DNA of 64,000 bases from Octopus vulgaris (taxonomy: Eukaryota), in NCBI GenBank assembly GCA_951406725.2, contig OX597840.1:24614001-24678000 (forward strand). Reading direction: 5' to 3'. This document shows, piece after piece, positions 1 through 64,000 of this stretch. Both the position numbers and the translations under genes were made by a program. Below the pieces are notes generated by a model. The model ran no database searches. It saw only the letters and a list, made by a program, of their open reading frames with translations, and had not been told where the DNA came from. Positions within the stretch are counted from its first letter, which is position 1; every line of letters begins with the position of its first letter.

Positions 1-790
1 TTCGCAGCTTGCAATAAAAATTCATGAATCCCTTTGGGAGCAGGGCGGAAAGCTTGCATGAATTGATATCTAGCAACATATTGTTTTAAGAAACACGGTT
101 TAATTCCAGGCCTTATCACGTTCCTCTTTAAGCTCCCCCAAAATCTTTCTATTGTCTGTGTATGAATAGATGGGTTTGCTGGATCGACAAAGTTCTGGCT
201 GTGATTTATTTGGAAATGCTTGTAACCTAAACTATCTAGCCTATTATATACAGGCCAACAATCGCTATATACAGTTGAACCAGGATGAATGTTGCGTCTG
301 ATTAATGGAATCAGTGTGGAAGAATCTCGCCTTTGAATTTCACAACATTCCGATGTCAGAGGTATCAAAAAATTTTTCTTGGAATCCCTTTCCATTCTGC
401 CAAAGAGCCAAATAGTTTTCACAAGTCTCCCCCTGTTATATTTCCTCCTAACCAAGACTGTCTCATCTATTTCAACTGCGATCCCTGGCCCTCCAATTGG
501 TGCTTGGGAATTTTCGACCCAATGAAGGCAGACTTCAGAGCAGAAAGACCTCCAATCAACAGACGTGGCAAGCGATATATCTAAATTGTCCATAACAGCT
601 TGATGCGACCAACCTTCTGTTAAATGATTTATATACAAAAGAATTTTCCATGGGGGTAACCGACTCCACTCCAAAAAGGTGTTCTTAAATATCGAAACCG
701 AAAAACCACATTCTGTTGCCTTTTGTCTTCTACGACGATCCATCTTCCTGCAACGAAATACATGTCCCATTTCGTAGAAATGTGAATTGC
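1..790 (-). pseudogene. Degenerate Merlin (IS1595/ISXO2-like DDE) transposase
   Basis: Manual minus-strand translation gives ...ECGFSVSIFKNTFLEWSRLPPWKILLY...VDWRSFCSEVC...PIGGPGIAVEIDETVLVRRKYNRGR...(frameshift)...IHPGSTVYSDCWPVY...INHSQNFVDP...IHTQTIERFWGELK. These are the canonical Merlin D-D-E motifs, interrupted by frameshifts; the remnant runs off the window start. Confidence 0.9.
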
Positions 791-819
791 CCAACAAGCA
801 ATTCACTGTGTGTTCTACG

Positions 820-1272
820 AAACGGAACAGATATATTACTGGAAGAATGCGAAAAGACGATGATGGGGGTACACTCCAACATGGTGGAATCGTACCTAGA
901 CGAATTTCTTTGGAAGGAGCAATAAGGGAAGTGTGGAAAGGAATGTCTTGAAAACATTCTGAAGCACCTTTCCGAACGTTTCACATTCAAGTGAATCAAA
1001 TGAACTGCAAGAACTGAGATATTCAATTTTCTACTTGCTGTTTGCTTTTTATTTACTTCAATTAATTTGTGTAAAAAAATGATATACATAAAAAATTTTT
1101 TTTTAAATCTTTGTTTATAAAAAAATTTTTATTTACTTCGTTTCCAAACATGTATCGCGCATGCGCCAATCTATTCATTAGCATATGCGCAAGTTGTAAG
1201 ATCGATTACTTACGACCAGCTAGCGGGGATGCGGGACTGAGTGCACCGGGACCACTGTTCACTAGTAGTACC
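820..1272 (+). mobile_element. 3' fragment of a second Merlin element (C-terminus plus right TIR)
   Basis: Translation GVHSNMVESYLDEFLWKEQ*GKCGKECLENILKHL matches the Merlin C-terminal SYLDEFxW motif. It ends in gcaccgggaccactgttcactagtagtacc, the same TIR family as at 3143-3378, 5432 and 16008. Confidence 0.75.
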
Positions 1273-1283
1273 GAAATACTTTG

Positions 1284-1328
<45 letters not shown>

Positions 1329-1378
1329 ATGGGAAAAAAAAGAAAAATTGCCCCCCACGAATATATACAATCAAGATT

Positions 1379-2230
1379 TTAAAATCTTGCAATCCCCTCT
1401 AACAGTTTTTCAAAAAGATCGCAACCTTCGTACCTTTTGCGCCACATAATTTCACAGAGACCGGAGTCAATCATAGAACTCTGCTTAACACAGGCCCAAG
1501 GGCCTTCCATCCGTGGCGACTTTGACTTTGACCGAGTGCCGTGCTTCTCCGCTTTATGGCGAAATTGATAACCCTCGATCTCCGGAATATGAGAGTAAGA
1601 TCTCCACAGATCACTAACGACCGTGGTTCCGGGGAGAACCGATTGGCGGATGCATTCTTCGAGTGTGTCGCGATCCCGACATGTTATTGTATAGAGAAAA
1701 ACCTGCTTGGCCTTGCGACACACTCCTTTATAGACCCACTGGTGGGGCGGCCGACCTCCAAGTCTACATTTCCTCCTCGAGAAGACTGTCTCGTCTATCT
1801 CGACAACCTTCCCAGGACCACCTATCTGAACTGGGTTGAGGAGTAAGTCCTCTGCACAGACTTCTCTCAAACAGCTGGTGTAGTCAACAGCTGCAGTGTG
1901 ACTCACACCCAGCTCGTCATAACAATAACGTATCGTGGTCAGCTTCTTGACCCAAGAATACAAGAAAAGGAGGATAGTTCGCAGAGGAAGCGAGGTGCCT
2001 TCCAGCCATGTACCTTTCCTAACAGATAGAGACTGGTCACAGCCTTTCCGTGTGCAGCGCCAGCGAACGCTCCGATCTTTCACTTTGCGTTTCATGAAAT
2101 GTCTCTTTTTACATCTTTTCTTTGGAGGTATTATACCCTTCTCTGCAAAGAAAGCTACCGCATCCGCTTCGGTCCTAATCGTGTTGAACAAATCCATGAG
2201 GCCATACGGTTTAGTTGCAGCCACAGCCAT
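1379..2230 (-). CDS. Merlin/IS1595-family transposase-derived protein (283 aa), intact ORF, candidate domesticated gene
   Basis: N-terminal Cys/His zinc-ribbon-like region (C..H...WRC....C), SVRKGTWLE, QIGGPGKVVEIDET (D1), LPGTTVVSDLWRSY (D2), MEGPW (E) and LCEIMWR. No stops or frameshifts, and no TIRs are visible enclosing it. Confidence 0.85.
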   Translation of the reverse strand: MAVAATKPYGLMDLFNTIRTEADAVAFFAEKGIIPPKKRCKKRHFMKRKVKDRSVRWRCTRKGCDQSLSVRKGTWLEGTSLPLRTILLFLYSWVKKLTTIRYCYDELGVSHTAAVDYTSCLREVCAEDLLLNPVQIGGPGKVVEIDETVFSRRKCRLGGRPPHQWVYKGVCRKAKQVFLYTITCRDRDTLEECIRQSVLPGTTVVSDLWRSYSHIPEIEGYQFRHKAEKHGTRSKSKSPRMEGPWACVKQSSMIDSGLCEIMWRKRYEGCDLFEKLLEGIARF

Positions 2231-2884
2231 ACTTCCTCAATACAACAGTAGGGGAAAAGTGCAAAGAGGCGATCGAAATGCAAAAAAAAAAAAAAAAAAA
2301 ATGTGGTATGCAACAGACAGCAAACAGAAATAAAATATTAACAGATTGGGGGGGAAAATAATCACAAAATTAACACGGGGAAATGTACAAAAGGGGGCGA
2401 TCAAAAAACAAGAAAAAAAAACGTGTAATATGAAACAGGTAGGAAACAAAAAAGTTAAATAGAAGTGTTGAAAATAATTACAGGTAGTGAGTAAAAATAT
2501 CCACTTATAAGTTAAAAAAATATAGTCAAGTTAAAGAACACACCAGAATAATTAATGTGCACGTGGTCGTGTTGCTCTCAGAAAACTATCGCAAACAGTA
2601 GGATTCTTCATGCGACAACATGGAATAAATTCTAAAGTACACGTGGTTCTGTTGCTCTTTGGGTACTTTCACAAACAGTAGAAGGTATCTTCAGGTATTT
2701 GTCGATTTGGTTAGAATAATCCAAATGCGACAACATGAAATAAATTCTAAAATACGAAAGCTTGTGAAAAATGTTGACAGTGTTCAGCGTGAGAAATTAC
2801 ACCAGTATATGAAGTTTCAAACAGTTCAGTTTAAAATATATAATCAAAAATATCTGTGAACCAAATTGAAGAGATTTAAATTAC

Positions 2885-3084
2885 CTCTTGCACATTTCAT
2901 TCAGCGAAATAAAGCAATGTTTTTTTCTTTCTCTCTGAGGAAATATATTATTGTAACTCAGCAATGTTTTATAGAAGCAGGATTATACGTTTGTAGAATA
3001 TCTTTGCAGAGTCTTTCAAACATGATACATATTGATGATTCTTTAAAAGTAAAAAATACTTTTTAGCCAATTTCAGGCGATTTT
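2885..3084 (-). promoter_or_regulatory. Predicted non-coding 5' exon homologous to the ZNF 5' UTR at ~10090-10293
   Basis: Minus strand shows acceptor tattctttcAG at 3086/3085 and donor GAG|GTAATT at 2885/2884. A ~120-bp core (2952-3075) appears identical to 10161-10284. Confidence 0.55.
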
Positions 3085-3142
3085 CTGAAAGAATACGAAA
3101 ATAATATAAGACATAGAATATGTTTAAAAGGTACAAATTTAC

Positions 3143-3378
3143 GGTACCAATTAATAATAGTAGTCACGGTGCGCGCACTCGCGATAGTTAGGCGTAACTA
3201 GTCGATCTTTACCTTGTGTTTTTGTTCTACTTACTTTGTTTAAAAAGAATTATTTAGTTTGTGTTTTATTTGTTTCAAATAAAATTATTTACTTTGCTAG
3301 ATAGTCGTTGTAGGATCGAGTAGTCACGACTAGCAAGCGCAGATGCGCGTACCGGGACCACGCTTCTTAAATAGTACC
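3143..3378. mobile_element. Merlin-type MITE (GGTAC family)
   Basis: Imperfect TIRs ggtac...ggtgcgcgca / tgcgcgtaccggga...gtacc with a perfect 9-bp TSD caaatttac (3134-3142 and 3379-3387). GG-initiated TIRs with 8-9 bp TSDs are characteristic of Merlin. Confidence 0.85.
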
Positions 3379-4585
3379 CAAATTTACAATTGTTTTGATA
3401 AATTGTAGACGTAAACCTTAAATTATAAATGAATGAGATACAGTAATTATAATAGCGACCCCTGGATATTAAATCCTTAACAAAACTCTATCACCCTCTC
3501 TCAAACATATATATATATATTTTTTTTTATCTAGTTTCAGCTCACGAGCTGTGGCCATGCTGGGGCACCGCCATTAATGTGAAGCTTTCACGGCGAAGGT
3601 AAAGAATACGCACACCCGGTGTTTAGGGACACGACGAAAACGGGTTGTGCGTTTTCTTTACCCCTGCAAATTGTAACACGATGGGGAGGGGTCAACGGAA
3701 TCCAGAGATTTATTTAAGGAATGGATAACAGCTCTCATACGAAAGAAAGAAAGATAATAATTAGGCGCAACTTCGGTATAAGTACCGGATATATTTCAAG
3801 AAAGGTTTTTTTTTTTATATGGAGGGTTTAGGGTTTAGGAGAAAAGGGTTTGTGTTATCTTCAGAAATGTACACAAAGTCACGTGTGTACCTATTCCGAA
3901 GGTTCGCCAATAATTACATTATTGTGTACCAAAATGCATGCAAATAAAGATAATTATGTGTTGGAGTGATGCAACAAAAAAAAAAAAAAAGGGTTAATAC
4001 TCACTAATAATCAGACGCCCTTACTCGCCAAAAAGGGTTACGGGTGCGTTTTCTTTACCCCTGCAAACTGTAACACGATGGGGAATTAACACGTTGTGCA
4101 AATGGTGATTTGTCACGGTTAATTTTAAGTGATATGTGTGTCTAGAAGGAAAAATATCAGCCTCTCGCTACATGTGGTTAACGAACACTGGGACGGAGTT
4201 AAAATGACGGATTAACTCGTCAACGTCAAAACAGCAACTGAAGTTGACCTCTCCGGTTTTGGCGCGAGTTGCTATGTGTATCCTTCCGCCGCAAGCTACA
4301 AGTGAGCGGAGTAACGTACCCTTGCACGAAATAGTTCGATGCCAGTGTACATAAGAATAACCAAAACTGCAATGGAATATCTAAAAGAAAGAAGGCTGTG
4401 GTCATGTATTTTCGTCTTTGTTTAGTGAAATAATTAATTTCTCTTGCACATTTCATTCAGTAAAATAAAAGTTTTTTTTTCCTCCCAGAGGAAATATTTT
4501 ACTGGGCCAAAATAATTCTATTATTTTATACACACGCTTTCCGTACGTATACGGAAAGCGTGTGTATAAAATAATAAATTATTTT

Positions 4586-5350
4586 GTATGTTAATTGTTT
4601 AAATTATTTTCCATTGCTTTAGTTTTTTTTACACGCGTAACAATTAAATTAATTTAACAATTAAGAAAAAAAAATTTAGGGTTAGGGTTAGTTACAGGAT
4701 GTTGTCTCAGTTTTAGACGCAGCAAATGATTTTAGCTCAAAAGAGAGCATAGGATTGGTTAAAATTCGAAAAATTAAACTACGTTAAACAAACAAATTAC
4801 AATTTTCTCAAGAAAGCCAAGTGAAAATAATGTTTTCTTTTGACACATATAGGCGCAGGAGTGGCTGTTTGGTAAGTAGCTTGCTAACCAACCACATGGT
4901 TCCGGGTTCAGTCCCACTGCATGGCATCTTGGGCAAGTGTCTTTTGCTATAGGCCCGGGCCAACCAATGCCTTGTGAGTGGATTTGGTAGACGGAAACTG
5001 AAAGAAGCCTGTCGTATATATGTATATATATATATATATATAAGTGTGTGTGAATATGTTTGTGTGTCTGTGTTTGTTCCCCCCCCTAGCATTGCTTGAC
5101 AACCGATGCTGGTGTGTTTACGTCCCCGTCACTTAGCGGTTCGGCAAAAGAGACCGACAGAATAAGTACTGGGCTTACAAAGAATCGGGGTCGATTTGCT
5201 TGACTAAAGGCGGTGCTCCAGCATGGCTGCAGTCAAATGACTGAAACAAGTAAAAGAGTGAAGAGTAAAATTCTCCAAGTATACGAAGTTTTAAAGTGTT
5301 TAGTTAACAAGAAATTTTGTTGAAATCTGGCCTTCAAAAGGAAAAGATCC
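4586..5350. mobile_element. Right half of a GGATC-family foldback MITE, interrupted by a SINE
   Basis: Matches the right arm of the complete copy at 48698-49339, including the ttagggttagggttag tract and the terminal ttcaaaaggaaaagatcc. Confidence 0.75.
4852..5265 (+). mobile_element. tRNA-derived SINE, family A (ggcgcaggagtggctgtgtggtaag head)
   Basis: A-box-like tggctgtgtgg, B-box-like ggttcagtccc, internal (TA)n(TG)n and an aagtaaaagag tail; more than 15 copies in the window. Probably one of the described Octopus SINE families (name not verified). Confidence 0.85.
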
Positions 5351-5431
5351 CTTTTCGGTTTCACCAGCAGTTTTTAAAAATAATATCCACGTAACTAAAA
5401 AATTTTAAACTTCGTATACAGGTAGAATGTG

Positions 5432-6140
5432 GGTACTACTAGTAAATACTGGTCCCGGTGCGCGCACACGCGCTAGCTAGTCGTAGGTAGTTGATCCTAC
5501 AACGACTTTTGCGTATGCAAGGAAGTTGATTGGCGCATGCAGAATAAAATAAAAGAATTTTTTAAAGAAAGTGAATAAATTATTTTTTAAAACAATGTAT
5601 ATGATTTTTTTACACAAATCAAATAAATAGCAAAGTAAATAAATTTTTTTAACTAAAAAAATTGTGGCTGTGTGGTAAGTAGCTTGTTTACCAACCACAT
5701 AGTTCCAGGTTCAGTCCCACTGCGTGGCACCTTGGGCAAGTGCCTTCTACTATAGCCTCAGGCCGACCAAAGTCTTGTGAGTGGATTTGGTAGACAGAAA
5801 CTGAAAGAAGCCCGTCGTATATATGTACATATATTTATATGCGTGTGCGTGTCTGTGTTTGTCCCCCTAGCATTGCTTGACAACCGATGCTGGTGTGTTT
5901 ATGTCTCCGTTACTTAGCGGTTCGGCAAAAGAGACCGATAGAATAAGTACTGGGCTTACAAAAGAATAAGTCCCAGGGTCGAGTTGCTCGATTAAAGGCA
6001 GTGCTCCAGCATGGCCACAGTCAAATGACTGAAACAAGTAAAAAGAGTAAAGAGTATTTTTTAAAACAATGTATATAATTTTTTTTACACAAATCAAACA
6101 AAGTAAATATAAAGCAAATAGCAAATAAAAAAAAAAAAAT
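5432..6140. mobile_element. Left part of a GGTAC-family Merlin MITE with a nested family A SINE (~5665-6053)
   Basis: Starts ggtactactagtaaatactggtcccggtgcgcgcac; no right TIR is seen. Confidence 0.65.
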
Positions 6141-6309
6141 TGAATATCTCACAGTTCTTGCAATTCATTCGAAAATGCCACCAAACAAAAAAATAAAATG
6201 TTGAAGTTCATTTGAGTTCCTCGAATGTGAACCATTCTGAACACACACAGACATATACATACATTCACACGCATGCATTTATACATATACACATGCATAC
6301 AAAATAAAT

Positions 6310-6647
6310 TAGAGATAAAAACCACTATTAGGCAAATCAAACAGTGAAAAACATAAACCAAAACATAGAAATAAAATTAATTAATATAATATACAAAATA
6401 TATAAAATATAAAATTCAGAATATAATTATAATTTAAAGTTAAAAATTTAAAATTATTAATTTATATTTATAAATTTATATATATATATATATATATATT
6501 TATTTTTTATTTATAAATATAAATTAATAATTTTTAATTTAAATTTAAATAATTTAAATTTTGAATTTTATATTTTATATATTATATTAATTAATTTTAT
6601 TTCTATGTTTTTCACTGTTTGATTTGCCTAATAGTGGTTTTATCTCT
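6310..6647. repeat. AT-rich imperfect palindrome (~165-bp arms, (TA)n centre)
   Basis: agataaaaaccactattaggcaaatcaaacagtgaaaaac is mirrored by gtttttcactgtttgatttgcctaatagtggttttatct. Confidence 0.85.
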
Positions 6648-6744
6648 ATTTGTATTTATACTGTAAAATTAGATTTAATCCTAAATCTAATTTTTCCCTG
6701 TAAGTTTGGATTTACTCCCTAATATTATTATTATATATATATAT

Positions 6745-6972
6745 TTCTTTACTACCCACAAGGGGCTAAACACAGAGGGGACAAACAAGGACAGACAAAC
6801 GGATTAAGTCGATTATATCGACCCCAGTGCGTAACTGGTACTTAATTTATCGACCCCGAAAGGATGAAAGGCAAAGTCGACCTCGGCGGAATTTGAACTC
6901 AGAACGTAACGGCAGACGAAATACGGCTACGCATTTCACCCGACGTGCTAACATTTCTGCCAGCTCACTGCC
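6745..6972 (-). mobile_element. tRNA-derived SINE, family B (gccgaggtcgactttgcctttcatcctttcggggtcgataaa core)
   Basis: Full monomer. The central domain resembles the Meta/Sauria-type SINE core (from recollection, not searched); many copies in the window. Confidence 0.8.
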
Positions 6973-7391
6973 TATTATATATATATAACATATATATACA
7001 CACACACACATGTGCATGTGTATACATATATGTGTTTTTTGTGCTCTCTTACATGATGGTTGTGATTGTGCATCGACATCAAATAAGCAGTTGTTAGTTT
7101 CCAGTCTGCATAAAATATGTCCTTGCTTGGAAACAGGTGAGGATTGGTGACAGGGAAGGCATCCAGCTGCAGAAAAATCTCCATCAATGAATTCCATCTG
7201 ATCCATTGAAGCATGGAAAAATGAATTTTAAATGATGATGATTATCATCATCATACTGCTATGCAAAAAACAGTTTGATAGTATTTATTCAGCATTACAT
7301 GTGTTTCATTACCTAATAGGAATTACAAACTTTTAGACAAAGAGAAAACATGTAAAATATCTCCTATAAGAAATTCTTCCTATATACATAT

Positions 7392-7800
7392 AGGAGTGGC
7401 TGTGTGGTAAGTAGCTTGTTTACCAACCACATGGTTCCGGGTTCAGTCCCACTGTGTGGCATCTTGGGCAAGTGTCTTCTGCTATAGCCCCGGGCCGACC
7501 AAAGCCTTGTGAGTGGATTTGGTAGACGGAAGCTGAAAGAAGCCTGTCGTATATATGTATATGTATATATGTATGTGTGTGTGTGTTTGTGTGTCTGTGT
7601 TTGTCCCCCTAGCATTGCTTGACAACCGATGCTGGTGTGTTTACGTCCCCGTCACTTAGCGGTTCGGCAAAAGAGACCAATAGAATAAGTACTGGGCTTA
7701 CAAAGAATAAGTCCCGGGGGGTCGACTTGTTCGAGTAAAGGCGGTGCTCCAGCATGGCCGCAGTCAAATGACTGAAACAAGTAAAAGAGTAAAAGAGAGA
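7392..7800 (+). mobile_element. Family A SINE
   Basis: Full head-to-tail match to 4852-5265. Confidence 0.85.
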
Positions 7801-8243
7801 GACGTGTGTGAGTGTGTGTGTGTGTGTGTATGCACAAGTGAGTGTATCCTTGTCCAGATATTATGTGATGTCCGTAAATGGCCATCACGACCGTCATACT
7901 TGTGCAGTTCTTCATTTCCAGTCCTCTGCGTAAAATATCTCACCAGGGAAAATATTTCCTTGCTTGGAAACAGGTGAGGATTGGTGACAAGAAAGGGTAC
8001 CCAGCTCAGGAAAATCTCCATCAATGAATTCCATCTGATCCATTGAAGCATGGAAAAGTGAATTTTAAATGATGATTATCATCATTGTAGTGATATGGTT
8101 CCTCTTCTGTATGAATGCAGTTATGTTTTAATAATTGATCATTTTCATAGATTGATTTAGCACAAATGTCTTAGGGTATGGTCATATCTTTCATAATAAT
8201 AAGACTGTATATAATTAATACACCATTTTGAAGGAATGATTAA

Positions 8244-8470
8244 CTCTTTCGTTACTGTATTTATTTTGAGATGCTCTGTGTTTCTTCCAATTATTTAGTA
8301 AAAAAATATAACAAAGAATTTAGTAAAATAACATTGTTATCATTAAGCTAGTGTTAGGAACATAAATTGTGACTAAAATTTGGTGGAAGATTTGAATTCA
8401 AAACTTATGAAAACAAGACATTTACACTAAAAAGCCAGAGCCGGTTTCAGCCAGGTTGGTAACGAAAGGG
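8244..8470. mobile_element. piggyBac-type MITE (TTAA target)
   Basis: TTAA|ctctttcgttac...gtaacgaaaggg|TTAA; related copies at 27500-28084 and 51742. Confidence 0.85.
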
Positions 8471-8491
8471 TTAAGCTCTGATATCAGACCG

Positions 8492-9865
8492 TTATGGTTT
8501 CTCCTCTGTATGAATATGTTTGTATTCAGTCAAGATGCTCTGAAGAGAGAATGATTTACCACAGATATCACAAAGAAATGGTCTCTCCTCTGTATGAACA
8601 TGGTTGTGTACAGTTAATTGTTGGTTTGTAGAGAATGCCTTGCCACAGATATCACTCTGGTATGGTTTCTCACCTACATGAACATACCTGTGCATAACTA
8701 ATTGTTTGTTTTGAGAGAATGATTTACCACAGATATCACACTGATATGGTGTTTCTCTTGTGTGTATAAGTTTGTGTGTAGTTAAATGGTGATTTCGACA
8801 GAATGATTTACTGCAGATATCACACTGATATGGTTTCTCACCTGTATGAATCCGTTTGTGTGTAGTTAAGGTACTGCCAGCAGAGAATGATTTACCACAG
8901 ATATCACAGTGATAAGGTTTTTCCCCTGTATGAACCCTTTTGTGCGTAGTTAAGCTACTGTCAACAGAGAATGATTTACCACAGATATCACAGTGATAAG
9001 GTTTCTCTCCTGTATGAACCCTTTTGTGCGTAGTTAAGCTACTGCTAACAGAGAATGATTTACCACAGATATCACAGTGATAAGGTTTCTCTCCTGTATG
9101 AACCCTTTTGTGCGTAGTTAAGCTACTGTCAACAGAGAATGATTTACCACAGATATCACAGTGATAAGGTTTTTCCCCTGTATGAATACGCTTGTGTTTA
9201 GTTAAGCTTTTGCTTTTAAAGAAAGATTTACCACAGATATCGCAGTGATATGGTTTCTCTCCTGTATGAATACGCTTGTGTTTAGTTAAGCTTTTGCTTT
9301 TAAAGAAAGATTTACCACAGATATCACAGTGATATGGTTTTTTTCCTGTATGAATACGTTTGTGTCGAGTGAAGCTACTGTCAACAGAAAATGATTTTCC
9401 ACAAATATCACAGTGATAAGGTTTTTCCCCTGTATGAATACGTTTATGTACAGTTAAATAGATATTTCGAGAGAATGATTTACCACAGATATCACAGTGA
9501 TATGGTTTCTCTCCTGTATGAACCCTTTTGTGCGTAGTTACCTCACTTCTTTCATAGAATGATTTATCACAAATGTCACACTGATATGGTTTGTCTCCTG
9601 TATGACTACGTTTATGTACTGTTAAATAGATATTTTGAGAGAATGATTTATTGCAGATATCACAGTGATATATTTTCTCTCTCGTATCAATTTGTTTATG
9701 ACTGAATAATTCTGAATCTTGACAGACTGATTTATCACAGGTATCACGGTGATTTTGTTTCTCATCTGTATGAATGCATTTGTGTCTAGTGAGTTCACCT
9801 TTTTCTAAAAATGACTCTTTGCAGATGTCACAGTCATATGATGATTTTTCCAATTGTTCCGACAT
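8492..9865 (-). CDS. C2H2 zinc-finger protein ZNF-1 (457 aa; 16 repeats, 13 canonical)
   Basis: Tandem CxxC...HxxxH units with TGEKPY linkers. Predicted acceptor tattctttcAG at 10295/10294. Confidence 0.93.
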   Translation of the reverse strand: MSEQLEKSSYDCDICKESFLEKGELTRHKCIHTDEKQNHRDTCDKSVCQDSELFSHKQIDTREKIYHCDICNKSFSQNIYLTVHKRSHTGDKPYQCDICDKSFYERSEVTTHKRVHTGEKPYHCDICGKSFSRNIYLTVHKRIHTGEKPYHCDICGKSFSVDSSFTRHKRIHTGKKPYHCDICGKSFFKSKSLTKHKRIHTGEKPYHCDICGKSFFKSKSLTKHKRIHTGEKPYHCDICGKSFSVDSSLTTHKRVHTGEKPYHCDICGKSFSVSSSLTTHKRVHTGEKPYHCDICGKSFSVDSSLTTHKRVHTGEKPYHCDICGKSFSAGSTLTTHKRIHTGEKPYQCDICSKSFCRNHHLTTHKLIHTRETPYQCDICGKSFSQNKQLVMHRYVHVGEKPYQSDICGKAFSTNQQLTVHNHVHTEERPFLCDICGKSFSLQSILTEYKHIHTEEKP

Positions 9866-10529
9866 CTCTTCAAGAAAAATTTAATGAATCCTTCAAGTTT
9901 ACGCGTCAATAACTTTTCAAAAATATTTCTCCTCTCACAAAAATATATGGATATTTTGCTTCTTTTTGCTTTAATAGTTAATTCCAAACAAATATCACTT
10001 TTCTTATATTTCTTCTGAATGTGATCAATGCCAATATTTAAAAATGTCGCAAATACTCTTTGGAAATCCATCAAAGTATATTTAAAAGAGAAAATTATCT
10101 CTTGCACATTTCAGACACAGAAGTAAAGAAATGCTTTCTCTCTCAGAGGAAATATTTTACTGTAACTCAGCAATGTTTTATAGAAGCAGGATTATACGTT
10201 TGTAGAATATCTTTGCAGAGTCTTTCAAACATGATACATATTGATGATTCTTTAAAAGTAAAAAATACTTTTTAGCCAATTTCATGTGATTTTCTGAAAG
10301 AATAGAAAAAATAATATAAGACACAGAATATATTTTAAATAATCTGAATATTGTTTCTGAAAATTATCTCCATTCACTTTGTGCATAGAAAAGATAAATT
10401 TGCTGCTTCAATTCTCCAGAATTACATTTGTTAAAGGACTTATACACATAAACATCAATCCTTAACCATCAGAAAGATTAGAAATACAGCCAAAATTTAA
10501 AATATCTAGGTGAAATGAAATAGGATCAT

Positions 10530-10915
10530 GGAAAGCCATCCGAACGTGGCCGTTGCCAGCGCCGCTCCGGTGGCACGTAAAAAGCACCATCCGATTGTAG
10601 CCATTACCAGCCTTGTTTGGACCCCGTGCCGGTGGCCGTTTGAGAGCCTCGACTGGCACCTGTGCAGGTGGCATGTAAAAAGCACCATCCGATTGTGGCC
10701 GTTTGCCAGCCTCGTCTGGCACCTGTGCAGGTGGCACATAAAAAGCACCCACAACACTCACGGAGTGGTTGGCATTAGGAAGGGCATCCAGCTGTAGAAA
10801 CACTGACCGATCAGACTGGGCCTGGCGCAGCCTTCAGGTTTCCCAGACCCCAGTTGAACTGTCCAACCCATGCTAGCATGGAAAACGGACGTTAAACGAT
10901 GATGATGATGATGAC
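10530..10915 (+). mobile_element. GAT-tailed retroposon 3' portion (family E) with internal ~55-bp subrepeats
   Basis: ggcacgtaaaaagcacc subrepeats, a ggttggcattaggaagggcatccagc core and a cggacgttaaac(gat)n tail; many copies in the window. Confidence 0.75.
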
Positions 10916-11279
10916 ACATGATATGAAATTAACGAAATGTAACTAATTCTTAAAACTCAACATAGAATATTCTTTATAGCTCCTTCATTAATTTGCTGGG
11001 GTGGCTGTCTTCGAGATATATTTATTCACCATGCAGTTAAAGGATAGAAATTATTGATATTAGTCTTTACTCATTTTGTACCAGTTTAGACATATTTTCA
11101 AAACTGAAAATTATCAAATTAGACTTTATCGTAGGAAGAAATTGACTTGAAATCCAACAGAGAAAGCAATTTCAATTGTTAATCACCAAAAATTATCCAG
11201 AGATTTTTATTGGCAATCTCAATTACAATTGGGTGAAAGTTGAGGAAAAGCTTTTGGAAAAAAGGAAAGGACATTTATA

Positions 11280-12220
11280 GGCGTAGAAGTGGCTGTGTGG
11301 TAAGTAGCTTGCTTACGAACCACGTGGTTCCGGGTTCAGTCCCACTGCGTGGCACCTTGGGCAAGTGTCTTCTACTATAGCTCCGGGCCAACCAAAGCCT
11401 TGTGAGTGGATTTGGTAGACGGAAACTGAAAGAAGCCCGTCGTATATATATAAATATATAGGTGCAGGAGTGGCTGTGTGGTAAGTAGCTTGCTTACGAA
11501 CCACGTGGTTCCGGGTTCAGTCCCACTGCGTGGCACCTTGGGCAAGTGTCTTCTACTATAGCTCCGGGCCAACCAAAGCCTTGTGAGTGGATTTGGTAGA
11601 CGGAAACTGAAAGAAGCCTGTCGTATATATATAAATAGGCGTAGGAGAGGCTGTGTGGTAAGTAGTAGCTTGCTTACGAACCACATAGTTCTGGGTTCAG
11701 TCCCACTGCGTGGCACCTTGGGCAAGTGTCTTCTACTATAGCTCCGGGCCAACCAAAGCCTTGTGAGTGGATTTGGTAGACGGAAACTGAAAGAAGCCCG
11801 TCGTATATATATAAATATATAGGTGCAGGAGTGGCTGTGTGGTAAGTAGCTTGCTTACGAACCACGTGGTTCCGGGTTCAGTCCCACTGCGTGGCACCTT
11901 GGGCAAGTGTCTTCTACTATAGCTTCGGGCCAACCAAAGCCTTGTGAGTGGATTTGGTAGACGGAAACTGAAAGAATCCCGTCGTATATATGTATATATA
12001 TATATATATGCGTGTGTGTATTTGTGTGTCCCCCTAGCATTGCTTGTCAACCGATGCTGGTGTGTTTATGTCCCCCGTTACTTAGCGGTTCGGCAAAAGA
12101 GACCAATAGAATAAGTACTGGGCTTACAAAAGAATAAGTCCCGGGGTCGAGTTGCTCGATTAAAGGCGGTGCTCCAGCATGGCCGCAGTTAAATGACTGA
12201 AACAAGTAAAAGAGTATATG

Positions 12221-12272
<52 letters not shown>

Positions 12273-12465
12273 TGTGTTTGTCCCCCTAGCATTGCTTGAC
12301 AACCGATGCTGGTGTGTTTACATCCCCGTCACTTAGCGGTTCGGCAAAAGAGACCAATAGAATAGGTAGTAGGCTTACAAAGAATAAGTCCTGGGGTCGA
12401 TTTGCTCGACTAAAGGTGGTGCTCCAGCATGGCCACAGTCAAATGACTGAAACAAGTAAAAGACA
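11280..12465 (+). repeat. Family A SINE concatemer (four ~180-bp heads, then two tails)
   Basis: Heads start at ~11280, 11461, 11638 and 11822, each joined at gtcgtatatata; the tail is duplicated at ~12030 and ~12280. Confidence 0.85.
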
Positions 12466-12559
12466 GACCAAAGCTGTCCGAGTTTTCGACCAACAATTAT
12501 TCTGAAATTTAGTTCCTGGACACTTCTAGAAATGTCCAAAAGTAGATTCTCTCTCTCTC

Positions 12560-12925
12560 TTTTACATGTTTCAGTCATTTGACTGCGGCCATGCTGGAGC
12601 ACCGCCTTTAGTCGAGAAAATCGACCCCAACACTTCTTCTTTTGTAAGCCCAGTACTTATTCTATCGGTCTCTTTTTGCCGAACTGCTAAGTGACGGGGG
12701 CGTAAACACACCAGCATCGGTTGTCAAGCAATGCTAGGGGAACAAATACACACACATACATACGACAGGCTTCTTTCAGTTTCCGTCTACCAATCCACTC
12801 ACAAGGCATTGGTCGGCCCGAGGCTATAGCAGAAGACACTTGCCAAAGATGCCACGCAGTGGGACTGAACCTGGAACCATGTGGTTGGTAAGCAAGCTAC
12901 TTACCACACAGCCACTCCTGCGCCT
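12560..12925 (-). mobile_element. Family A SINE, inverted relative to the preceding array
   Basis: Reverse-complement match to family A. Confidence 0.85.
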
Positions 12926-13475
12926 ATAATTATAAAACTTCCGATATTTTTTCAGTGACATTTAAACTGTAAACGGAGGCTTTGGTCACTCACATCTGCA
13001 TGCCTCGTAGTGTTGAATTATTTTTCACACTCATTAAATAGACATTGCATTAGCCATATTCTCCATCATGACCTTAAGTCATTTACCTAAATTCTTCTTA
13101 AAGTGGTTTGAAGAATTAAAGAAATTTAACACTTGTCATTCGTCTCGACGAATAAATTCTTAGAGGAAAAGAAATTAGAATAAACTTAAGCCTTCTCAAA
13201 GTTTTAAGTAGACCAAGGGAGAGCACTTCTGTAACATTTCTACTTCAACTATTGAAATTGAATTTGGTTTGCAAGATTCTTTATATGAGTTCGTGTGTTG
13301 AAGCATATTCTGTTGTGTCTGGGGAGAGTCATTCTCTTTTTGTGCCTTATTATTTAACACACTCACCGGTAAAATTTCCACTTATTTCTTATTTTTATTT
13401 TCTAAAATTTTCGTTGTGTCTTGCAACCTTTTCAAGAGTCAAGACTATTGAAAAGGTTGCAAGACGCAACGAAAA

Positions 13476-13898
13476 GGCGATCTTTCGTCTCTAGTAGACC
13501 TTTCCGTCGATTTCCGTAAAAAAAATGTTTTTTTTTTACATATGGGCTTGCGGGAACTTTTGAAGTAATATACATACATATACACATACACCGAGTAAAA
13601 AATTTCAGTTATCTCTTTCTTTCACACATTACTCTGTCTCTTCACACACACTAACAGAAGCACTTCACTTACACAACATACTGTCTGTCTCCCACACCCC
13701 ATCAAACACACACCCACACATGTACATCAATGCTTCACATGCACGGTAACTTCAAAAGAACTTCCCTCGTCATACAATCGCTTTCTCTTAGTCTCTTTCG
13801 CTCTCATTACTTTAAAAGTTCCCGCAAGCCCATATGTAAAAAAAAAAATTTTTTTTACGGAAATCGACGGAAAGGTCTACTTGAGACGAAAGATTTCC
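13476..13898. mobile_element. Merlin-type MITE (GGCGATC family), longer copy
   Basis: ~90-bp TIRs ggcgatctttcgtctctagtagacctttccgtcg..., the same as at 22115-22397; no TSD here. Confidence 0.85.
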
Positions 13899-14162
13899 CA
13901 AAGGCGATGTTCGCCAGGGTCAGATATGTATGCATGTAGAGGTCTATGTGTAAGGCTGAACAAGGAATTAAAAAGAATAAAAAAAGGTTTTAAGGAACTT
14001 GCCAACCAAATAGTTTTACTTTTCCGGGACCAAAAACGAAGGATTGCCATTTTTATTTGTTGTATTGTCAAAAATCAATCCTCCTGTTAATTAATATTAA
14101 TTAACAAAGTAACCACAGATACTTTCTGAATTAATATTGCTACGTAGTTATTTAGTAATCCA

Positions 14163-14740
14163 AGGCGGCTAGGAGCTGGCAGAAACTTTAGCACGGCCGG
14201 GCGAAATGCGTAGCCGTATTTCGTCTGCCCTTTACGTTCTGAGTTCAAATTCCGCCGAGGTCGACTTTGCCTTTCATCCTTTCGGGGTGGATAAATTAAG
14301 TATCAGTTACGTACTGGGGTCGATATAATCTACTTAACCCGTTCGTTTGTCCTTGTTTGTCCCCTCTGTGTGTGTAGCAAAGAAATAGGTATTTCGTCTG
14401 CCGTTATGTTGAGTTCAAATTCCGCCGAGGTCGACTTTGCCTTTCATCCTTTCGGGGTCGATAAATTAAGTACCTGTTACGCACTGGGGTCGATAGAATC
14501 TACTTAATCTGTTCGTCCTCTCTGTGTTTAGCCCCTTGTGGGTAATCAAGAAATAGGTATTTCGTCGGCCCTTTACGTTCTGAGTTCAAATTCCGCCGAG
14601 GTCTACTTTGCCTTTCATCCTCTAGGGGTCGATAAATTAAGTACCAGTTACGTACTGTGGTCGATAGAATCTACTTAATTCGTTCGTCTGTCCTTGTTTG
14701 TCCCCTCTATGTTTAGCCCCTTGTGGGCAATAAAGAAATA
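14163..14740 (+). repeat. Family B SINE trimer (one head plus two headless units)
   Basis: Junctions aagaaatag|gtatttcg at ~14388 and ~14556. Confidence 0.85.
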
Positions 14741-15775
14741 TATTTTGTAATCCATATCAATTGCACCACTGTTTCCTTTGTAGTGGTTAAGTGTGTATGT
14801 AAACCGATTCATAATTGAAAAGAATTTACTTACAGGGTTTGATTCGTTATGGGTACACTACATACAAAATACATTTGTGGGTGTCATATCAGGAATTAAT
14901 ATGTTGGTGTGTGTGCGTTGTTCATTTGATACAGTAGTCGATCGGTCTCTGCCAAAACCTTCTGTAGGTGGACTGTCTCGTCTGTCTGCCTGCCTCTGCT
15001 GTTTGTACCTAAATAGGTCGGCGCTTGTCCAGCTGAACTTCACATGACCTGCTGAGGTCGCAGGTCAAAGACAGACGATCAATCAATTTTTGTCAGGACA
15101 AAGCAAACCTTTTTTCGCGCCCATTAATCGTCGGCGGAATCGTTAGCACGCCGGGCGAAATGCGTAGCCGTATTTCGGCTGTCGTTACGTTGTGAGTTCA
15201 AATTCCGCCAAGGTCGACTTTGCCTTTCATCCTTTCCGTAAATTAAGTACCAGGGATCTTTTTGCTGAACCCCGGGGTCGTAAACACAACAGCATCGGTT
15301 GTCAAGCGATGTTGTGGGGACAAACACAGACATAACACATGCATACATATATACGACGGGCTTCTTTCAGTTTCCATTTACCAAATCCACTCACAAGGCT
15401 TTGGTTGGCCCGAGGCTATAGTAGAAGACACTTGATCAAGGTACCACGCAGTGGGACAGAACCCAGAACCATGTGGTTCGTAAGCAAGCTACTTACCACA
15501 GCCACTCCTACGCATATATTCACATTTTCCAAGATAAATTCACGATTTTCTTACTACACGAACACTTTATATTAATTTATTCACTCTTCTCTACACTTCT
15601 TTCGCAGTTTATCTATGATTTTTTTCTTCTGGTAAAATATATACTAAAAGCACGGCGCATTTTCGATGAAATTGGGGAGTGTATGAAATTATCTTGGGTT
15701 ATGCGAAACCCCGAAACGAAAACAAAATATCGTTCATAATTTCTGTTTGATTTTATAAATAATATGAATTTTTAA

Positions 15776-16008
15776 TACTTAAGAAGAGTGGTCTCGGTGC
15801 GCGCACTCGCGCAAGCTAGTCGATCCTACGACTACCTGGCAAAGTAAATAAAACACTAAATAAATAATTTTTTAAAAACAAAGTAAATAAAACACACAAA
15901 CACAAGGTAAATAATTAAAAAAAAAAAAAATACAAAAACACAAAGGATCGACTAGCTAGTGCGGGTGCACGAGTGCGCGCACCGGGACCACTCTTCTTAA
16001 GTAGTACC
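15776..16008. mobile_element. Merlin-type MITE (GGTAC family), left tip eroded
   Basis: tacttaagaagagtggtctcggtgcgcgcactcg pairs with cgagtgcgcgcaccgggaccactcttcttaagtagtacc. Confidence 0.8.
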
Positions 16009-16284
16009 TGTTTTTTCTTTTTTTAATTAAAGTTAGCAAAATATTGATTTCAAATGTCGGCAAAGGCTCACAATTTTGAGGGAGAGGTGAGTCAATTACA
16101 CACCCCCATCTGTGTTCAACTTATTTTATTGATTCCGAAAGGAAAAAGTTGAACTTGGCGGGATTTGAAATCAAATCATAAACACAGACGGAATATTGCT
16201 GAGTATTTTTGCCCAGCATGCGAACGATTCTGCCAGTTCGCTACCTTAAAGTTATCTAAATATTATATTACATTTTTATAACAG

Positions 16285-16350
16285 ACTTACCGCATGATCT
16301 TCACGTCTGCTTCCTTAAATTCTGGTCTCGCTGCATCGACGTAGCGATAC
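16285..16350 (-). promoter_or_regulatory. Candidate non-coding first exon and donor for ZNF-1
   Basis: CpG-rich unique stretch ending in a consensus donor GCG|GTAAGT (intron starts at 16290). Its link to ZNF-1 is an inference. Confidence 0.35.
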
Positions 16351-16353
16351 GGA

Positions 16354-16558
16354 GGGGAGGTAAATCTAGTTTTACCAAAACTACTGTTAAGGACATAAGG
16401 GGCCACACGATAGCGCCTGTTTTTAATCAGATGTTTTTTTTTATAGTGCACCACTCGTTAGGGTTAGGGTTAGGGTCACACAGAAAACGGGGGGGGGGGT
16501 ACAGATTTCTTCCGCCCACTTACACAAGGGCCGCTTGGTAAAACTAGAGTACCTCCCC
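16354..16558. mobile_element. Small TIR element containing (TTAGGG)3
   Basis: ggggaggta..tctagttttaccaa pairs with ttggtaaaactagagtacctcccc; no TSD found. Confidence 0.6.
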
Positions 16559-16653
16559 TTTAGATGCGTCGGGACCTCTGTATATATAAAAAGTACCAAA
16601 ACTACTAATGGTTCTAAAAATAAAATGAGATCACATCAGGCTCAGGGAGGTCA

Positions 16654-16684
<31 letters not shown>

Positions 16685-16689
16685 GCATT

Positions 16690-16843
16690 GGCTGTGTGGT
16701 AAGTAGCTTGTTTACCAACTGCATGGTTCCAAGTTCAGTCCCACTGCGTGGCACCTTGGGCAAGTGCCTTCTACTATAGCCTCGGGCCGACCAAAGCCTT
16801 GTGAGTGGATTTGGTAGATGGAAACTGAAAGAAGCCCGTCGTA

Positions 16844-16880
<37 letters not shown>

Positions 16881-17629
16881 CTCTTATTATAATATATATA
16901 TATATGTGTGTGTGTGTATGTCCCCCTAGCATTGCTTGACAACCGATGCTGGTGTGTTTACGTCCCCGTCACTTAGTGGTTCGGCAAAAGAGACCGATAG
17001 AATAAGTACTGGGCTTACAAAGAATAAGTCCCGGGGTCAAGTTGCTTGATTACAGGCGGTGCTCCAGCATGGCCGCAGTCAAATGACTGAAACAAGAAAA
17101 AGAGTAAAAGAGAGTATATATATATATATATGTAGATACACATACATATCTATCTATATATATATATATTTTTTTTTCTTGGGACCATAAGTTACTAAAG
17201 ATATCACAATGATATCTTTCCTGTACAAATGTGTTTGTGTTTAGATAAGTGACAATTTTCAGAGAATGATTTTATGCGTGTATATACTGTATATACTTGT
17301 GGATAGGTCACACCCTTAGTTTGGGATTATCGAAGTAGGTATTTGTAGTTTACTTACAGATAGGTTGTAGTATAATCTGGGGTATTACTCGGCCCTTTTT
17401 TTAACATAAATATAACTAATATTTGTTAAGTATTATCAAATACTCTTTTACTTGTTTCAGTCATGTGACTGCGGCCATGCTGGAGCACCGCCTCTAGTCG
17501 AGAAAATCGACCCCGGGACTTATTCTTTGTAAGCCCAGTACTTATTCTATTGGTCTCTTTTGCCAAACCGCTAAGTGACGGGGACGTAAACACACCAGCA
17601 TCGGTTGTCAAGCAATGTTAGGGGGACAA

Positions 17630-17661
<32 letters not shown>

Positions 17662-17831
17662 ATATATACGACAGGCTTCTTTCAGTTTCCGTCTACCAAA
17701 TCCACTCATAAGGCTTTGGTCAGCCCGAGGCTATAGTAGAAGACACTTGCCCAAGGTGCCATGCAGTGGGACTGAACCCGGAACCATATGGTTGGTGAGC
17801 AAGCTACATACCACACAGCCACTCCTACGCC
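16690..17831. mobile_element. Inverted pair of family A SINEs (16690-17113 +, 17443-17831 -)
   Basis: Two near-full copies arranged tail-to-tail, ~330 bp apart. Confidence 0.85.
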
Positions 17832-18355
17832 TATATATATATATATATTGCAAGTTATGGATGATTCTTTTATGACTTCATTGCTTTCAGGCTTAGCTTA
17901 AGGTATTTTCGCACCTGACAGGACAAAATGCGTCTGAATAAACATTGCATGACAGCAAAATAGAGACTCGGACATTGCTTAGAAAGTATTTTTCATTTTT
18001 AACCTCGTATATAGTACGCACTAGGGATTTTGACCGATAAATTTTGGGAAAAAAAGTGTGGATTATACTTGAGGATTTATGGTACAAGGTTTTGAAAAAA
18101 TAAGTACTGAGGCTGATTTGTTTGATTAAACCCTGCAAAGTGGTGGCCCCAGCAAGGCTGCAGTCCAATGACTGAAACAAGTAAAAAAATAAGAGAAAAA
18201 TGCAAATATTTTATCACAAATTTTTACATAAATTTCTCGGTAATTCATTCTTTCTGCTTCCATTTCTAGAGAATTCTTCAAACAAACCATTTCAGTATTG
18301 TCTCCATTGTGTGTTTGTTCTAATTAAAATGACACACAAATGATTCCCCACAGAT

Positions 18356-20860
18356 TCAACAATTAGGTTTTTCACCTGTGTGTCTTCGTTTATGTTTATT
18401 TAAGTCACTTTTACAGGTAAATGATTTCTCACAGGTGTCACAATGATACGGCCTTTCTCCAGTGTGACTACGGACATGAACAATAAGATCGGAATTATCG
18501 AAGAATGATTTTCCACAGATTTCACAGTGGAATGTCTTTTCTCCTCCATGTTCCCGTTTGTGTCTTTTTAAATTATAATCATTAAAGTAAGACTTGCCAC
18601 ATGTTTCACAATGGAAGGCTTTTTCCCCCATGTGTTGTAGTTTGTGTCTTCTTAAACTACTGCTACGGAAGAAAGATTTCCTACATGTGTCACAATGATA
18701 AGGCTTTTCCCCAGTGTGACTACAAATGTGGGCAATAAGACTACAATTATCAAAGAAAGATTTCCCACATGTGTCACAGTGAAATGTTTTTTCTCCCACA
18801 TGAATTCTTTTGTGTCGTTTTAAATTACAATTATTGAAATAAGATTTTCCGCATTCTGCACAGTGGAATTTTTTTTTCTCACTGTGTATAATTTTGTGTC
18901 TGGTTAAATTGCTGTCAGAGGAGAAATATTTCTCACATACGACACAAAAGAACGGTTTTTCCCCCGTATGCACCCTTTTATGACTTTTTAAAGAACTCTT
19001 GGTGACAAACGACATTCCACAGATTTCACACTGAAATCGTTTTTCTCCAGAGTGAATTCTTTTGTGTTTAACAAAACGAAACTTCACCAAGAAAGATTTC
19101 CTGCATATTTCACAATTATAAGGTCTTTCGTCACAGTGTATCCGTTTGTGAATTCTGAGAGAGTAACTGCTGGCAACCGACTTTCCGCAGATTTCACAGT
19201 GAAACGTTTTTCCACCATCATGTTCCTTCCTGTGTCTTTTTAAATCACAATTATCAAAGCAAGACTTTCCACATATTTCACAACGGAAGGCCTTTTCCCT
19301 AATGTGTTGTTGTCTGTGTCTTTTTAAATTACTGTTACAAGAGAAAGATTTCTCACAGATGTCGCAATAATAAGGTTTTTCTCCAGTGTGACTACGAATA
19401 TGAGCCGTAAGACTACAATTATCAAAGAAAGATTTCCCGCAAATTTCACAATGAAATGTTTTTTCTCCATCATGTTTTATTTTGTGTCTTTTCAAATCGC
19501 AATTATTAAAATAAGATTTACCACATAATTCACAATGGAATTCTCTTTTCCCAACGTGTATTATTTTGTGCCTGGTTAAATTACTGTTTGAGGAGAAATA
19601 TTTCTCGCATACATCACAAAAGAACGGTTTTTCCCCCGTGTGGACTCGTTTGTGACTTGTTAAAGAACTCTTATCCACAAACGACATTCCACAGATCTCA
19701 CAGTGGAATTGTTTTTCCCCAGTATGAATCCTCTTGTGTTTAATGAGATGGAACTTCACCAGGAAAGATTTCCCGCATATCTCACAACCATAAGGTCTTT
19801 CATTAGAGTGTATCCTTCTATGGACCCCAAGAGAATAACTAGTAGTAAATGACTTTTCGCAGATCCCACAGTGGAATGGCTTCTCTCCGGTATGAACTCT
19901 TTTGTGGGTTGTTAAATGATTTTTAGATATGAAAGATTTATGACAGATTTCACAACAATAGGGGTTGTCCCTTGAGTGAATTTTCTTGTGTTTTGTAAAA
20001 TAATTTTTATTAACAAATGATTTCCGACATATTTTACAACGGAATGGTTTCTCCCCAGAGTGTAGACTCTTGTGATTCGTTAAGCAATTAAGAACAGCAA
20101 ATTCTTTCCCACATGTCTCACAACGGTAAGGTTTCTCTCCAGAATGAATTCGTTTGTGCTTCATTAAATAGTTATTACTGACAAATGATTTCTCACATAT
20201 CTTACAATGGAAAGGTCTTTCTCCAGAGTGAATCCGTTTATGATTCGTTAAAGAACAATTAATGGCGAAAGACTTCCCACAAATATCACAATGGTAAGGT
20301 TTCTCCCCAGTATGAACTTTTTTATGCCTTGTTAAATGACTTTTAGCAACAAAAGACTTATTACAAATTTCACAACAGTAAAGCCTGTCTTCAGTGTGAA
20401 ATCTTTTGTGGTTCGTAAAATAACTTTTATCGACAAAAGATTTTCCGCATATATCACAGTGGTAACGTTTTCCCCTATTATGAATCCTTTTGTGAGTTGT
20501 TAAACAGCTAAGAATTGCAAAGGGTTTCCCACAGACATCACAATGATAAGGTTTTTCGCCAGTGTGACTACGGATGTGGACAACAAGCTGAACGTTCTTT
20601 GCATACGATTTCCCACAGACTTCACAATGAAATGGTTTTCCTTCTGTGTGTAGTTTTTTGTGATTTGCTAAACACCTATTACTGGAAAATGACTTTCGAC
20701 ATATCTTACAATTAATATTTTTCTCTGATGACTTTTCTTTATGAGATAAAGGTTTCTTACCATAAGATAAAGCTTCCTCACCACTGGATGTCTGTTTAAC
20801 AGAATCTATATTCTCAGAAACAGTTGTGTTGGAAGTGTCTGAGTGATTACCATCCTCCAT
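18356..20860 (-). CDS. C2H2 zinc-finger protein ZNF-2 (834 aa, 28 fingers; MEDGNHSDTS subfamily)
   Basis: 28 canonical fingers counted. The ATG at 20860 aligns with the paralog starts; the ORF-track start at 20920 is TTG. Predicted acceptor at 21516/21515. Confidence 0.95.
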   Translation of the reverse strand: MEDGNHSDTSNTTVSENIDSVKQTSSGEEALSYGKKPLSHKEKSSEKNINCKICRKSFSSNRCLANHKKLHTEGKPFHCEVCGKSYAKNVQLVVHIRSHTGEKPYHCDVCGKPFAILSCLTTHKRIHNRGKRYHCDICGKSFVDKSYFTNHKRFHTEDRLYCCEICNKSFVAKSHLTRHKKVHTGEKPYHCDICGKSFAINCSLTNHKRIHSGERPFHCKICEKSFVSNNYLMKHKRIHSGEKPYRCETCGKEFAVLNCLTNHKSLHSGEKPFRCKICRKSFVNKNYFTKHKKIHSRDNPYCCEICHKSFISKNHLTTHKRVHTGEKPFHCGICEKSFTTSYSLGVHRRIHSNERPYGCEICGKSFLVKFHLIKHKRIHTGEKQFHCEICGMSFVDKSSLTSHKRVHTGEKPFFCDVCEKYFSSNSNLTRHKIIHVGKREFHCELCGKSYFNNCDLKRHKIKHDGEKTFHCEICGKSFFDNCSLTAHIRSHTGEKPYYCDICEKSFSCNSNLKRHRQQHIREKAFRCEICGKSCFDNCDLKRHRKEHDGGKTFHCEICGKSVASSYSLRIHKRIHCDERPYNCEICRKSFLVKFRFVKHKRIHSGEKRFQCEICGMSFVTKSSLKSHKRVHTGEKPFFCVVCEKYFSSDSNLTRHKIIHSEKKKFHCAECGKSYFNNCNLKRHKRIHVGEKTFHCDTCGKSFFDNCSLIAHICSHTGEKPYHCDTCRKSFFRSSSLRRHKLQHMGEKAFHCETCGKSYFNDYNLKRHKREHGGEKTFHCEICGKSFFDNSDLIVHVRSHTGERPYHCDTCEKSFTCKSDLNKHKRRHTGEKPNC

Positions 20861-20945
20861 ATTAACCCTGAAGAAATCTCTCAAAACTGATGTCTGTGGA
20901 TATACTCTATAATGGTTCAATTTCCTGTCTTATGATATCCATCTC

Positions 20946-21176
20946 TGCGACGATTTCATCTCAATCGAAGGAGAGGAGCTTTCTCCGTCCGGGTTGCAGA
21001 TCCGTGGAATAAGCTGCCAGACGAGATAGTGAAGATGCCGACGACCGCTCGGTTCAAAGTCTCTCTTGACCAGAAATGGCCTGAACTCTTTGCATCAACA
21101 CTCTCCCTGTACATAACTCCATGTCCCCCTACACGGCCTTGCTTTTTGCTTTTTGAGCCAAAAAATTAACTTAACT
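20946..21176 (+). mobile_element. CR1-like LINE 3' fragment inserted in the ZNF-2 5' UTR
   Basis: Translates as RRFHLNRRRGAFSVRVADPWNKLPDEIV...FKVSLD with a (taac) tail. TSD atctc at 20941-20945 and 21177-21181; the empty site is seen in the paralogs near 46165 and 56790. Confidence 0.85.
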
Positions 21177-21585
21177 ATCTCATGGGATTCTGTTTATGTG
21201 TAGGAAATATTCAATGCAGATATATTTTCTACACAACACTTGGAATATTTGTTGCTGGTTGAGGCATATCCGAGTGGCACACATATTGTAGAAAAAAAAA
21301 TTCTGTATTGTGGACAGGAGTGGACTGAGCAGTCGGTCAATTGGGCACTGCCTGAGGGCCCTTAATACTCTCAGTCTTCCCTGATTGTGGATTTAGTTAA
21401 TAGATGTCATGTAGGCTACAAACATAGAGAGAGCATCCATAAATAATTGGTGGCATGTGCTCAGGTGGAATCGGAAATTTCGTACGACAAGTTGTAACAG
21501 AACATTCAGCACAACTGTAAAGGAAAGAAATATAAAATAGATGAACGGGAGAAATACGTGTGTATGCATGTTTATACATAAATAT

Positions 21586-22028
21586 AAGGGGTGACATGGA
21601 GGGGTGGTACCTTCGATGGGGGAAACCACGTAATACTCTTAGGCTCACACACTTGTGGCTCCAAGTATGTGCATGCATGCAACGGCAACCACAACTCGGT
21701 AAACTGTTTCGAGGTGAGGGTGATGGAACTGTTAAGTGACTCTTGGTGAGGGTGAGGGCTTGCATGTGAAAAATAGATCCGGCGGACATTGCCGAAGAAG
21801 CCTTCATGGTTGAACGTAGAGGAAGGCAGTATAAGCAACACACACACCGTCTCCATCCCCCGATCGTTTTGGCCTGGTCTTGCTACAGGATTGAACGTGG
21901 TTCGTGGACGAGAGAATGAGGATCATCGTGCGCAAGTGTTTCTCACTCGAAAGAAAACCCACCGCGCAAGTCCTCAGTCACCCTTCACTTAGAAATCACT
22001 CGATCTGACGGACGAACGTATTCAAAGC
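21586..22028. mobile_element. Unclassified GC-rich insertion
   Basis: Absent at the homologous position of the paralog (~45830) and flanked by the direct repeat cataaata. Confidence 0.55.
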
Positions 22029-22114
22029 ATAAATACACACACAACCATATATAGCATAAACGTTTACAATGTGCTTTGTGATGCTAATACAAATAACACG
22101 TGCTTTAGATATTT

Positions 22115-22397
22115 GGCGATCTTTCGTCTCTAGTAGACCTTTCCGTCGATTTCCGTAAAAAACATTTTTTTTTTTTTTTACATATGGGCTTGCGGGAACT
22201 TTTGAAGTTCACACACATACACACTTGTACATCAATGCTTCCCATGCAGGGTAACTTCAAAAGAACTTCCCTCGTCATACAATCGCTTTCTCTTCGCTCT
22301 CATTACTTCAAAAGTTCCCGCAAGCCCATATGTAAAAAAAAAAAAATGTTTTTTTACGGAAATCGACGGAAAGGTCTACTAGAGACGAAAGATCTCC
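22115..22397. mobile_element. Merlin-type MITE (GGCGATC family)
   Basis: ~90-bp near-perfect TIRs and an 8-bp TSD agatattt (22107-22114 and 22398-22405). Confidence 0.9.
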
Positions 22398-22578
22398 AGA
22401 TATTTAAATGTTATCCTAAAAGTTGAAGAAGAGTAAAGAAAGAAAATTAATTAGTTATTATTTGCCGGTTAAAACATATTTCAGGTGTTCTGTAAAGGGA
22501 GGAGAACAACCAATTAACGATCTAACGAAAATTAATTAATCATCGGCCGTTCACCTTAACTACGCAGAAATATAACGA

Positions 22579-22685
22579 AATTACCTGAAATATACTAATT
22601 TAGTCAGGTTCTTCATAATTTTCCTCCTGTCTCAGTGATACTGCCGGTGATGTAAGTTAAATGTTCCTAACATAATTTAATACTG
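22579..22685 (-). promoter_or_regulatory. Conserved non-coding block ending in AG|GTAATT (candidate upstream exon of ZNF-2)
   Basis: Homologous to 42517-42620 (-) and 54855-54949 (+), each ~1.7-1.9 kb upstream of a paralog ATG. Confidence 0.6.
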
Positions 22686-22799
22686 CCCGAACCTTTTCAA
22701 GACGATGCTAAGCCAAAGATACATCGCTTAACAAAATAAAGATTGCGATGATATTTGACAGAAAACGGAGTAATTGGAATTAGGAACAGTAATAATCCT

Positions 22800-23355
22800 T
22801 TCTACTCTAGGCACAAGGCCTGAAATTTTTGGGGAGGGAACTAGTCGATTACATCGACCCTAGTGCGTAACTGGTACTTAATTTATCGACTCCGAAAGGA
22901 TGAAAGGCAAAGTAGACCTCGGCGGAATTTGAACTCAGAACATAGCGGCAGACGAAATACCTATTTCTTTATTACCCACAAGGGGCTAAACATAGAGGGG
23001 ACAGACAAACGGATTAAGTCGATTACCTCGACCCCACTTCGTAACTGGTACTTATTTAATCGACCCCGAAAGGATGAAAGGCAAAGTCGACCTCGGCGGA
23101 ATTTGAACTCAGAACATAGCGGCAGACGAAATACCTATTTCTTTATTACCCACAAGGGGCTAAACATAGAGGGGACAGACAAACGGATTAAGTCGATTAC
23201 CTCGACCCCAGTGCGTAATTGGTACTTATTTAATCGACCCCGAAAGGATGAAAGGCAAAGTCGACCTCGGCGGAATTTGAACACTGAACGTAGCGGCAGA
23301 CGAAATGCGGCTACGCATTTCGCCCGGCGTGCTAACGGTTCTGCCAGCTCGCCGA
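22800..23355 (-). repeat. Family B SINE trimer
   Basis: One head at ~23355, with gaaatacctatttc junctions at ~22955 and ~23128. Confidence 0.85.
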
Positions 23356-23577
23356 ACATACAAAAGTTAACTTGGCTTTCCTGAAACGAATTAGTAAAGT
23401 CCTCGAAATAGGTAAACCACGCTTTCATCATTTGTTTCTCTGGATTTTGATTTCTGTTTTGCATTTAAGGCATTCAAAATGTGCAAAAATACATAATTAA
23501 CAGATAACTTCCATGAAGTGAACATAGAAATACCTAAAAGCCGCTTATTAAATGTCATTAAATGGAAAGAAATTTAA

Positions 23578-23885
23578 CCCCTTACCCGGCTGAAACGAAT
23601 ATATGCGTTTTGACCGAAATCGTTTTTTTCTATCTCTGGCGAGTTAACTCGTCAAAAGATAGACTCGCCAAAATCGACAGCAAACGAGTTCCTTCGTCTA
23701 AAAACGGGTTAACTCGTTTCGGCCCAAAGCGGTAATTTAAAATCAATATTATTGAATTAAAATTCATAATAAATAAGGTTTGAAATATACCTCGAAATCA
23801 CCATTCAAAACATAGTAAAATAAAACAATTAAAAAATATGTCTGAAAAAATACATTTATTTTCAAAATAATTGTTGGATAAGGGG
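23578..23885. mobile_element. piggyBac-type MITE (second family)
   Basis: TTAA|ccccttaccc...ggataagggg|TTAA. Confidence 0.75.
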
Positions 23886-24242
23886 TTAATATCCTCTTTA
23901 GTTTCGAAGTTCTTTGTGTTGTATTGATATTTTCTTTCCATTTTTATTTTTGGATATTGGGGTTAATAGATTCGTGCAGTTTAGTTATTATTGGAATTAA
24001 TAAATGTTTTATAACTACTTCAGTTCCCATTTTATTTTTATGACTCTTAAAGGATTGGTTTCTTTTTCTGGTAATAATTCCAAAAGGAGAGCTTGGTAAA
24101 AAAAAATTGATTTTTCCTGTTTGGCTGTCATGATTTCAAAAATCAAAGTTTATTGAAAATTTCGAAATTTGATACATTAATGTAGTTTTCCAAGCTAAAT
24201 TGCTGGAGATATTTCACTTTTTACAGAAATTTTTTTAAAAAA

Positions 24243-24606
24243 AGGAGTGGCTGTGTGGTAAGTAGCTTGCTAACCAACCACATGGTTCCGGGTTCAGTCC
24301 CACTGCGTGGCACCTTGGGCAAGTGTCTTCTACTATAGCCTCAGGCCAACCAAAGCTTTGTGAGTGGATTTGGTTGTCAAGCAATGCTAGGGGGACAAAC
24401 ACAGACACACAAACACACACACACATATATTTATATATATATACATGTATACGACAGGCTTCTTTCAGTTTCCGTCTACCAAATCCACTCACAAGGCATT
24501 GGTCGGCCCGGGGCTATAGCAGAAGACACTTGCCCAAGATGCCACGCAGTGGGACTGAACCCGCAACCATGTGGTTGGTTAGCAAGCTACTTACCACACA
24601 GCCACT
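24243..24606. mobile_element. Foldback chimera of two family A SINE heads
   Basis: A + head (24243-24374) is fused at ggt to a - copy, giving ~130-bp inverted arms. Confidence 0.8.
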
Positions 24607-24719
24607 TTTTGGAATTTTCAGAAAATATTTGCGAATTTGTATTCTAGTGTGATTTAAGGTCTATTTAGCTGTTATTTTTAGCACACCTCAATGACCAAAA
24701 AGAAAAACAATCTATTACT

Positions 24720-25290
24720 TGAAGGTAAATGACTCAGTGGTTAGAGTGTTGAGCTGACGATAGTGACATTGTGAGTTTGGTTCCTGGACTGGACTGTGTG
24801 TTGTGTTCTTGAGCAAGTTTCTTTATTTCAAGTTGCTCCAGTTCATTCAGCTGTAGAAATGAATTGCAATGTCCCTGGGGCCAAGCTGTATCGGCCCCTT
24901 TGCCTTTTCTCTTGGATAACATCAGTGGCATGGAGAGGGGAGGCTGCTATGCATGGGTGACTGCTGGTCTTCCCTAAACAACCTATTTCTTTACTACCCA
25001 CAAGGGGCTAAACATAGAGAGGACAAACATGGACAGACATAGGTATTAAGTCGATTATATCGACCCCAGTGCTTAACTGGTACTTAATTTATCGACCCCG
25101 AAAGGATGAAAGGCAAAGTCGACCTCGGCGGAATTTGAACTCACAACGTAATGGCAGCCGAAATACCGCTAAGCATTTCGCCCGACGTGCTAACGATTCT
25201 GCCTAAACAACCTTGCTCGGACTTGTGCCTCAGAGGGGAACATTCTAGGTGCAATCCCATGGTCATTCATGACCGAAGGGGGTCTACCCT
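24720..25290 (+). mobile_element. tRNA/CORE-like SINE (family C) with a nested family B SINE (24985-25202, -)
   Basis: Homologous to 56129-56472. The nested copy has an 11-bp TSD ctaaacaacct. Confidence 0.8.
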
Positions 25291-25524
25291 TTACCCTATG
25301 TACATATAATGGTGTGGAGAGAAGATGCTGGTATGCGAGGGTGACTGCTGGTCTTCCATAAAAACAACCGTTCCCAGACTTGTGCTTCAGAGGGTAACTT
25401 TCTAGATACAATCCCATGGTGATTGAGGATCAAGGGGTGGGGTCTTTACCTTTACCTTTTGTTACCTGTAATATAAACCAACTCCGAAAAAGAGCACTTT
25501 ACTTCAGAGATTATTTCTGATTGC

Positions 25525-26935
25525 TTACTCTTTACTCTTTTACTTGTTTCAGTCATTTGACTGCAGCCATGCTGGAGCACCACCTTTTTAATCGAGCAAA
25601 TCGACCCCGGGACTTATTCTTTTATAAGCCCAGTACTTATTCTATCGGTCTCTTTTGCCGAACCGCTAAGTAACGGGAACGTAAACACACCAGCATCGGT
25701 TGTCAAGCAATGCTAAGGGGACAAACACACACACACGCATATATCATCATCATCATCGTTTAACGTCCGTTTTCCACGCTAGCATGGGTTGGATGGTTCG
25801 ACCGGGGTCTGGGAAGCCAGGGCTGCACCAGGCTCCAGTCTGATCTGGCAGTGTTTCCATATATACATATAGAGGCGCAATGGCCTAGTGGTTAGGGCAG
25901 CGGACTCGCGGTCGCAGGATCGCGGTTTCGATTCTCAGACCGGGCGTTGTGTGTGTTTATTGAGCGAAAACACCTAAAAGCTCTACGAGGCTCCGGCAGG
26001 GGGTGGTGATCCCTGCTGTACTCTTTCACCACAATGGCGGTGCCCCAGCATGGCCACAGCTCAAGAGCTGAAACTGGAAAAACAAAACAAAAAACAAACA
26101 AAACAATACGACGGGCTTCTTTTCAGTTTCCGTCTACCAAATCAACTCACAAGGCTTTGGTCGGCCCGAGGCTATAGCAGAAGACACTTGCCCAAGGTGC
26201 CATGCAGTGGGACTGAACCCAGCACCATGTGGTTGGTAAACAAGCTACTTACCACACAGCCACTCCTGCGACCAATTTTTCCGTTGTGAAGCACTTATCT
26301 TTTACCTTTTACATGCTTCGGTCATTAGACAGCAGCCATGCTGGAGCACAGCCTTGAACTTTTAGGCAAATGAATGAATCGACACTCGTACTTCTTTTTT
26401 AAGCTTGGTACTTATTCTATCAGTCGCGTTTGCTGAACCACTAAGTTACAGGGATGCACACAGCAACACTGGTTGTCAAGCGGTGGTAGGGGACAAATAC
26501 AGACACAAAGACGCATGTACACACACATACATATAAAATATATGACAGGCTTCTTGCAGTTTCCACCTACCAAATTCACTCACAAGGCTTCAGTTGGCTC
26601 AAGACACTTGCCCAAGGTACCACTCAGTGGGACTGAACCCAGGACCATGTGGTTGGGAAGCAAACTTCTTACTACACAGCCACTCCTGCGCATATATATA
26701 TATATCATCATCATCATCATCGTTTAACGTCCACTTTCCATGCTGGCATGGGTTGGACGATTTGACTGAGGACTGGTGAACCAGATGGCTGCACCAGGCT
26801 CCAGTCTTGATCTGGCAGAGTTTCTACAGCTGGATGCCCTTCCTAATGCCAACCACTCCGAGAGTATAGTGGGTGCTTTTACATATCACCAGCATGAGGG
26901 CCAGTCAGGTGGTACTGGCAACAACCTCGCTCAAA
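25525..26935. mobile_element. Nested pile of family A, D and E retroposons
   Basis: A family A (-) copy is interrupted by a family E tail and a family D head (25872-26035), followed by an older family A copy and a family E (-) copy. Confidence 0.7.
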
Positions 26936-27499
26936 TGTTTTTTTCGGGAAAAATAAATAAGTAAATGAGTAGAAACTTTACCGGTGAATGTGTTAAATAA
27001 TAAAGGCACTAAAAGAGAATGACTCTCCCCAGACACAACAAAATATGCTTCAACACACGGACTCACATAAAGAATCTTGCAAACCAAATCCAAAAATGAA
27101 ATAAAATAGGAAGAAATAATTACAAAAGTTAAAAAAACGATGACATTAAGTTTTTCATTTTTATTAATGAAATTAATTTTATTAATTATAGTTTGATGAA
27201 ATTACATTAAATTTCAGTCTTGGTAGTTAGAAAAGATAATTTATTATTGTTGCTTGTAAGCTCCTAGAGAGCCCCAGTTTCTAAGAACACCAATCATCGA
27301 AGGCGTTCCATTGCAGACAATTCTAACCGTTATTCATGGATGGTGTATAAAGGACATTATCTGATACATCTAACCTTTCTTATGGATGAAAAAGTTCAAA
27401 ATTAAAAATTGGGGAAGGGGTGAAATTTGTGTTCTTTATTGAACTTTATAACATTATTTATTAAACATTGTTTTTTCTCATAAAATGGTGTATGATTAA

Positions 27500-28084
27500 C
27501 CTTTTTGATACCAACCCTGGCTAAAACCGCCTCTGGCTCTGTAGTACAAATGCCTTGTTTTTAAAAGTTCTGAATTAAAATCTTTCAACAAACCTTAGTC
27601 ATTCCTAACAAACCCTTTTGATACCAACCTGGCTGAAATCACCTCTGGCTCTGAGTACAAATGTCTTGTTTTCATAAGTTCTGAATTAAAATCTTCCACC
27701 AAGCCTTAGTCACATTTTATGTTCCTAACACCGGCTTAATGATAACTAAGTTATTTTACTAAATTCTTTGTTATATTTAAAATTAATTGAAAGAAACACA
27801 GTGTCTCAACAAAAATATGGTAACAAAAGGGTTAAAATATATAATAGAGAAACAATTCTTAACCCTTTTGATACCAACCTGGCTGAAACCGGCTCTGGCT
27901 CTGTGGTACAAATGCCTTGTTTTTAAAAGTTCTGAATTAAAATCTTTCAACAAACCTTAGTCACAATTTGTATTCCTAACACTAGCTTAATGATAACTAA
28001 GTTATTTTACTAAATTCTTTGTTATATTTAAAATTAATTGAAAGAAACACAGAGCATCTCAACAGAAATATGGTAACAAAAGGG
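27500..28084. mobile_element. Two adjacent piggyBac-type MITEs (27500-27831 with internal duplication; 27863-28084)
   Basis: TTAA|cc(c/t)ttttgatacc...ggtaacaaaaggg|TTAA; same family as 8244-8470. Confidence 0.85.
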
Positions 28085-28605
28085 TTAAGGCAATAAAATG
28101 GATTATGATTAAGGGCAAACTCAAGTAAAACACAGATTCTTTTCACTTTAATGTTTTTGTATTTAATTTCGATTTGCATATGTTCGTAAATTCGCTACAA
28201 TTTCTTTAAAGTAAGCAAAATAAAAAATGTTAATGGGTGGGGTGGGGGTTGCATATTCATAATTTCCGATATCTAAAACGTAGGAATCTGAAAAAAAAAA
28301 AGGAGGGGTGTGAAACTGCATTAGCCTAACCCCTCTGTCTGTAACTCCTTTGCTCCCTCTCACATCTGGTTGTTACTTATCCTATGTGGTGAATGATCAC
28401 ACAAGACAGTTTAGCTACAGTTGATGTTTTGTAAAAGATGTCAAGGATATTGTTGCATGAATTATGAGGGAATTTGTGGTCTTTTCCATCAGGGCACCCT
28501 TTCGGATTGTTCCAAAAGGAATGTGGTCAATACTCTCATCGGCTTTATCATGTATCTGAGAATTTATTTTCTTCTTTGCTGAATGCTTCCATTATGGTGA
28601 TGCTT

Positions 28606-28975
28606 TGTTGAGCGAAGTGGTCTTCGTCCCGTCTGTAGTGGGAGAAGTCCGAAATGTGGTCCTTTGCTATTCGTAAGACCCGCAGAAGAGAAAGCAGGTC
28701 AACCCCCGACACCGAGAGCATCGACGGATGGATGAATGCGCATCCAGGCTCGGTGGTTGTGTAGGAAGTCGGGGGACAAGAAACAGGAAGAAAGAGTGAG
28801 AGAAAGTTGGAGCAAAAGAGTACAACAGGGGTCGCCACCTCCCCCTGCCGGAGCCTCGTGGAGCTTTAGGTGTTTTCACTCAATAAACACACACAACGCC
28901 CAGTCTGGGAATCGAAACCACGATCCTCCGACCGCGAGTCCGCTGCCCTAACCACTGGGCCATTGCGCCTCCACT
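28606..28975 (-). mobile_element. tRNA-derived SINE family D (ggaggcgcaatggcccagtggttagggcagcgg head)
   Basis: Clear A and B boxes; 11-bp TSD tggtgatgctt (28595-28605 and 28976-28986). Confidence 0.85.
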
Positions 28976-29524
28976 TGGTGATGCTTCCGATGGCTCCGTA
29001 GACCAATTCTTGCAAAGAGTTGATGGCATTGCCTGCACGGCAATGTTGGTGGAGGGCAAAGTTGATTTTGTCAAGCTTTTCTCTTCTGTCATTTGAGTCC
29101 TTCCTTTTCTCTTCAGGTAGCTTCAAGGCTTTTGGTTCCGATGGTGATGGAACACCGTCACTTGGTACAGCTTCAGGCTTGCGTTTCAAACGATTTAAAT
29201 TCCAGTGTTGCTTGAGTTGGTTGTTGTCAGGATTTCAAAAATCAAAGTTTATTGATAATTTCGAAATTTGATATATTAATGTAGTTTTCCAAGCTAAATT
29301 GCTGGAGATATTTCACTTTTTCCAGAAATTTAAAAAAAAAAAAAGTTATAGAGGTTTAAAGTTTGATAATTTTCACCCAGTCAGGTAACAGGATTTGGAA
29401 GCTGACATTTTGTGTGTGATTGCACATTTTGTCAACATCTTGAAAATAGAATGCGGGTTTTCAGGTCATTTTCCTGAAGTTCAATCCATTCTAGCAACGT
29501 TTCACCATAGTGATAAGATACATA

Positions 29525-29822
29525 GTTACTAAAAGAGATAAGGCCGAAAATGTCGCTAGAAGCTAGGATCACCAAGCATAGATTGGCATATTTCGGTCAT
29601 ATTATGCAGAGAGAATCCCTGGAGAAGGACATTATGCTCGGAATGGTCAGTGGCAAGAGAGGAAGAGGCCGACCAAGAACCCACTGGCTTGACACCATTA
29701 AGAGTGATATCGGAATGGACATAGCCAATCTGAAAGAAGTGGCCCAGGATAGAACTGACTGGAGGACACTGATCCAACGAGTGACCGAGAGTCGACTTCG
29801 ACTGAGCAGATAGAGAGAGAGG
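29525..29822 (+). mobile_element. RTE-clade LINE 3' end (ORF C-terminus)
   Basis: RLAYFGHIMQRESLEKDIMLGMVSGKRGRGRPRTHWLDTIK...AQDRTDWR is the typical RTE/BovB-like C-terminus. It lies antisense, just after the ZNF-3 stop. Confidence 0.9.
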
Positions 29823-29860
29823 GAAAAGAGATTCTTTGACCAGATAACACAGTATCATTA

Positions 29861-31726
29861 TTACAGTCTCTCGCTAGTGTGAATTTGTGCATGTCTGGAC
29901 AAATCACCATTTTGTGAGAATGCCTCGCCACAGACATCACAGAAATAGGGTTTCTCATCTGTGTGGACAGATTTGTGGCTCCTCAAACTGCTATTTAAAG
30001 TGAACGTTTTACCACAGATATCACAGTGATAGGGTTTCTCACCTGTGTGAACACGTTTATGGCAGGATAAATGAGCGGTTTGGGAGAATGTTTTACCACA
30101 GAAATCACAGCGGAATGGTTTTTCGCCTGTGTGTATACGTTTGTGACGAGATAGAGCACCACTTTCAAAGAACGCCTTACCGCAAATATCACAAGAGTGC
30201 GATTTCTCACCTGAGTGTCTTCGTTTATGCTTGTTTAAGAAATTGTTCTGAGAAAACATTTTACCACAGATGTCGCAGTGGAACGGTTTCTCCCCCGTAT
30301 GAGTTCTTACATGGTAAAGCAAAGACGTCCTCACAGAAAACTGCTTACCACAGATATCGCAGGAGTACGATTTCTCACCTGTGTGAATACGCTTGTGGCG
30401 AGATAAATTACCAAGCTGGGAGAACTTTTCACCACAGATGTCACAATCATAGGGTTTCTCTCCCGTGTGAATACGTTTGTGGCAAGCTAAATGACCAATT
30501 TGGGAGAATGTTTTGCCACAGACATCACACCTGTACGGCTTCTTACCTGCTTTTGTAGGTTTAATTTTGTTTAACAAACTCTTCCGAGAAGAGGTTTCAT
30601 CACCGATTTCACAGTGGAATGGCTTCTCTCCTATATGAGTCCTTACATGGTAAAGTAAAGAAGTTCTCTGGGAGAAAGATTTATCACAGCTTTTACAAGA
30701 GTAAGGTTTTCCACGTGAGTGAGTACGGATGTGGTTGGATAATTGCCTTCTTTCAAAGAATATTTTACCACAGATGTCACAGTGGAATGATTTCTCTCCT
30801 GTATGATTTTTGACATGGTTGAGTAAAGATTTCCTTTCCGAAAACTGTTTACCGCACGTATCACAAGAGTGTAGCTTCTCACCGATGTGAGTACGTTTGT
30901 GGCGAGACAAATTGCTACGCTGGGAGAACTTTTCACCGCAGATATCACAACCGTAGGGTTTCTCTCCCGTGTGAATACGTATGTGACAAGACAATGCACT
31001 GCTCTCAAAGAAAGCCTTTCCACAGATATCACAAGAGTACGATCTTTCGCCTGCATGTCTACGCTGATGCCTGTTTAACAAACTGTTCTGAGAAAACGTT
31101 TTGCCGCAGATATCACAGTGGAATGGCTTCTCAACTGCATGAGTATGTTCATGTTGAGATAAGGCACTGCGTGCAAAGAATGCTCTGCAACAGATCTTAC
31201 ATTGGAATGGTTTTTCACCTGAATGAATAAGTTTGTGTTTAGCTAAGGCACTACTTTCAGGAAATACTTTATCACAAAATTCACAGGGGAACTGTTTCCC
31301 TCTTGTATGAACATTTTTATGGTAAAGTAAAGAATGTCTTTGAGAGAATGCTTTGCCACAGATATCACAACAGTAAGGTTTCTCACCTGTGTGAGTGCGT
31401 ATGTGGCATGTTAAATTACCAATGTGAGAGAACATTTTACCGCAGACATCACAGGTGAACGGTTTCTCACCTGTGTGAGTACGTTCATGGGTAGATAATT
31501 GTCCCCTTAGTAAGAATGCTTTGCCACAGATATCACATTCATGCGGCTTTTTCCCTGTGTGAATTAATTTATGCCGATCTAAGTTTTTTTTCATCGCGAA
31601 CATCTTTCCGCAAATGTTACAGGGATGCGATTTTTTCCCCGTCTCTTCTTGAGGCTGCTGCAATACATCGTTATCTCCAGGTTGGGTTTCGTTACAGACC
31701 TGGCTTTCACACAGTTTCTCATCCAT
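29861..31726 (-). CDS. C2H2 zinc-finger protein ZNF-3 (621 aa; 21 repeats, the 13th degenerate)
   Basis: Tandem fingers with a distinct leader, MDEKLCESQ. Predicted acceptor tgtttttcAG at 32855/32854 and upstream donor TCG|GTAAGT at 34643/34642. Confidence 0.95.
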   Translation of the reverse strand: MDEKLCESQVCNETQPGDNDVLQQPQEETGKKSHPCNICGKMFAMKKNLDRHKLIHTGKKPHECDICGKAFLLRGQLSTHERTHTGEKPFTCDVCGKMFSHIGNLTCHIRTHTGEKPYCCDICGKAFSQRHSLLYHKNVHTRGKQFPCEFCDKVFPESSALAKHKLIHSGEKPFQCKICCRAFFARSALSQHEHTHAVEKPFHCDICGKTFSQNSLLNRHQRRHAGERSYSCDICGKAFFESSALSCHIRIHTGEKPYGCDICGEKFSQRSNLSRHKRTHIGEKLHSCDTCGKQFSERKSLLNHVKNHTGEKSFHCDICGKIFFERRQLSNHIRTHSRGKPYSCKSCDKSFSQRTSLLYHVRTHIGEKPFHCEIGDETSSRKSLLNKIKPTKAGKKPYRCDVCGKTFSQIGHLACHKRIHTGEKPYDCDICGEKFSQLGNLSRHKRIHTGEKSYSCDICGKQFSVRTSLLYHVRTHTGEKPFHCDICGKMFSQNNFLNKHKRRHSGEKSHSCDICGKAFFESGALSRHKRIHTGEKPFRCDFCGKTFSQTAHLSCHKRVHTGEKPYHCDICGKTFTLNSSLRSHKSVHTDEKPYFCDVCGEAFSQNGDLSRHAQIHTSERL

Positions 31727-31864
31727 AATTTCTTCTCTTAATCACAGAACAATGCAAACATATGTTGCTTTTTTTTACTTTGTAATTTATAATAAAGACA
31801 GATTTCAATTAATATTTCAAATAAATATTGTTTCCTCAAACAGTGTTAATAAATTCTGAAAATA

Positions 31865-32430
31865 TCATCATCATCATCATCATCATCATCGTTTAACGTC
31901 TGCTTTCCATGCTAGCATGGGTTGGACGGTTTTGGCTGAGGGCTGGCGAACCAGACGGCTGCACCAGGCTTCAATCTTGATCTGGCAGAGTTTCTACAGC
32001 TGGATGCCCTTCCTAACACCAACCACTCCGAGAGTACAGTGGGTGCTTTTACGTGCCACCGGCAGTACTGGCAACAACCTTGCTCAAATCTTTTACTCAT
32101 CCCACCGGCACAGGAGCCAGTAAGGCAACGCTGGTAACGATCACACTCGAATGGTGTCTTTTACTGGCCACCGGCACGGAGGCCAGATAGCCGCTCTGGC
32201 AACGATCACGCTCGGATGGTGCTCTTAATACCCTACTAGCACCGGGGCTCGAGTGCCAGTAAGGCGACGCTGGTAACGATCATGCTCGAATGGTGCCTTT
32301 TAGGTGCCACTGGCACTGAAGCCAGTTAGCCGCTGTCAATGATCACACTCATATGGTGCTCTTTGCACCCTGCTAGCAAGGACGCCAGTCATCGAATTTG
32401 ATTTTGATTATGTATCCCGAATTTGATTTT
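31865..32430 (-). mobile_element. Family E GAT-tailed retroposon with subrepeats, in the ZNF-3 5' region
   Basis: (cat)n start and reverse-complement match to 10530-10915. Confidence 0.75.
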
Positions 32431-33606
32431 GATATATATCCCGAAAAGAAATTATTTTAAGATTCTTCATTTAGATAGAATCCCTTTGCTGGATTCAATC
32501 CATGAATGAGAAAACATCACAAATAAAAGATCTTTAAGCTGGCTCCACTTGTAACAATCCAACAATGAAACATGTTTCACAGAATGGAAGACATGTGAAC
32601 AGGATGAGTCATAGTAAAGTTTCCAATTGTCTTCAACACACAAACTCATCTGGTAAACATTTTTGCAACTTTGCACAAAATATTTGAAGTTAATATTGAT
32701 TCAGAGAGATATTTCACAGTAATTTAATCAACATTATAGTTATGTATAGTGACGCGTCTTCTTCATGATATCATTCTTCAGTCTTTAAACAGATTTCTTG
32801 CAATGTCCTGGGAGAGAGAGAGAGAGGTTTCCCTTGTAATGCCATCACAAACCCTGAAAAACACAAAAAAATATATGTAAAACACAATTAATATGTAAAT
32901 AGAAAAGATATTAAAGACAAATATCTTGGTCAAAATGTACAGTAAGTTAAAATATATACAGTATCATAAATTAATGATACAGACATGCAAAAATGAAAAA
33001 TGGAAACTTTCAGGGATGTTTGGCATGACTGGCATGAACTGATTAGGTTTTGGGATCAATCTGGTACCTGACAAGGATTCTGGATTATTTTTCCTGCTTT
33101 GTATTTAATTTTTGAGAGCGGTCAGGTTCATTTTTAGTATTGTAATTTGTGAGAGCAGTTGAGTTTAATTCAGAAATTCTCATTTTAAAAATCATCTCTG
33201 GCTAATCATTGAGAGGACATTGGTGTTGACTTGGCGGAGGTTTGCTCTCTGAGTGCTCTTGTTGGAATTAAGACACTTATCACTTCTGTCAATGGAACTT
33301 GCCAATGTTTATCTATATTCTATATTAGCATCAGCGGTTACAGTAGGATAGGTGCTACTTTAGCGAGCAGTCTACCAGGCCATTCATACTTTTGTGAACA
33401 GTCTAACTCTAAACCCTAACACAGATCAGGTCATTTCACAGTATAGACTACTGTTGTGGACTGTACACTAACGCAGAACCGAACGACGATAATGATACTG
33501 CTGACAACTTTACGCTAATGACCACACAAGGATTGGTTGGGTCTAGACTGAAACACTTTTAATCAGGCGTTTGCAGATCGAATAACAACTGCTTATTGAT
33601 TTGTGA

Positions 33607-34450
33607 CATACATACATACATACATACGTACTTACATACAGACATACATGCATGCATACATACATATATACATACAAACATACATACATACACAAATACA
33701 TGCATACATACATACATACATACTTATATACATACATACATAAATACATACATACATACATACATTCATATATACTTACATACATACATACATTCATATA
33801 TACTTACGTACATAAATACATACATACAAACATACATACATAAATACATACATACATACATACATACAAACATACATACATAAATACATACATACATACA
33901 TACATAAATACATACATACATACATACATACATACATACATGCATACATACATTCATATATACTTACGTACATACATACATACATACATACATACATAAA
34001 TACATGCATACATACATACAGGCATACATGCATACATACATTCATATATACTTACGTACATACATACATACATACATACATACGTACATATATACATACA
34101 TACATACATTCATACATACAAACATACATACATAAATACATACATACTTACATACATACATACATACATACATAAATACATACATACATACATACATACA
34201 TACATGCATACATGCATACATACATTCATATATACTTACGTACATACATACATACATACATACGTACATATATACATACATACATACATGCATACATACA
34301 TACATGCATACATACATACATACATACATGCATGCATACATACATACATACATACATACATACATGCATACATACATTCATATATACTTACGTACATACA
34401 TACATACATACATATATACACATAAATACATACATAAACACACACACACG
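33607..34450. repeat. (TACA)n compound microsatellite
   Basis: Directly visible; source of the HTYI/MYVC ORFs. Confidence 0.97.
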
Positions 34451-34974
34451 TACATGCACGACGGGTTTCTTTCAGTTTCCATTCACGAGGCTTTGGTCGG
34501 ACAGAAGCTAAACTAGAAAACGCTTCTCCACAAAGCAGGGCAAGCGGGATTGAACCTATGATCACATAGTTTGGGAAAACAAGCTTCTGAACCACAGAGC
34601 CAAAAAACTTCAAAAGCAAATAATAAAAAGTGTTAAACTTACCGAAATTAAAGCCGAGAATGTCTGAGAGACAGAATGAACGACCGAAAAAAAGCACCTT
34701 CAGTTGCTTTTTCTAATTTTTTTTTCAACATAATTATAATCTAAACCCACCACAAAGTAATTAGCAAAATTCTACATAAATACAAATAATTCTTATGGCC
34801 TCTAAAAAAGGATTTTCTTTAAAAACGTCGAAATTTCAGAATTTTACTTTCTTCTGCTTTCCATTACAATTACGGAATAACTAACAATAGAAATACATTT
34901 TGTAGCCGTGTTTTCGTATTTACAATTAGACTAAGTCTTTCCAATTAATTGACATATTCGGTAATTTGAAGTCG

Positions 34975-35472
34975 TTCAAATTCCGCCGAGGTCGACTTTG
35001 CCTTTCATCCTTTCGGGGTCGATAAATAAAGTACCAGTTTCGCACTGGGGGCGATATATATTTCTTTACTACCCACAAAGGGGCTAAACACAGAGGGGAC
35101 AAACAAGGACAGACAAAGGGATTAAGTCGATTACATCGACACCAGTGCGTAAATGGTACTTAATTTATCGACCCCGAAAGGATGAAAGGCAAAGTCGACC
35201 TGGGCGGAATTTGAACTCAGAACGTAACGACAGACAAAATACCTATTTCTATTTCTTTACTACCCACAAGGGGCTAAACATAGAGGGGACAAACAAGGAC
35301 AGACATAGTTATTAAGTCGATTACATCGACACCAGTGCGTAACTGGTACTTTATTTATCGACCCCGAAAGGATGAAAGGCAAAGTCGACCTCGGCTTAAT
35401 TTGAACTCGGAACGTAACGGCAGACGAAATACGGCTACGCATTTCACCCGGCCTGCTAACGGTTCTGCCAGG
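34975..35472. mobile_element. Family B SINE fragment (+) abutting a family B dimer (-)
   Basis: The core motif occurs in both orientations. Confidence 0.8.
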
Positions 35473-35649
35473 TGAACTGAAAGTCCGTTGAAGGCTCCAA
35501 CGGTCTATTTTGTATCGTTTATTAATGTAATAAAAGAAAATAAGGAGGCCGTGTGGAATCTCCGGCAGAATGTCCTAGACATTGTGCTGGTGATGTGCAA
35601 TTTCGATACTCAACCAGTAAGTGCCAGAGGCGTATGTTAATCACTTGTA

Positions 35650-36157
35650 TCTTTTACTCTTTTACTGATTTCAGTCATTTGACTGTGGCCATGCTGGAGC
35701 ACCGCCTTTTAGTCGAAGAAATAGACCCCCAGGACTTATTCTTTGTAAGCCTAGTATTTATTCTATCGGTTTTCTCTTGCCGAACCGCTAAGTTACGTTG
35801 ACGTAAACACACCAGCATCTGTTGTCAAGCGATGTTTTTTTTGGGGGGAGAGAGACAAACACAGACACACAAATATATATGTATATATATGTATATATAT
35901 GTATATATGTATATATATATATATATATGTATATATATGTATATATGTATATATGTTGATTCGTTAGCTACTGCACGCATTTTTTTCTCTCCTTCTTTCC
36001 GTGTTTTTTTTCTCTCTGTGTATCTTTCTGTTGAAGAGCGTAGGCTCGAAACGTTAAAGACTTGTTTTATTTATATTTCCTGAGCGCCATACTAATACAA
36101 TTGTTCGTTTGTTTTCCACCTGCCTTCGTCTTTTGTCTATTTTCATAAAGCTTCCCG

Positions 36158-36205
<48 letters not shown>

Positions 36206-36339
36206 GGCGGGCTTCTTTTGAGTTTCCGTCTACCAAATCCACTCACAAGGCTTTGGTCGGCCCGAGGCTATAGTAGAAGACACTTGGCCAAGGTGCCATG
36301 TGGTTGGTAAGCAAGCTACTTACCACACAGCCACTCCTG
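35650..36339 (-). mobile_element. Family A SINE with a ~200-bp foreign insert (35957-36159) in its TA microsatellite
   Basis: SINE tail and head flank (TA)n - insert - (TA)n. Confidence 0.8.
36023..36060 (+). ncRNA. Minimal type I hammerhead-ribozyme-like motif (Penelope pLTR type) with variant core CUGUUGA
   Basis: tcttt-CTGTTGA-a-gagc(gtag)gctc-GAAAcgtT-aaaga: stem I tcttt/aaaga, stem II gagc/gctc, and palindromic acgt as stem III. The canonical core is CUGANGA. Confidence 0.55.
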
Positions 36340-36599
36340 TATGTTTAGTGATGTACAGAAGACGTTGGTTGTTCATAGTCGTGGTATGCAAGCTATGTTG
36401 TCTGTTTACACAGTGCGGTCGACAGACTTGGCCGCTTGTTTGCATGTACTCATGATGCTTGTACATAGTTGTCTTATACAATATCAGCTGCTAATATAAA
36501 CCCCTCTCAGCCTACTTGCCTCACATCTGTTTGTCGCATTACATGTTCTAATTTTTTTACTCATCTCCCTCTTCTATGCTACATCTGTACCTCATTCTT

Positions 36600-37019
36600 T
36601 ACTCTCTTACTCTTTTACTTGTTTCAGTCATCTGACTGCGGCCATGCTGGAGCACCGCCTTTAGTCGAACAAATCGACCCCGAGACTTATTCTTTGGTAA
36701 GCCCAGTACTTATTCTATCGGTCTCTTTTTTTGCCGAACTGCTAAGTGACGGGGACGTAAACACACCAGCATCGGTTGTCAAGCAATGCTAGGGGGACAA
36801 ACACAGACACACAAACATATACACACACATACATATATATATATATACATGTATATGACAGGCTTCTTTCAGTTTCCGTCTACCAAATCCACTCACAAGG
36901 CATTGGTCGGCCCGAGGCTATAGCAGAAGACATTTGCCCAAGATGCCACGCAGTGGGACTGAACCCGGAACCATGTGGTTGGTTAGCAAGCTACTTACCA
37001 CACAGACACTCCCGCGCCT
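36600..37019 (-). mobile_element. Family A SINE
   Basis: Full-length reverse-complement match. Confidence 0.85.
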
Positions 37020-37587
37020 ATTGTTCACATTGCTACATGTTACATCCAGCAGGAGCACACTTTATATATTTTTTTTCAAGCTTTAACACCCTCACTGCAT
37101 CCTGTCCCCATCTCTCTCACTACCATGCAGCATTGCAGTTTGTACACAAGCATTGTACACTCTACCTTTTGTTTGACAAGGCAAAAAAGAACGAACCTGG
37201 TCTAGCTTTCCTCACTTCCTCTCTCAACCTTCTTGTTCCGGTCAAGCCCCTTTGACCATTGACATCAAAGCCCTTTCCCTATGGCTCATCTCATCCCCAC
37301 AAAAACAGATTATGATGTTGTCTGCTTGTATGAAGTTGTGATGCACATGCTATTGAGGGTGGGGAAAAGGGTATGTGTCAGTGATGTTACCTTGAAGCAT
37401 TCTCCTTGTTTCAAATGGCTTCATACCACCATAAAAGACAATGCCCCTAAGATACATCATTCCAAATAGTGTTGGCCACATAACTTCATCTTCTTTTTTC
37501 TTCAGCCTTGCTACATAAAATCTCATTCCCGATGTCTTCAGCAGTGACACTTGACAGTCAAAAACGGGTTTGGATATCAGTATCCAA

Positions 37588-37820
37588 AGGCGGCGAGCTG
37601 GCAGAAACGTTAGCATGCCGGGCAAAATGCGTAGCCGTATTTCGTCTGCCATAACGTTCTGAGTTCAAATTCCGCCGAGGTCGACTTTGCCTTTCATCCT
37701 TTCGGGGTCGATAAATTAAGTACCAGTAACACACTGGAGTTGATATAATCGTCTTAATCCATTTGTCTGTCCTTGTTTGTCCTCTCTGTGTTTAGCTCCT
37801 TGTGGCTAGTAAAGAAATAG
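37588..37820 (+). mobile_element. Family B SINE monomer
   Basis: Head ggcggcgagctggcagaaacg to tail aaagaaata, flanked by the repeat (g/a)tatccaaa. Confidence 0.85.
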
Positions 37821-38494
37821 ATATCCAAACCCTTCCTGGCCATGATCTTCAGTTGTCTTCTCTGTTACCCGTTTTATCAAAAGGGCCTATCTGAAATTCT
37901 TCAAAATCCAAAACAACTGTAACATTGTTTACTTCTAGCCCATCCCACTCCCTCGGCCCTTTTTCTCTCTTCTCACAGCTTCTGGTTTTCCTTCTTTTTT
38001 CCCCCCTCTGATTTCCACACATGATCCCCCCACACATCCTTTTCCTGCAATAATTCTCTTAGGATTCCTCTCCAATCTAGTCTATACCTCCCTTCTTCAT
38101 ATCTTCCATCCAAATTAACCCTTTATAATGTGGGATAGTCCTACATCTCACAGCACAACTAACCATATCACCTGTTCAACGGTACCCCTCCCATTTTTTA
38201 TGACCTCCCACTAATCACCCGCCCTCTTTCCCCTTCCTTGCCATATGACCCCTTTTCTCTTCTTACTTACCTCCCTCATCCCTTCACCTATGATCATCCT
38301 CCATTCACTCCTCTCTTCTCCATCAGTTATAGGGGCCACTTTAAGATGCTGGCACCCCTAATAAAGTACCCAGAGTGCTTGAAAAATGGTTGTCATTAGG
38401 AATTGCATCAGGTTAAAGAGAATATACCAAAGCAGACACTGATGCACGATGCAGTCCTATAACTCATCAGACTTGGTCAAATCACCTAACCATC

Positions 38495-38788
38495 CGAACA
38501 TAGCCGATGCCAGCGCCGCCTTCACTGGCTTCGGTGCCAGTGGCACGTAAAAAGCACCAACCGATCGTGGCCGCTGCCAGCCTCACCTGGCACCTGTGCA
38601 GGTGGCGCATAAAAAGCACCCACTACACTCACGGAGTGGTTGGTGTTAGGAAGGGCATCCAGCTGTAGAAACACTGCCAGATCAGACCGGAGAGCCTGGT
38701 GCAGTCTCCTGGCTTCCCAGACCCCGGTCGATCCATCCAACCCGTGCTAGCATGGAAAGCGGACATTAAACGACGATGATGATGATGT
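38495..38788 (+). mobile_element. Family E GAT-tailed retroposon
   Basis: Same core and tail as 10530-10915. Confidence 0.75.
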
Positions 38789-39500
38789 AATTCTGCAACA
38801 ATGTTTTCTAGACATTTGCCAAGATCATAGACTTCAACAACTTCCTAACAAGACTTAAAAAGTTCAAGACTTTACCCCAGGGAACGAAACCACAATCTTA
38901 CAGTCGTGAGTCCAACACCCTAACCACTGAGCCACGCAACCCCATAAATGACTGAATTACAAAATGCAATCACGTTACAGTTTTATTGACATTTCAATAA
39001 CCCACAATCATAGGAGATAACAGAGGTGTTCCAGATATGACCATCCTGTCAATATATTGTTTAATAATAGATAAATATTTATCATATTGCAAACCACAGG
39101 CAGTCAATGTATTTGTTTATTTATTAATTTGTTTCAATGAACTGCGGCCATGCTGGAGCAATTCTGCGATCCAGAGGGGAGCAAACTGATTCCAATGTTT
39201 GTTTTAAGTCTGGTGCTTATTCTAACAGTCCCTTTTTGTTGAACTGCTATGTCATAGGGTGTGAACAGATAAATAGTTTGTCAAGTGGTGAAAGACAAAC
39301 AGATGAACAGAAACGCAAAGATACATTCACATATTTACATATAGGGCTTCACACAGTTTCCAGGTACCATGTTTACTCATGAATGTCTCATACAAAAAAA
39401 ATTTTTTTTAAATTGTGGTTTTCCAAAACTGCTCAACCCTTTAGCATTTAAACCAGTTATATCTGGCCAAAATATTCAACCTGTTTTATGTTGAGGTATT

Positions 39501-40856
39501 CTACAACTTCACATTTGCAAAGGTTTCACAATTTAAAGCCTTCTCTCCTGTGTGGGTTTGTTTGTGTTTATTCAAGTAACTTTTATAGGTAAATGTTTTC
39601 TCACAGATATCACAATGATAGGGCCTTTCTCCAGTGTGACTACGAATATGAACAATAAGATCGGAATTATCAAAGAAAGATTTCCCGCAAATTTCACAGT
39701 GAAATGTTTTTTCTCCATCATGTTTCCGCCTATGTCTTCTTAAATCACTGTTATTCACGTAAGTTTTTCCACAGATTTCACAGCAGAATGGTTTTTTCCC
39801 CGTATGTAGTAACTTGTGTCTTGTTAAATTACTGCTGGAGTAAAAATATTTTCCACAAATATCACAATGGGACGGTTTTTCCCCAGTGTGTACCCTTTTG
39901 TGACTAACAAGGTGTGATTTATTAAAAAAGGATTTTCCACAGATTTCACAATGGAACGGTTTTTCACCTGTATGTACCTTTTTATGACTAACGAGATATA
40001 AATTTAACGAGAATGATTTCCCACAGATGTTACAATGATAAGGTTTCCCTTCGGTGTGAATTCTTTTGTGAACTCTAAGACGAGAATTGGTAGTGAATGA
40101 TTTTCCACAGGTGTCACAATGATGAGGTTTTTCTCCAGTGTGAACCTGTACATGAGTAACAAGTATTGAGTTCTTCATAAAAGACTTCCCACAAACTTCG
40201 CAGCGGAATGGTTTCCCACGATTGTGAATTCGTCTGTGACTCGTTAGATTACTTTTATCAACAAAAGATTTTCCACATATATCACAACAGAAAGGTTTTT
40301 CTCCAGGGTATAAGCATTTGTGCCTTGTTAAATAGCTATTTTCCACAAATGATTTTCCACACGTTTCACAGTGGAAGGGTTTTTCTCCTGTGTGGCTTCG
40401 TACATGAACAACAAGCCGAGAATTATGCGGAAAAGATTTTCCACATATTTGACAGTCAAAAGAATTTTCTCCGGTATGTGTCCGTTTGTGACTTCTTAAA
40501 TAGCAATTATCAACAAAAGATTTTCCACATATATCACAGTGATAAGGTTTTTCTCCAGTGTGACTACGCTTGTGGAGAATCAGGTGGTATTTCTGATTCA
40601 ATGACTTTCCACAAATATCACACTGAAATGGTTTTTCCCCAGTATGTAATCTTTTATGTTTTTTTAAATTACTGGAATTCACAAAAGTCTTTTCACATAT
40701 TTCACAATTAATATTTCTCTTTGACGACATTCCTTCACAGGACGAAGTTTTTTTACCATAAGAGAATAATTTCTTACCACCAGACGTCTGTTTAACTGAA
40801 TCTTTAATGTCAGAAACGTTTGTGTTAGAAGTGTCCGAGTGATTACCATCCTCCAT
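39501..40856 (-). CDS. C2H2 zinc-finger protein ZNF-4 (451 aa, 14 repeats; MEDGNHSDTS subfamily)
   Basis: Finger 5 lacks the last His (HKCLY). Predicted acceptor at 41229/41228. Confidence 0.95.
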   Translation of the reverse strand: MEDGNHSDTSNTNVSDIKDSVKQTSGGKKLFSYGKKTSSCEGMSSKRNINCEICEKTFVNSSNLKKHKRLHTGEKPFQCDICGKSLNQKYHLILHKRSHTGEKPYHCDICGKSFVDNCYLRSHKRTHTGENSFDCQICGKSFPHNSRLVVHVRSHTGEKPFHCETCGKSFVENSYLTRHKCLYPGEKPFCCDICGKSFVDKSNLTSHRRIHNRGKPFRCEVCGKSFMKNSILVTHVQVHTGEKPHHCDTCGKSFTTNSRLRVHKRIHTEGKPYHCNICGKSFSLNLYLVSHKKVHTGEKPFHCEICGKSFFNKSHLVSHKRVHTGEKPSHCDICGKYFYSSSNLTRHKLLHTGKKPFCCEICGKTYVNNSDLRRHRRKHDGEKTFHCEICGKSFFDNSDLIVHIRSHTGERPYHCDICEKTFTYKSYLNKHKQTHTGEKALNCETFANVKL

Positions 40857-41300
40857 ATTAATTCTGAAGAATTTCTTGAAAACTTATGTCTGTGGTTATA
40901 ATCTCTATTATGGCTCAGCTTATTGTCCTATGATACCAACATCATGAGATTCTCTTTACGTATAAGGAAAATATGCTATGTAGATTTTTTTCTGCAGAAC
41001 ACTTAGGATGTTTAATGCAAGTTGTGATATCTCTAAGTGTCACACATTGTGGAAACAAAATGACCTCTATATCTATGTTGAATAATAATTCTGGATATAG
41101 TTAATGCAAGTTATGTAGACTTCAAAGGGAGAGAGAGGAGGGCATCCGTAAATGATTTATAGCATTTGTTCTGGTGGAATCGGTGTCTTTCTTTGTATGG
41201 TGGGTTGTAATGGAACAGTCAGCACAACTGAAACGAAAGAAAATATATAATGTAACAAGATTGATTTTGGAGAGATGAAACTCGTGTCTGTGTGCATGTA

Positions 41301-41627
41301 AGGAGCACTCCGTCGGTTACGATGATGAGGGTCCCAGCTGATACGATCAATGGAACAGCTTGCTCGTGGAATTAACGTGTAAGTGACTGAGCAATCCACT
41401 GACACGCGCACCCCCAACGCAGTTCTCAGGGAGATTCAGCGTGACACAGAGTGTGACAAGGCCGGCCTTTTGAAATACAGGTACAACTCCTTTTTTGCCA
41501 GCTGAGTGGACTGGAGCAACGTAAAATAAAGTGTCTTGCTCAAGGACACAACGCATCGCCAGGAATCGAACTCACGACCTTACAATCGTCAGCAGAATGC
41601 CCTAACCACTAAGCCATGCGCCTTCAC
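41301..41627 (-). mobile_element. tRNA/CORE-like SINE in the ZNF-4 intron
   Basis: Head gaaggcgcatggcttagtggttaggg with TSD catgta; absent in the duplicate at ~45830. Confidence 0.85.
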
Positions 41628-41734
41628 ATGTACATACACATAAACACACACAAGATTAACCACATAGTATAAAAGATTACGATGTGTGTTGTGCTATCAA
41701 TACAAATAATTATTTCCAAGTTTTGCCATAAGGG

Positions 41735-42290
41735 CAGTTTGTGCAGGTGGGGGATGAGTCGATTACTTCGACCCCAGTGTTCAACTGGTACTTATTTTAT
41801 CGATCCCGAACGATAAAAGGCAAAGTCGACCTCGGCGGAATTTGAACTCAGAACGTAGCTGCAGACGAAATACCTATTTCTTTACTACTCATAAGGGGCT
41901 AAACACAGAGGGGACAAACAAGGACAGACAAACGGATTAAGTCGATTATATCGACCCCAGTGCGTAACTGGTACTTAATTTATCGACCCCGAAAGGATGA
42001 AAGGCAAAGTCGACCTCGGCGGAATTTGAACTCAGAACGTAACTGCAGACGAAATACCTATTTCTTTACTACTCATAAGGGTCTAAACACAGAGGGGACA
42101 AACAAGGACAGACAAACGGATTAAGTCGATTATATCGACCCCAGTGCGTAACTGGTACTTAATTTATCGACCCCGAAAGGATGAAAGGCAAAGTCGACCT
42201 CGGCGGAATTTGAACTTCAGAACATAGCGGCAGACGAAATACCGCTAAGCATTTCGTCCAGCGTACTAACGATTCTGCTAGACCGCTGTC
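41735..42290 (-). repeat. Family B SINE trimer
   Basis: gaaatacctatttc junctions at ~41870 and ~42055. Confidence 0.85.
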
Positions 42291-42516
42291 TTCATACCAA
42301 TACAAATAATACATACTTTCTCATTTAAAATTTAGCTAAAAAGTCAAGAAAGCTAGAACAACTAATTAACAGTGAAACGTAATTTGTGATGAAAATTAAA
42401 ATATTTAACCATCCAGGAGTTGGAACACCAACCCTCATATGTCATAATCGGTCGCTTTAGGCTGTCCATAAGCGTAATCGTTCACCCTGACAGGAGTTAA
42501 TTTCCATTCATAATAT

Positions 42517-42620
42517 AATTACCTAAAATATACAAAGTTGGTCGAGTCATTCATAATTTTTCATTCATCTTAATTACGACCGGTGACGTGAGTTAAATGT
42601 CCCGAACGAAATTTAATACA
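42517..42620 (-). promoter_or_regulatory. Conserved non-coding block/donor (candidate upstream exon of ZNF-4)
   Basis: gggacatttaactcacgtcaccggt...ttttag|gtaatt; homologous to the 22579 and 54855 blocks. Confidence 0.6.
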
Positions 42621-42710
42621 GTCAGTAACACCTTTGAATTATATCAATTTACCCTCTATGGCATATAAATCAAAATTTACACCATCCACCAAAATACTTT
42701 TTAAAAAAAA

Positions 42711-43102
42711 CTAGCAGTATCGCCCTGCGTTGCTCGGGTTTGTAAGGGAAATAACTATATAAGCATTTTTAGAGATGTAAAGTATAATAGCCATCTCAAT
42801 ATGGTTAACCACAAAGGGGTGGTGGTGTTACTGTAGCTTTTTACGTTCTGAGATTTAATAAATTTTTAGAGAGTAACTTCCCTTATATATGCCAAAAATG
42901 CATTAAAAATGGGAAAAATTGATGGTAAATTATTTTAAAAATCGTAGACTCATCGTAGACTTGCGCTAATACCCAGAAGGGCTCGATATGAATCATGACT
43001 ATAAGATACCCGGTTTTGGTTAAACTGCATCGCAAAATGTGGGAGTAGTTAGGAATCTAAATCGTAGGAGACAGACACCACACAACCTCACTTTTATATA
43101 TA
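42711..43102 (-). mobile_element. Non-autonomous Helitron-like element
   Basis: The minus strand begins tatatataaaagtgagg and ends in a GC-rich hairpin-like cccgagcaacgcaggg followed by ...CTAG|T; no TSD. Confidence 0.7.
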
Positions 43103-43547
43103 TGCGGGTAAATGAGGGGGAAAGCTGTGTAATTAAAATTGGAATTTGTAAGAATGGCGAGTATTATAAAGTTAACTTGGCGCGTGTGAACAAATGCTTG
43201 CCTTATAAACGTTTCTGTTAGTTCGTTTGTATTTCGACTTGACAGACTCTTCCCATGAACAGCCTTTAACCATCGTTGGACTATGAAATTAACGATTTAC
43301 CCATTTCTTTATTACCCACAAGGGGCGAAATACAGAGGGGGGGGGGCGGCAATACAGCCTGATTGGGGTCAGACACATAATGATTATACGACTTTTTAAA
43401 TTTTACAAAATATAATGAAATCGAATGAGATACAACAAGGACGAAATACAAACATGAAATGAAGCAGAGAGATGTGATTTTTTATTACCCACAAGGGGCG
43501 AATATAGAGGGGACAATACAATCTGATTTGGGGGTCAGACACACTAT

Positions 43548-43950
43548 ACTCTTTACCCTTTTACTTGTTTCAGTCATTTGACTGCGGCCATGCTGGAGCA
43601 CCGCCTTTAGTCGAGCAAGGACTTATTCTTTGTAAGCCTAGTACTTATTCTATCGGCCTCTTTTGCCGAACCGCTAAGTAACGGGGACGTAAACACACAA
43701 TGCATACATACACACACATATATATATACATGTATATATATATATCTTTCAGTTTCCGTATATATATATATATATACATGTATACGACAGGCTTCTTTCA
43801 GTTTCCGTCTACCAAATCCACTCACAAGGCATTGGTCGGCCCGGGGCTGAAGCAGAAGACATTTGCCCAAGATGCCACGCAGTGGGACTGAACCCGGAAC
43901 CATGTGGTTGTGGTAAGCAAGCTACTTACCACACAGCCACTCCTGCGCCT
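43548..43950 (-). mobile_element. Family A SINE between ~160-bp direct repeats
   Basis: The flanks 43382-43541 and 43951-44109 are near-identical. Confidence 0.8.
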
Positions 43951-45207
43951 GATTATATGACTTTTAAAATTTTACAAGATATAATGAAATCGAATGAGAT
44001 ACAACAAGGACGAAATACAAACATGAAATGAAGCAGAGAGATGTGATTTTTTATTACCCACAAGGGGCGAACATAGAGGGGACAATGCAATCTGATTTGG
44101 GGGTCAGACTTACGAATGATAAATACACAAAATGAAATTTTAAAATTAACACAAAATGACAATATAATTAAAAGCAAAAATTCGAATGAGAGAACAGACC
44201 AGAAGACATTACGGATGGAGTGGGCGGGGCGGGTTACGCTCCGACCCCGCGAGCCCTATTCTAGGGCTGGGACCTTTGTATACAGACTTATGACAGGTTC
44301 GCGAGGAATCTTTCATTTCCAGCATCCTCGCAACATGCAACCATCCTCTCTTTATTTGCTTTCCGTATTTAATTCTAAAATAAATTCACTTTGGCCCGTA
44401 CTTTGAATACGAAAGTAAGGCTACAAAACTATAGCTGTTGTTAATACTACTTTAATTGCAATGGGAGAAAGAGAGAAGGAAAAATCCAAAATTTCGGTAT
44501 TTTTAGGGAAAATATTCTGTTAGGGGCGATAAAAATCACTTTGTGTTTTATGTGGAATCGAATACTCTCAGGTTAGTCTTCATCGGAAATATATTTCTCT
44601 AATCTATTTATTTCTCATATCCCCTGCTGTAATTTATAACAAAACATGTTTGTCTCTATGTGGCCTAACTACAGATTAGTGCCCCACGAATTTGATTCTA
44701 AATAAATTCGTGAGAAGTGTATATCTGGCATTCTTTCGATTTGTTTTGGTCTCATCGAGTCAAATCGAAAGAATGCCGTATATCTTTATAATGAAATTCT
44801 ACTAAGACACTTTACCGATGAGTTAGATTACAATTGTGTTGTGAGGCATGCATTTGTTGACGGAAAGTCCGTTATATAAGGCTAATAAAATTTAGAGAAA
44901 CATTTTGTAGATGTTTCAGATCGTTCCTTCTGTCGCCCCTCCGACATTGTTGCTATCGATTTTCCTAAGTTTATGTGTTTTTTTAATGTTTGAAGCATCA
45001 ACATTACGTATTGTACACACTTGGAAATATATTTCTGCGTTTTAAAACACTTCCACGGGGAAGAGAGGTTGTTGCCGTAGTAACAAGCCAACGAAAAGAA
45101 TACAATGAGTTTGTGTCTGTTAGAAATGAGACATGATGGGAAGGTGGCACTCTTCCTCTTAGCTTACTTTTAAATGAGAAAGGATGTATTATTTCTATTG
45201 ATATGAG

Positions 45208-45695
45208 GGCAGCGGGCTGGCAGAATCGTTAGCATGCTGGACGAAATGCTTGGCGGTATTTTGCCCACCGCTATGTTCTGAGTTCAAATTCCTCCGAGGT
45301 TGACTTTGCCTTTCATCCTTCGGGGTCGATAAATTAAGTACCAGTTACACACTGGGGTCGATATAATCGACTTAATCCCTTTGTCTGTCCTTGTTTGTCC
45401 CCTCTGTGTTGCCCCTTATGGGTAGTAAAGAAATAGGTATTTTGCCCACTGCTATGTTCTGAGTTCAAATTCCGACAACGTTGACTTTGCCTTTCATCCT
45501 TCTGGGTCGATAAATTAAGTACCAGTTACACACTGGGGTCGATATAATCGACTTAATCCCTTTGTCTGTCCTTGTTTGCCCCTTATGGGTAGTAAAGAAA
45601 TAGGTATTTTGCCCACTGCTATGTTCTGAGTTCAAATTCCGACAACGTTGACTTTGCCTTTCATCCTTCTGGGTCGATAAAATAAGTACCAGTTG
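45208..45695 (+). repeat. Family B SINE trimer (counterpart of 41735-42290 in the inverted duplication)
   Basis: aagaaatag|gtattttg junctions at ~45435 and ~45603. Confidence 0.85.
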
Positions 45696-46250
45696 ATGTA
45701 CTCGACTCATCCCCCACCTCCCCAAACTGCCCTTATGGCAAAATTTGGAAATAATTATTTTTATTGATAGCACAACACACATCGTAATCTTTTATACTAT
45801 GTGGTTAATCTTGTGTGTGTTTATGTGTATGTACGTGCACACAGACACGAGTTTCATCTCTCCAAAATCAATCTTGTTACATTATATATTTTCTTTCGTT
45901 TCAGTTGTGCTGACTGTTCCATTACAACCCACCATACAAAGACACCGATTCCACCAGAACAAATCATTTATGGATGCTCTCTGTCTCTCTTTTAAGCCTA
46001 CATAATTTACTTTAACTATATCCAGAATTATTAACATAGATATAGAGGTCTTCTTGTCTACACTATGTGTGCCACTTAGAGATATCTCAGCCAACAAAAA
46101 ACATTGTGTTATGCAGAAAATAAATCTACATAGCATATTTTCCTTACATGTAAACAGAATCTCATGACATGGATATCATAAGACCAGAAATTAAACCATA
46201 AGAGATTATATCCACAGACATCAACTTCCAAGAAATTCTTCAGAATTAAT

Positions 46251-47354
46251 ATGGATGATGGTAATCACTCGGACACTTCTAACACAAACGTTTCTGATAA
46301 TGAAGATTCAGTTAAACAGACATCTGGTGCTAAGAAACCATTCTCTTATGATAAAAAACCTTCGTCCTGTAAAGGAAAGTCGTCAAAGAGAAATTTTAAT
46401 TGTGAAATATGTGAAAAGACTTTTGTGAATTCCAGTAATTTAAAAAACCACAAAAGATTACATACTGGGGAAAAACCATTTCAGTGTGAGATTTGCGGAA
46501 AGTCATTGAATCAGAAATACCACCTGATTCTCCACAGGCGTAGTCACACTGGAGAAACGCCTTATCACTGTGATATATGTGGAAAATCTTTTATTGATAA
46601 TTACTATTTAAGAAGTCACAAACGGACACATACCGGGGAAAATACTTTTGACTGTCAAATATGTGGAAAATCTTTTCCGCATAATTCTCGGCTTGTTGTT
46701 CATGTACGAAGCCACACGGGAGAAAAACCCTTCCACTGTGAAACGTGTGGAAAATCATTCACTACCAATTCTCGTCTTAGAGTTCACAAAAGAATTCACA
46801 CCGAAGGGAAACCTTATCATTGTAACATCTGTGGGAAATCATTCTCGTTAAATATATATCTTGTGGGTCATAAAAAGATTCACACAGGAGAAGAACCGTT
46901 CCATTGTGAAATCTGTGGAAAATCCTTTTTCGATAAATCAAATCTTGTTAGTCACAAAAGGGTACACACTGGTGAAAAACCATCCAATTGTGATATTTGT
47001 GGAAAATATTTTTACTCCAGCAGTAATTTAACAAGACACAAATTACTACATACGGGGAAAAAACCATTCTGCTGTGAAATCTGTGGAAAAACTTACGTGA
47101 ATAACAGTGATTTAAGAAGACACAGGCGGAAACATGATGGAGAAAAAACATTCCACTGTGAAATTTGCGGAAAATCTTTCTTTGATAATTCCGATCTTAT
47201 TGTTCATATTCGTAGTCACACTGGAGAAAGGCCGTATCATTGTGACATTTGTGAGAAAACATTTACCTATAAAAGTTACTTGAATAAACACAAACAAACC
47301 CACACAGGAGAGAAGGCTTTAAATTCTGAAACGTTTGCAAATGTGAAGTTGTAG
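46251..47354 (+). CDS. C2H2 zinc-finger protein ZNF-5 (367 aa, 11 fingers), inverted duplicate of ZNF-4
   Basis: Near-identical to ZNF-4 minus 84 aa (three fingers). Predicted acceptor at 45903/45904. Confidence 0.9.
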   Translation: MDDGNHSDTSNTNVSDNEDSVKQTSGAKKPFSYDKKPSSCKGKSSKRNFNCEICEKTFVNSSNLKNHKRLHTGEKPFQCEICGKSLNQKYHLILHRRSHTGETPYHCDICGKSFIDNYYLRSHKRTHTGENTFDCQICGKSFPHNSRLVVHVRSHTGEKPFHCETCGKSFTTNSRLRVHKRIHTEGKPYHCNICGKSFSLNIYLVGHKKIHTGEEPFHCEICGKSFFDKSNLVSHKRVHTGEKPSNCDICGKYFYSSSNLTRHKLLHTGKKPFCCEICGKTYVNNSDLRRHRRKHDGEKTFHCEICGKSFFDNSDLIVHIRSHTGERPYHCDICEKTFTYKSYLNKHKQTHTGEKALNSETFANVKL

Positions 47355-47788
47355 AATACCTCAACATAAAACAGGTTGAATATTTTGGCCAGATATAACC
47401 AGTTTAAATGCTAAAGGGTTGAGCAGTTTTGGAAAACCACAATTTAAAAAAATTTTTTTGTATGAGACATTCATGAGTGAACATGGTACCTGGAAACTGT
47501 GTGAAGCCCAATATGTGAATATGTGCTACCTATAAAAGTTACTTGAATAAACACAAACAAACCCACACAGGAGAGAAGGCTTTAAATTGTGAAACGTTTG
47601 CAAATGTGAAGTTGTAGAAAACCTCCATGTATACATTGTATTGGAGCAGATTTATGAGGGTGGAACATGTTGAAATTTATTCTCTTTGACTTATTGTGTT
47701 TTGAGGTGTGACTGTTTGGCCATGTGGCTTGGGTTGCCAAGTTGGATGCTGTGCATTGAGTTCTGTTCCCTGAGCATGTGGCTGGGAT

Positions 47789-48465
47789 AGTTAGTTAGTT
47801 AGTTAGTTAGTCAGTTAATTTTTTGGCTCAAAAAGCAAAAAGCAAGGCCATGTAGGGGGACATGGAGTTATGTACAGGGAGGGTGTTCATGTAAAGAGTT
47901 CAGACCATTTCTGGTCAAGAGAGGCTTTGAACCGAGCGGTCGTCGGCATCTTCACCATCTCGTCCGGCAGCTTATTCCACGGATCCGCAACCCGGACGGA
48001 GAAAGCCTCTCTCCTTCGATTGAGATGAAATCGTCGCAGATAGCGCTTTTCGGAGTGACCCCGCAGCCGACACTCTGGAGCAGGAGTGAAGAACAGCTCT
48101 TCGAGAGGTTACACTTTCCGCTTATGATGTTGTGAGGCCATGTAGGGGGACATGGAGTTATGTACGGGGAAGGTGTTCATGTAAAGAGCTCAGGCCATTT
48201 CTGGTCAAGAGAAACTTTAAACTGAGCGGTCGTCGGCATCTTCACCATCTCGTCCGGCAGCTTATTCCATGGATCCGCAACCCGGACGGAGAAAGCTCCT
48301 CTCCTTCGATTGAGATGAAATCGTCGCAGATAGAGCTTTTCTGAGTGACCCCGCAGCTGACGTTCTGGGGCAGGAGTGAAGAACAGCTCTTTCGAGAAGT
48401 TACACTTTCCGCTTATAATGTTGTGAGCAAGAATGAGGTCACCACGGCGTCGTCATTTTTCTAGA
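47789..48465 (-). mobile_element. CR1-like LINE 3' fragment, tandemly duplicated (~290-bp unit)
   Basis: RRRGDLILAHNII...LRGHSEKLYLRRFHLNRRRGAFSVRVADPWNKLP with a (taac)n tail; same family as 20946-21176. Confidence 0.85.
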
Positions 48466-48697
48466 TGATGCTGATGTTGGTTGAGTATGTGCCACATGGC
48501 CACAGTGGATGAGGAAGTATCTCGCAGAGATGGGGACTTCTCTGGGACACTGCTCAGAAGGTTGCCTGGGATGATGTGAGGAAATTCCGATAAAGGATGA
48601 ATGCAGTGATGTGCTGCAACAGTGCATGCCCCCATACCTGACCAGACATGAGTTGCCATGTGGCAGTCCACAAATATAATCTCACTTAAAGACACCG

Positions 48698-49339
48698 GGA
48701 TCTTTTCCTTTTGAATGGCAGATGTCAACACAATTTCTAGTTAATTAAACACTTTTAAACTTCGTATACTGGTAGAATGTGTTTATAAAACATCATTTTC
48801 TCTTGGTTTTATTGAGAAAATTCTATAGTTTGTAAGATATTTCGTCTGAAAATCCGAGCATTTCGGCAATTTTAACCAATCGATTACCTCCATTCAACTA
48901 AAATCATTTGCTGCGTCTAAAACTGAGACAACATCCTGTAACTAACCCTAAACCTCCCCCTAACCCTAACCCTAACTTTTTTTTTCATAATTGTTAAATT
49001 AATTTAATTTCATTGCTTTAGTTTTTTTTTACACGTATAACAATTAAATTAATTTAACAATTAATAAAAAAAAAATTTAGGGTTAGGGTTAGGGGGGAGG
49101 TTTAGGGTTAGTTACAGGATGTTGTCTCAGTTTTAGACGCAGCAAATAATTTTAGCTCAAAAGAGAGCATAGGATTGGTTAGAATTCGAAAAATTAAACT
49201 ACGCTAAACAAACAAATTACAATTTTCTCAAGAAAGCCAAGAGAAAAAAATGTTTTATTTTGGCACATTTTACCAGAACATGAAGTTTTAAAGTGTTTAG
49301 TTAACTAGAAGTTGTCTGCCATTCAAAAGGAAAAGATCC
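48698..49339. mobile_element. Foldback Merlin-type MITE (GGATC family) with internal CCCTAA/TTAGGG repeats
   Basis: TIRs ggatcttttccttttgaatggcaga / tctgccattcaaaaggaaaagatcc; 8-bp TSD agacaccg/agacactg (one mismatch); the arms stay complementary over most of the element. Confidence 0.85.
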
Positions 49340-50169
49340 AGACACTGTTCTGTTAAGTAAATTCACCGTCTTTCACTCATACAGGCTTGTCCGTTCAGGT
49401 ACCGGGGCCACATAAAAAGCTCCCATGCTGGTGTCACATAAATGGGCGGTGGCACGTAAAAAGCACCCAGCACATTCTCTTAAGTGGTTGGCATTAGAAA
49501 GGGCATCCAGCTGTAGAAACCTCGTCACAACAGACAGTTGGTGTCTGGACAGCTACATGTTTAACCATGCAATAAGACATACAAAATACAAAATGGCTGA
49601 TCGTTAGTAAGGAGAGACACACAAATAAGAAAGAAGAAAGCAAAGGACCACTGATGAGGTCACAGGAGTGTGATGAAAGAACTCTGGCCGAAATAAGATT
49701 AAGATGATGATGATGTAAAAAATAAATAACACTGAAGCAAAATAACACCAAATATATAGTGTGTGTGTTTTTATTGGCTAAACTGGCAACATGACCATTC
49801 CTGAATACAACAATATTTGTTTCAACACACGATTTCACATCAAGAATCTTGCAAAACAAATATATAAACGTAATATTATAAAGATCTTTATTATGAAATT
49901 TGCATGCAGAGTAATTTTCTTTCCAATTATTTTTTTTAACTTTTGGAATATCCTTTTATAAAATTTCATTTAAAGTTAAATATTTTTCTTTTGGAAATTA
50001 ACATTCATTTCATCCTCTTGTATAAGCACCAACAAATTTGGTAACAGTTCAATTATAATCACTTATTGTGGGTCATGTTTCCAGATAATACCCTCACTGG
50101 GTAATGTTTACTTCCAGTGTTATTCATCACATGGGAGGTAACATTCTAGTTATATGATATTATCATTGT

Positions 50170-50200
<31 letters not shown>

Positions 50201-50264
50201 CTTTATTTAAAGCAGCAGAAAATTCAACAAAACCTGTTACTCTGAGTTTCACGTTCCCGTTCGT

Positions 50265-51330
50265 CGACGTGCCGGTGGCACGTAAAAAGCACCATCCGGC
50301 CGTGGGCGTTTGCCAGCCCCGTCTGGCACCTGTGCCGGTGGCACGTAAAAAGCACCCACTACACTTTCGGAGTGGTTGGCGTTAGGAAGGGCATCCAGCT
50401 GTAGAAACACTGCCAGATCAGACTGGACCTGGTGCAGCCTTCAGGTTTCCCAGACCCCAGTTGAACCGTCCAACCCATGCTAGCATGGAAAGCGGATGTT
50501 AAACGATGATGATGATGATGATGATGATAACAAAATGAAAGAAGCGAAAATGACAAACTTGGTTAGAAAGTCTTCTGGTCCTGGTAAGCTAAAAAGTAGC
50601 ATTTGAAATGCAAAGTAAATTCAAGTCTATGGCTGTCGAAAATGTTGCACGTGTGGGCTTCCATAGTGGTATCCAGTTAGTTCTTCATCGGATAATTGTT
50701 TGAAGTTGTCATTCATTTAATGTTACGAGCGCAATGTATAGGTGCAGGAGTGGCTGTGTGGTAAGTAGCTTGCTTACCAACCACATGGTTCCGGGTTCAG
50801 TCACACTGCGTGGCATCGTGGGCAAGTGTCTTCTGCTATAGCCCCTGGCCGACCAAAGCCTTGTGAGTGGATTTGGTAGACGGAAACTGAAAGAAGCCTG
50901 TCGTATATATGTATATATATAGGAGCAGGAGTGGCTGTGTGGTAAGTAGCTTGCTTACCAACCACATGGTTCCAGGTTCAGTCCCACTGCGTGGCATCGT
51001 GGGCAAGTGTCTTCTGCTATAGCCTCGGGCCGACCAAAGCCTTGTGAGTGGATTTGGTAGACGGAAACTGAAAGAAGCCCGTCGTATATATGTATATATA
51101 TATATATATGTGTTTGTGTGTCTGTGTTTGTCCCCCTAGCATTGCTTAACAACCGATGGTGGTGTGTTTACGTCCGCCGTCACTTAGCGGTTCGGCAAAA
51201 GAGACCGATAGAATAAGTACTGGGCTTACAAAAAGAATAAGTCCCGGGGTCGAGTTGCTCGATTAAAGGCGGTGCTCCAGCATGGCCGCAGTCAAATGAC
51301 TGAAACAAGTAAAAGAGAGAAAGAGAGTAA
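50265..51330 (+). mobile_element. Family E element (50265-50528) and two-headed family A SINE (50740-51330)
   Basis: Matches to the families described above. Confidence 0.8.
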
Positions 51331-51741
51331 GAGCAATGTGCAAGCTGTATTTCTTGAGCTCGGCAGTGTTGCATTTTTGTGAAGCGCATCGTGGATTGCA
51401 TCGCAGTATAGAGCTTTCTGTAGCAGGTCGAAGGAGGATGCATCTTGGTGGAGATGAAGGTTGTCATTCTTTTCCTCAGGTTTAGCGACTGTTGATATGA
51501 AGCCCCTAGTTCTTTCATTCGAAGCCAGCAAAAATGCAGCGGCATATAGCATCAGAAGGTAGCAATTCTCTTTACACGGGGTCACCAATTTGCTGGTAAT
51601 GCAAATTCAGAAGGCAGCAATTCTTTCACTCGGGGTCACCAGATGTAAGGGTTGAAATTTATTGCAAAGGCATGTTGAAAGATGTGAAAGATGAACAATG
51701 CATGAAGTTTTAATCGTTTAGTGTTCAGATTACTCTGTTAA

Positions 51742-52146
51742 CCCTTTCGTTACTGTATTTCTGTTGAGATGCTCTGTGTTTCTTTCAATTACTTTAAATA
51801 TAACAAAGAATTTAGTAAAATAACTTAGTTATCATTCAGCTAGTGTTAGGAACCATAAATTGTGACTAAGGTTTAGTGGAAGATTTTAATTCAAAACTTA
51901 TGAAAACAAGACATTTGTATTCAGAGCCAGAGGCGGTTTCAGCCGGGTTGGTAACGAAATATTTTTTTTATTCAAATTGTTTTGAATAAATCAAACATTA
52001 TCTCATAGCTTTGAGGTTTCAATGATGTGATTGTTTATTTTTAGAATGGCATTGTAGGTTAGGTGTGAGAGGCTAGATATTGCCAGTTAGAATATAAAAC
52101 ATATAGAATATTTGGGTCGGATATGACCGGTTTAAACACTAGAGGG
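51742..52146. mobile_element. Composite piggyBac-type MITE
   Basis: TTAA|ccctttcgttac...ggtaacgaaa is fused to a second remnant that ends actagaggg|TTAA. Confidence 0.7.
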
Positions 52147-52185
52147 TTAAGGAAATATTTATTTAACCGTTACATTACACAATGT

Positions 52186-52570
52186 GGAGGCGCAATGGCC
52201 CAGTGGTTAGGGCAGCGGACTTGCGGTCATAGGATCGCGGTTTCGATTCCCAGACCGGGCGTTGTGAGTGTTTATTGAGCGAAAATACCTAAAAAGCTCC
52301 ACGAGGCTCCGGCAGGGGATGGTGGTGATCCCTGTTGTACTCTTTCACCACAACTTTCTCTCACTCTTACTTCCTGTTTCTGTTGTACCTGTATTTTAAG
52401 GGGCCGGCCTTGTCACTCTCTGTGTCACGCTGAATATCCCCGAGAACTACGTTAAGGGTGCACGTGTCTGTGGAGTGCTCAGCCACTTACACGTTAATTT
52501 CATGAGCAGGCTGTTCCGTTGATTCGGATCAACCGGAACCCTCATCGTCGTAACCGACGGAGTGCTTCCA
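52186..52570 (+). mobile_element. Family D SINE, full length
   Basis: tRNA-like head; flanking direct repeat acattacacaat. Confidence 0.85.
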
Positions 52571-52739
52571 CATTACACAATACTTTGCCTCGACGGGCAG
52601 GTCATAAAATCGTAAACCATGCAAAGTAAAAAAAAGTTAATTCCGGCCTGTTTCTTTTTATTGTAGTAGTAAACCATAGAGAGAGAGAGACTTGGTAATG
52701 TGCAGAGAAGAGAAAGTTAGATGTCGTAGATTTTCCTTA

Positions 52740-53132
52740 CTCTTTTTTTACTCTTTTACTTGTTTCAGTCATTTGACTGCGGCCATGCTGGAGCACCACC
52801 TTTTAGTCAAGCAAATCGACACCCAGGACTTATTCTTTGTAAGCCCAGTACTTATTCTATCGGTCTCTTTTGCCGAACCGCTAAGTTACGGCAGCATCGG
52901 TTGTCAAGCGATGTTAGGGGGACAAACATAGACACACAAACACAAGCATATATATAAACACATATATACAACGGGCTTCTTTTCAGTTTCTGTCTACCAA
53001 ATCCACTCACAAGGCTTTGGTCGGCCCGAGGCTATAGTAGAAGACACTTGCCCAAGATGCCACGCAGTGGGACTGAACCCGGAACCATGTGGTTCGTAAG
53101 CAAGCTACTTACCACACAGCCACTCCTACGCC
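52740..53132 (-). mobile_element. Family A SINE
   Basis: Reverse-complement match. Confidence 0.85.
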
Positions 53133-53569
53133 TTGTATAGTCTTGTGTACACATTGTCTTAGTGGTTGCCTCCTTGTGATCATGATTCTAGCGTTACGCT
53201 CCCTAACTGATGGTAGCTGTCTCTGACTTGGTTGTCATTTGCTAACTAACTGATTGAGTTGTCACAAGCCGACTAACTGATTTTTGCTTGGGGGTTCTTG
53301 CTTTTATAACTATCCAGAAGGGTAGACATATCGTTGAGAACAATAGGCTTCATCTCTATTCTAGCTTTTCATGAAGTAGAAGAGGTTAGAAAGGTCAAGT
53401 GGGAAAGGCATTATTTTGGCGTAGCTAAGACATCTGGAAAATGTAAAACTGTAAAAATGGAAAATGTAAAACTACTGTCACAGAAAAAAGAAAAACATTG
53501 TTCCACCAAGAGAAAAGTTCTGTTAAAGTGTTAATTTAAATTTGGCTGTGGTGGCTGCAAGATTCACTG

Positions 53570-53767
53570 CATACATACATACACACATACATACATACAT
53601 ACATACATACATACATACATACATACATACATACATACACACACACATACATACATACACACACACACATACATACATACACACACAATACACACATACA
53701 TACATACACACACAAGCACATGCATGCATACAGACATACATACATACACACATACATACATACACAC

Positions 53768-53804
<37 letters not shown>

Positions 53805-53978
53805 TACATACATACACACACACATACACACACACATACATACACACATACATACACACACACACATACATACACACCTACACACACGTACATACATACA
53901 TACATACATATATACATACATACATACATACACACCTACACACACATACATACACTCACATACACACACACACATACA

Positions 53979-54012
<34 letters not shown>

Positions 54013-54163
54013 CATACATAGATACATACATACATACATACACACCTACACACACATACATACACTCACATACACACACACACATACATACATACATACA
54101 CACATGCATACACACATACATACATCCACACACACACACACACACATACATACATACATACAT
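53570..54163. repeat. (TACA)n/(CA)n compound microsatellite
   Basis: Directly visible. Confidence 0.97.
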
Positions 54164-54344
54164 GTTGTAAACATAGGTGGGAAATCGAAAATCAGTTTCG
54201 GAAATTTATTTTCTTTTCGTATTTGCCTTCCTTTCCACACTCGTCATATTCAATGTTCCGCATGTAGAAATAGAAATCTAATCCGAACATAACTTAAAAC
54301 GAAGAACTTAGTGTTGAACGCCTAACGTCTTTGTTGTAAAGAAA

Positions 54345-54742
54345 TACCTATTTATATTACTACCCACAAGGGGCTAAACACAGAAGGGACAAACAAGGAA
54401 AGACAAACGGATTAAGTCGATTATATCGACCCCAGTGCGTAACTGGTACTTATTTAATCGACCCCGAAAGGATGAAAGGCAAAGCTGACCTCGGCGGAAT
54501 TTGAACTCAGAACGTAGCGTCAAACGAAATACCTATTTCTTTTACTACCCACAAGGGGCTAAACACAGAAGGGACAAACAAGGACAGACAAACGGATTAA
54601 GTCGATTATATCGACCTCAGTGCGTAACTGGTACTTATTTAATCGACTCCGAAAGGATGAAAGGCAAAGTTGACCTCTGCGGAATTTGAACTTAGAACGT
54701 AGCATCAGACGAAATACTGCTGAGCATTTCGCCCGGCGTGCT
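54345..54742 (-). repeat. Family B SINE dimer
   Basis: gaaatacctatttc junction at ~54527. Confidence 0.85.
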
Positions 54743-54854
54743 TACCTTTCTGGTCTTTTTCGTTTCACACAATCGAAGTCAACTTTTGTCTATTCCTTTA
54801 TCACATTTTCGTCGTAATATATATTCAGCTAAGCGAACACTGTTTCTGTCTGCA

Positions 54855-54949
54855 CCAAATTATGTCAAGGGACATTCAACTCGCATCACCGGTACCATAA
54901 TTGAGGCGATAGCAAAATCATCAACGACTCGGTTGCATTTCAGGTAATT
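54855..54949 (+). promoter_or_regulatory. Conserved non-coding block/donor (candidate upstream exon of ZNF-6)
   Basis: gggacattcaactcgcatcaccggt...tttcag|gtaatt (54943/54944). Confidence 0.6.
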
Positions 54950-55159
54950 TAATTACATTCTGTGTTGTAATTGACTCATGTTAAAGTGAACGATGATGTT
55001 TATAGGCAACTGAAAGTCTCCGATTTGATGTATCAGAGTCGGTGTTCCATCATCTGGAAGATTAGTTATTTAATTTTCTTTGCAAATTACGTGACATCGT
55101 TAATTGGTTTTTGCGGCGCAATTCTGGATCAGGTACCCTTTATAATTTTTTTTATATTC

Positions 55160-55523
55160 CCTTTTACTCTTTCAATTGTTTCAGTCATTTGACTGTGGCC
55201 ATGCTGGAGCAGCACCGTCTTTAGTCGAGCAAATCGACCCCGGGACTTATTCTTTTTGTAAGCCCAGTACTTATTCTGTCGGTCTCTTTTGCCGAACCGC
55301 TAAGTGACGGGGACGTAAACACACCAGCATCGGTTGTCAAGCAATGCTAGGGGGACAAACACAGACACACAACACACACACACATATATATATATATATA
55401 CATATATATATGACGGGCTTCTTTGAGTTTCCCTCTACCAAATCCACTCACAAGGCATTGGTCGGCCCGGGGCTATAGCAGAAGACACTTGCCCAAGATG
55501 CCACGCAGTGGGACTGAACCCGG
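55160..55523 (-). mobile_element. Family A SINE, 5' truncated
   Basis: Reverse-complement match. Confidence 0.8.
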
Positions 55524-56128
55524 AGTGCAATTTTCAAATAATTTTTGCGTATTTTTGTACTCTATGCAAGGGGATTCATGCAATTGTGGAAAAAACATTT
55601 CCAAAATGTCTTTTTTTTTTTTTTTTAATCTCTGTTTATAATACGACAGTCCACATCTTTCATTAACTGTTTGGCATTCTTTCGGCTTAATGGGGAGAAA
55701 GATATTGAAAAGCATCAATACGTCAAAGTGACAAAGGAATGAGCAACGTACCAGGTGGTCAGATGTGCTAAAAATAACAGCTAAAGAATCCTTAAATCTC
55801 ACACAAAAAAATTTGGGGTAAAGTTTTTGCATAATTGCATGATTTCTCGTCGGCAAAATTTTCTGAAAATACAACAAAATAAAAAAAAATTTATGTGGGT
55901 TTATATGGGGTGCTTATAGCAGAATCTCGTTGGTTTTTCCTCAATTTACAGGACAATTAAAATGTTCTAATCACCAAATTATGAGTAATTAATTTCTTGA
56001 CTTTTTGGGGAGACATTCAAATGAAAAAGTATTATTTATATTAATTTCCCAACACACATTTTAAACATTTTACCATATGTGATTTACAATCCAATGTATG
56101 TTTATGTGTGTGTATATATATACAACAG

Positions 56129-56472
56129 TGAAGGCGCATGGCTCAGTGGTTAGAGCGTCGAGCTTACGATCGTGAGGTTGTGAGCTCGAATCCTGGACCG
56201 GGCTGCATGTTGAGTTCTTGAGCAAGGCACTTTATTTCACATTGCTCCAGTTCACTCAGCTGTAGAAATGAGTTGCGACGTCACTGGTGCCAAGCTGTAT
56301 CGACCTTTGTCTTTTTGGATAACACTGGTGGCGTGGAGAGGGGAGGCTGGTATGCATGGGCGACTGCTGGTCTTCCATAAAAAAAAAAAAAAACTTGCCC
56401 GGACTTGTGTCTTAGGAGGGTAACTTTCTAGGTGCAATCCCATGGTCACTCATGACCGAAGGGGGGGTCTTT
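56129..56472 (+). mobile_element. Family C tRNA/CORE-like SINE in the ZNF-6 intron
   Basis: Head gaaggcgcatggctcagtggttagagcg with a B-box; inserted in the TG/TA tract upstream of the acceptor. Confidence 0.85.
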
Positions 56473-56877
56473 AGATATATATACACACCTTTTACCTCTC
56501 TTCAACATCTATCTTGTACAATCATTTCTTTTTTCTTTACAGTTGCGTTCAGTGTTCCATTACAACTTGCCATACGAAGATACCGATTCCATTTACGGAT
56601 GCTGTGTCTCTATGTTTTCATTGTAGATAGCTTCAGTTTACTGTATCCATAATTATTAACAAAGAAATAAGTCTTTTTGTCTACAATATGTGTACCGCTT
56701 GGAGATGTCTCAGCCAATAACAGATATTCTAATGTTATGTAGAAAAGATATCTACATTGCATATTTTCTGCACAAGTAAACAGAGTCCCATGATTTGGAT
56801 ATCATAAAACAAGAAATTGAACCATAATAGATTATATCCACAGACATCAGTTTTCAAGAATTTCTCCAGAGTTAATT

Positions 56878-59133
56878 ATGGAGGATGGTAATCACTCAGA
56901 CACTTCCGACACAACTGTTTCTGAGAATATAGATTCGATTAAACAGACATCTGATGCTGAGGAACCATCATCTCATGGTAAGAAACCATTATCCTGTAAG
57001 AACAAGTCACCGCGAAGAAATATCAATTGTGAAATATGCGGAAAAACTTTTGAGAATTCCAGTAATTTAAAAAAGCACAAGCGATTACACACGGGGGAAA
57101 AACCATTTAAATGTGACATTTGTGGAAAATCATTGAATCAGAAATACCACCTGATTGTCCACAAGCGTAGTCACACTGGAGAAAAACCGTTTCGCTGTGA
57201 GCTATGTGGAAAATCTTTTGTTGATAATTACTACCTAAAGGTTCACAAAAAGAGGCATACCGGGGAAAACTGTTTTAATTGCGAAATATGTCAGAAGTTC
57301 TTTCCTTACAATTATCTCCTTGTTCTCCACATTCGTAGTCACACGGGCGAGAAACCGTTCCACTGTGAAACATGTGGTAAGTCTTTTGCTGATAATAGTT
57401 TCCTAACAAAGCACAAGAGGATCCATTCCGAAGAGAAATCTTACCATTGTGACATCTGTGGGAAATTATTTGTCAGTAATACTGTCTTGAAAATTCACAG
57501 AAGAATTCACACGGGGGAGAAGCCTTACCATTGTGATATTTGTGGTAAATCTTTTGCCATTAATAGCTCGTTAACGAGTCATTTGAGGATTCATACTGGG
57601 GACAAACCGTACCCCTGTAAAATATGCGGAAAATCTTTTCTCAGTAATAGCTATTTAACGAAGCATGAACGAATTCATTCTGGGGAGAAACCTTATTGTT
57701 GTCAAATTTGCGGAAAATCGTTCGTGGTAAAAAGTCATTTAACACGGCATGAACGAATTCACTCTGGAGAGAGACCCTTCCACTGTGATATTTGTGGAAA
57801 ATCGTTCGTTGACAATAGTGATTTAACAAAACACAGAAAAATCCACACTGGCGGAAAACCATTTAAATGCGAAATATGTAGGAAATCTTTTGGGAATATT
57901 CATTCTCTTGGAGTTCACAAAAGATTACACTCCGAAGGGAAGCTTTTGAATTGTGAAGTATGTCGGAAATCCTTCTTGGATAACACTCAACTGCTTCGTC
58001 ACAAGACGGTCCACACTGGGGAAAAACGGTTCCGCTGTGAAGTATGTGGAAAATCGTTCAGGAAAAACTCGCTACTTGTGGCCCATATACGTATTCATAC
58101 TGGAGAGAAACCTTACCACTGTGAAATGTGCGGAAAATCATTCGTAGTTAAAAGTAATTTAACGAGTCACAAACGAGTTCACACCAGAGAGAAACCGTTC
58201 CACTGTGAAATCTGTGGAAGGTCTTTCATGAAGAACTCGGTACTTATCACCCATATACGGAGTCATACCGGAGAAAAGCCTTACCATTGTGATATTTGCG
58301 GGAAGTTCTTCAGCGCCAATTCTTATCTTGTCGTTCACAAAAGAATTCATGAAGGGAAACCCTATTATTGTGACGTGTGTGGAAAATCTTTCTTGATTAA
58401 GTCTCTACTTCTTCGTCATGAAAAAGTCCACAGCGGAGAAAAACCATTCCGGTGTGAAACGTGTGGGAAATCCTTTTTGGATAAATCTCGACTTGCTCGT
58501 CATGAACGGATACACACCGGGGAAAAACCATTCTCTTGCGATATTTGTGGGAAATCCTTCATGGATAATTCCCGACTTCTTCACCACAGAGGCATACACA
58601 CTGGGGAAAAACCTTTCCATTGCGAAACTTGTGGGAAATCCTTCTTGGAGAAGTCCCACCTTGCCAGTCACAAAAGAGTACATACTGGCGAAAAACCCTT
58701 TTTTTGTGATATTTGTGGTAAATATTTCTCGTCCGGCAGTAACTTAACAAGGCATAAGGTACAACACGTTGGGAAAAAAGAATTCCACTGCGACATATGC
58801 AGAAAATCTTACTTCAGTAACGATGATTTACGAAGACACAAAAGGATTCATGATGGAGAAAAAACATTCCACTGTGAAATCTGTGGAAAATCTTTCTTCG
58901 ATAATTCTAACCTTATTGTCCACATCCGTAGTCACACTGGGGAAAAACCTTATCATTGTGACACCTGTGAGAAATCATTTACCTGTAAAGGTGACTTGAA
59001 CAGACACAAACAAAGACACACGGGAGAAAGGCCACATTATTGTGAGACATGTGGGAAGTCATATTTCTGTAAAAGTGACTTGAATAATCACAAACGCTCG
59101 CACACGAAAGGGAAGGCTTTGAATAATGAGTGA
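56878..59133 (+). CDS. C2H2 zinc-finger protein ZNF-6 (751 aa, 25 fingers; MEDGNHSDTS subfamily)
   Basis: 25 canonical fingers. Predicted acceptor tttctttacAG at 56541-56542. Confidence 0.95.
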   Translation: MEDGNHSDTSDTTVSENIDSIKQTSDAEEPSSHGKKPLSCKNKSPRRNINCEICGKTFENSSNLKKHKRLHTGEKPFKCDICGKSLNQKYHLIVHKRSHTGEKPFRCELCGKSFVDNYYLKVHKKRHTGENCFNCEICQKFFPYNYLLVLHIRSHTGEKPFHCETCGKSFADNSFLTKHKRIHSEEKSYHCDICGKLFVSNTVLKIHRRIHTGEKPYHCDICGKSFAINSSLTSHLRIHTGDKPYPCKICGKSFLSNSYLTKHERIHSGEKPYCCQICGKSFVVKSHLTRHERIHSGERPFHCDICGKSFVDNSDLTKHRKIHTGGKPFKCEICRKSFGNIHSLGVHKRLHSEGKLLNCEVCRKSFLDNTQLLRHKTVHTGEKRFRCEVCGKSFRKNSLLVAHIRIHTGEKPYHCEMCGKSFVVKSNLTSHKRVHTREKPFHCEICGRSFMKNSVLITHIRSHTGEKPYHCDICGKFFSANSYLVVHKRIHEGKPYYCDVCGKSFLIKSLLLRHEKVHSGEKPFRCETCGKSFLDKSRLARHERIHTGEKPFSCDICGKSFMDNSRLLHHRGIHTGEKPFHCETCGKSFLEKSHLASHKRVHTGEKPFFCDICGKYFSSGSNLTRHKVQHVGKKEFHCDICRKSYFSNDDLRRHKRIHDGEKTFHCEICGKSFFDNSNLIVHIRSHTGEKPYHCDTCEKSFTCKGDLNRHKQRHTGERPHYCETCGKSYFCKSDLNNHKRSHTKGKALNNE

Positions 59134-59222
59134 CCTGAGAAATCTTTCTCTTGTAAGTCTAAACTCATAGTCTGTCGAAGAAAATGATTACAGATATATT
59201 TTTTTCACAACAAATGCCCTCC

Positions 59223-59224
<2 letters not shown>

Positions 59225-59269
<45 letters not shown>

Positions 59270-59294
59270 CATTTAAAGCGGATGTTAAATGATG

Positions 59295-59333
<39 letters not shown>

Positions 59334-59960
59334 TATGTACACACATATTTATATACACACACATGATATATATATTTATATATACATACACACATATATA
59401 TAATATATACACACGATATATATATATAGCATTTAAGGCAGATGTTAAATGATGATATATATATATACACACACAAACATATATGTACACACATATTTAT
59501 ATACACACACATGATATATATATTTATATATACATACATACACACATATATATAATATATACACACGATATATATATATATATATAGCATTTAAGGCAGA
59601 TGTTAAATGATGATATATATATATACACACACAAACATATATGTACACACATATTTATATACACACACATGATATATATATTTATATATACATACATACA
59701 CACATATATATAATATATACACACGATATATATATATATATATATAGCATTTAAGGCAGATGTTAAATGATGATATATATTTATATATATAATATATACA
59801 CACAATGATATATATATTTATATATACATACATACATACATATATATAATATATACACACATGATATATATATATGTATATATACACACACACACACAGA
59901 AAGTGTATATGCATACACACATGAGATATATATATACACACATTTTATATATATATATAT
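59225..59960. repeat. TA/CA-rich minisatellite, ~160-bp unit, ~4 copies
   Basis: The anchor tagcattta(a/g).....gatgttaaatgatgat recurs at ~59267, 59427, 59585 and 59746. Confidence 0.9.
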
Positions 59961-60227
59961 TTAATTATTAGTTGCCAAACCTTGATGCCCTTGAAATAAT
60001 TAGAGCATTCCAGAAGCTAAATTCTAGTGACTGAGGTCACATTTTTTCTTGTATTATTTAGAATTCTACTTCACCAAATGTTTTGATATTTTCAATCTCT
60101 TCTTAATTTTCGACGATGTACTATGTTGGTTGATTAACAAAAATCACAGTTTTTGTTTATTTGTTGCTGCTATTTGAGTTACGCTTCTGGTGCCATTACC
60201 AATTATTTTGAATAAATTCTGTTCATA

Positions 60228-60958
60228 GGCGTATATGTGTTTCTGTGTGGTAAGTAGCTTGCTTACGAACCTCATGGTTCCGGGTTCAGTCCCACTGCGT
60301 GGCACCTTGGGCAAGTGTCTTCTACTATAGCCTCGGGCCGACCAAAGCCTTGTGTGTGGATTTGGTAGACGGAAACTGAAAGAAGCCTGTTGTATATATG
60401 TATATAAGCGTAGGAGTGGCTGTGTGGTAAGTAGCTTGCTTACGAACCACATGGTTCCGGGTTCAGTCCCACTGCGTGGCACCTTGGGCAAGTGTCTTCT
60501 ACTATAGCCTCGGGCCGACCAAAGCCTTGTATGTGGATTTGGTAGACGGAAACTGAAAGAAGCCTGTTGTATATATGTATATAAGCGTAGGAGTGGCTGT
60601 GTGGTAAGTAGCTTGCTTACGAACCTCATGGTTCCGGGTTCAGTCCCACTGCGTGGCACCTTGGGCAAGTGTCTTCTACTATAGCCTCGGGCCGACCAAA
60701 GCCTTGTGAGTGGATTTGGTAGACGGAAACTGAAAGAAGCCCGTCGTATATATGTATATGTATATATATATGCGTGTGTGTGTTTGTCCCCCTAGCACTG
60801 CTTGACAACCGATGCTGGTGTGTTTATGTCCCCGTTACTTAGCGGTTCGGCAAAAGAGACCGATAGAATAAGTACTGGGGTCGAGTTGCTCGATTAAAGG
60901 CGGTGCTCCAGCATGGCCGCAGTCAAATGACTGAAACAAGTAAAAAAGTAAAGAGTAA
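60228..60958 (+). repeat. Family A SINE concatemer (three heads plus tail)
   Basis: 180-bp periodicity at ~60240, 60420 and 60600. Confidence 0.85.
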
Positions 60959-61227
60959 GAAAAAAAAATGTGAGGACGTAGCACATGCAAAGTATTAATA
61001 AGACACTCAGAGAAGGAAAAGAGTAGTTGTTTTATGTTTTGAGCATAGCTCTTTGTCGGAAACCGAAAACATAGGGAAGTCTAAAGGCAAAGGAAGAAGG
61101 AGGTTAAAAAAAATTGCTAACAGTTCATGTGGAGTTACAGTTTTTAAATGACCAGAAGTAGAAGGACAAAGAGAAAGTGATCTCTGGGACAGGAGCATGT
61201 GAAGAATGCTTGGTATCTATGCATATG

Positions 61228-63790
61228 TTAGGAAGGGCATCCAGCTGTAGAAACACTGCCAGATCAGACTGGAGCCTGGTGCAGCCTCCTGGCTTCCCAG
61301 ACAACGGTCGAACCGTCCAACCCGTGCTAGCACGGAAAACGGACGTTGAACGATGATGATGATGATGATGATTTCATCATCATCATCGTTTAACGTCCGT
61401 TTTCCATGCTAGCACGGGTTGGACGGTTCGACCGGGGTCTGGGAATATGTGCGAAGACATGTTGGGGCAAGCGAAATCGAAATCGAATTGAACCAGCCAG
61501 GATCCCTGGTCTGGTGGTACGTAAAAAGCACTATCCGACTCCTGGCCGATGCCAGCGCCGCCTCGACTGGCTTCCGTGCCGGTGGCACGTAAAATACACC
61601 AATCCGACCGTGGCCGTTGCCAGCCTCGCCTGGCACGTAAAAAGCACCCACTACACTCACGGAGTGGTTGGCGTTAGGAAGGGCATCCAGCCGTAGAAAC
61701 TGTGCCAGATAAGACTGGAGCCTGGTGCAGCCTCTTGGTTTCCCAGACCCCGGTTGAACCGTCCAACCCATGCTAGCATGGAAAGCAGACGTTAAGCGAT
61801 GATGATGATGATGATGTATGTATGTATGCTGTTGCCAGTACTGCCTGACTGGCCCTCGTGCTGGTGGCACGTAAAAGCACCCACTAGACTCTCAGAGTGG
61901 TTGGCGTTAGGAAGGGCATCCAGCTGTAGAAACTGCAAGATCAGATTGGAGTCTGGTGCAGCCATCTGGTTCGCCAGACCTCAGTCAAAATCGTCCAACC
62001 CATGCAAGCATGGAAAGTGGACATTAAACGATGATGATGATCTATGTATGTATACATGTATTTGTGTTTGTATATATGTTTGCAAGTTTTTGCTTATTCC
62101 TCAATCTCAATTACAAAATACAAAAGAAAACATAATACCGGTTCCTTGCTTCCTGTTATTCTTCCACACTATATTCACCAGGCGGCGAGCTGGCAGAAAC
62201 GTTAGCACGCCGGGCGAAATGCGTAGCCATATTTCGTCTGTCGTTACGTTCCGAGTTCAAATTCCGCCGAGGTCGACTTTGCCTTTTATCCTTTCGGGGT
62301 CGATAAATTAAGTACCAGTTACGCACTGGGGTCGATGTAATTGACTTAATCCCTTTGTCTGTCCTTGTTTGTCCCCTCTGTGTTTAGCCCCTTGTGGGTA
62401 GTAAAGAAATATATATTCACCTGTCATGCTACATAATAGCCTGTTGGATTAGGTTGGGTTGTCTATGTTCAGTCCAGGAAGAAGGCCTCAGCATGTCCTC
62501 TCCACCAACCACGATCTGATGTGGAAGCTGAGAATTTGAACTTGAGATCATACTGGTTTGATGAGCCAACTCTGGCTCAGCATGGGTAACATCTTTTTTT
62601 CATAAATTATATTTTTCATACATTATATTATAAATCAAAAAAATCAAAATCAAATCAGATATCAGAAAGCAGAACCAAAATCGAAGTCGATCAACATCAA
62701 TGGAAATTGTGGATGTGATACCAGTGCCGGTGACAAGTAAGCGAACCATTCGATTGTGGCCGTTGCCAGCGCCGCCCCGACTGGCCTCCGTGCCGGTGAC
62801 ATGTAAAAAGCACCCACTACACTCGTGGAGTGGTTGGCGTTAGGAAGGGCATCCAGCCGTAGAAACACTGCCAGATCAGACTGGGCCTGATGCAGCCTCC
62901 TGGCTTCCCAGACCCCAGTTGAACCGTCCAACCCATACTAGCACGGAAAACGGACGCTAAATGATGATGATGATACCCTTAACTAGGAGTAGTTAGCTCA
63001 ATATCGTGTGTGTATTCCTCAACTGAATCATGTAACCTATCCTGAGCCTTAACTTTCTTTATATGGTAGTTTGTCATGCATCTAATTCCACATGTACTTC
63101 ATCATCATCATCATCATCATCTCCTAGCATCTGCTTTCCATGCTGGCATGGGTTGGACGGTGCAACTGGGGTCTGGGAAGCCAGAAGGCTGCACCAGGCC
63201 CAGTCTGATCAGGCAATGTTTCTACGGCTGGATGCCCTTCCTAACGCCAACCACTCCATGAGTGTAGTGGCTGCTTTTTACGTGCCAGGCGAGGCTGGCA
63301 ACGGCCACGATCGGATGGTGCTTTTTACGTGCCACCGGCACAGAAGCCAGTCAGGGCGGCAACGGCCACGTTCGGATGGTTCTCTTATGTGCCACCAGCA
63401 CTGGTACCACAGCTACAATTTCCATTCATGTTGATCGATTTTGATTTTTGAGTTGATATATATTATTAAAACTTCCGTGCAGGTGGCACGTAAAATGCAC
63501 CAATCTGACCGTGGCCGATGCCAGCCTCGCCTGGCACCAGTGCAGGTGGCACGTAAAATGCACCAATCCGACCGTGGCCGATGCCAGCCTCGCCGGGCAC
63601 CAGTGCAGGTGGCACGTAAAAAGCACCCACTACACTCACGGAGTGGTTGGCGTTAGGAAGGGCATCCAGCCGTAGAAACACTGCCAGATCAGACTGGAGC
63701 CTGGTGCAGCCTTCTGGCTTCCCAGATCCCAGTTGCACCGTCCAACCCATGCTAGCATGGAAAGCGGACGTTAAACGATGATGATGATGA
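61228..63790. mobile_element. Dense cluster of ~7 family E elements in both orientations, plus one family B SINE (62180-62411)
   Basis: Repeated ggttggcgttaggaagggcatccagc cores with (gat)n/(cat)n tails. Confidence 0.8.
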
Positions 63791-63814
63791 TATATTATTA
63801 AAACTGTGACAAGA

Positions 63815-64000
63815 TTGAAACTCCGACGTCTGGCAGCTGACTTGGCAGACACCCATAAAATTATCAACCACCGCACAAACAATAACTCTGAGCACCTCTT
63901 CAAACTCCACCCATCTAACACCCGTGGACATATTTACAAAGTAAGAAAACAGCACAGCTCCCATGACTTCAGGAAACATTTTTTCACGCTGAGAGTTGCT
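63815..64000 (+). mobile_element. CR1-like LINE ORF2 C-terminal fragment (second family)
   Basis: LKLRRLAADLADTHKII...NTRGHIYKVRKQHSSHDFRKHFFTLRVA; runs off the window end. Confidence 0.8.

Follow-up and report, generated by a model that had tools for sequence, protein, structure and literature searches.

A probably host-retained Merlin-derived protein gene beside a zinc-finger leader in Octopus vulgaris

An intact open reading frame (ORF) in Octopus vulgaris is probably a host-retained gene for a Merlin-derived protein, and its sequence predicts that the protein can no longer cut DNA. It would be one of three separate cases that are linked to zinc-finger genes. The ORF lies in a stretch of 64,000 nucleotides at G000:C27:24614001-24678000, which we will call the window. 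Table 1 lists the features of the window and two intact relatives elsewhere.

Table 1. Positions of the Merlin-derived ORF, the sequences around it, and the other intact family members
Feature	Position	Strand	Remarks
Intact Merlin-derived ORF, 283 aa (P0001)	1379..2230	minus	PF12762 match
N-terminal part, aa ~38-130	1841..2119	minus	conserved Cys/His and predicted homeodomain-like three-helix unit
RNase H-like DDE core, aa 139-262, D146/D207/E242 kept	1445..1816	minus	alignment and structural match
Rewritten, shortened segment around the catalytic Glu	1457..1555	minus	holds a 6-bp unit whose copy number differs between individuals
Left subterminal region of the element	2707..2875	minus	73% match to broken L049 along 184 nt
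Decayed left TIR, GGATC type, GG lost	2854..2877	minus	weight matrix; remnant also in duplicate B
Leader of local C2H2 zinc-finger subfamily	2880..3140	minus	splice-acceptor-like site before 3084
3' end and right TIR of unrelated GGTAC-type Merlin	833..1272	plus	common to both duplicates
Further GGATC end	5270-5350
GGATC-type MITE, 642 bp	48698-49339		best copies 95% alike
Second intact member (L035)	G000:C21:23750796-23751863		no indels relative to the family majority; among C2H2 genes
Third intact member (L033)	G000:C29:22209176-22210126		among C2H2 genes; counterpart labelled O. sinensis LOC115225419

The open reading frame and its protein

An earlier sequence-only reading of this DNA had claimed an uninterrupted ORF of 283 codons, and we found the frame to be without any break. 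The encoded protein matches PF12762 (DDE_Tnp_IS1595) with an E-value of 9.7e-6 and 26.1 bits, which is just below the curated cut-off of 27. P0032, which is 98% identical to P0001, passes that cut-off at 27.9 bits. In a phylogenetic tree, the ORF nests within a genomic Merlin family.

The catalytic triad (D146, D207, and E242) is retained, as the earlier reading had it, and lies in columns that do not vary in an alignment of 13 sequences. The motif changes that it described are also present: WVFGG, VNH, HTQ..E, and SYL.EF.WR are all altered in the window ORF, and the frame is shortened by a net 14 codons relative to the family majority sequence. We ruled out that the odd motifs stem from a compensated frameshift, since the other two frames contain no family-like sequence there.

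To place these changes along the protein, we used 69 positions that are conserved in 38 distant Merlins, of which 20 lie at aa 1-135 and 49 lie after. The window gene is altered at just one of the 20 N-terminal sites, and at 14 of the 49 later sites it has a change or a deletion. The catalytic region is altered, then, and the N-terminus is spared. From the loss of the motifs, we infer that the protein has lost the ability to cut.

An AlphaFold model of P0001 has a pLDDT of 78.5. Residues 139-262 superimpose on integrase cores (best Z 8.8, rmsd 2.0, 78 residues aligned). Residues 80-128 superimpose on the engrailed homeodomain with a middling score (Z 5.2, rmsd 1.6, 48 residues aligned), and the scores of ~aa 77-130 against homeodomains generally are also middling (Z ~5). 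The segment around the catalytic Glu (residues 228-253) is modelled as a low-confidence coil. The sequence-only reading had suggested comparing the predicted structure with active Merlin transposases. Our control, the canonical Merlin relative P0037, does form the Glu helix, yet its model is equally low in confidence in this segment (residues 221-263), so we counted none of this as evidence of inactivation and argue for inactivation from the sequence. A Foldseek search with the P0001 model gave no match at E <= 0.001. We also found no longer or fused form of the protein, which is a weak test, and no relatives in viral contigs.

Cys and His residues at aa 40-64 of P0001 are common to distant Merlins and suggest an N-terminal zinc site. 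This contrasts with descriptions of Merlins as lacking the zinc finger of IS1595. There are also weak FLYWCH matches, below the cut-off, in P0004 and P0006.

The ends of the element and the zinc-finger leader

The sequence-only reading considered the element to be TIR-less and enclosed by neither a TIR pair nor a target-site duplication (TSD). The second part stands: we found no right end in the 20 kb leftwards and no TSD, and the zinc-finger sequence that is due beyond the insertion was not found on the far side. But "TIR-less" was wrong, as there is a decayed left TIR at 2877-2854. We found it with a weight matrix built from 11 ends of the family, and its score was reached by 3 of 1,000 shuffles. 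The adjoining 184 nt are 73% identical to the left end of the broken copy L049 (E = 4e-23), and L058 and L032 give weaker matches. We read the end at 2877 as the element's own left end because its orientation and its distance from the ATG fit, but it could be the end of a separate MITE. The distance is ~650 nt in the window, as compared to ~470-500 nt in L049 and L032; local duplications intervene.

The broken copies show that TIRs of this family start with GGATC, and L050 and L059 have 8-bp TSDs. Of the three TIR types that the earlier reading named (GGTAC, GGATC, and GGCGATC), GGATC alone belongs to this family. One TIR variant matched nowhere in the window, but the second variant occurs there. 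The TIR at 1272 does face the wrong way, as had been stated: it reads leftwards and closes another, plus-strand Merlin. This GGTAC-type end sits where the right end of the window element would be.

C2H2 exons surround the ORF, which bears out the description of the setting as a zinc-finger cluster. The 260-bp leader next to the left end has 40 scored matches, 39 of them on C27. In all 24 of the other leader copies that we fetched, C2H2 motifs follow within ~100-480 nt, and the acceptor-like site is common to 21 of the 24. In the window, the Merlin end begins at the very position where the other copies of the leader run on. Because the element's left end borders on a leader that is followed by a C2H2 exon at 24/24 other loci, we conclude that the element took the place of a zinc-finger gene and sits in its leader; the coding part was not found beyond. 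We considered a donor-like site at 2886, but it is absent from the zinc-finger copies. There is a second, partial copy of the zinc-finger leader at 4436-4504, upstream of the first.

If the leader is still used, then the ORF might be transcribed. Of 24 listed sequencing runs, 20 contain at least half of the sampled words from this locus; they come from nine studies and two organisms. None of the runs that contain the ORF is recorded as RNA, which speaks neither for nor against transcription. We mapped four of the 20: a DNA run and the runs X2, X10, and X12 (77-99 million letters), whose RNA nature is guessed or unknown. Contigs from X2, X10, and X12 lie over the ORF and over parts of the sequence up to 2914. 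The leader-like contigs from these three runs stop at 3084, while the DNA run continues past it. Most of the leader-like contigs have multiple differences and are probably derived from zinc-finger paralogs. RNA coverage had been proposed as a check on the ORF, and what these transcriptome-sized, putatively RNA runs provide is a weak hint. We consider it likely that the ORF is transcribed from the zinc-finger gene's promoter. None of the three runs covers 3992-4475, nor is a splice joint listed for any of them; holes between contigs prove nothing, and the first exon is unplaced. The unspliced leader would be 854 nt long with 7 upstream ATGs, and zinc-finger genes have 4-8.

Copies, frame survival, and selection

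With the window ORF as the query, we scored 40 of 100 candidates from a DNA search. Two copies on the same contig are 91-92% identical to the window ORF and the next match is at 74%, with nothing in between among the 40. A single copy had been expected, and this was not borne out; both of the close copies are frameshifted. Because they share flanks with the window and their frames are broken, we consider them to be segmental duplicates. The window element does not have dispersed near-identical copies, as the two close ones share its flanks.

A protein search, with 137 of 1,338 candidates scored, indicates that the family is old: among those 137, the copies are roughly 45-62% identical and mostly broken. 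Two further full open frames of the family were found among them, at C21:23.75 Mb and C29:22.21 Mb. We rejected a single origin for the three intact genes, which do not form one clade (AU test, p = 6e-52). All three have C2H2 exons within 10 kb, whereas just one of the 20 broken copies does (Fisher p = 0.002). Both broken duplicates also lie among zinc-finger genes, so this location is insufficient for keeping the frame. We looked for a captured zinc-finger leader at C21 and C29 and could not demonstrate one; the upstream matches there are common repeats.

The C21 gene is the best-conserved case across species: complete counterparts of it carry the labels O. vulgaris, O. sinensis, and O. bimaculoides. 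In P0034, a gene model with the label O. vulgaris, the N-terminal half of this Merlin is linked to a short tail that resembles a zinc finger; either the transcript is truly spliced in this way or the model is mispredicted.

The same family includes four near-identical proteins (P0036 and P0110-P0112) with intact frames that are catalytically stripped: both catalytic Asp residues are replaced by His, and the Glu segment is deleted in frame. P0036 has no ortholog in this genome, where the best match is 52-58% identical over its length.

How surprising is it that three frames are intact? Of the 31 loci that we oriented, 29 had the length needed for projection on the family majority sequence: 5 focal loci and 24 other copies. 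Every one of the 24 has stops or frameshifts (2-13 each, with a mean of 7.1). Under a negative-binomial fit, the probability of zero lesions is 0.003 per copy, and the probability that at least 3 of 27 are intact is 8e-5; genome-wide, the chance of an intact copy is higher than fitted because the family pool exceeds the copies examined. (One TIR variant of the family has 430 matches.) Luck would also give more copies with one lesion than with none, and no copy among those examined has exactly one. Length variants of the window ORF in other individuals (+6 and -30 nt) leave the frame open.

Besides retention, the reading that survives best is that the ORF is a relic: a passively transcribed copy that kept its frame by luck, or whose use ended with the family, and which is now drifting. 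We regard this as quite possible, if less than probable. That both duplicates lost their frames fits with it, as do the seven upstream ATGs in the leader and the size of the pool from which the scored candidates were taken. Also, the window copy has lost conserved sites at a rate of 0.15, which is like the broken copies (range 0.03-0.33). But three separate loci are intact, with no one-lesion class beside them, and the C21 gene is whole in two lineages that are dated to ~34 My apart in PMC10700109.

That paper gives split times of 2.5 My (O. sinensis) and ~34 My. Whole-frame counterparts labelled O. sinensis exist for all three intact genes, and C21 has one labelled O. bimaculoides. The search for orthologs in other octopods that the sequence-only reading proposed gave a mixed picture for the window ORF. 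A protein labelled O. sinensis is 98% identical, and this counterpart has annotated gene models. In contrast, the closest protein labelled O. bimaculoides is 52% identical and is the counterpart of C21. Contigs from organism B have 3 synonymous and 3 non-synonymous differences from the window ORF, plus an in-frame 6-nt unit, which are too few to test. One of the synonymous sites and the 6-nt unit are common to run X2.

We fit a codon model to 24 of the 29 loci, with the five short ones dropped; the tests are approximate. The dN/dS of internal branches, which is the value for active elements, is 0.19, and that of the broken tips is 0.67. On the stem that leads to the window ORF and its duplicates, before the duplication, dN/dS is 0.30 (p = 3e-6 against 1, p = 0.001 against 0.67, and p = 0.056 against 0.19). 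Because 0.30 is barely separable from 0.19, part of this constraint may predate the insertion. Since the duplication, dN/dS on the window branch is 3.1, which is not different from 1 (p = 0.11), and that of the duplicates is 0.91. A dN/dS below 1, which had been proposed as support for domestication, is seen on the stem before the duplication, and there is no dN/dS signal of purifying selection after it. For the other intact genes, dN/dS is 0.49 at C29 (p = 0.006 against 1) and 0.73 at C21, and neither differs from the broken copies.

Just 1 of the 12 polarised changes on the window branch is synonymous, and the ORF differs from the duplicates by 6-7%, which is near the divergence of the flanks (6-9%). 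This divergence and the recent dN/dS are as expected for a relic. On the other hand, the stem is constrained, and the recent changes are conservative: the 11 polarised amino-acid changes in the window ORF have a mean BLOSUM score of +0.91, as compared to -0.38 for 232 changes in broken copies (p = 0.008). In the broken duplicates, the mean of the 15 changes is -0.27, which is not conservative. Across the three intact genes, conserved sites are substituted at 2/60 N-terminal and 26/140 C-terminal positions (p = 0.003). Broken copies show a weaker asymmetry (0.11 vs. 0.16, p = 0.024), and the comparison of intact to broken N-termini gives p = 0.068. Overall, selection on the window gene is mixed.

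The sequence-only reading proposed host retention. Frame survival, the constrained stem, the 98%-identical protein from the sister species, and the two parallel intact loci speak for it; the lack of a dN/dS signal of purifying selection since the duplication and the 52% identity of the nearest protein labelled O. bimaculoides speak against it. We judge that the ORF is, on balance, probably a protein gene that the host kept.

A possible role, and known systems

The history of the family suggests what a retained protein might do. The second variant of the GGATC-type end has 14,634 exact matches genome-wide, and MITE ends are 96-97% similar to the left end of L032, which is the youngest broken copy of the family. 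The best copies of the window's GGATC-type MITE are just 95% alike, so nothing suggests that it is moving at present. Among the scored matches, we found no intact mobile copy of the GGATC-type family, which appears to be extinct. From these divergences, we infer the order of events: insertion, local duplication (6-9%), MITE burst (~5%), extinction, and species split (<1%). With this order, the window gene therefore would have coexisted with an active sister transposase.

The sequence-only reading described the Merlin remnants near the ORF as broken, which does not hold for the Merlin at 3 to ~820 (minus strand): it is open across the catalytic domain, with canonical motifs. It belongs to another, younger family, with an intact 88%-identical relative at C5:2661267. 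Elsewhere, L100-L102 and L107 form a young intact Merlin family with TIRs that start with GGCAC and proteins that are 92-98% identical, and L104 and L105 belong to another such family, with two identical 305-aa copies; both families are possibly still mobile. The window also contains a long AT-rich imperfect palindrome at 6300-6640.

We propose that an old GGATC-type Merlin landed within the leader of a zinc-finger gene of the C2H2 type and is likely transcribed from that gene's promoter, and that the host likely kept it as a protein that is predicted to be dead for transposition. The spared N-terminus would bind the terminal repeats of its own family. By occupying GGATC-type ends, or by pairing with active transposase, the protein would have damped the family, which drove a large MITE burst after the gene was fixed and then apparently died out. 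Constraint might have been strong early and weak late because the burst followed fixation and extinction followed the burst. Early constraint, the sparing of the N-terminus, and recent relaxation would fit with such a repressor, but we offer this mechanism tentatively. A broader proposal, which is similarly speculative, is that zinc-finger clusters are recurrent sites of domestication, and that cut-dead repressors that bind transposon ends were kept at least three times here, as well as in the P0036 lineage, from one family with a MITE burst.

It is improbable that the locus acts through RNA instead, with a transcript of the zinc-finger cluster giving rise to small RNAs against the family and the frame being kept for the stability of the message. 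This would account for open frames at all three loci despite little constraint on their amino acids, for the scarcity of synonymous changes on the window branch (1/12), and for the tie to zinc-finger clusters, but the conservative changes and the sparing of the N-terminus point to selection on the protein, and the ORF is only ~74% similar to the copies that it would target. It is similarly improbable that the ORF encodes an immobile yet active transposase, a past or present helper for GGATC-type MITEs: D, D, and E are all kept, thousands of MITE ends are present, and no intact mobile copy of the family is among the scored matches, but 14 of the 49 conserved sites in the catalytic region are changed or deleted, the MITE ends match the distant L032 group, the window's MITE shows no current movement, and the parallel protein P0036 lacks both Asp and the Glu segment.

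In the literature outside most subscription journals, we found no domesticated Merlin in animals, just candidates in protists; the S1 appendix of PMC8101967 may list these octopus proteins. PMC8101967 reports 191 Merlin matches in O. bimaculoides and gives candidate domesticated Merlins from Stentor, Symbiodinium, Perkinsela, and Bodo. A metazoan survey that includes Octopus does not mention Merlin, IS1595, or ISXO2 in its main text (PMC10027918), and in PMC13282606, Merlin appears only in a repeat table. C2H2 genes and transposon control are discussed in PMC12513265 and PMC10547256, and the former calls the role of cephalopod C2H2 clusters in transposon control an open question. The window case links the co-option of transposases to these expanded clusters. 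Also, one can still trace the parent family, the insertion point, the dead duplicates, and a MITE burst that matches, so the early steps of domestication are directly testable.

Among Merlin transposons, which are relatives of IS1595 and IS1016 (PF12762), the window protein is 33-57% identical to database relatives outside its own orthologs, and it keeps the DDE residues. Its family has the TIRs starting with GG and the 8-bp TSDs that PMC8101967 describes. Unlike those transposons, the window element has a decayed left end only, its Glu motifs are rewritten, and it spread solely by segmental duplication. The protist candidates in PMC8101967, which were argued from ORF preservation and synteny as far as the available text goes, are similar in that an ORF is preserved without working ends and its copies arise by duplication of segments. 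The window case differs from them in having an animal host, a traceable parent family and insertion point, and three events that are tied to zinc-finger clusters.

Host genes derived from transposases (CENP-B/pogo, THAP9, ZBED, PGBD, and SETMAR) and repressors of such origin, for example the KP protein of the P element, are similar to the window case in that an immobile copy borrows the expression of a host gene and spares its DNA-binding part as the catalytic part decays. In contrast to these, the window gene belongs to another superfamily, we found no host domain fused to it, and its recent constraint is weak. The domestication of transposases is well known; what would be new here is a Merlin case in an animal that is tied to a zinc-finger leader.

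Follow-up and report, generated by a model that had tools for sequence, protein, structure and literature searches.

Among the transposase captures treated in the relevant sections of 10.1101/2020.05.07.082677, the acceptor lies directly ahead of the transposase ORF in eight of nine. KRABINER (ZNF112 + mariner), described in the same sections, has in common with the octopus locus presented here a transposase ORF within a C2H2-ZNF locus, a candidate acceptor directly ahead of that ORF, and a predicted ZNF-derived exon upstream. The TIR-less, possibly domesticated Merlin/IS1595 copies of protists (PMC8101967, in its passages on Merlin) share with the octopus ORF the domain PF12762, the retained D-D-E, and an intact ORF without TIR or TSD, the last being the criterion by which those passages suggest domestication. 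Merlin sequences of O. bimaculoides are also counted there (191), and domesticated copies are not discussed in the passages on that species; because Merlin is so abundant in Octopus, an intact ORF need not be domesticated. Octopus tandem C2H2-ZNF clusters, as portrayed in the pertinent parts of PMC12513265 and PMC10547256, resemble the window (the whole 64-kb stretch of Octopus vulgaris DNA analyzed here), which carries six ZNF ORFs in 64 kb with duplicated leaders. A link between transposons and the expansion of ZNF genes has been proposed for this lineage.

At the present locus a segment of the leader of one C2H2-ZNF gene, ZNF-1, recurs ahead of a transposase ORF. The features concerned are the following.

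1379–2230, minus strand: ORF of 283 aa derived from a Merlin/IS1595-type transposase; no inverted repeats were found on its flanks.
2232–2237, minus strand: candidate acceptor AGs directly ahead of the ATG at 2230, a GAG ending at 2236 and, 4 nt further on, an AAG ending at 2232.
2238–2503, minus strand: AG-free T-rich tract (268 nt from one AG to the next), predicted to form the 3' part of an intron and stopping 6 nt short of the ATG.
2236–2884, minus strand: predicted intron, 649 nt, unique in the window and not homologous to the leader of ZNF-1 (in a comparison with the sequence downstream of block B, 73 of 500 shuffles reach the same score).
2869–3129, minus strand: block A, with acceptor flank, predicted 200-nt non-coding exon (3084–2885), and donor GT at 2884.
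2952–3075, equivalent to 10161–10284, minus strand: identical core, 124 nt, the longest identical run of A and B, containing upstream ORFs of 21 and 4 codons.
3143–3378, no strand assigned: MITE of the Merlin type, inserted just upstream of block A; its inverted repeats end in GG, and its target duplication measures 9 bp (3134–3142 and 3379–3387).
4076–4401, no strand assigned: unique CpG-rich segment that may be the promoter/first exon of the transposase gene, with a candidate donor at 4319.
4436–4504, minus strand: block C, a remnant of the block's 3' third without a donor, its 5' side cut beside a palindrome and a MITE.
8492–9865, minus strand: ZNF-1 ORF, 457 aa, tandem C2H2 fingers in 15.5 copies of an 84-nt unit.
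9866–10293, minus strand: predicted ZNF-1 leader, 428 nt, sharing one exon with the ORF and containing five upstream ATGs.
10086–10339, minus strand: block B, in which the acceptor flank is followed by the opening 200 nt of the ZNF-1 leader; it has AT, not GT, at 10099.
16226–16476, minus strand: unique CpG-rich segment (9 CpG per 150 nt) that may be the first exon of ZNF-1; its donor at 16290 reads GTAAGT.

Blocks A and B are a real local duplication. BLAST within the 64-kb window aligns them on the same strand with 234 of 262 columns identical (89%, E 9e-96), including the 124-nt run, which bears out the claim of the first-pass annotation that they are homologous in the same orientation around an identical core of about 120 bp. 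The third fragment, which it had placed at about 4433–4504, was recovered as the 69-nt block C (4436/4441–4504; 77–81% identity across 69–70 nt). No further copies are found among the window BLAST matches at E ≤ 0.01, and all three lie on one strand within 7.5 kb, the other 54 kb of the window being free of them. Each of the 21 events separating A from B (16 substitutions and 5 gaps in 257 columns) falls outside the core, 7 in 55 columns on its 5' side and 14 in 78 columns on its 3' side, and none of 200,000 permutations of these differences produces an identical run of 124 nt. The core identity is likely due to gene conversion. The possibility that the core is a snoRNA or other structured RNA was rejected given the absence of an Rfam match at E ≤ 1 and of a stable fold (z-scores 0.69 and 0.06). 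An exact 30-nt core pattern has no matches in metagenome contigs, a collection uninformative for octopus sequence.

The homologous unit comprises the 200-nt exon, ∼45 nt of acceptor flank, and 15 nt beyond the donor. Past the ends of A and B, shuffled sequences score as high in 73 of 500 cases downstream and 251 of 500 upstream; eight shuffle tests detected no homology that extends past the block ends or that links the two CpG-rich segments, the lowest value, 7/500, being due to a TAACCC/poly-A repeat centre. The downstream flanks of A, B, and C are mutually unrelated, starting at nearly the same base. The homology of all three copies ends within ∼15 nt of the same point, and since this includes B versus C, both without a donor, a repeat end or an ancestral exon end fits equally well.

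Block B heads the ZNF-1 leader, which is built like the leaders of three neighbouring ZNF genes (Z4–Z6; 335–371 nt, 5–7 upstream ATGs). Four of the six ZNF ORFs in the 64 kb (Z2/Z4/Z5/Z6) have one duplicated leader in common, so leader copying is ordinary in this cluster. The block itself precedes none of the other five ZNF genes and so is not a general ZNF scaffold in the window; of the earlier proposal that a ZNF scaffold was duplicated and its payload replaced by a transposase, the local duplicate of a ZNF-1 leader piece ahead of the transposase is retained. Remote relationship of the block to the Z2/Z4/Z5/Z6 leader was considered and rejected, as none of the three blocks is matched by nhmmer at E ≤ 10. 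The profile of that leader also matches ∼47800–48330; because the Z5 and Z6 leaders alone give no match there, this is read as an insertion in common with the Z2 leader. A 101-aa ORF overlapping B (10110–9805) was likewise discarded as a hidden coding domain, its two matches among 1.84 billion proteins, both repetitive unnamed ORFs, being taken as noise. For residues 1–75 of ZNF-1, none of three candidates among proteins of 251–800 aa is significant.

The minus-strand landmarks named in the first-pass annotation (a common acceptor, gagGTAATT versus gagATAATT, a 200-nt exon, and the 16290 donor) all agree with the sequence. The first exon base is 3084 in A and 10293 in B, each after the same TTCTTTCAG, and the predicted exon of A extends from 3084 to 2885 (200 nt). 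At the donor position A has GT (2884) and B has AT (10099), while C reads GAG followed by AAATT and is therefore without a donor. As the first base of this position is A in two of the three copies and G in block A alone, the G at 2884 is probably the derived state. Donors of the same grade (7 of 9 consensus positions) number 107 in 41,556 unmasked nt, or 2.6 per kb per strand, and the expectation for one within 15 nt of the block end is ∼0.04 by after-the-fact arithmetic.

The candidate acceptor before 2235 is GAG, a weak form, and the first-pass annotation mentioned neither this weakness nor the second AG. GAG is a rare acceptor form. The AG-free tract ranks seventh among the 6888 AG intervals of the window, and 840 of 100,000 composition-matched shuffles are without AG, figures to be read with the tract having been picked after the fact and containing a T run and an internal duplication. 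Joining 2885 to 2235 yields a 290-aa ORF with 7 extra in-frame codons ahead of the transposase ATG, and joining 2885 to the second AG likewise adds in-frame codons, as read from the sequence. Against this junction speak the weak GAG and the protein records of both O. sinensis RefSeq isoforms (XP_036370339.1, XP_036370340.1), which start at the ORF's own ATG, without an N-terminal extension. The restriction of the homology to the exon and its splice flanks and the AG-free tract up to the ATG favour a real intron at 2884–2236, and capture of a non-coding exon by the transposase is plausible but unproven. A search of public sequencing runs with 1340–3140 lists no RNA dataset containing this segment, a result that weighs in neither direction. 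As for a host protein domain fused in frame, the exon would add at most 7 codons, and no longer fused form is found among 1358 candidates of 497–2000 aa (weak evidence).

The transposase ORF matches Pfam PF12762 (DDE_Tnp_IS1595) with E 9.9e-6 and 26.1 bits, just below the curated cut-off of 27, and the domain is carried by 25 of 29 homologues. Residues D146, D207, and E242, presumably the catalytic positions according to the family motif, are invariant across 13 aligned rows. The conserved TVNH block, located after the second D and before the E, is represented by a TVN motif in 10 of these 13 rows and is absent from the window protein and both O. sinensis isoforms, among which length varies at this place (275, 283, and 285 aa). 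The window protein also lacks nine residues after E242, and from these two losses, with D146, D207, and E242 kept, the prediction is that it transposes poorly or not at all and is retained for DNA binding. In the structure model, which rests on 13 rows, residues 228–252 have pLDDT < 50, and a fold search returns weak integrase/transposase rows, none at E ≤ 0.001. No inward-facing TIR pair was found around 1379–2230 in a scan that used the motif of the local MITE family and that strongly decayed ends would escape, so the GG-ended TIRs and 8–9-bp TSD of an autonomous Merlin are lacking, though six Merlin-type TIRs lie nearby. The TIR and TSD pattern of the MITE at 3143–3378 matches the description in the passages on Merlin in PMC8101967.

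The ORF is identical to isoform X1 of O. sinensis LOC115225578 at 277 of 283 positions (98%), of which it is likely the orthologue; that locus has the two isoforms named above and is annotated only as uncharacterized. The protein cluster of the ORF holds only three records from two loci, one of them on a 43-kb contig, and none of nine window proteins is present by exact sequence in the protein collection. In a tree of 33 rows, the seven octopus rows form one clade (100/100) of apparently single-copy paralogues with identities of 54–62%. The paralogues of LOC115225578 are LOC115225419 and LOC115222964, O. vulgaris CAI9738362.1, and O. bimaculoides LOC106884119. One paralogue has an intact ORF of 296 aa in each of O. 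sinensis, O. vulgaris, and O. bimaculoides (widest pair 259/296 identical); no O. bimaculoides orthologue of the window paralogue is found among 29 hits. The absence of flanking inverted repeats, the match in O. sinensis, and the octopus-only clade of apparently single-copy genes suggest that the gene is likely domesticated, to which signs the annotation of the orthologue, the three-member cluster, the missing TVN motif, and the low pLDDT of residues 228–252 may be added. The likely domesticated Merlin genes of octopus seem to form a clade not described before; a literature search found no account of one, nor any paper bearing the LOC115225578 locus id.

The reading preferred here, tentatively and at somewhat less than an even chance, is that a piece of the ZNF-1 leader (260 nt: acceptor plus first 200 nt) was duplicated 7.2 kb downstream and there became a spliced non-coding exon of a domesticated Merlin gene. 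Tandem duplication of the 5' part of ZNF-1 would have produced copies A and C, a Merlin element would have ended up behind copy A and lost its inverted repeats, and a single A-to-G change would have created the GT donor at 2884, joining the exon to the AG just ahead of the transposase ATG at the end of the AG-free tract. Transcription would proceed from the gene's own CpG-rich segment near 4076–4401, not from 16290, and recent conversion between A and B would have made the core identical. With 12 CpG per 150 nt, 4076–4401 exceeds the 99th percentile (11) of 582 unmasked windows and is a candidate promoter/first exon on the basis of its sequence; it has no homology to 16226–16476 (364 of 500 shuffles as high). 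The first-pass annotation had proposed as an alternative that one upstream promoter, for example with the donor at 16290, serves ZNF-1 and the transposase by alternative splicing. One first exon would then be joined to the acceptor at 10293 (ZNF-1) in some transcripts and to that at 3084 (transposase exon) in others, and a single gene would encode two proteins, as in KRABINER/ZNF112. This is very improbable despite a good donor inside a unique CpG-rich segment, a common strand with near-identical acceptors, and the precedent in the relevant sections of 10.1101/2020.05.07.082677: splicing from 16291 to the transposase exon is unlikely because another unique segment, closer to A (∼1 kb upstream) and richer in CpG, is available, and a 16291–3084 junction must cross an intron of 13.2 kb, skipping the whole terminal exon of ZNF-1 and three polyA signals within 1.5 kb of its stop.

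The remaining alternatives concern the block itself. Rather unlikely, block A is an idle leftover, a duplicate of the ZNF-1 leader hit by Merlin, with any ZNF payload lost or pushed past the left edge of the window; the transposase would then be transcribed with its leader unspliced or from another exon, the GT at 2884 would be unused, and the core would reflect plain gene conversion. The RefSeq isoforms beginning at the ORF's own ATG, the GAG acceptor, the frequency of comparable donors, a region full of Merlin ends and other insertions, and block C as a similar orphan without a donor are all consistent with such a leftover, but the donor falls where the homology stops, the AG-free tract reaches almost to the ATG, and A has preserved its acceptor flank, with 7 differences over 55 columns. 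That the three unrelated downstream flanks start at nearly the same base, in a window of which 64% is repeated within itself, would also suit part of a dispersed repeat whose end is fixed, inserted separately as A, B, and C with its splice signals and co-opted by ZNF-1 at B and perhaps by the transposase gene at A; confinement of the window's three copies to one strand within 7.5 kb, together with the lack of any visible inverted repeat, poly-A end, or target duplication, or of an Rfam match, makes this improbable. Quite improbable as well is the reverse direction of change, from an ancestral closed 200-nt exon with a GT donor, as in A, to a B that lost the donor and reads on into ZNF-1 and a C that decayed. 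An ancestral exon end accounts for the divergence of three copies at the same point, and the octopus Merlin clade is old, as its paralogue identities indicate; however, A at the donor position in both B and C needs one shared or two separate losses, and a long leader inside the coding exon is the normal ZNF build here.

If the predicted junction is used, a transposase has been captured via a non-coding exon, the ZNF gene contributing a leader and not a protein domain, by a route invisible to searches for fusion proteins. If it is unused, the locus represents ordinary local duplication and gene conversion in a repeat-rich cluster. A broader and doubtful possibility is that a small octopus family of domesticated Merlin genes is tied to C2H2-ZNF loci, this member having been wired in by the duplicated leader exon and a single-base donor gain; conversion or selection keeping the uORF-bearing core identical might place the ZNF and the transposase-derived DNA-binding protein under common post-transcriptional control, possibly restraining the abundant Merlin MITEs.

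Compared with KRABINER, as presented in the relevant sections of 10.1101/2020.05.07.082677, the captured octopus exon is predicted to be non-coding, with few added codons at most, and to be the copy of an exon, whereas KRABINER uses one belonging to the parent gene itself. In octopus the site gained is a donor within the host exon, splicing has been shown for KRABINER and is predicted from sequence here, and the octopus transposase is a Merlin, a word absent from the main text of that source. In contrast to the Merlin copies in the passages considered from PMC8101967, the octopus ORF is without the TVNH block and the nine residues after E242 and apparently exists as one copy, with a likely orthologue in one other species. 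Protein records such as those of LOC115225578 and its paralogues do not reveal the shared leader block. Unlike the tandem clusters in the pertinent parts of PMC12513265 and PMC10547256, the ZNF-1 leader is unrelated to the four-gene leader, and its duplicate precedes a transposase, not a ZNF ORF.

The duplication is real, and it comprises two blocks and a shorter remnant, listed here with a neighboring MITE:

2869–3129, minus strand: block A, in front of the transposase reading frame
10086–10339, minus strand: block B, in front of the zinc-finger gene ZNF-1
4436–4504, minus strand: remnant C, a third copy of the block
3143–3378: a Merlin MITE just upstream of block A

Blocks A and B match at 234 of 262 columns and have a common acceptor on the minus strand, with first exon base 3084 in A and 10293 in B. 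The donor position reads GT in A (2884), AT in B (10099), and AA in C. The comparison of A with B bears out the coordinates of the duplication, acceptor, and donor difference in the first-pass annotation, which had described a duplicated 5' UTR exon. Homology extends from ∼45 nt upstream of the acceptor to 15 nt past the donor position; downstream of the block the likeness is no better than in shuffles (73 of 500 score as high), and upstream, across the MITE, it does not rise above them (251 of 500). Judged from the bases, this extent has the shape of a putative exon with its splice flanks. B and C, both lacking the donor, diverge at the same place as A, and such a common point would also be expected from the end of a repeat or from an ancestral closed exon. 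An 80-nt near-perfect palindrome (4508–4586) adjoins C; its Rfam microRNA matches fall far under the curated scores and probably reflect the hairpin only.

All 21 difference events between A and B lie outside a 124-nt core (2952–3075 = 10161–10284), a run found in none of 200,000 permutations. Outside the core, 13% of columns differ on one side and 18% on the other; the core itself is unchanged throughout, including a 21-codon uORF identical even at third positions. Because the identical tract is sharp and lies between direct repeats 7.2 kb apart, gene conversion would fit best; selection on a regulatory leader or an assembly polishing effect may be other sources of the identity.

With six long ZNF reading frames, this octopus window is a C2H2 zinc-finger cluster, and tandem clusters of this type in octopus appear in the accessible parts of PMC12513265 and PMC10547256. 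SINE and MITE copies are numerous, 64% of bases are repeated within the window, and none of nine window proteins has an exact-sequence match in the protein collection. Block B is built as a usual leader here, since the ZNF-1 leader (428 nt, five upstream ATGs) resembles those of Z4, Z5, and Z6, with acceptor-to-ATG distances of 371, 346, and 335 nt and 5, 7, and 7 upstream ATGs. The leader sequence itself differs: a profile of the Z2, Z4, Z5, and Z6 leaders gave no match on A, B, or C, and the block precedes none of the five other ZNF genes in the window and is no general ZNF scaffold there. Searches of the ZNF-1 leader for known coding domains and structured RNA found neither. An 88-codon upstream ORF (9805–10071) overlaps the ZNF-1 start in a different frame, and a homologue search with it gave no real homologues. 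Z4 and Z5 (39396–40906, 46201–47459) are a head-to-head inverted duplicate pair, 90–95% identical; an insertion at 20944–21171, 95% identical to 47813–48040, splits the Z2 leader; and decayed single zinc-finger remnants lie downstream of ZNF-1 and ZNF-2 (8090–8239 and 17140–17272).

The transposase ORF (2230–1379, minus strand) matches PF12762 (Pfam), and Octopus sinensis LOC115225578 X1 is identical at 277 of 283 residues. In a tree of 33 rows the seven octopus rows form one clade (support 100/100) of three paralogues with mutual identity of 54–62%. The protein cluster of the window transposase has only three members, and no O. bimaculoides orthologue occurs among 29 protein matches. None of the six Merlin-type TIRs between 1272 and 16008 forms an inward-facing pair around the ORF. 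D146, D207, and E242 are invariant across 13 aligned rows; the TVN motif of 10 of these rows is lost here, as are nine residues after E242, in a stretch of varying length. The predicted structure, from 13 rows only, has pLDDT < 50 at residues 228–252, and a fold search with it returned nothing at E ≤ 0.001. The gene is likely domesticated, with predicted weak or absent cutting activity, although the lack of an O. bimaculoides orthologue among those matches and the abundance of Merlin in Octopus, according to the accessible part of PMC8101967, count against domestication. A longer fused form was sought and none found, which is weak evidence.

Another paralogue (LOC115222964 and orthologues) is likely domesticated too, and the case for it is stronger than for the gene of the window: its 296-aa reading frame is intact in each of three species, with 259 of 296 residues identical between O. 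sinensis and O. bimaculoides. These proteins are altered around the first D and E. In the predicted O. vulgaris model CAI9738361.1, residues 1–149 of a Merlin paralogue are joined with a terminal C2H2 remnant (20/35 identical to ZNF-1), a hint that Merlin paralogues may also adjoin ZNF sequence. C40, H44, C59, and C64 (residues 40–64; window 2039–2113), invariant in 13 rows, are a possible zinc-binding motif; no Pfam zinc finger matches there at E ≤ 0.001, and the available text of PMC8101967 gives the IS1595 zinc finger domain as absent from Merlin. The literature searched (few subscription journals; the supplements of PMC8101967, listing octopus Merlin, outside scope) held no description of domesticated octopus Merlin genes and nowhere named LOC115225578, and the accessible part of PMC10027918 does not mention Merlin, IS1595, or ISXO2.

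Further Merlin remains surround the gene. The MITE at 3143–3378 has three minus-strand donor-like sites, 3292, 3234 (8/9), and 3212, from any of which splicing to the acceptor at 3084 would be conceivable; its kin at 15773–16008 has a truncated left TIR. Positions 1–1272 hold nested remains: a minus-strand transposase frame (∼713–45) just 32% identical to the ORF and, beyond it, on the plus strand, the apparent 3' end of a further Merlin whose TIR lies at 1272. This 3' end recurs inverted at 5432–6241.

Ten unique CpG-rich segments occur in the window, among them:

4076–4401: 12 CpG per 150 nt
15001–15151
16226–16476: 9 CpG per 150 nt
21751–22101: upstream of Z2
44101–44376: between head-to-head Z4 and Z5

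The favored reading, possible though somewhat short of an even chance, is that the ZNF-1 leader was copied locally to give A, a predicted non-coding exon of the likely domesticated Merlin gene. The donor at 2884 matches 7/9 consensus positions at the end of homology, a grade reached by 107 such sites in 41,556 unmasked nt. Weighing the signs for and against, the odds that this donor is used are put at about even. The predicted junction 2885->2235 yields a 290-aa ORF with seven added codons, and joining to the second AG likewise adds in-frame codons. Against this junction, both O. sinensis isoforms start at the ORF's own ATG without these codons, as would be expected if the leader stayed unspliced or a different exon were used, unless the bases differ in O. 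sinensis or the annotation took a later start. That A is an idle leftover is doubtful.

A dispersed repeat, whose end would explain why B and C part at the same place without a donor, is fairly unlikely; the reverse direction, with an ancestral closed exon bearing the GT donor, would explain that divergence point too and is unlikely. By analogy with the other segments, transcription of the transposase gene likely starts separately, in the CpG-rich segment at 4076–4401, which lies ∼1 kb from A on its upstream side; the 1.5 kb after the ZNF-1 stop contain three polyA signals. One promoter splicing 16291 to either ZNF-1 or 3084, as had been suggested, is therefore the least likely reading and very improbable, and 16290 is one candidate donor for ZNF-1 only.

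The transposase acceptor, as had gone unremarked, is GAG, with a second AG (AAG) 4 nt on. GAG is a rare acceptor form, a point against the splice. In favor of the splice, a T-rich AG-free tract of 268 nt ends at 2236. Among 6888 AG intervals it ranks seventh, and all six that exceed it in length are less complex (0.09–0.32 versus 0.43); composition-matched shuffles of the tract lacked AG in 840 of 100,000 cases, and the AG-free stretch at the other five acceptors measured is 50–93 nt. Also in favor, eight of the nine known captures given in the accessible part of 10.1101/2020.05.07.082677 have their acceptor directly before the transposase ORF.
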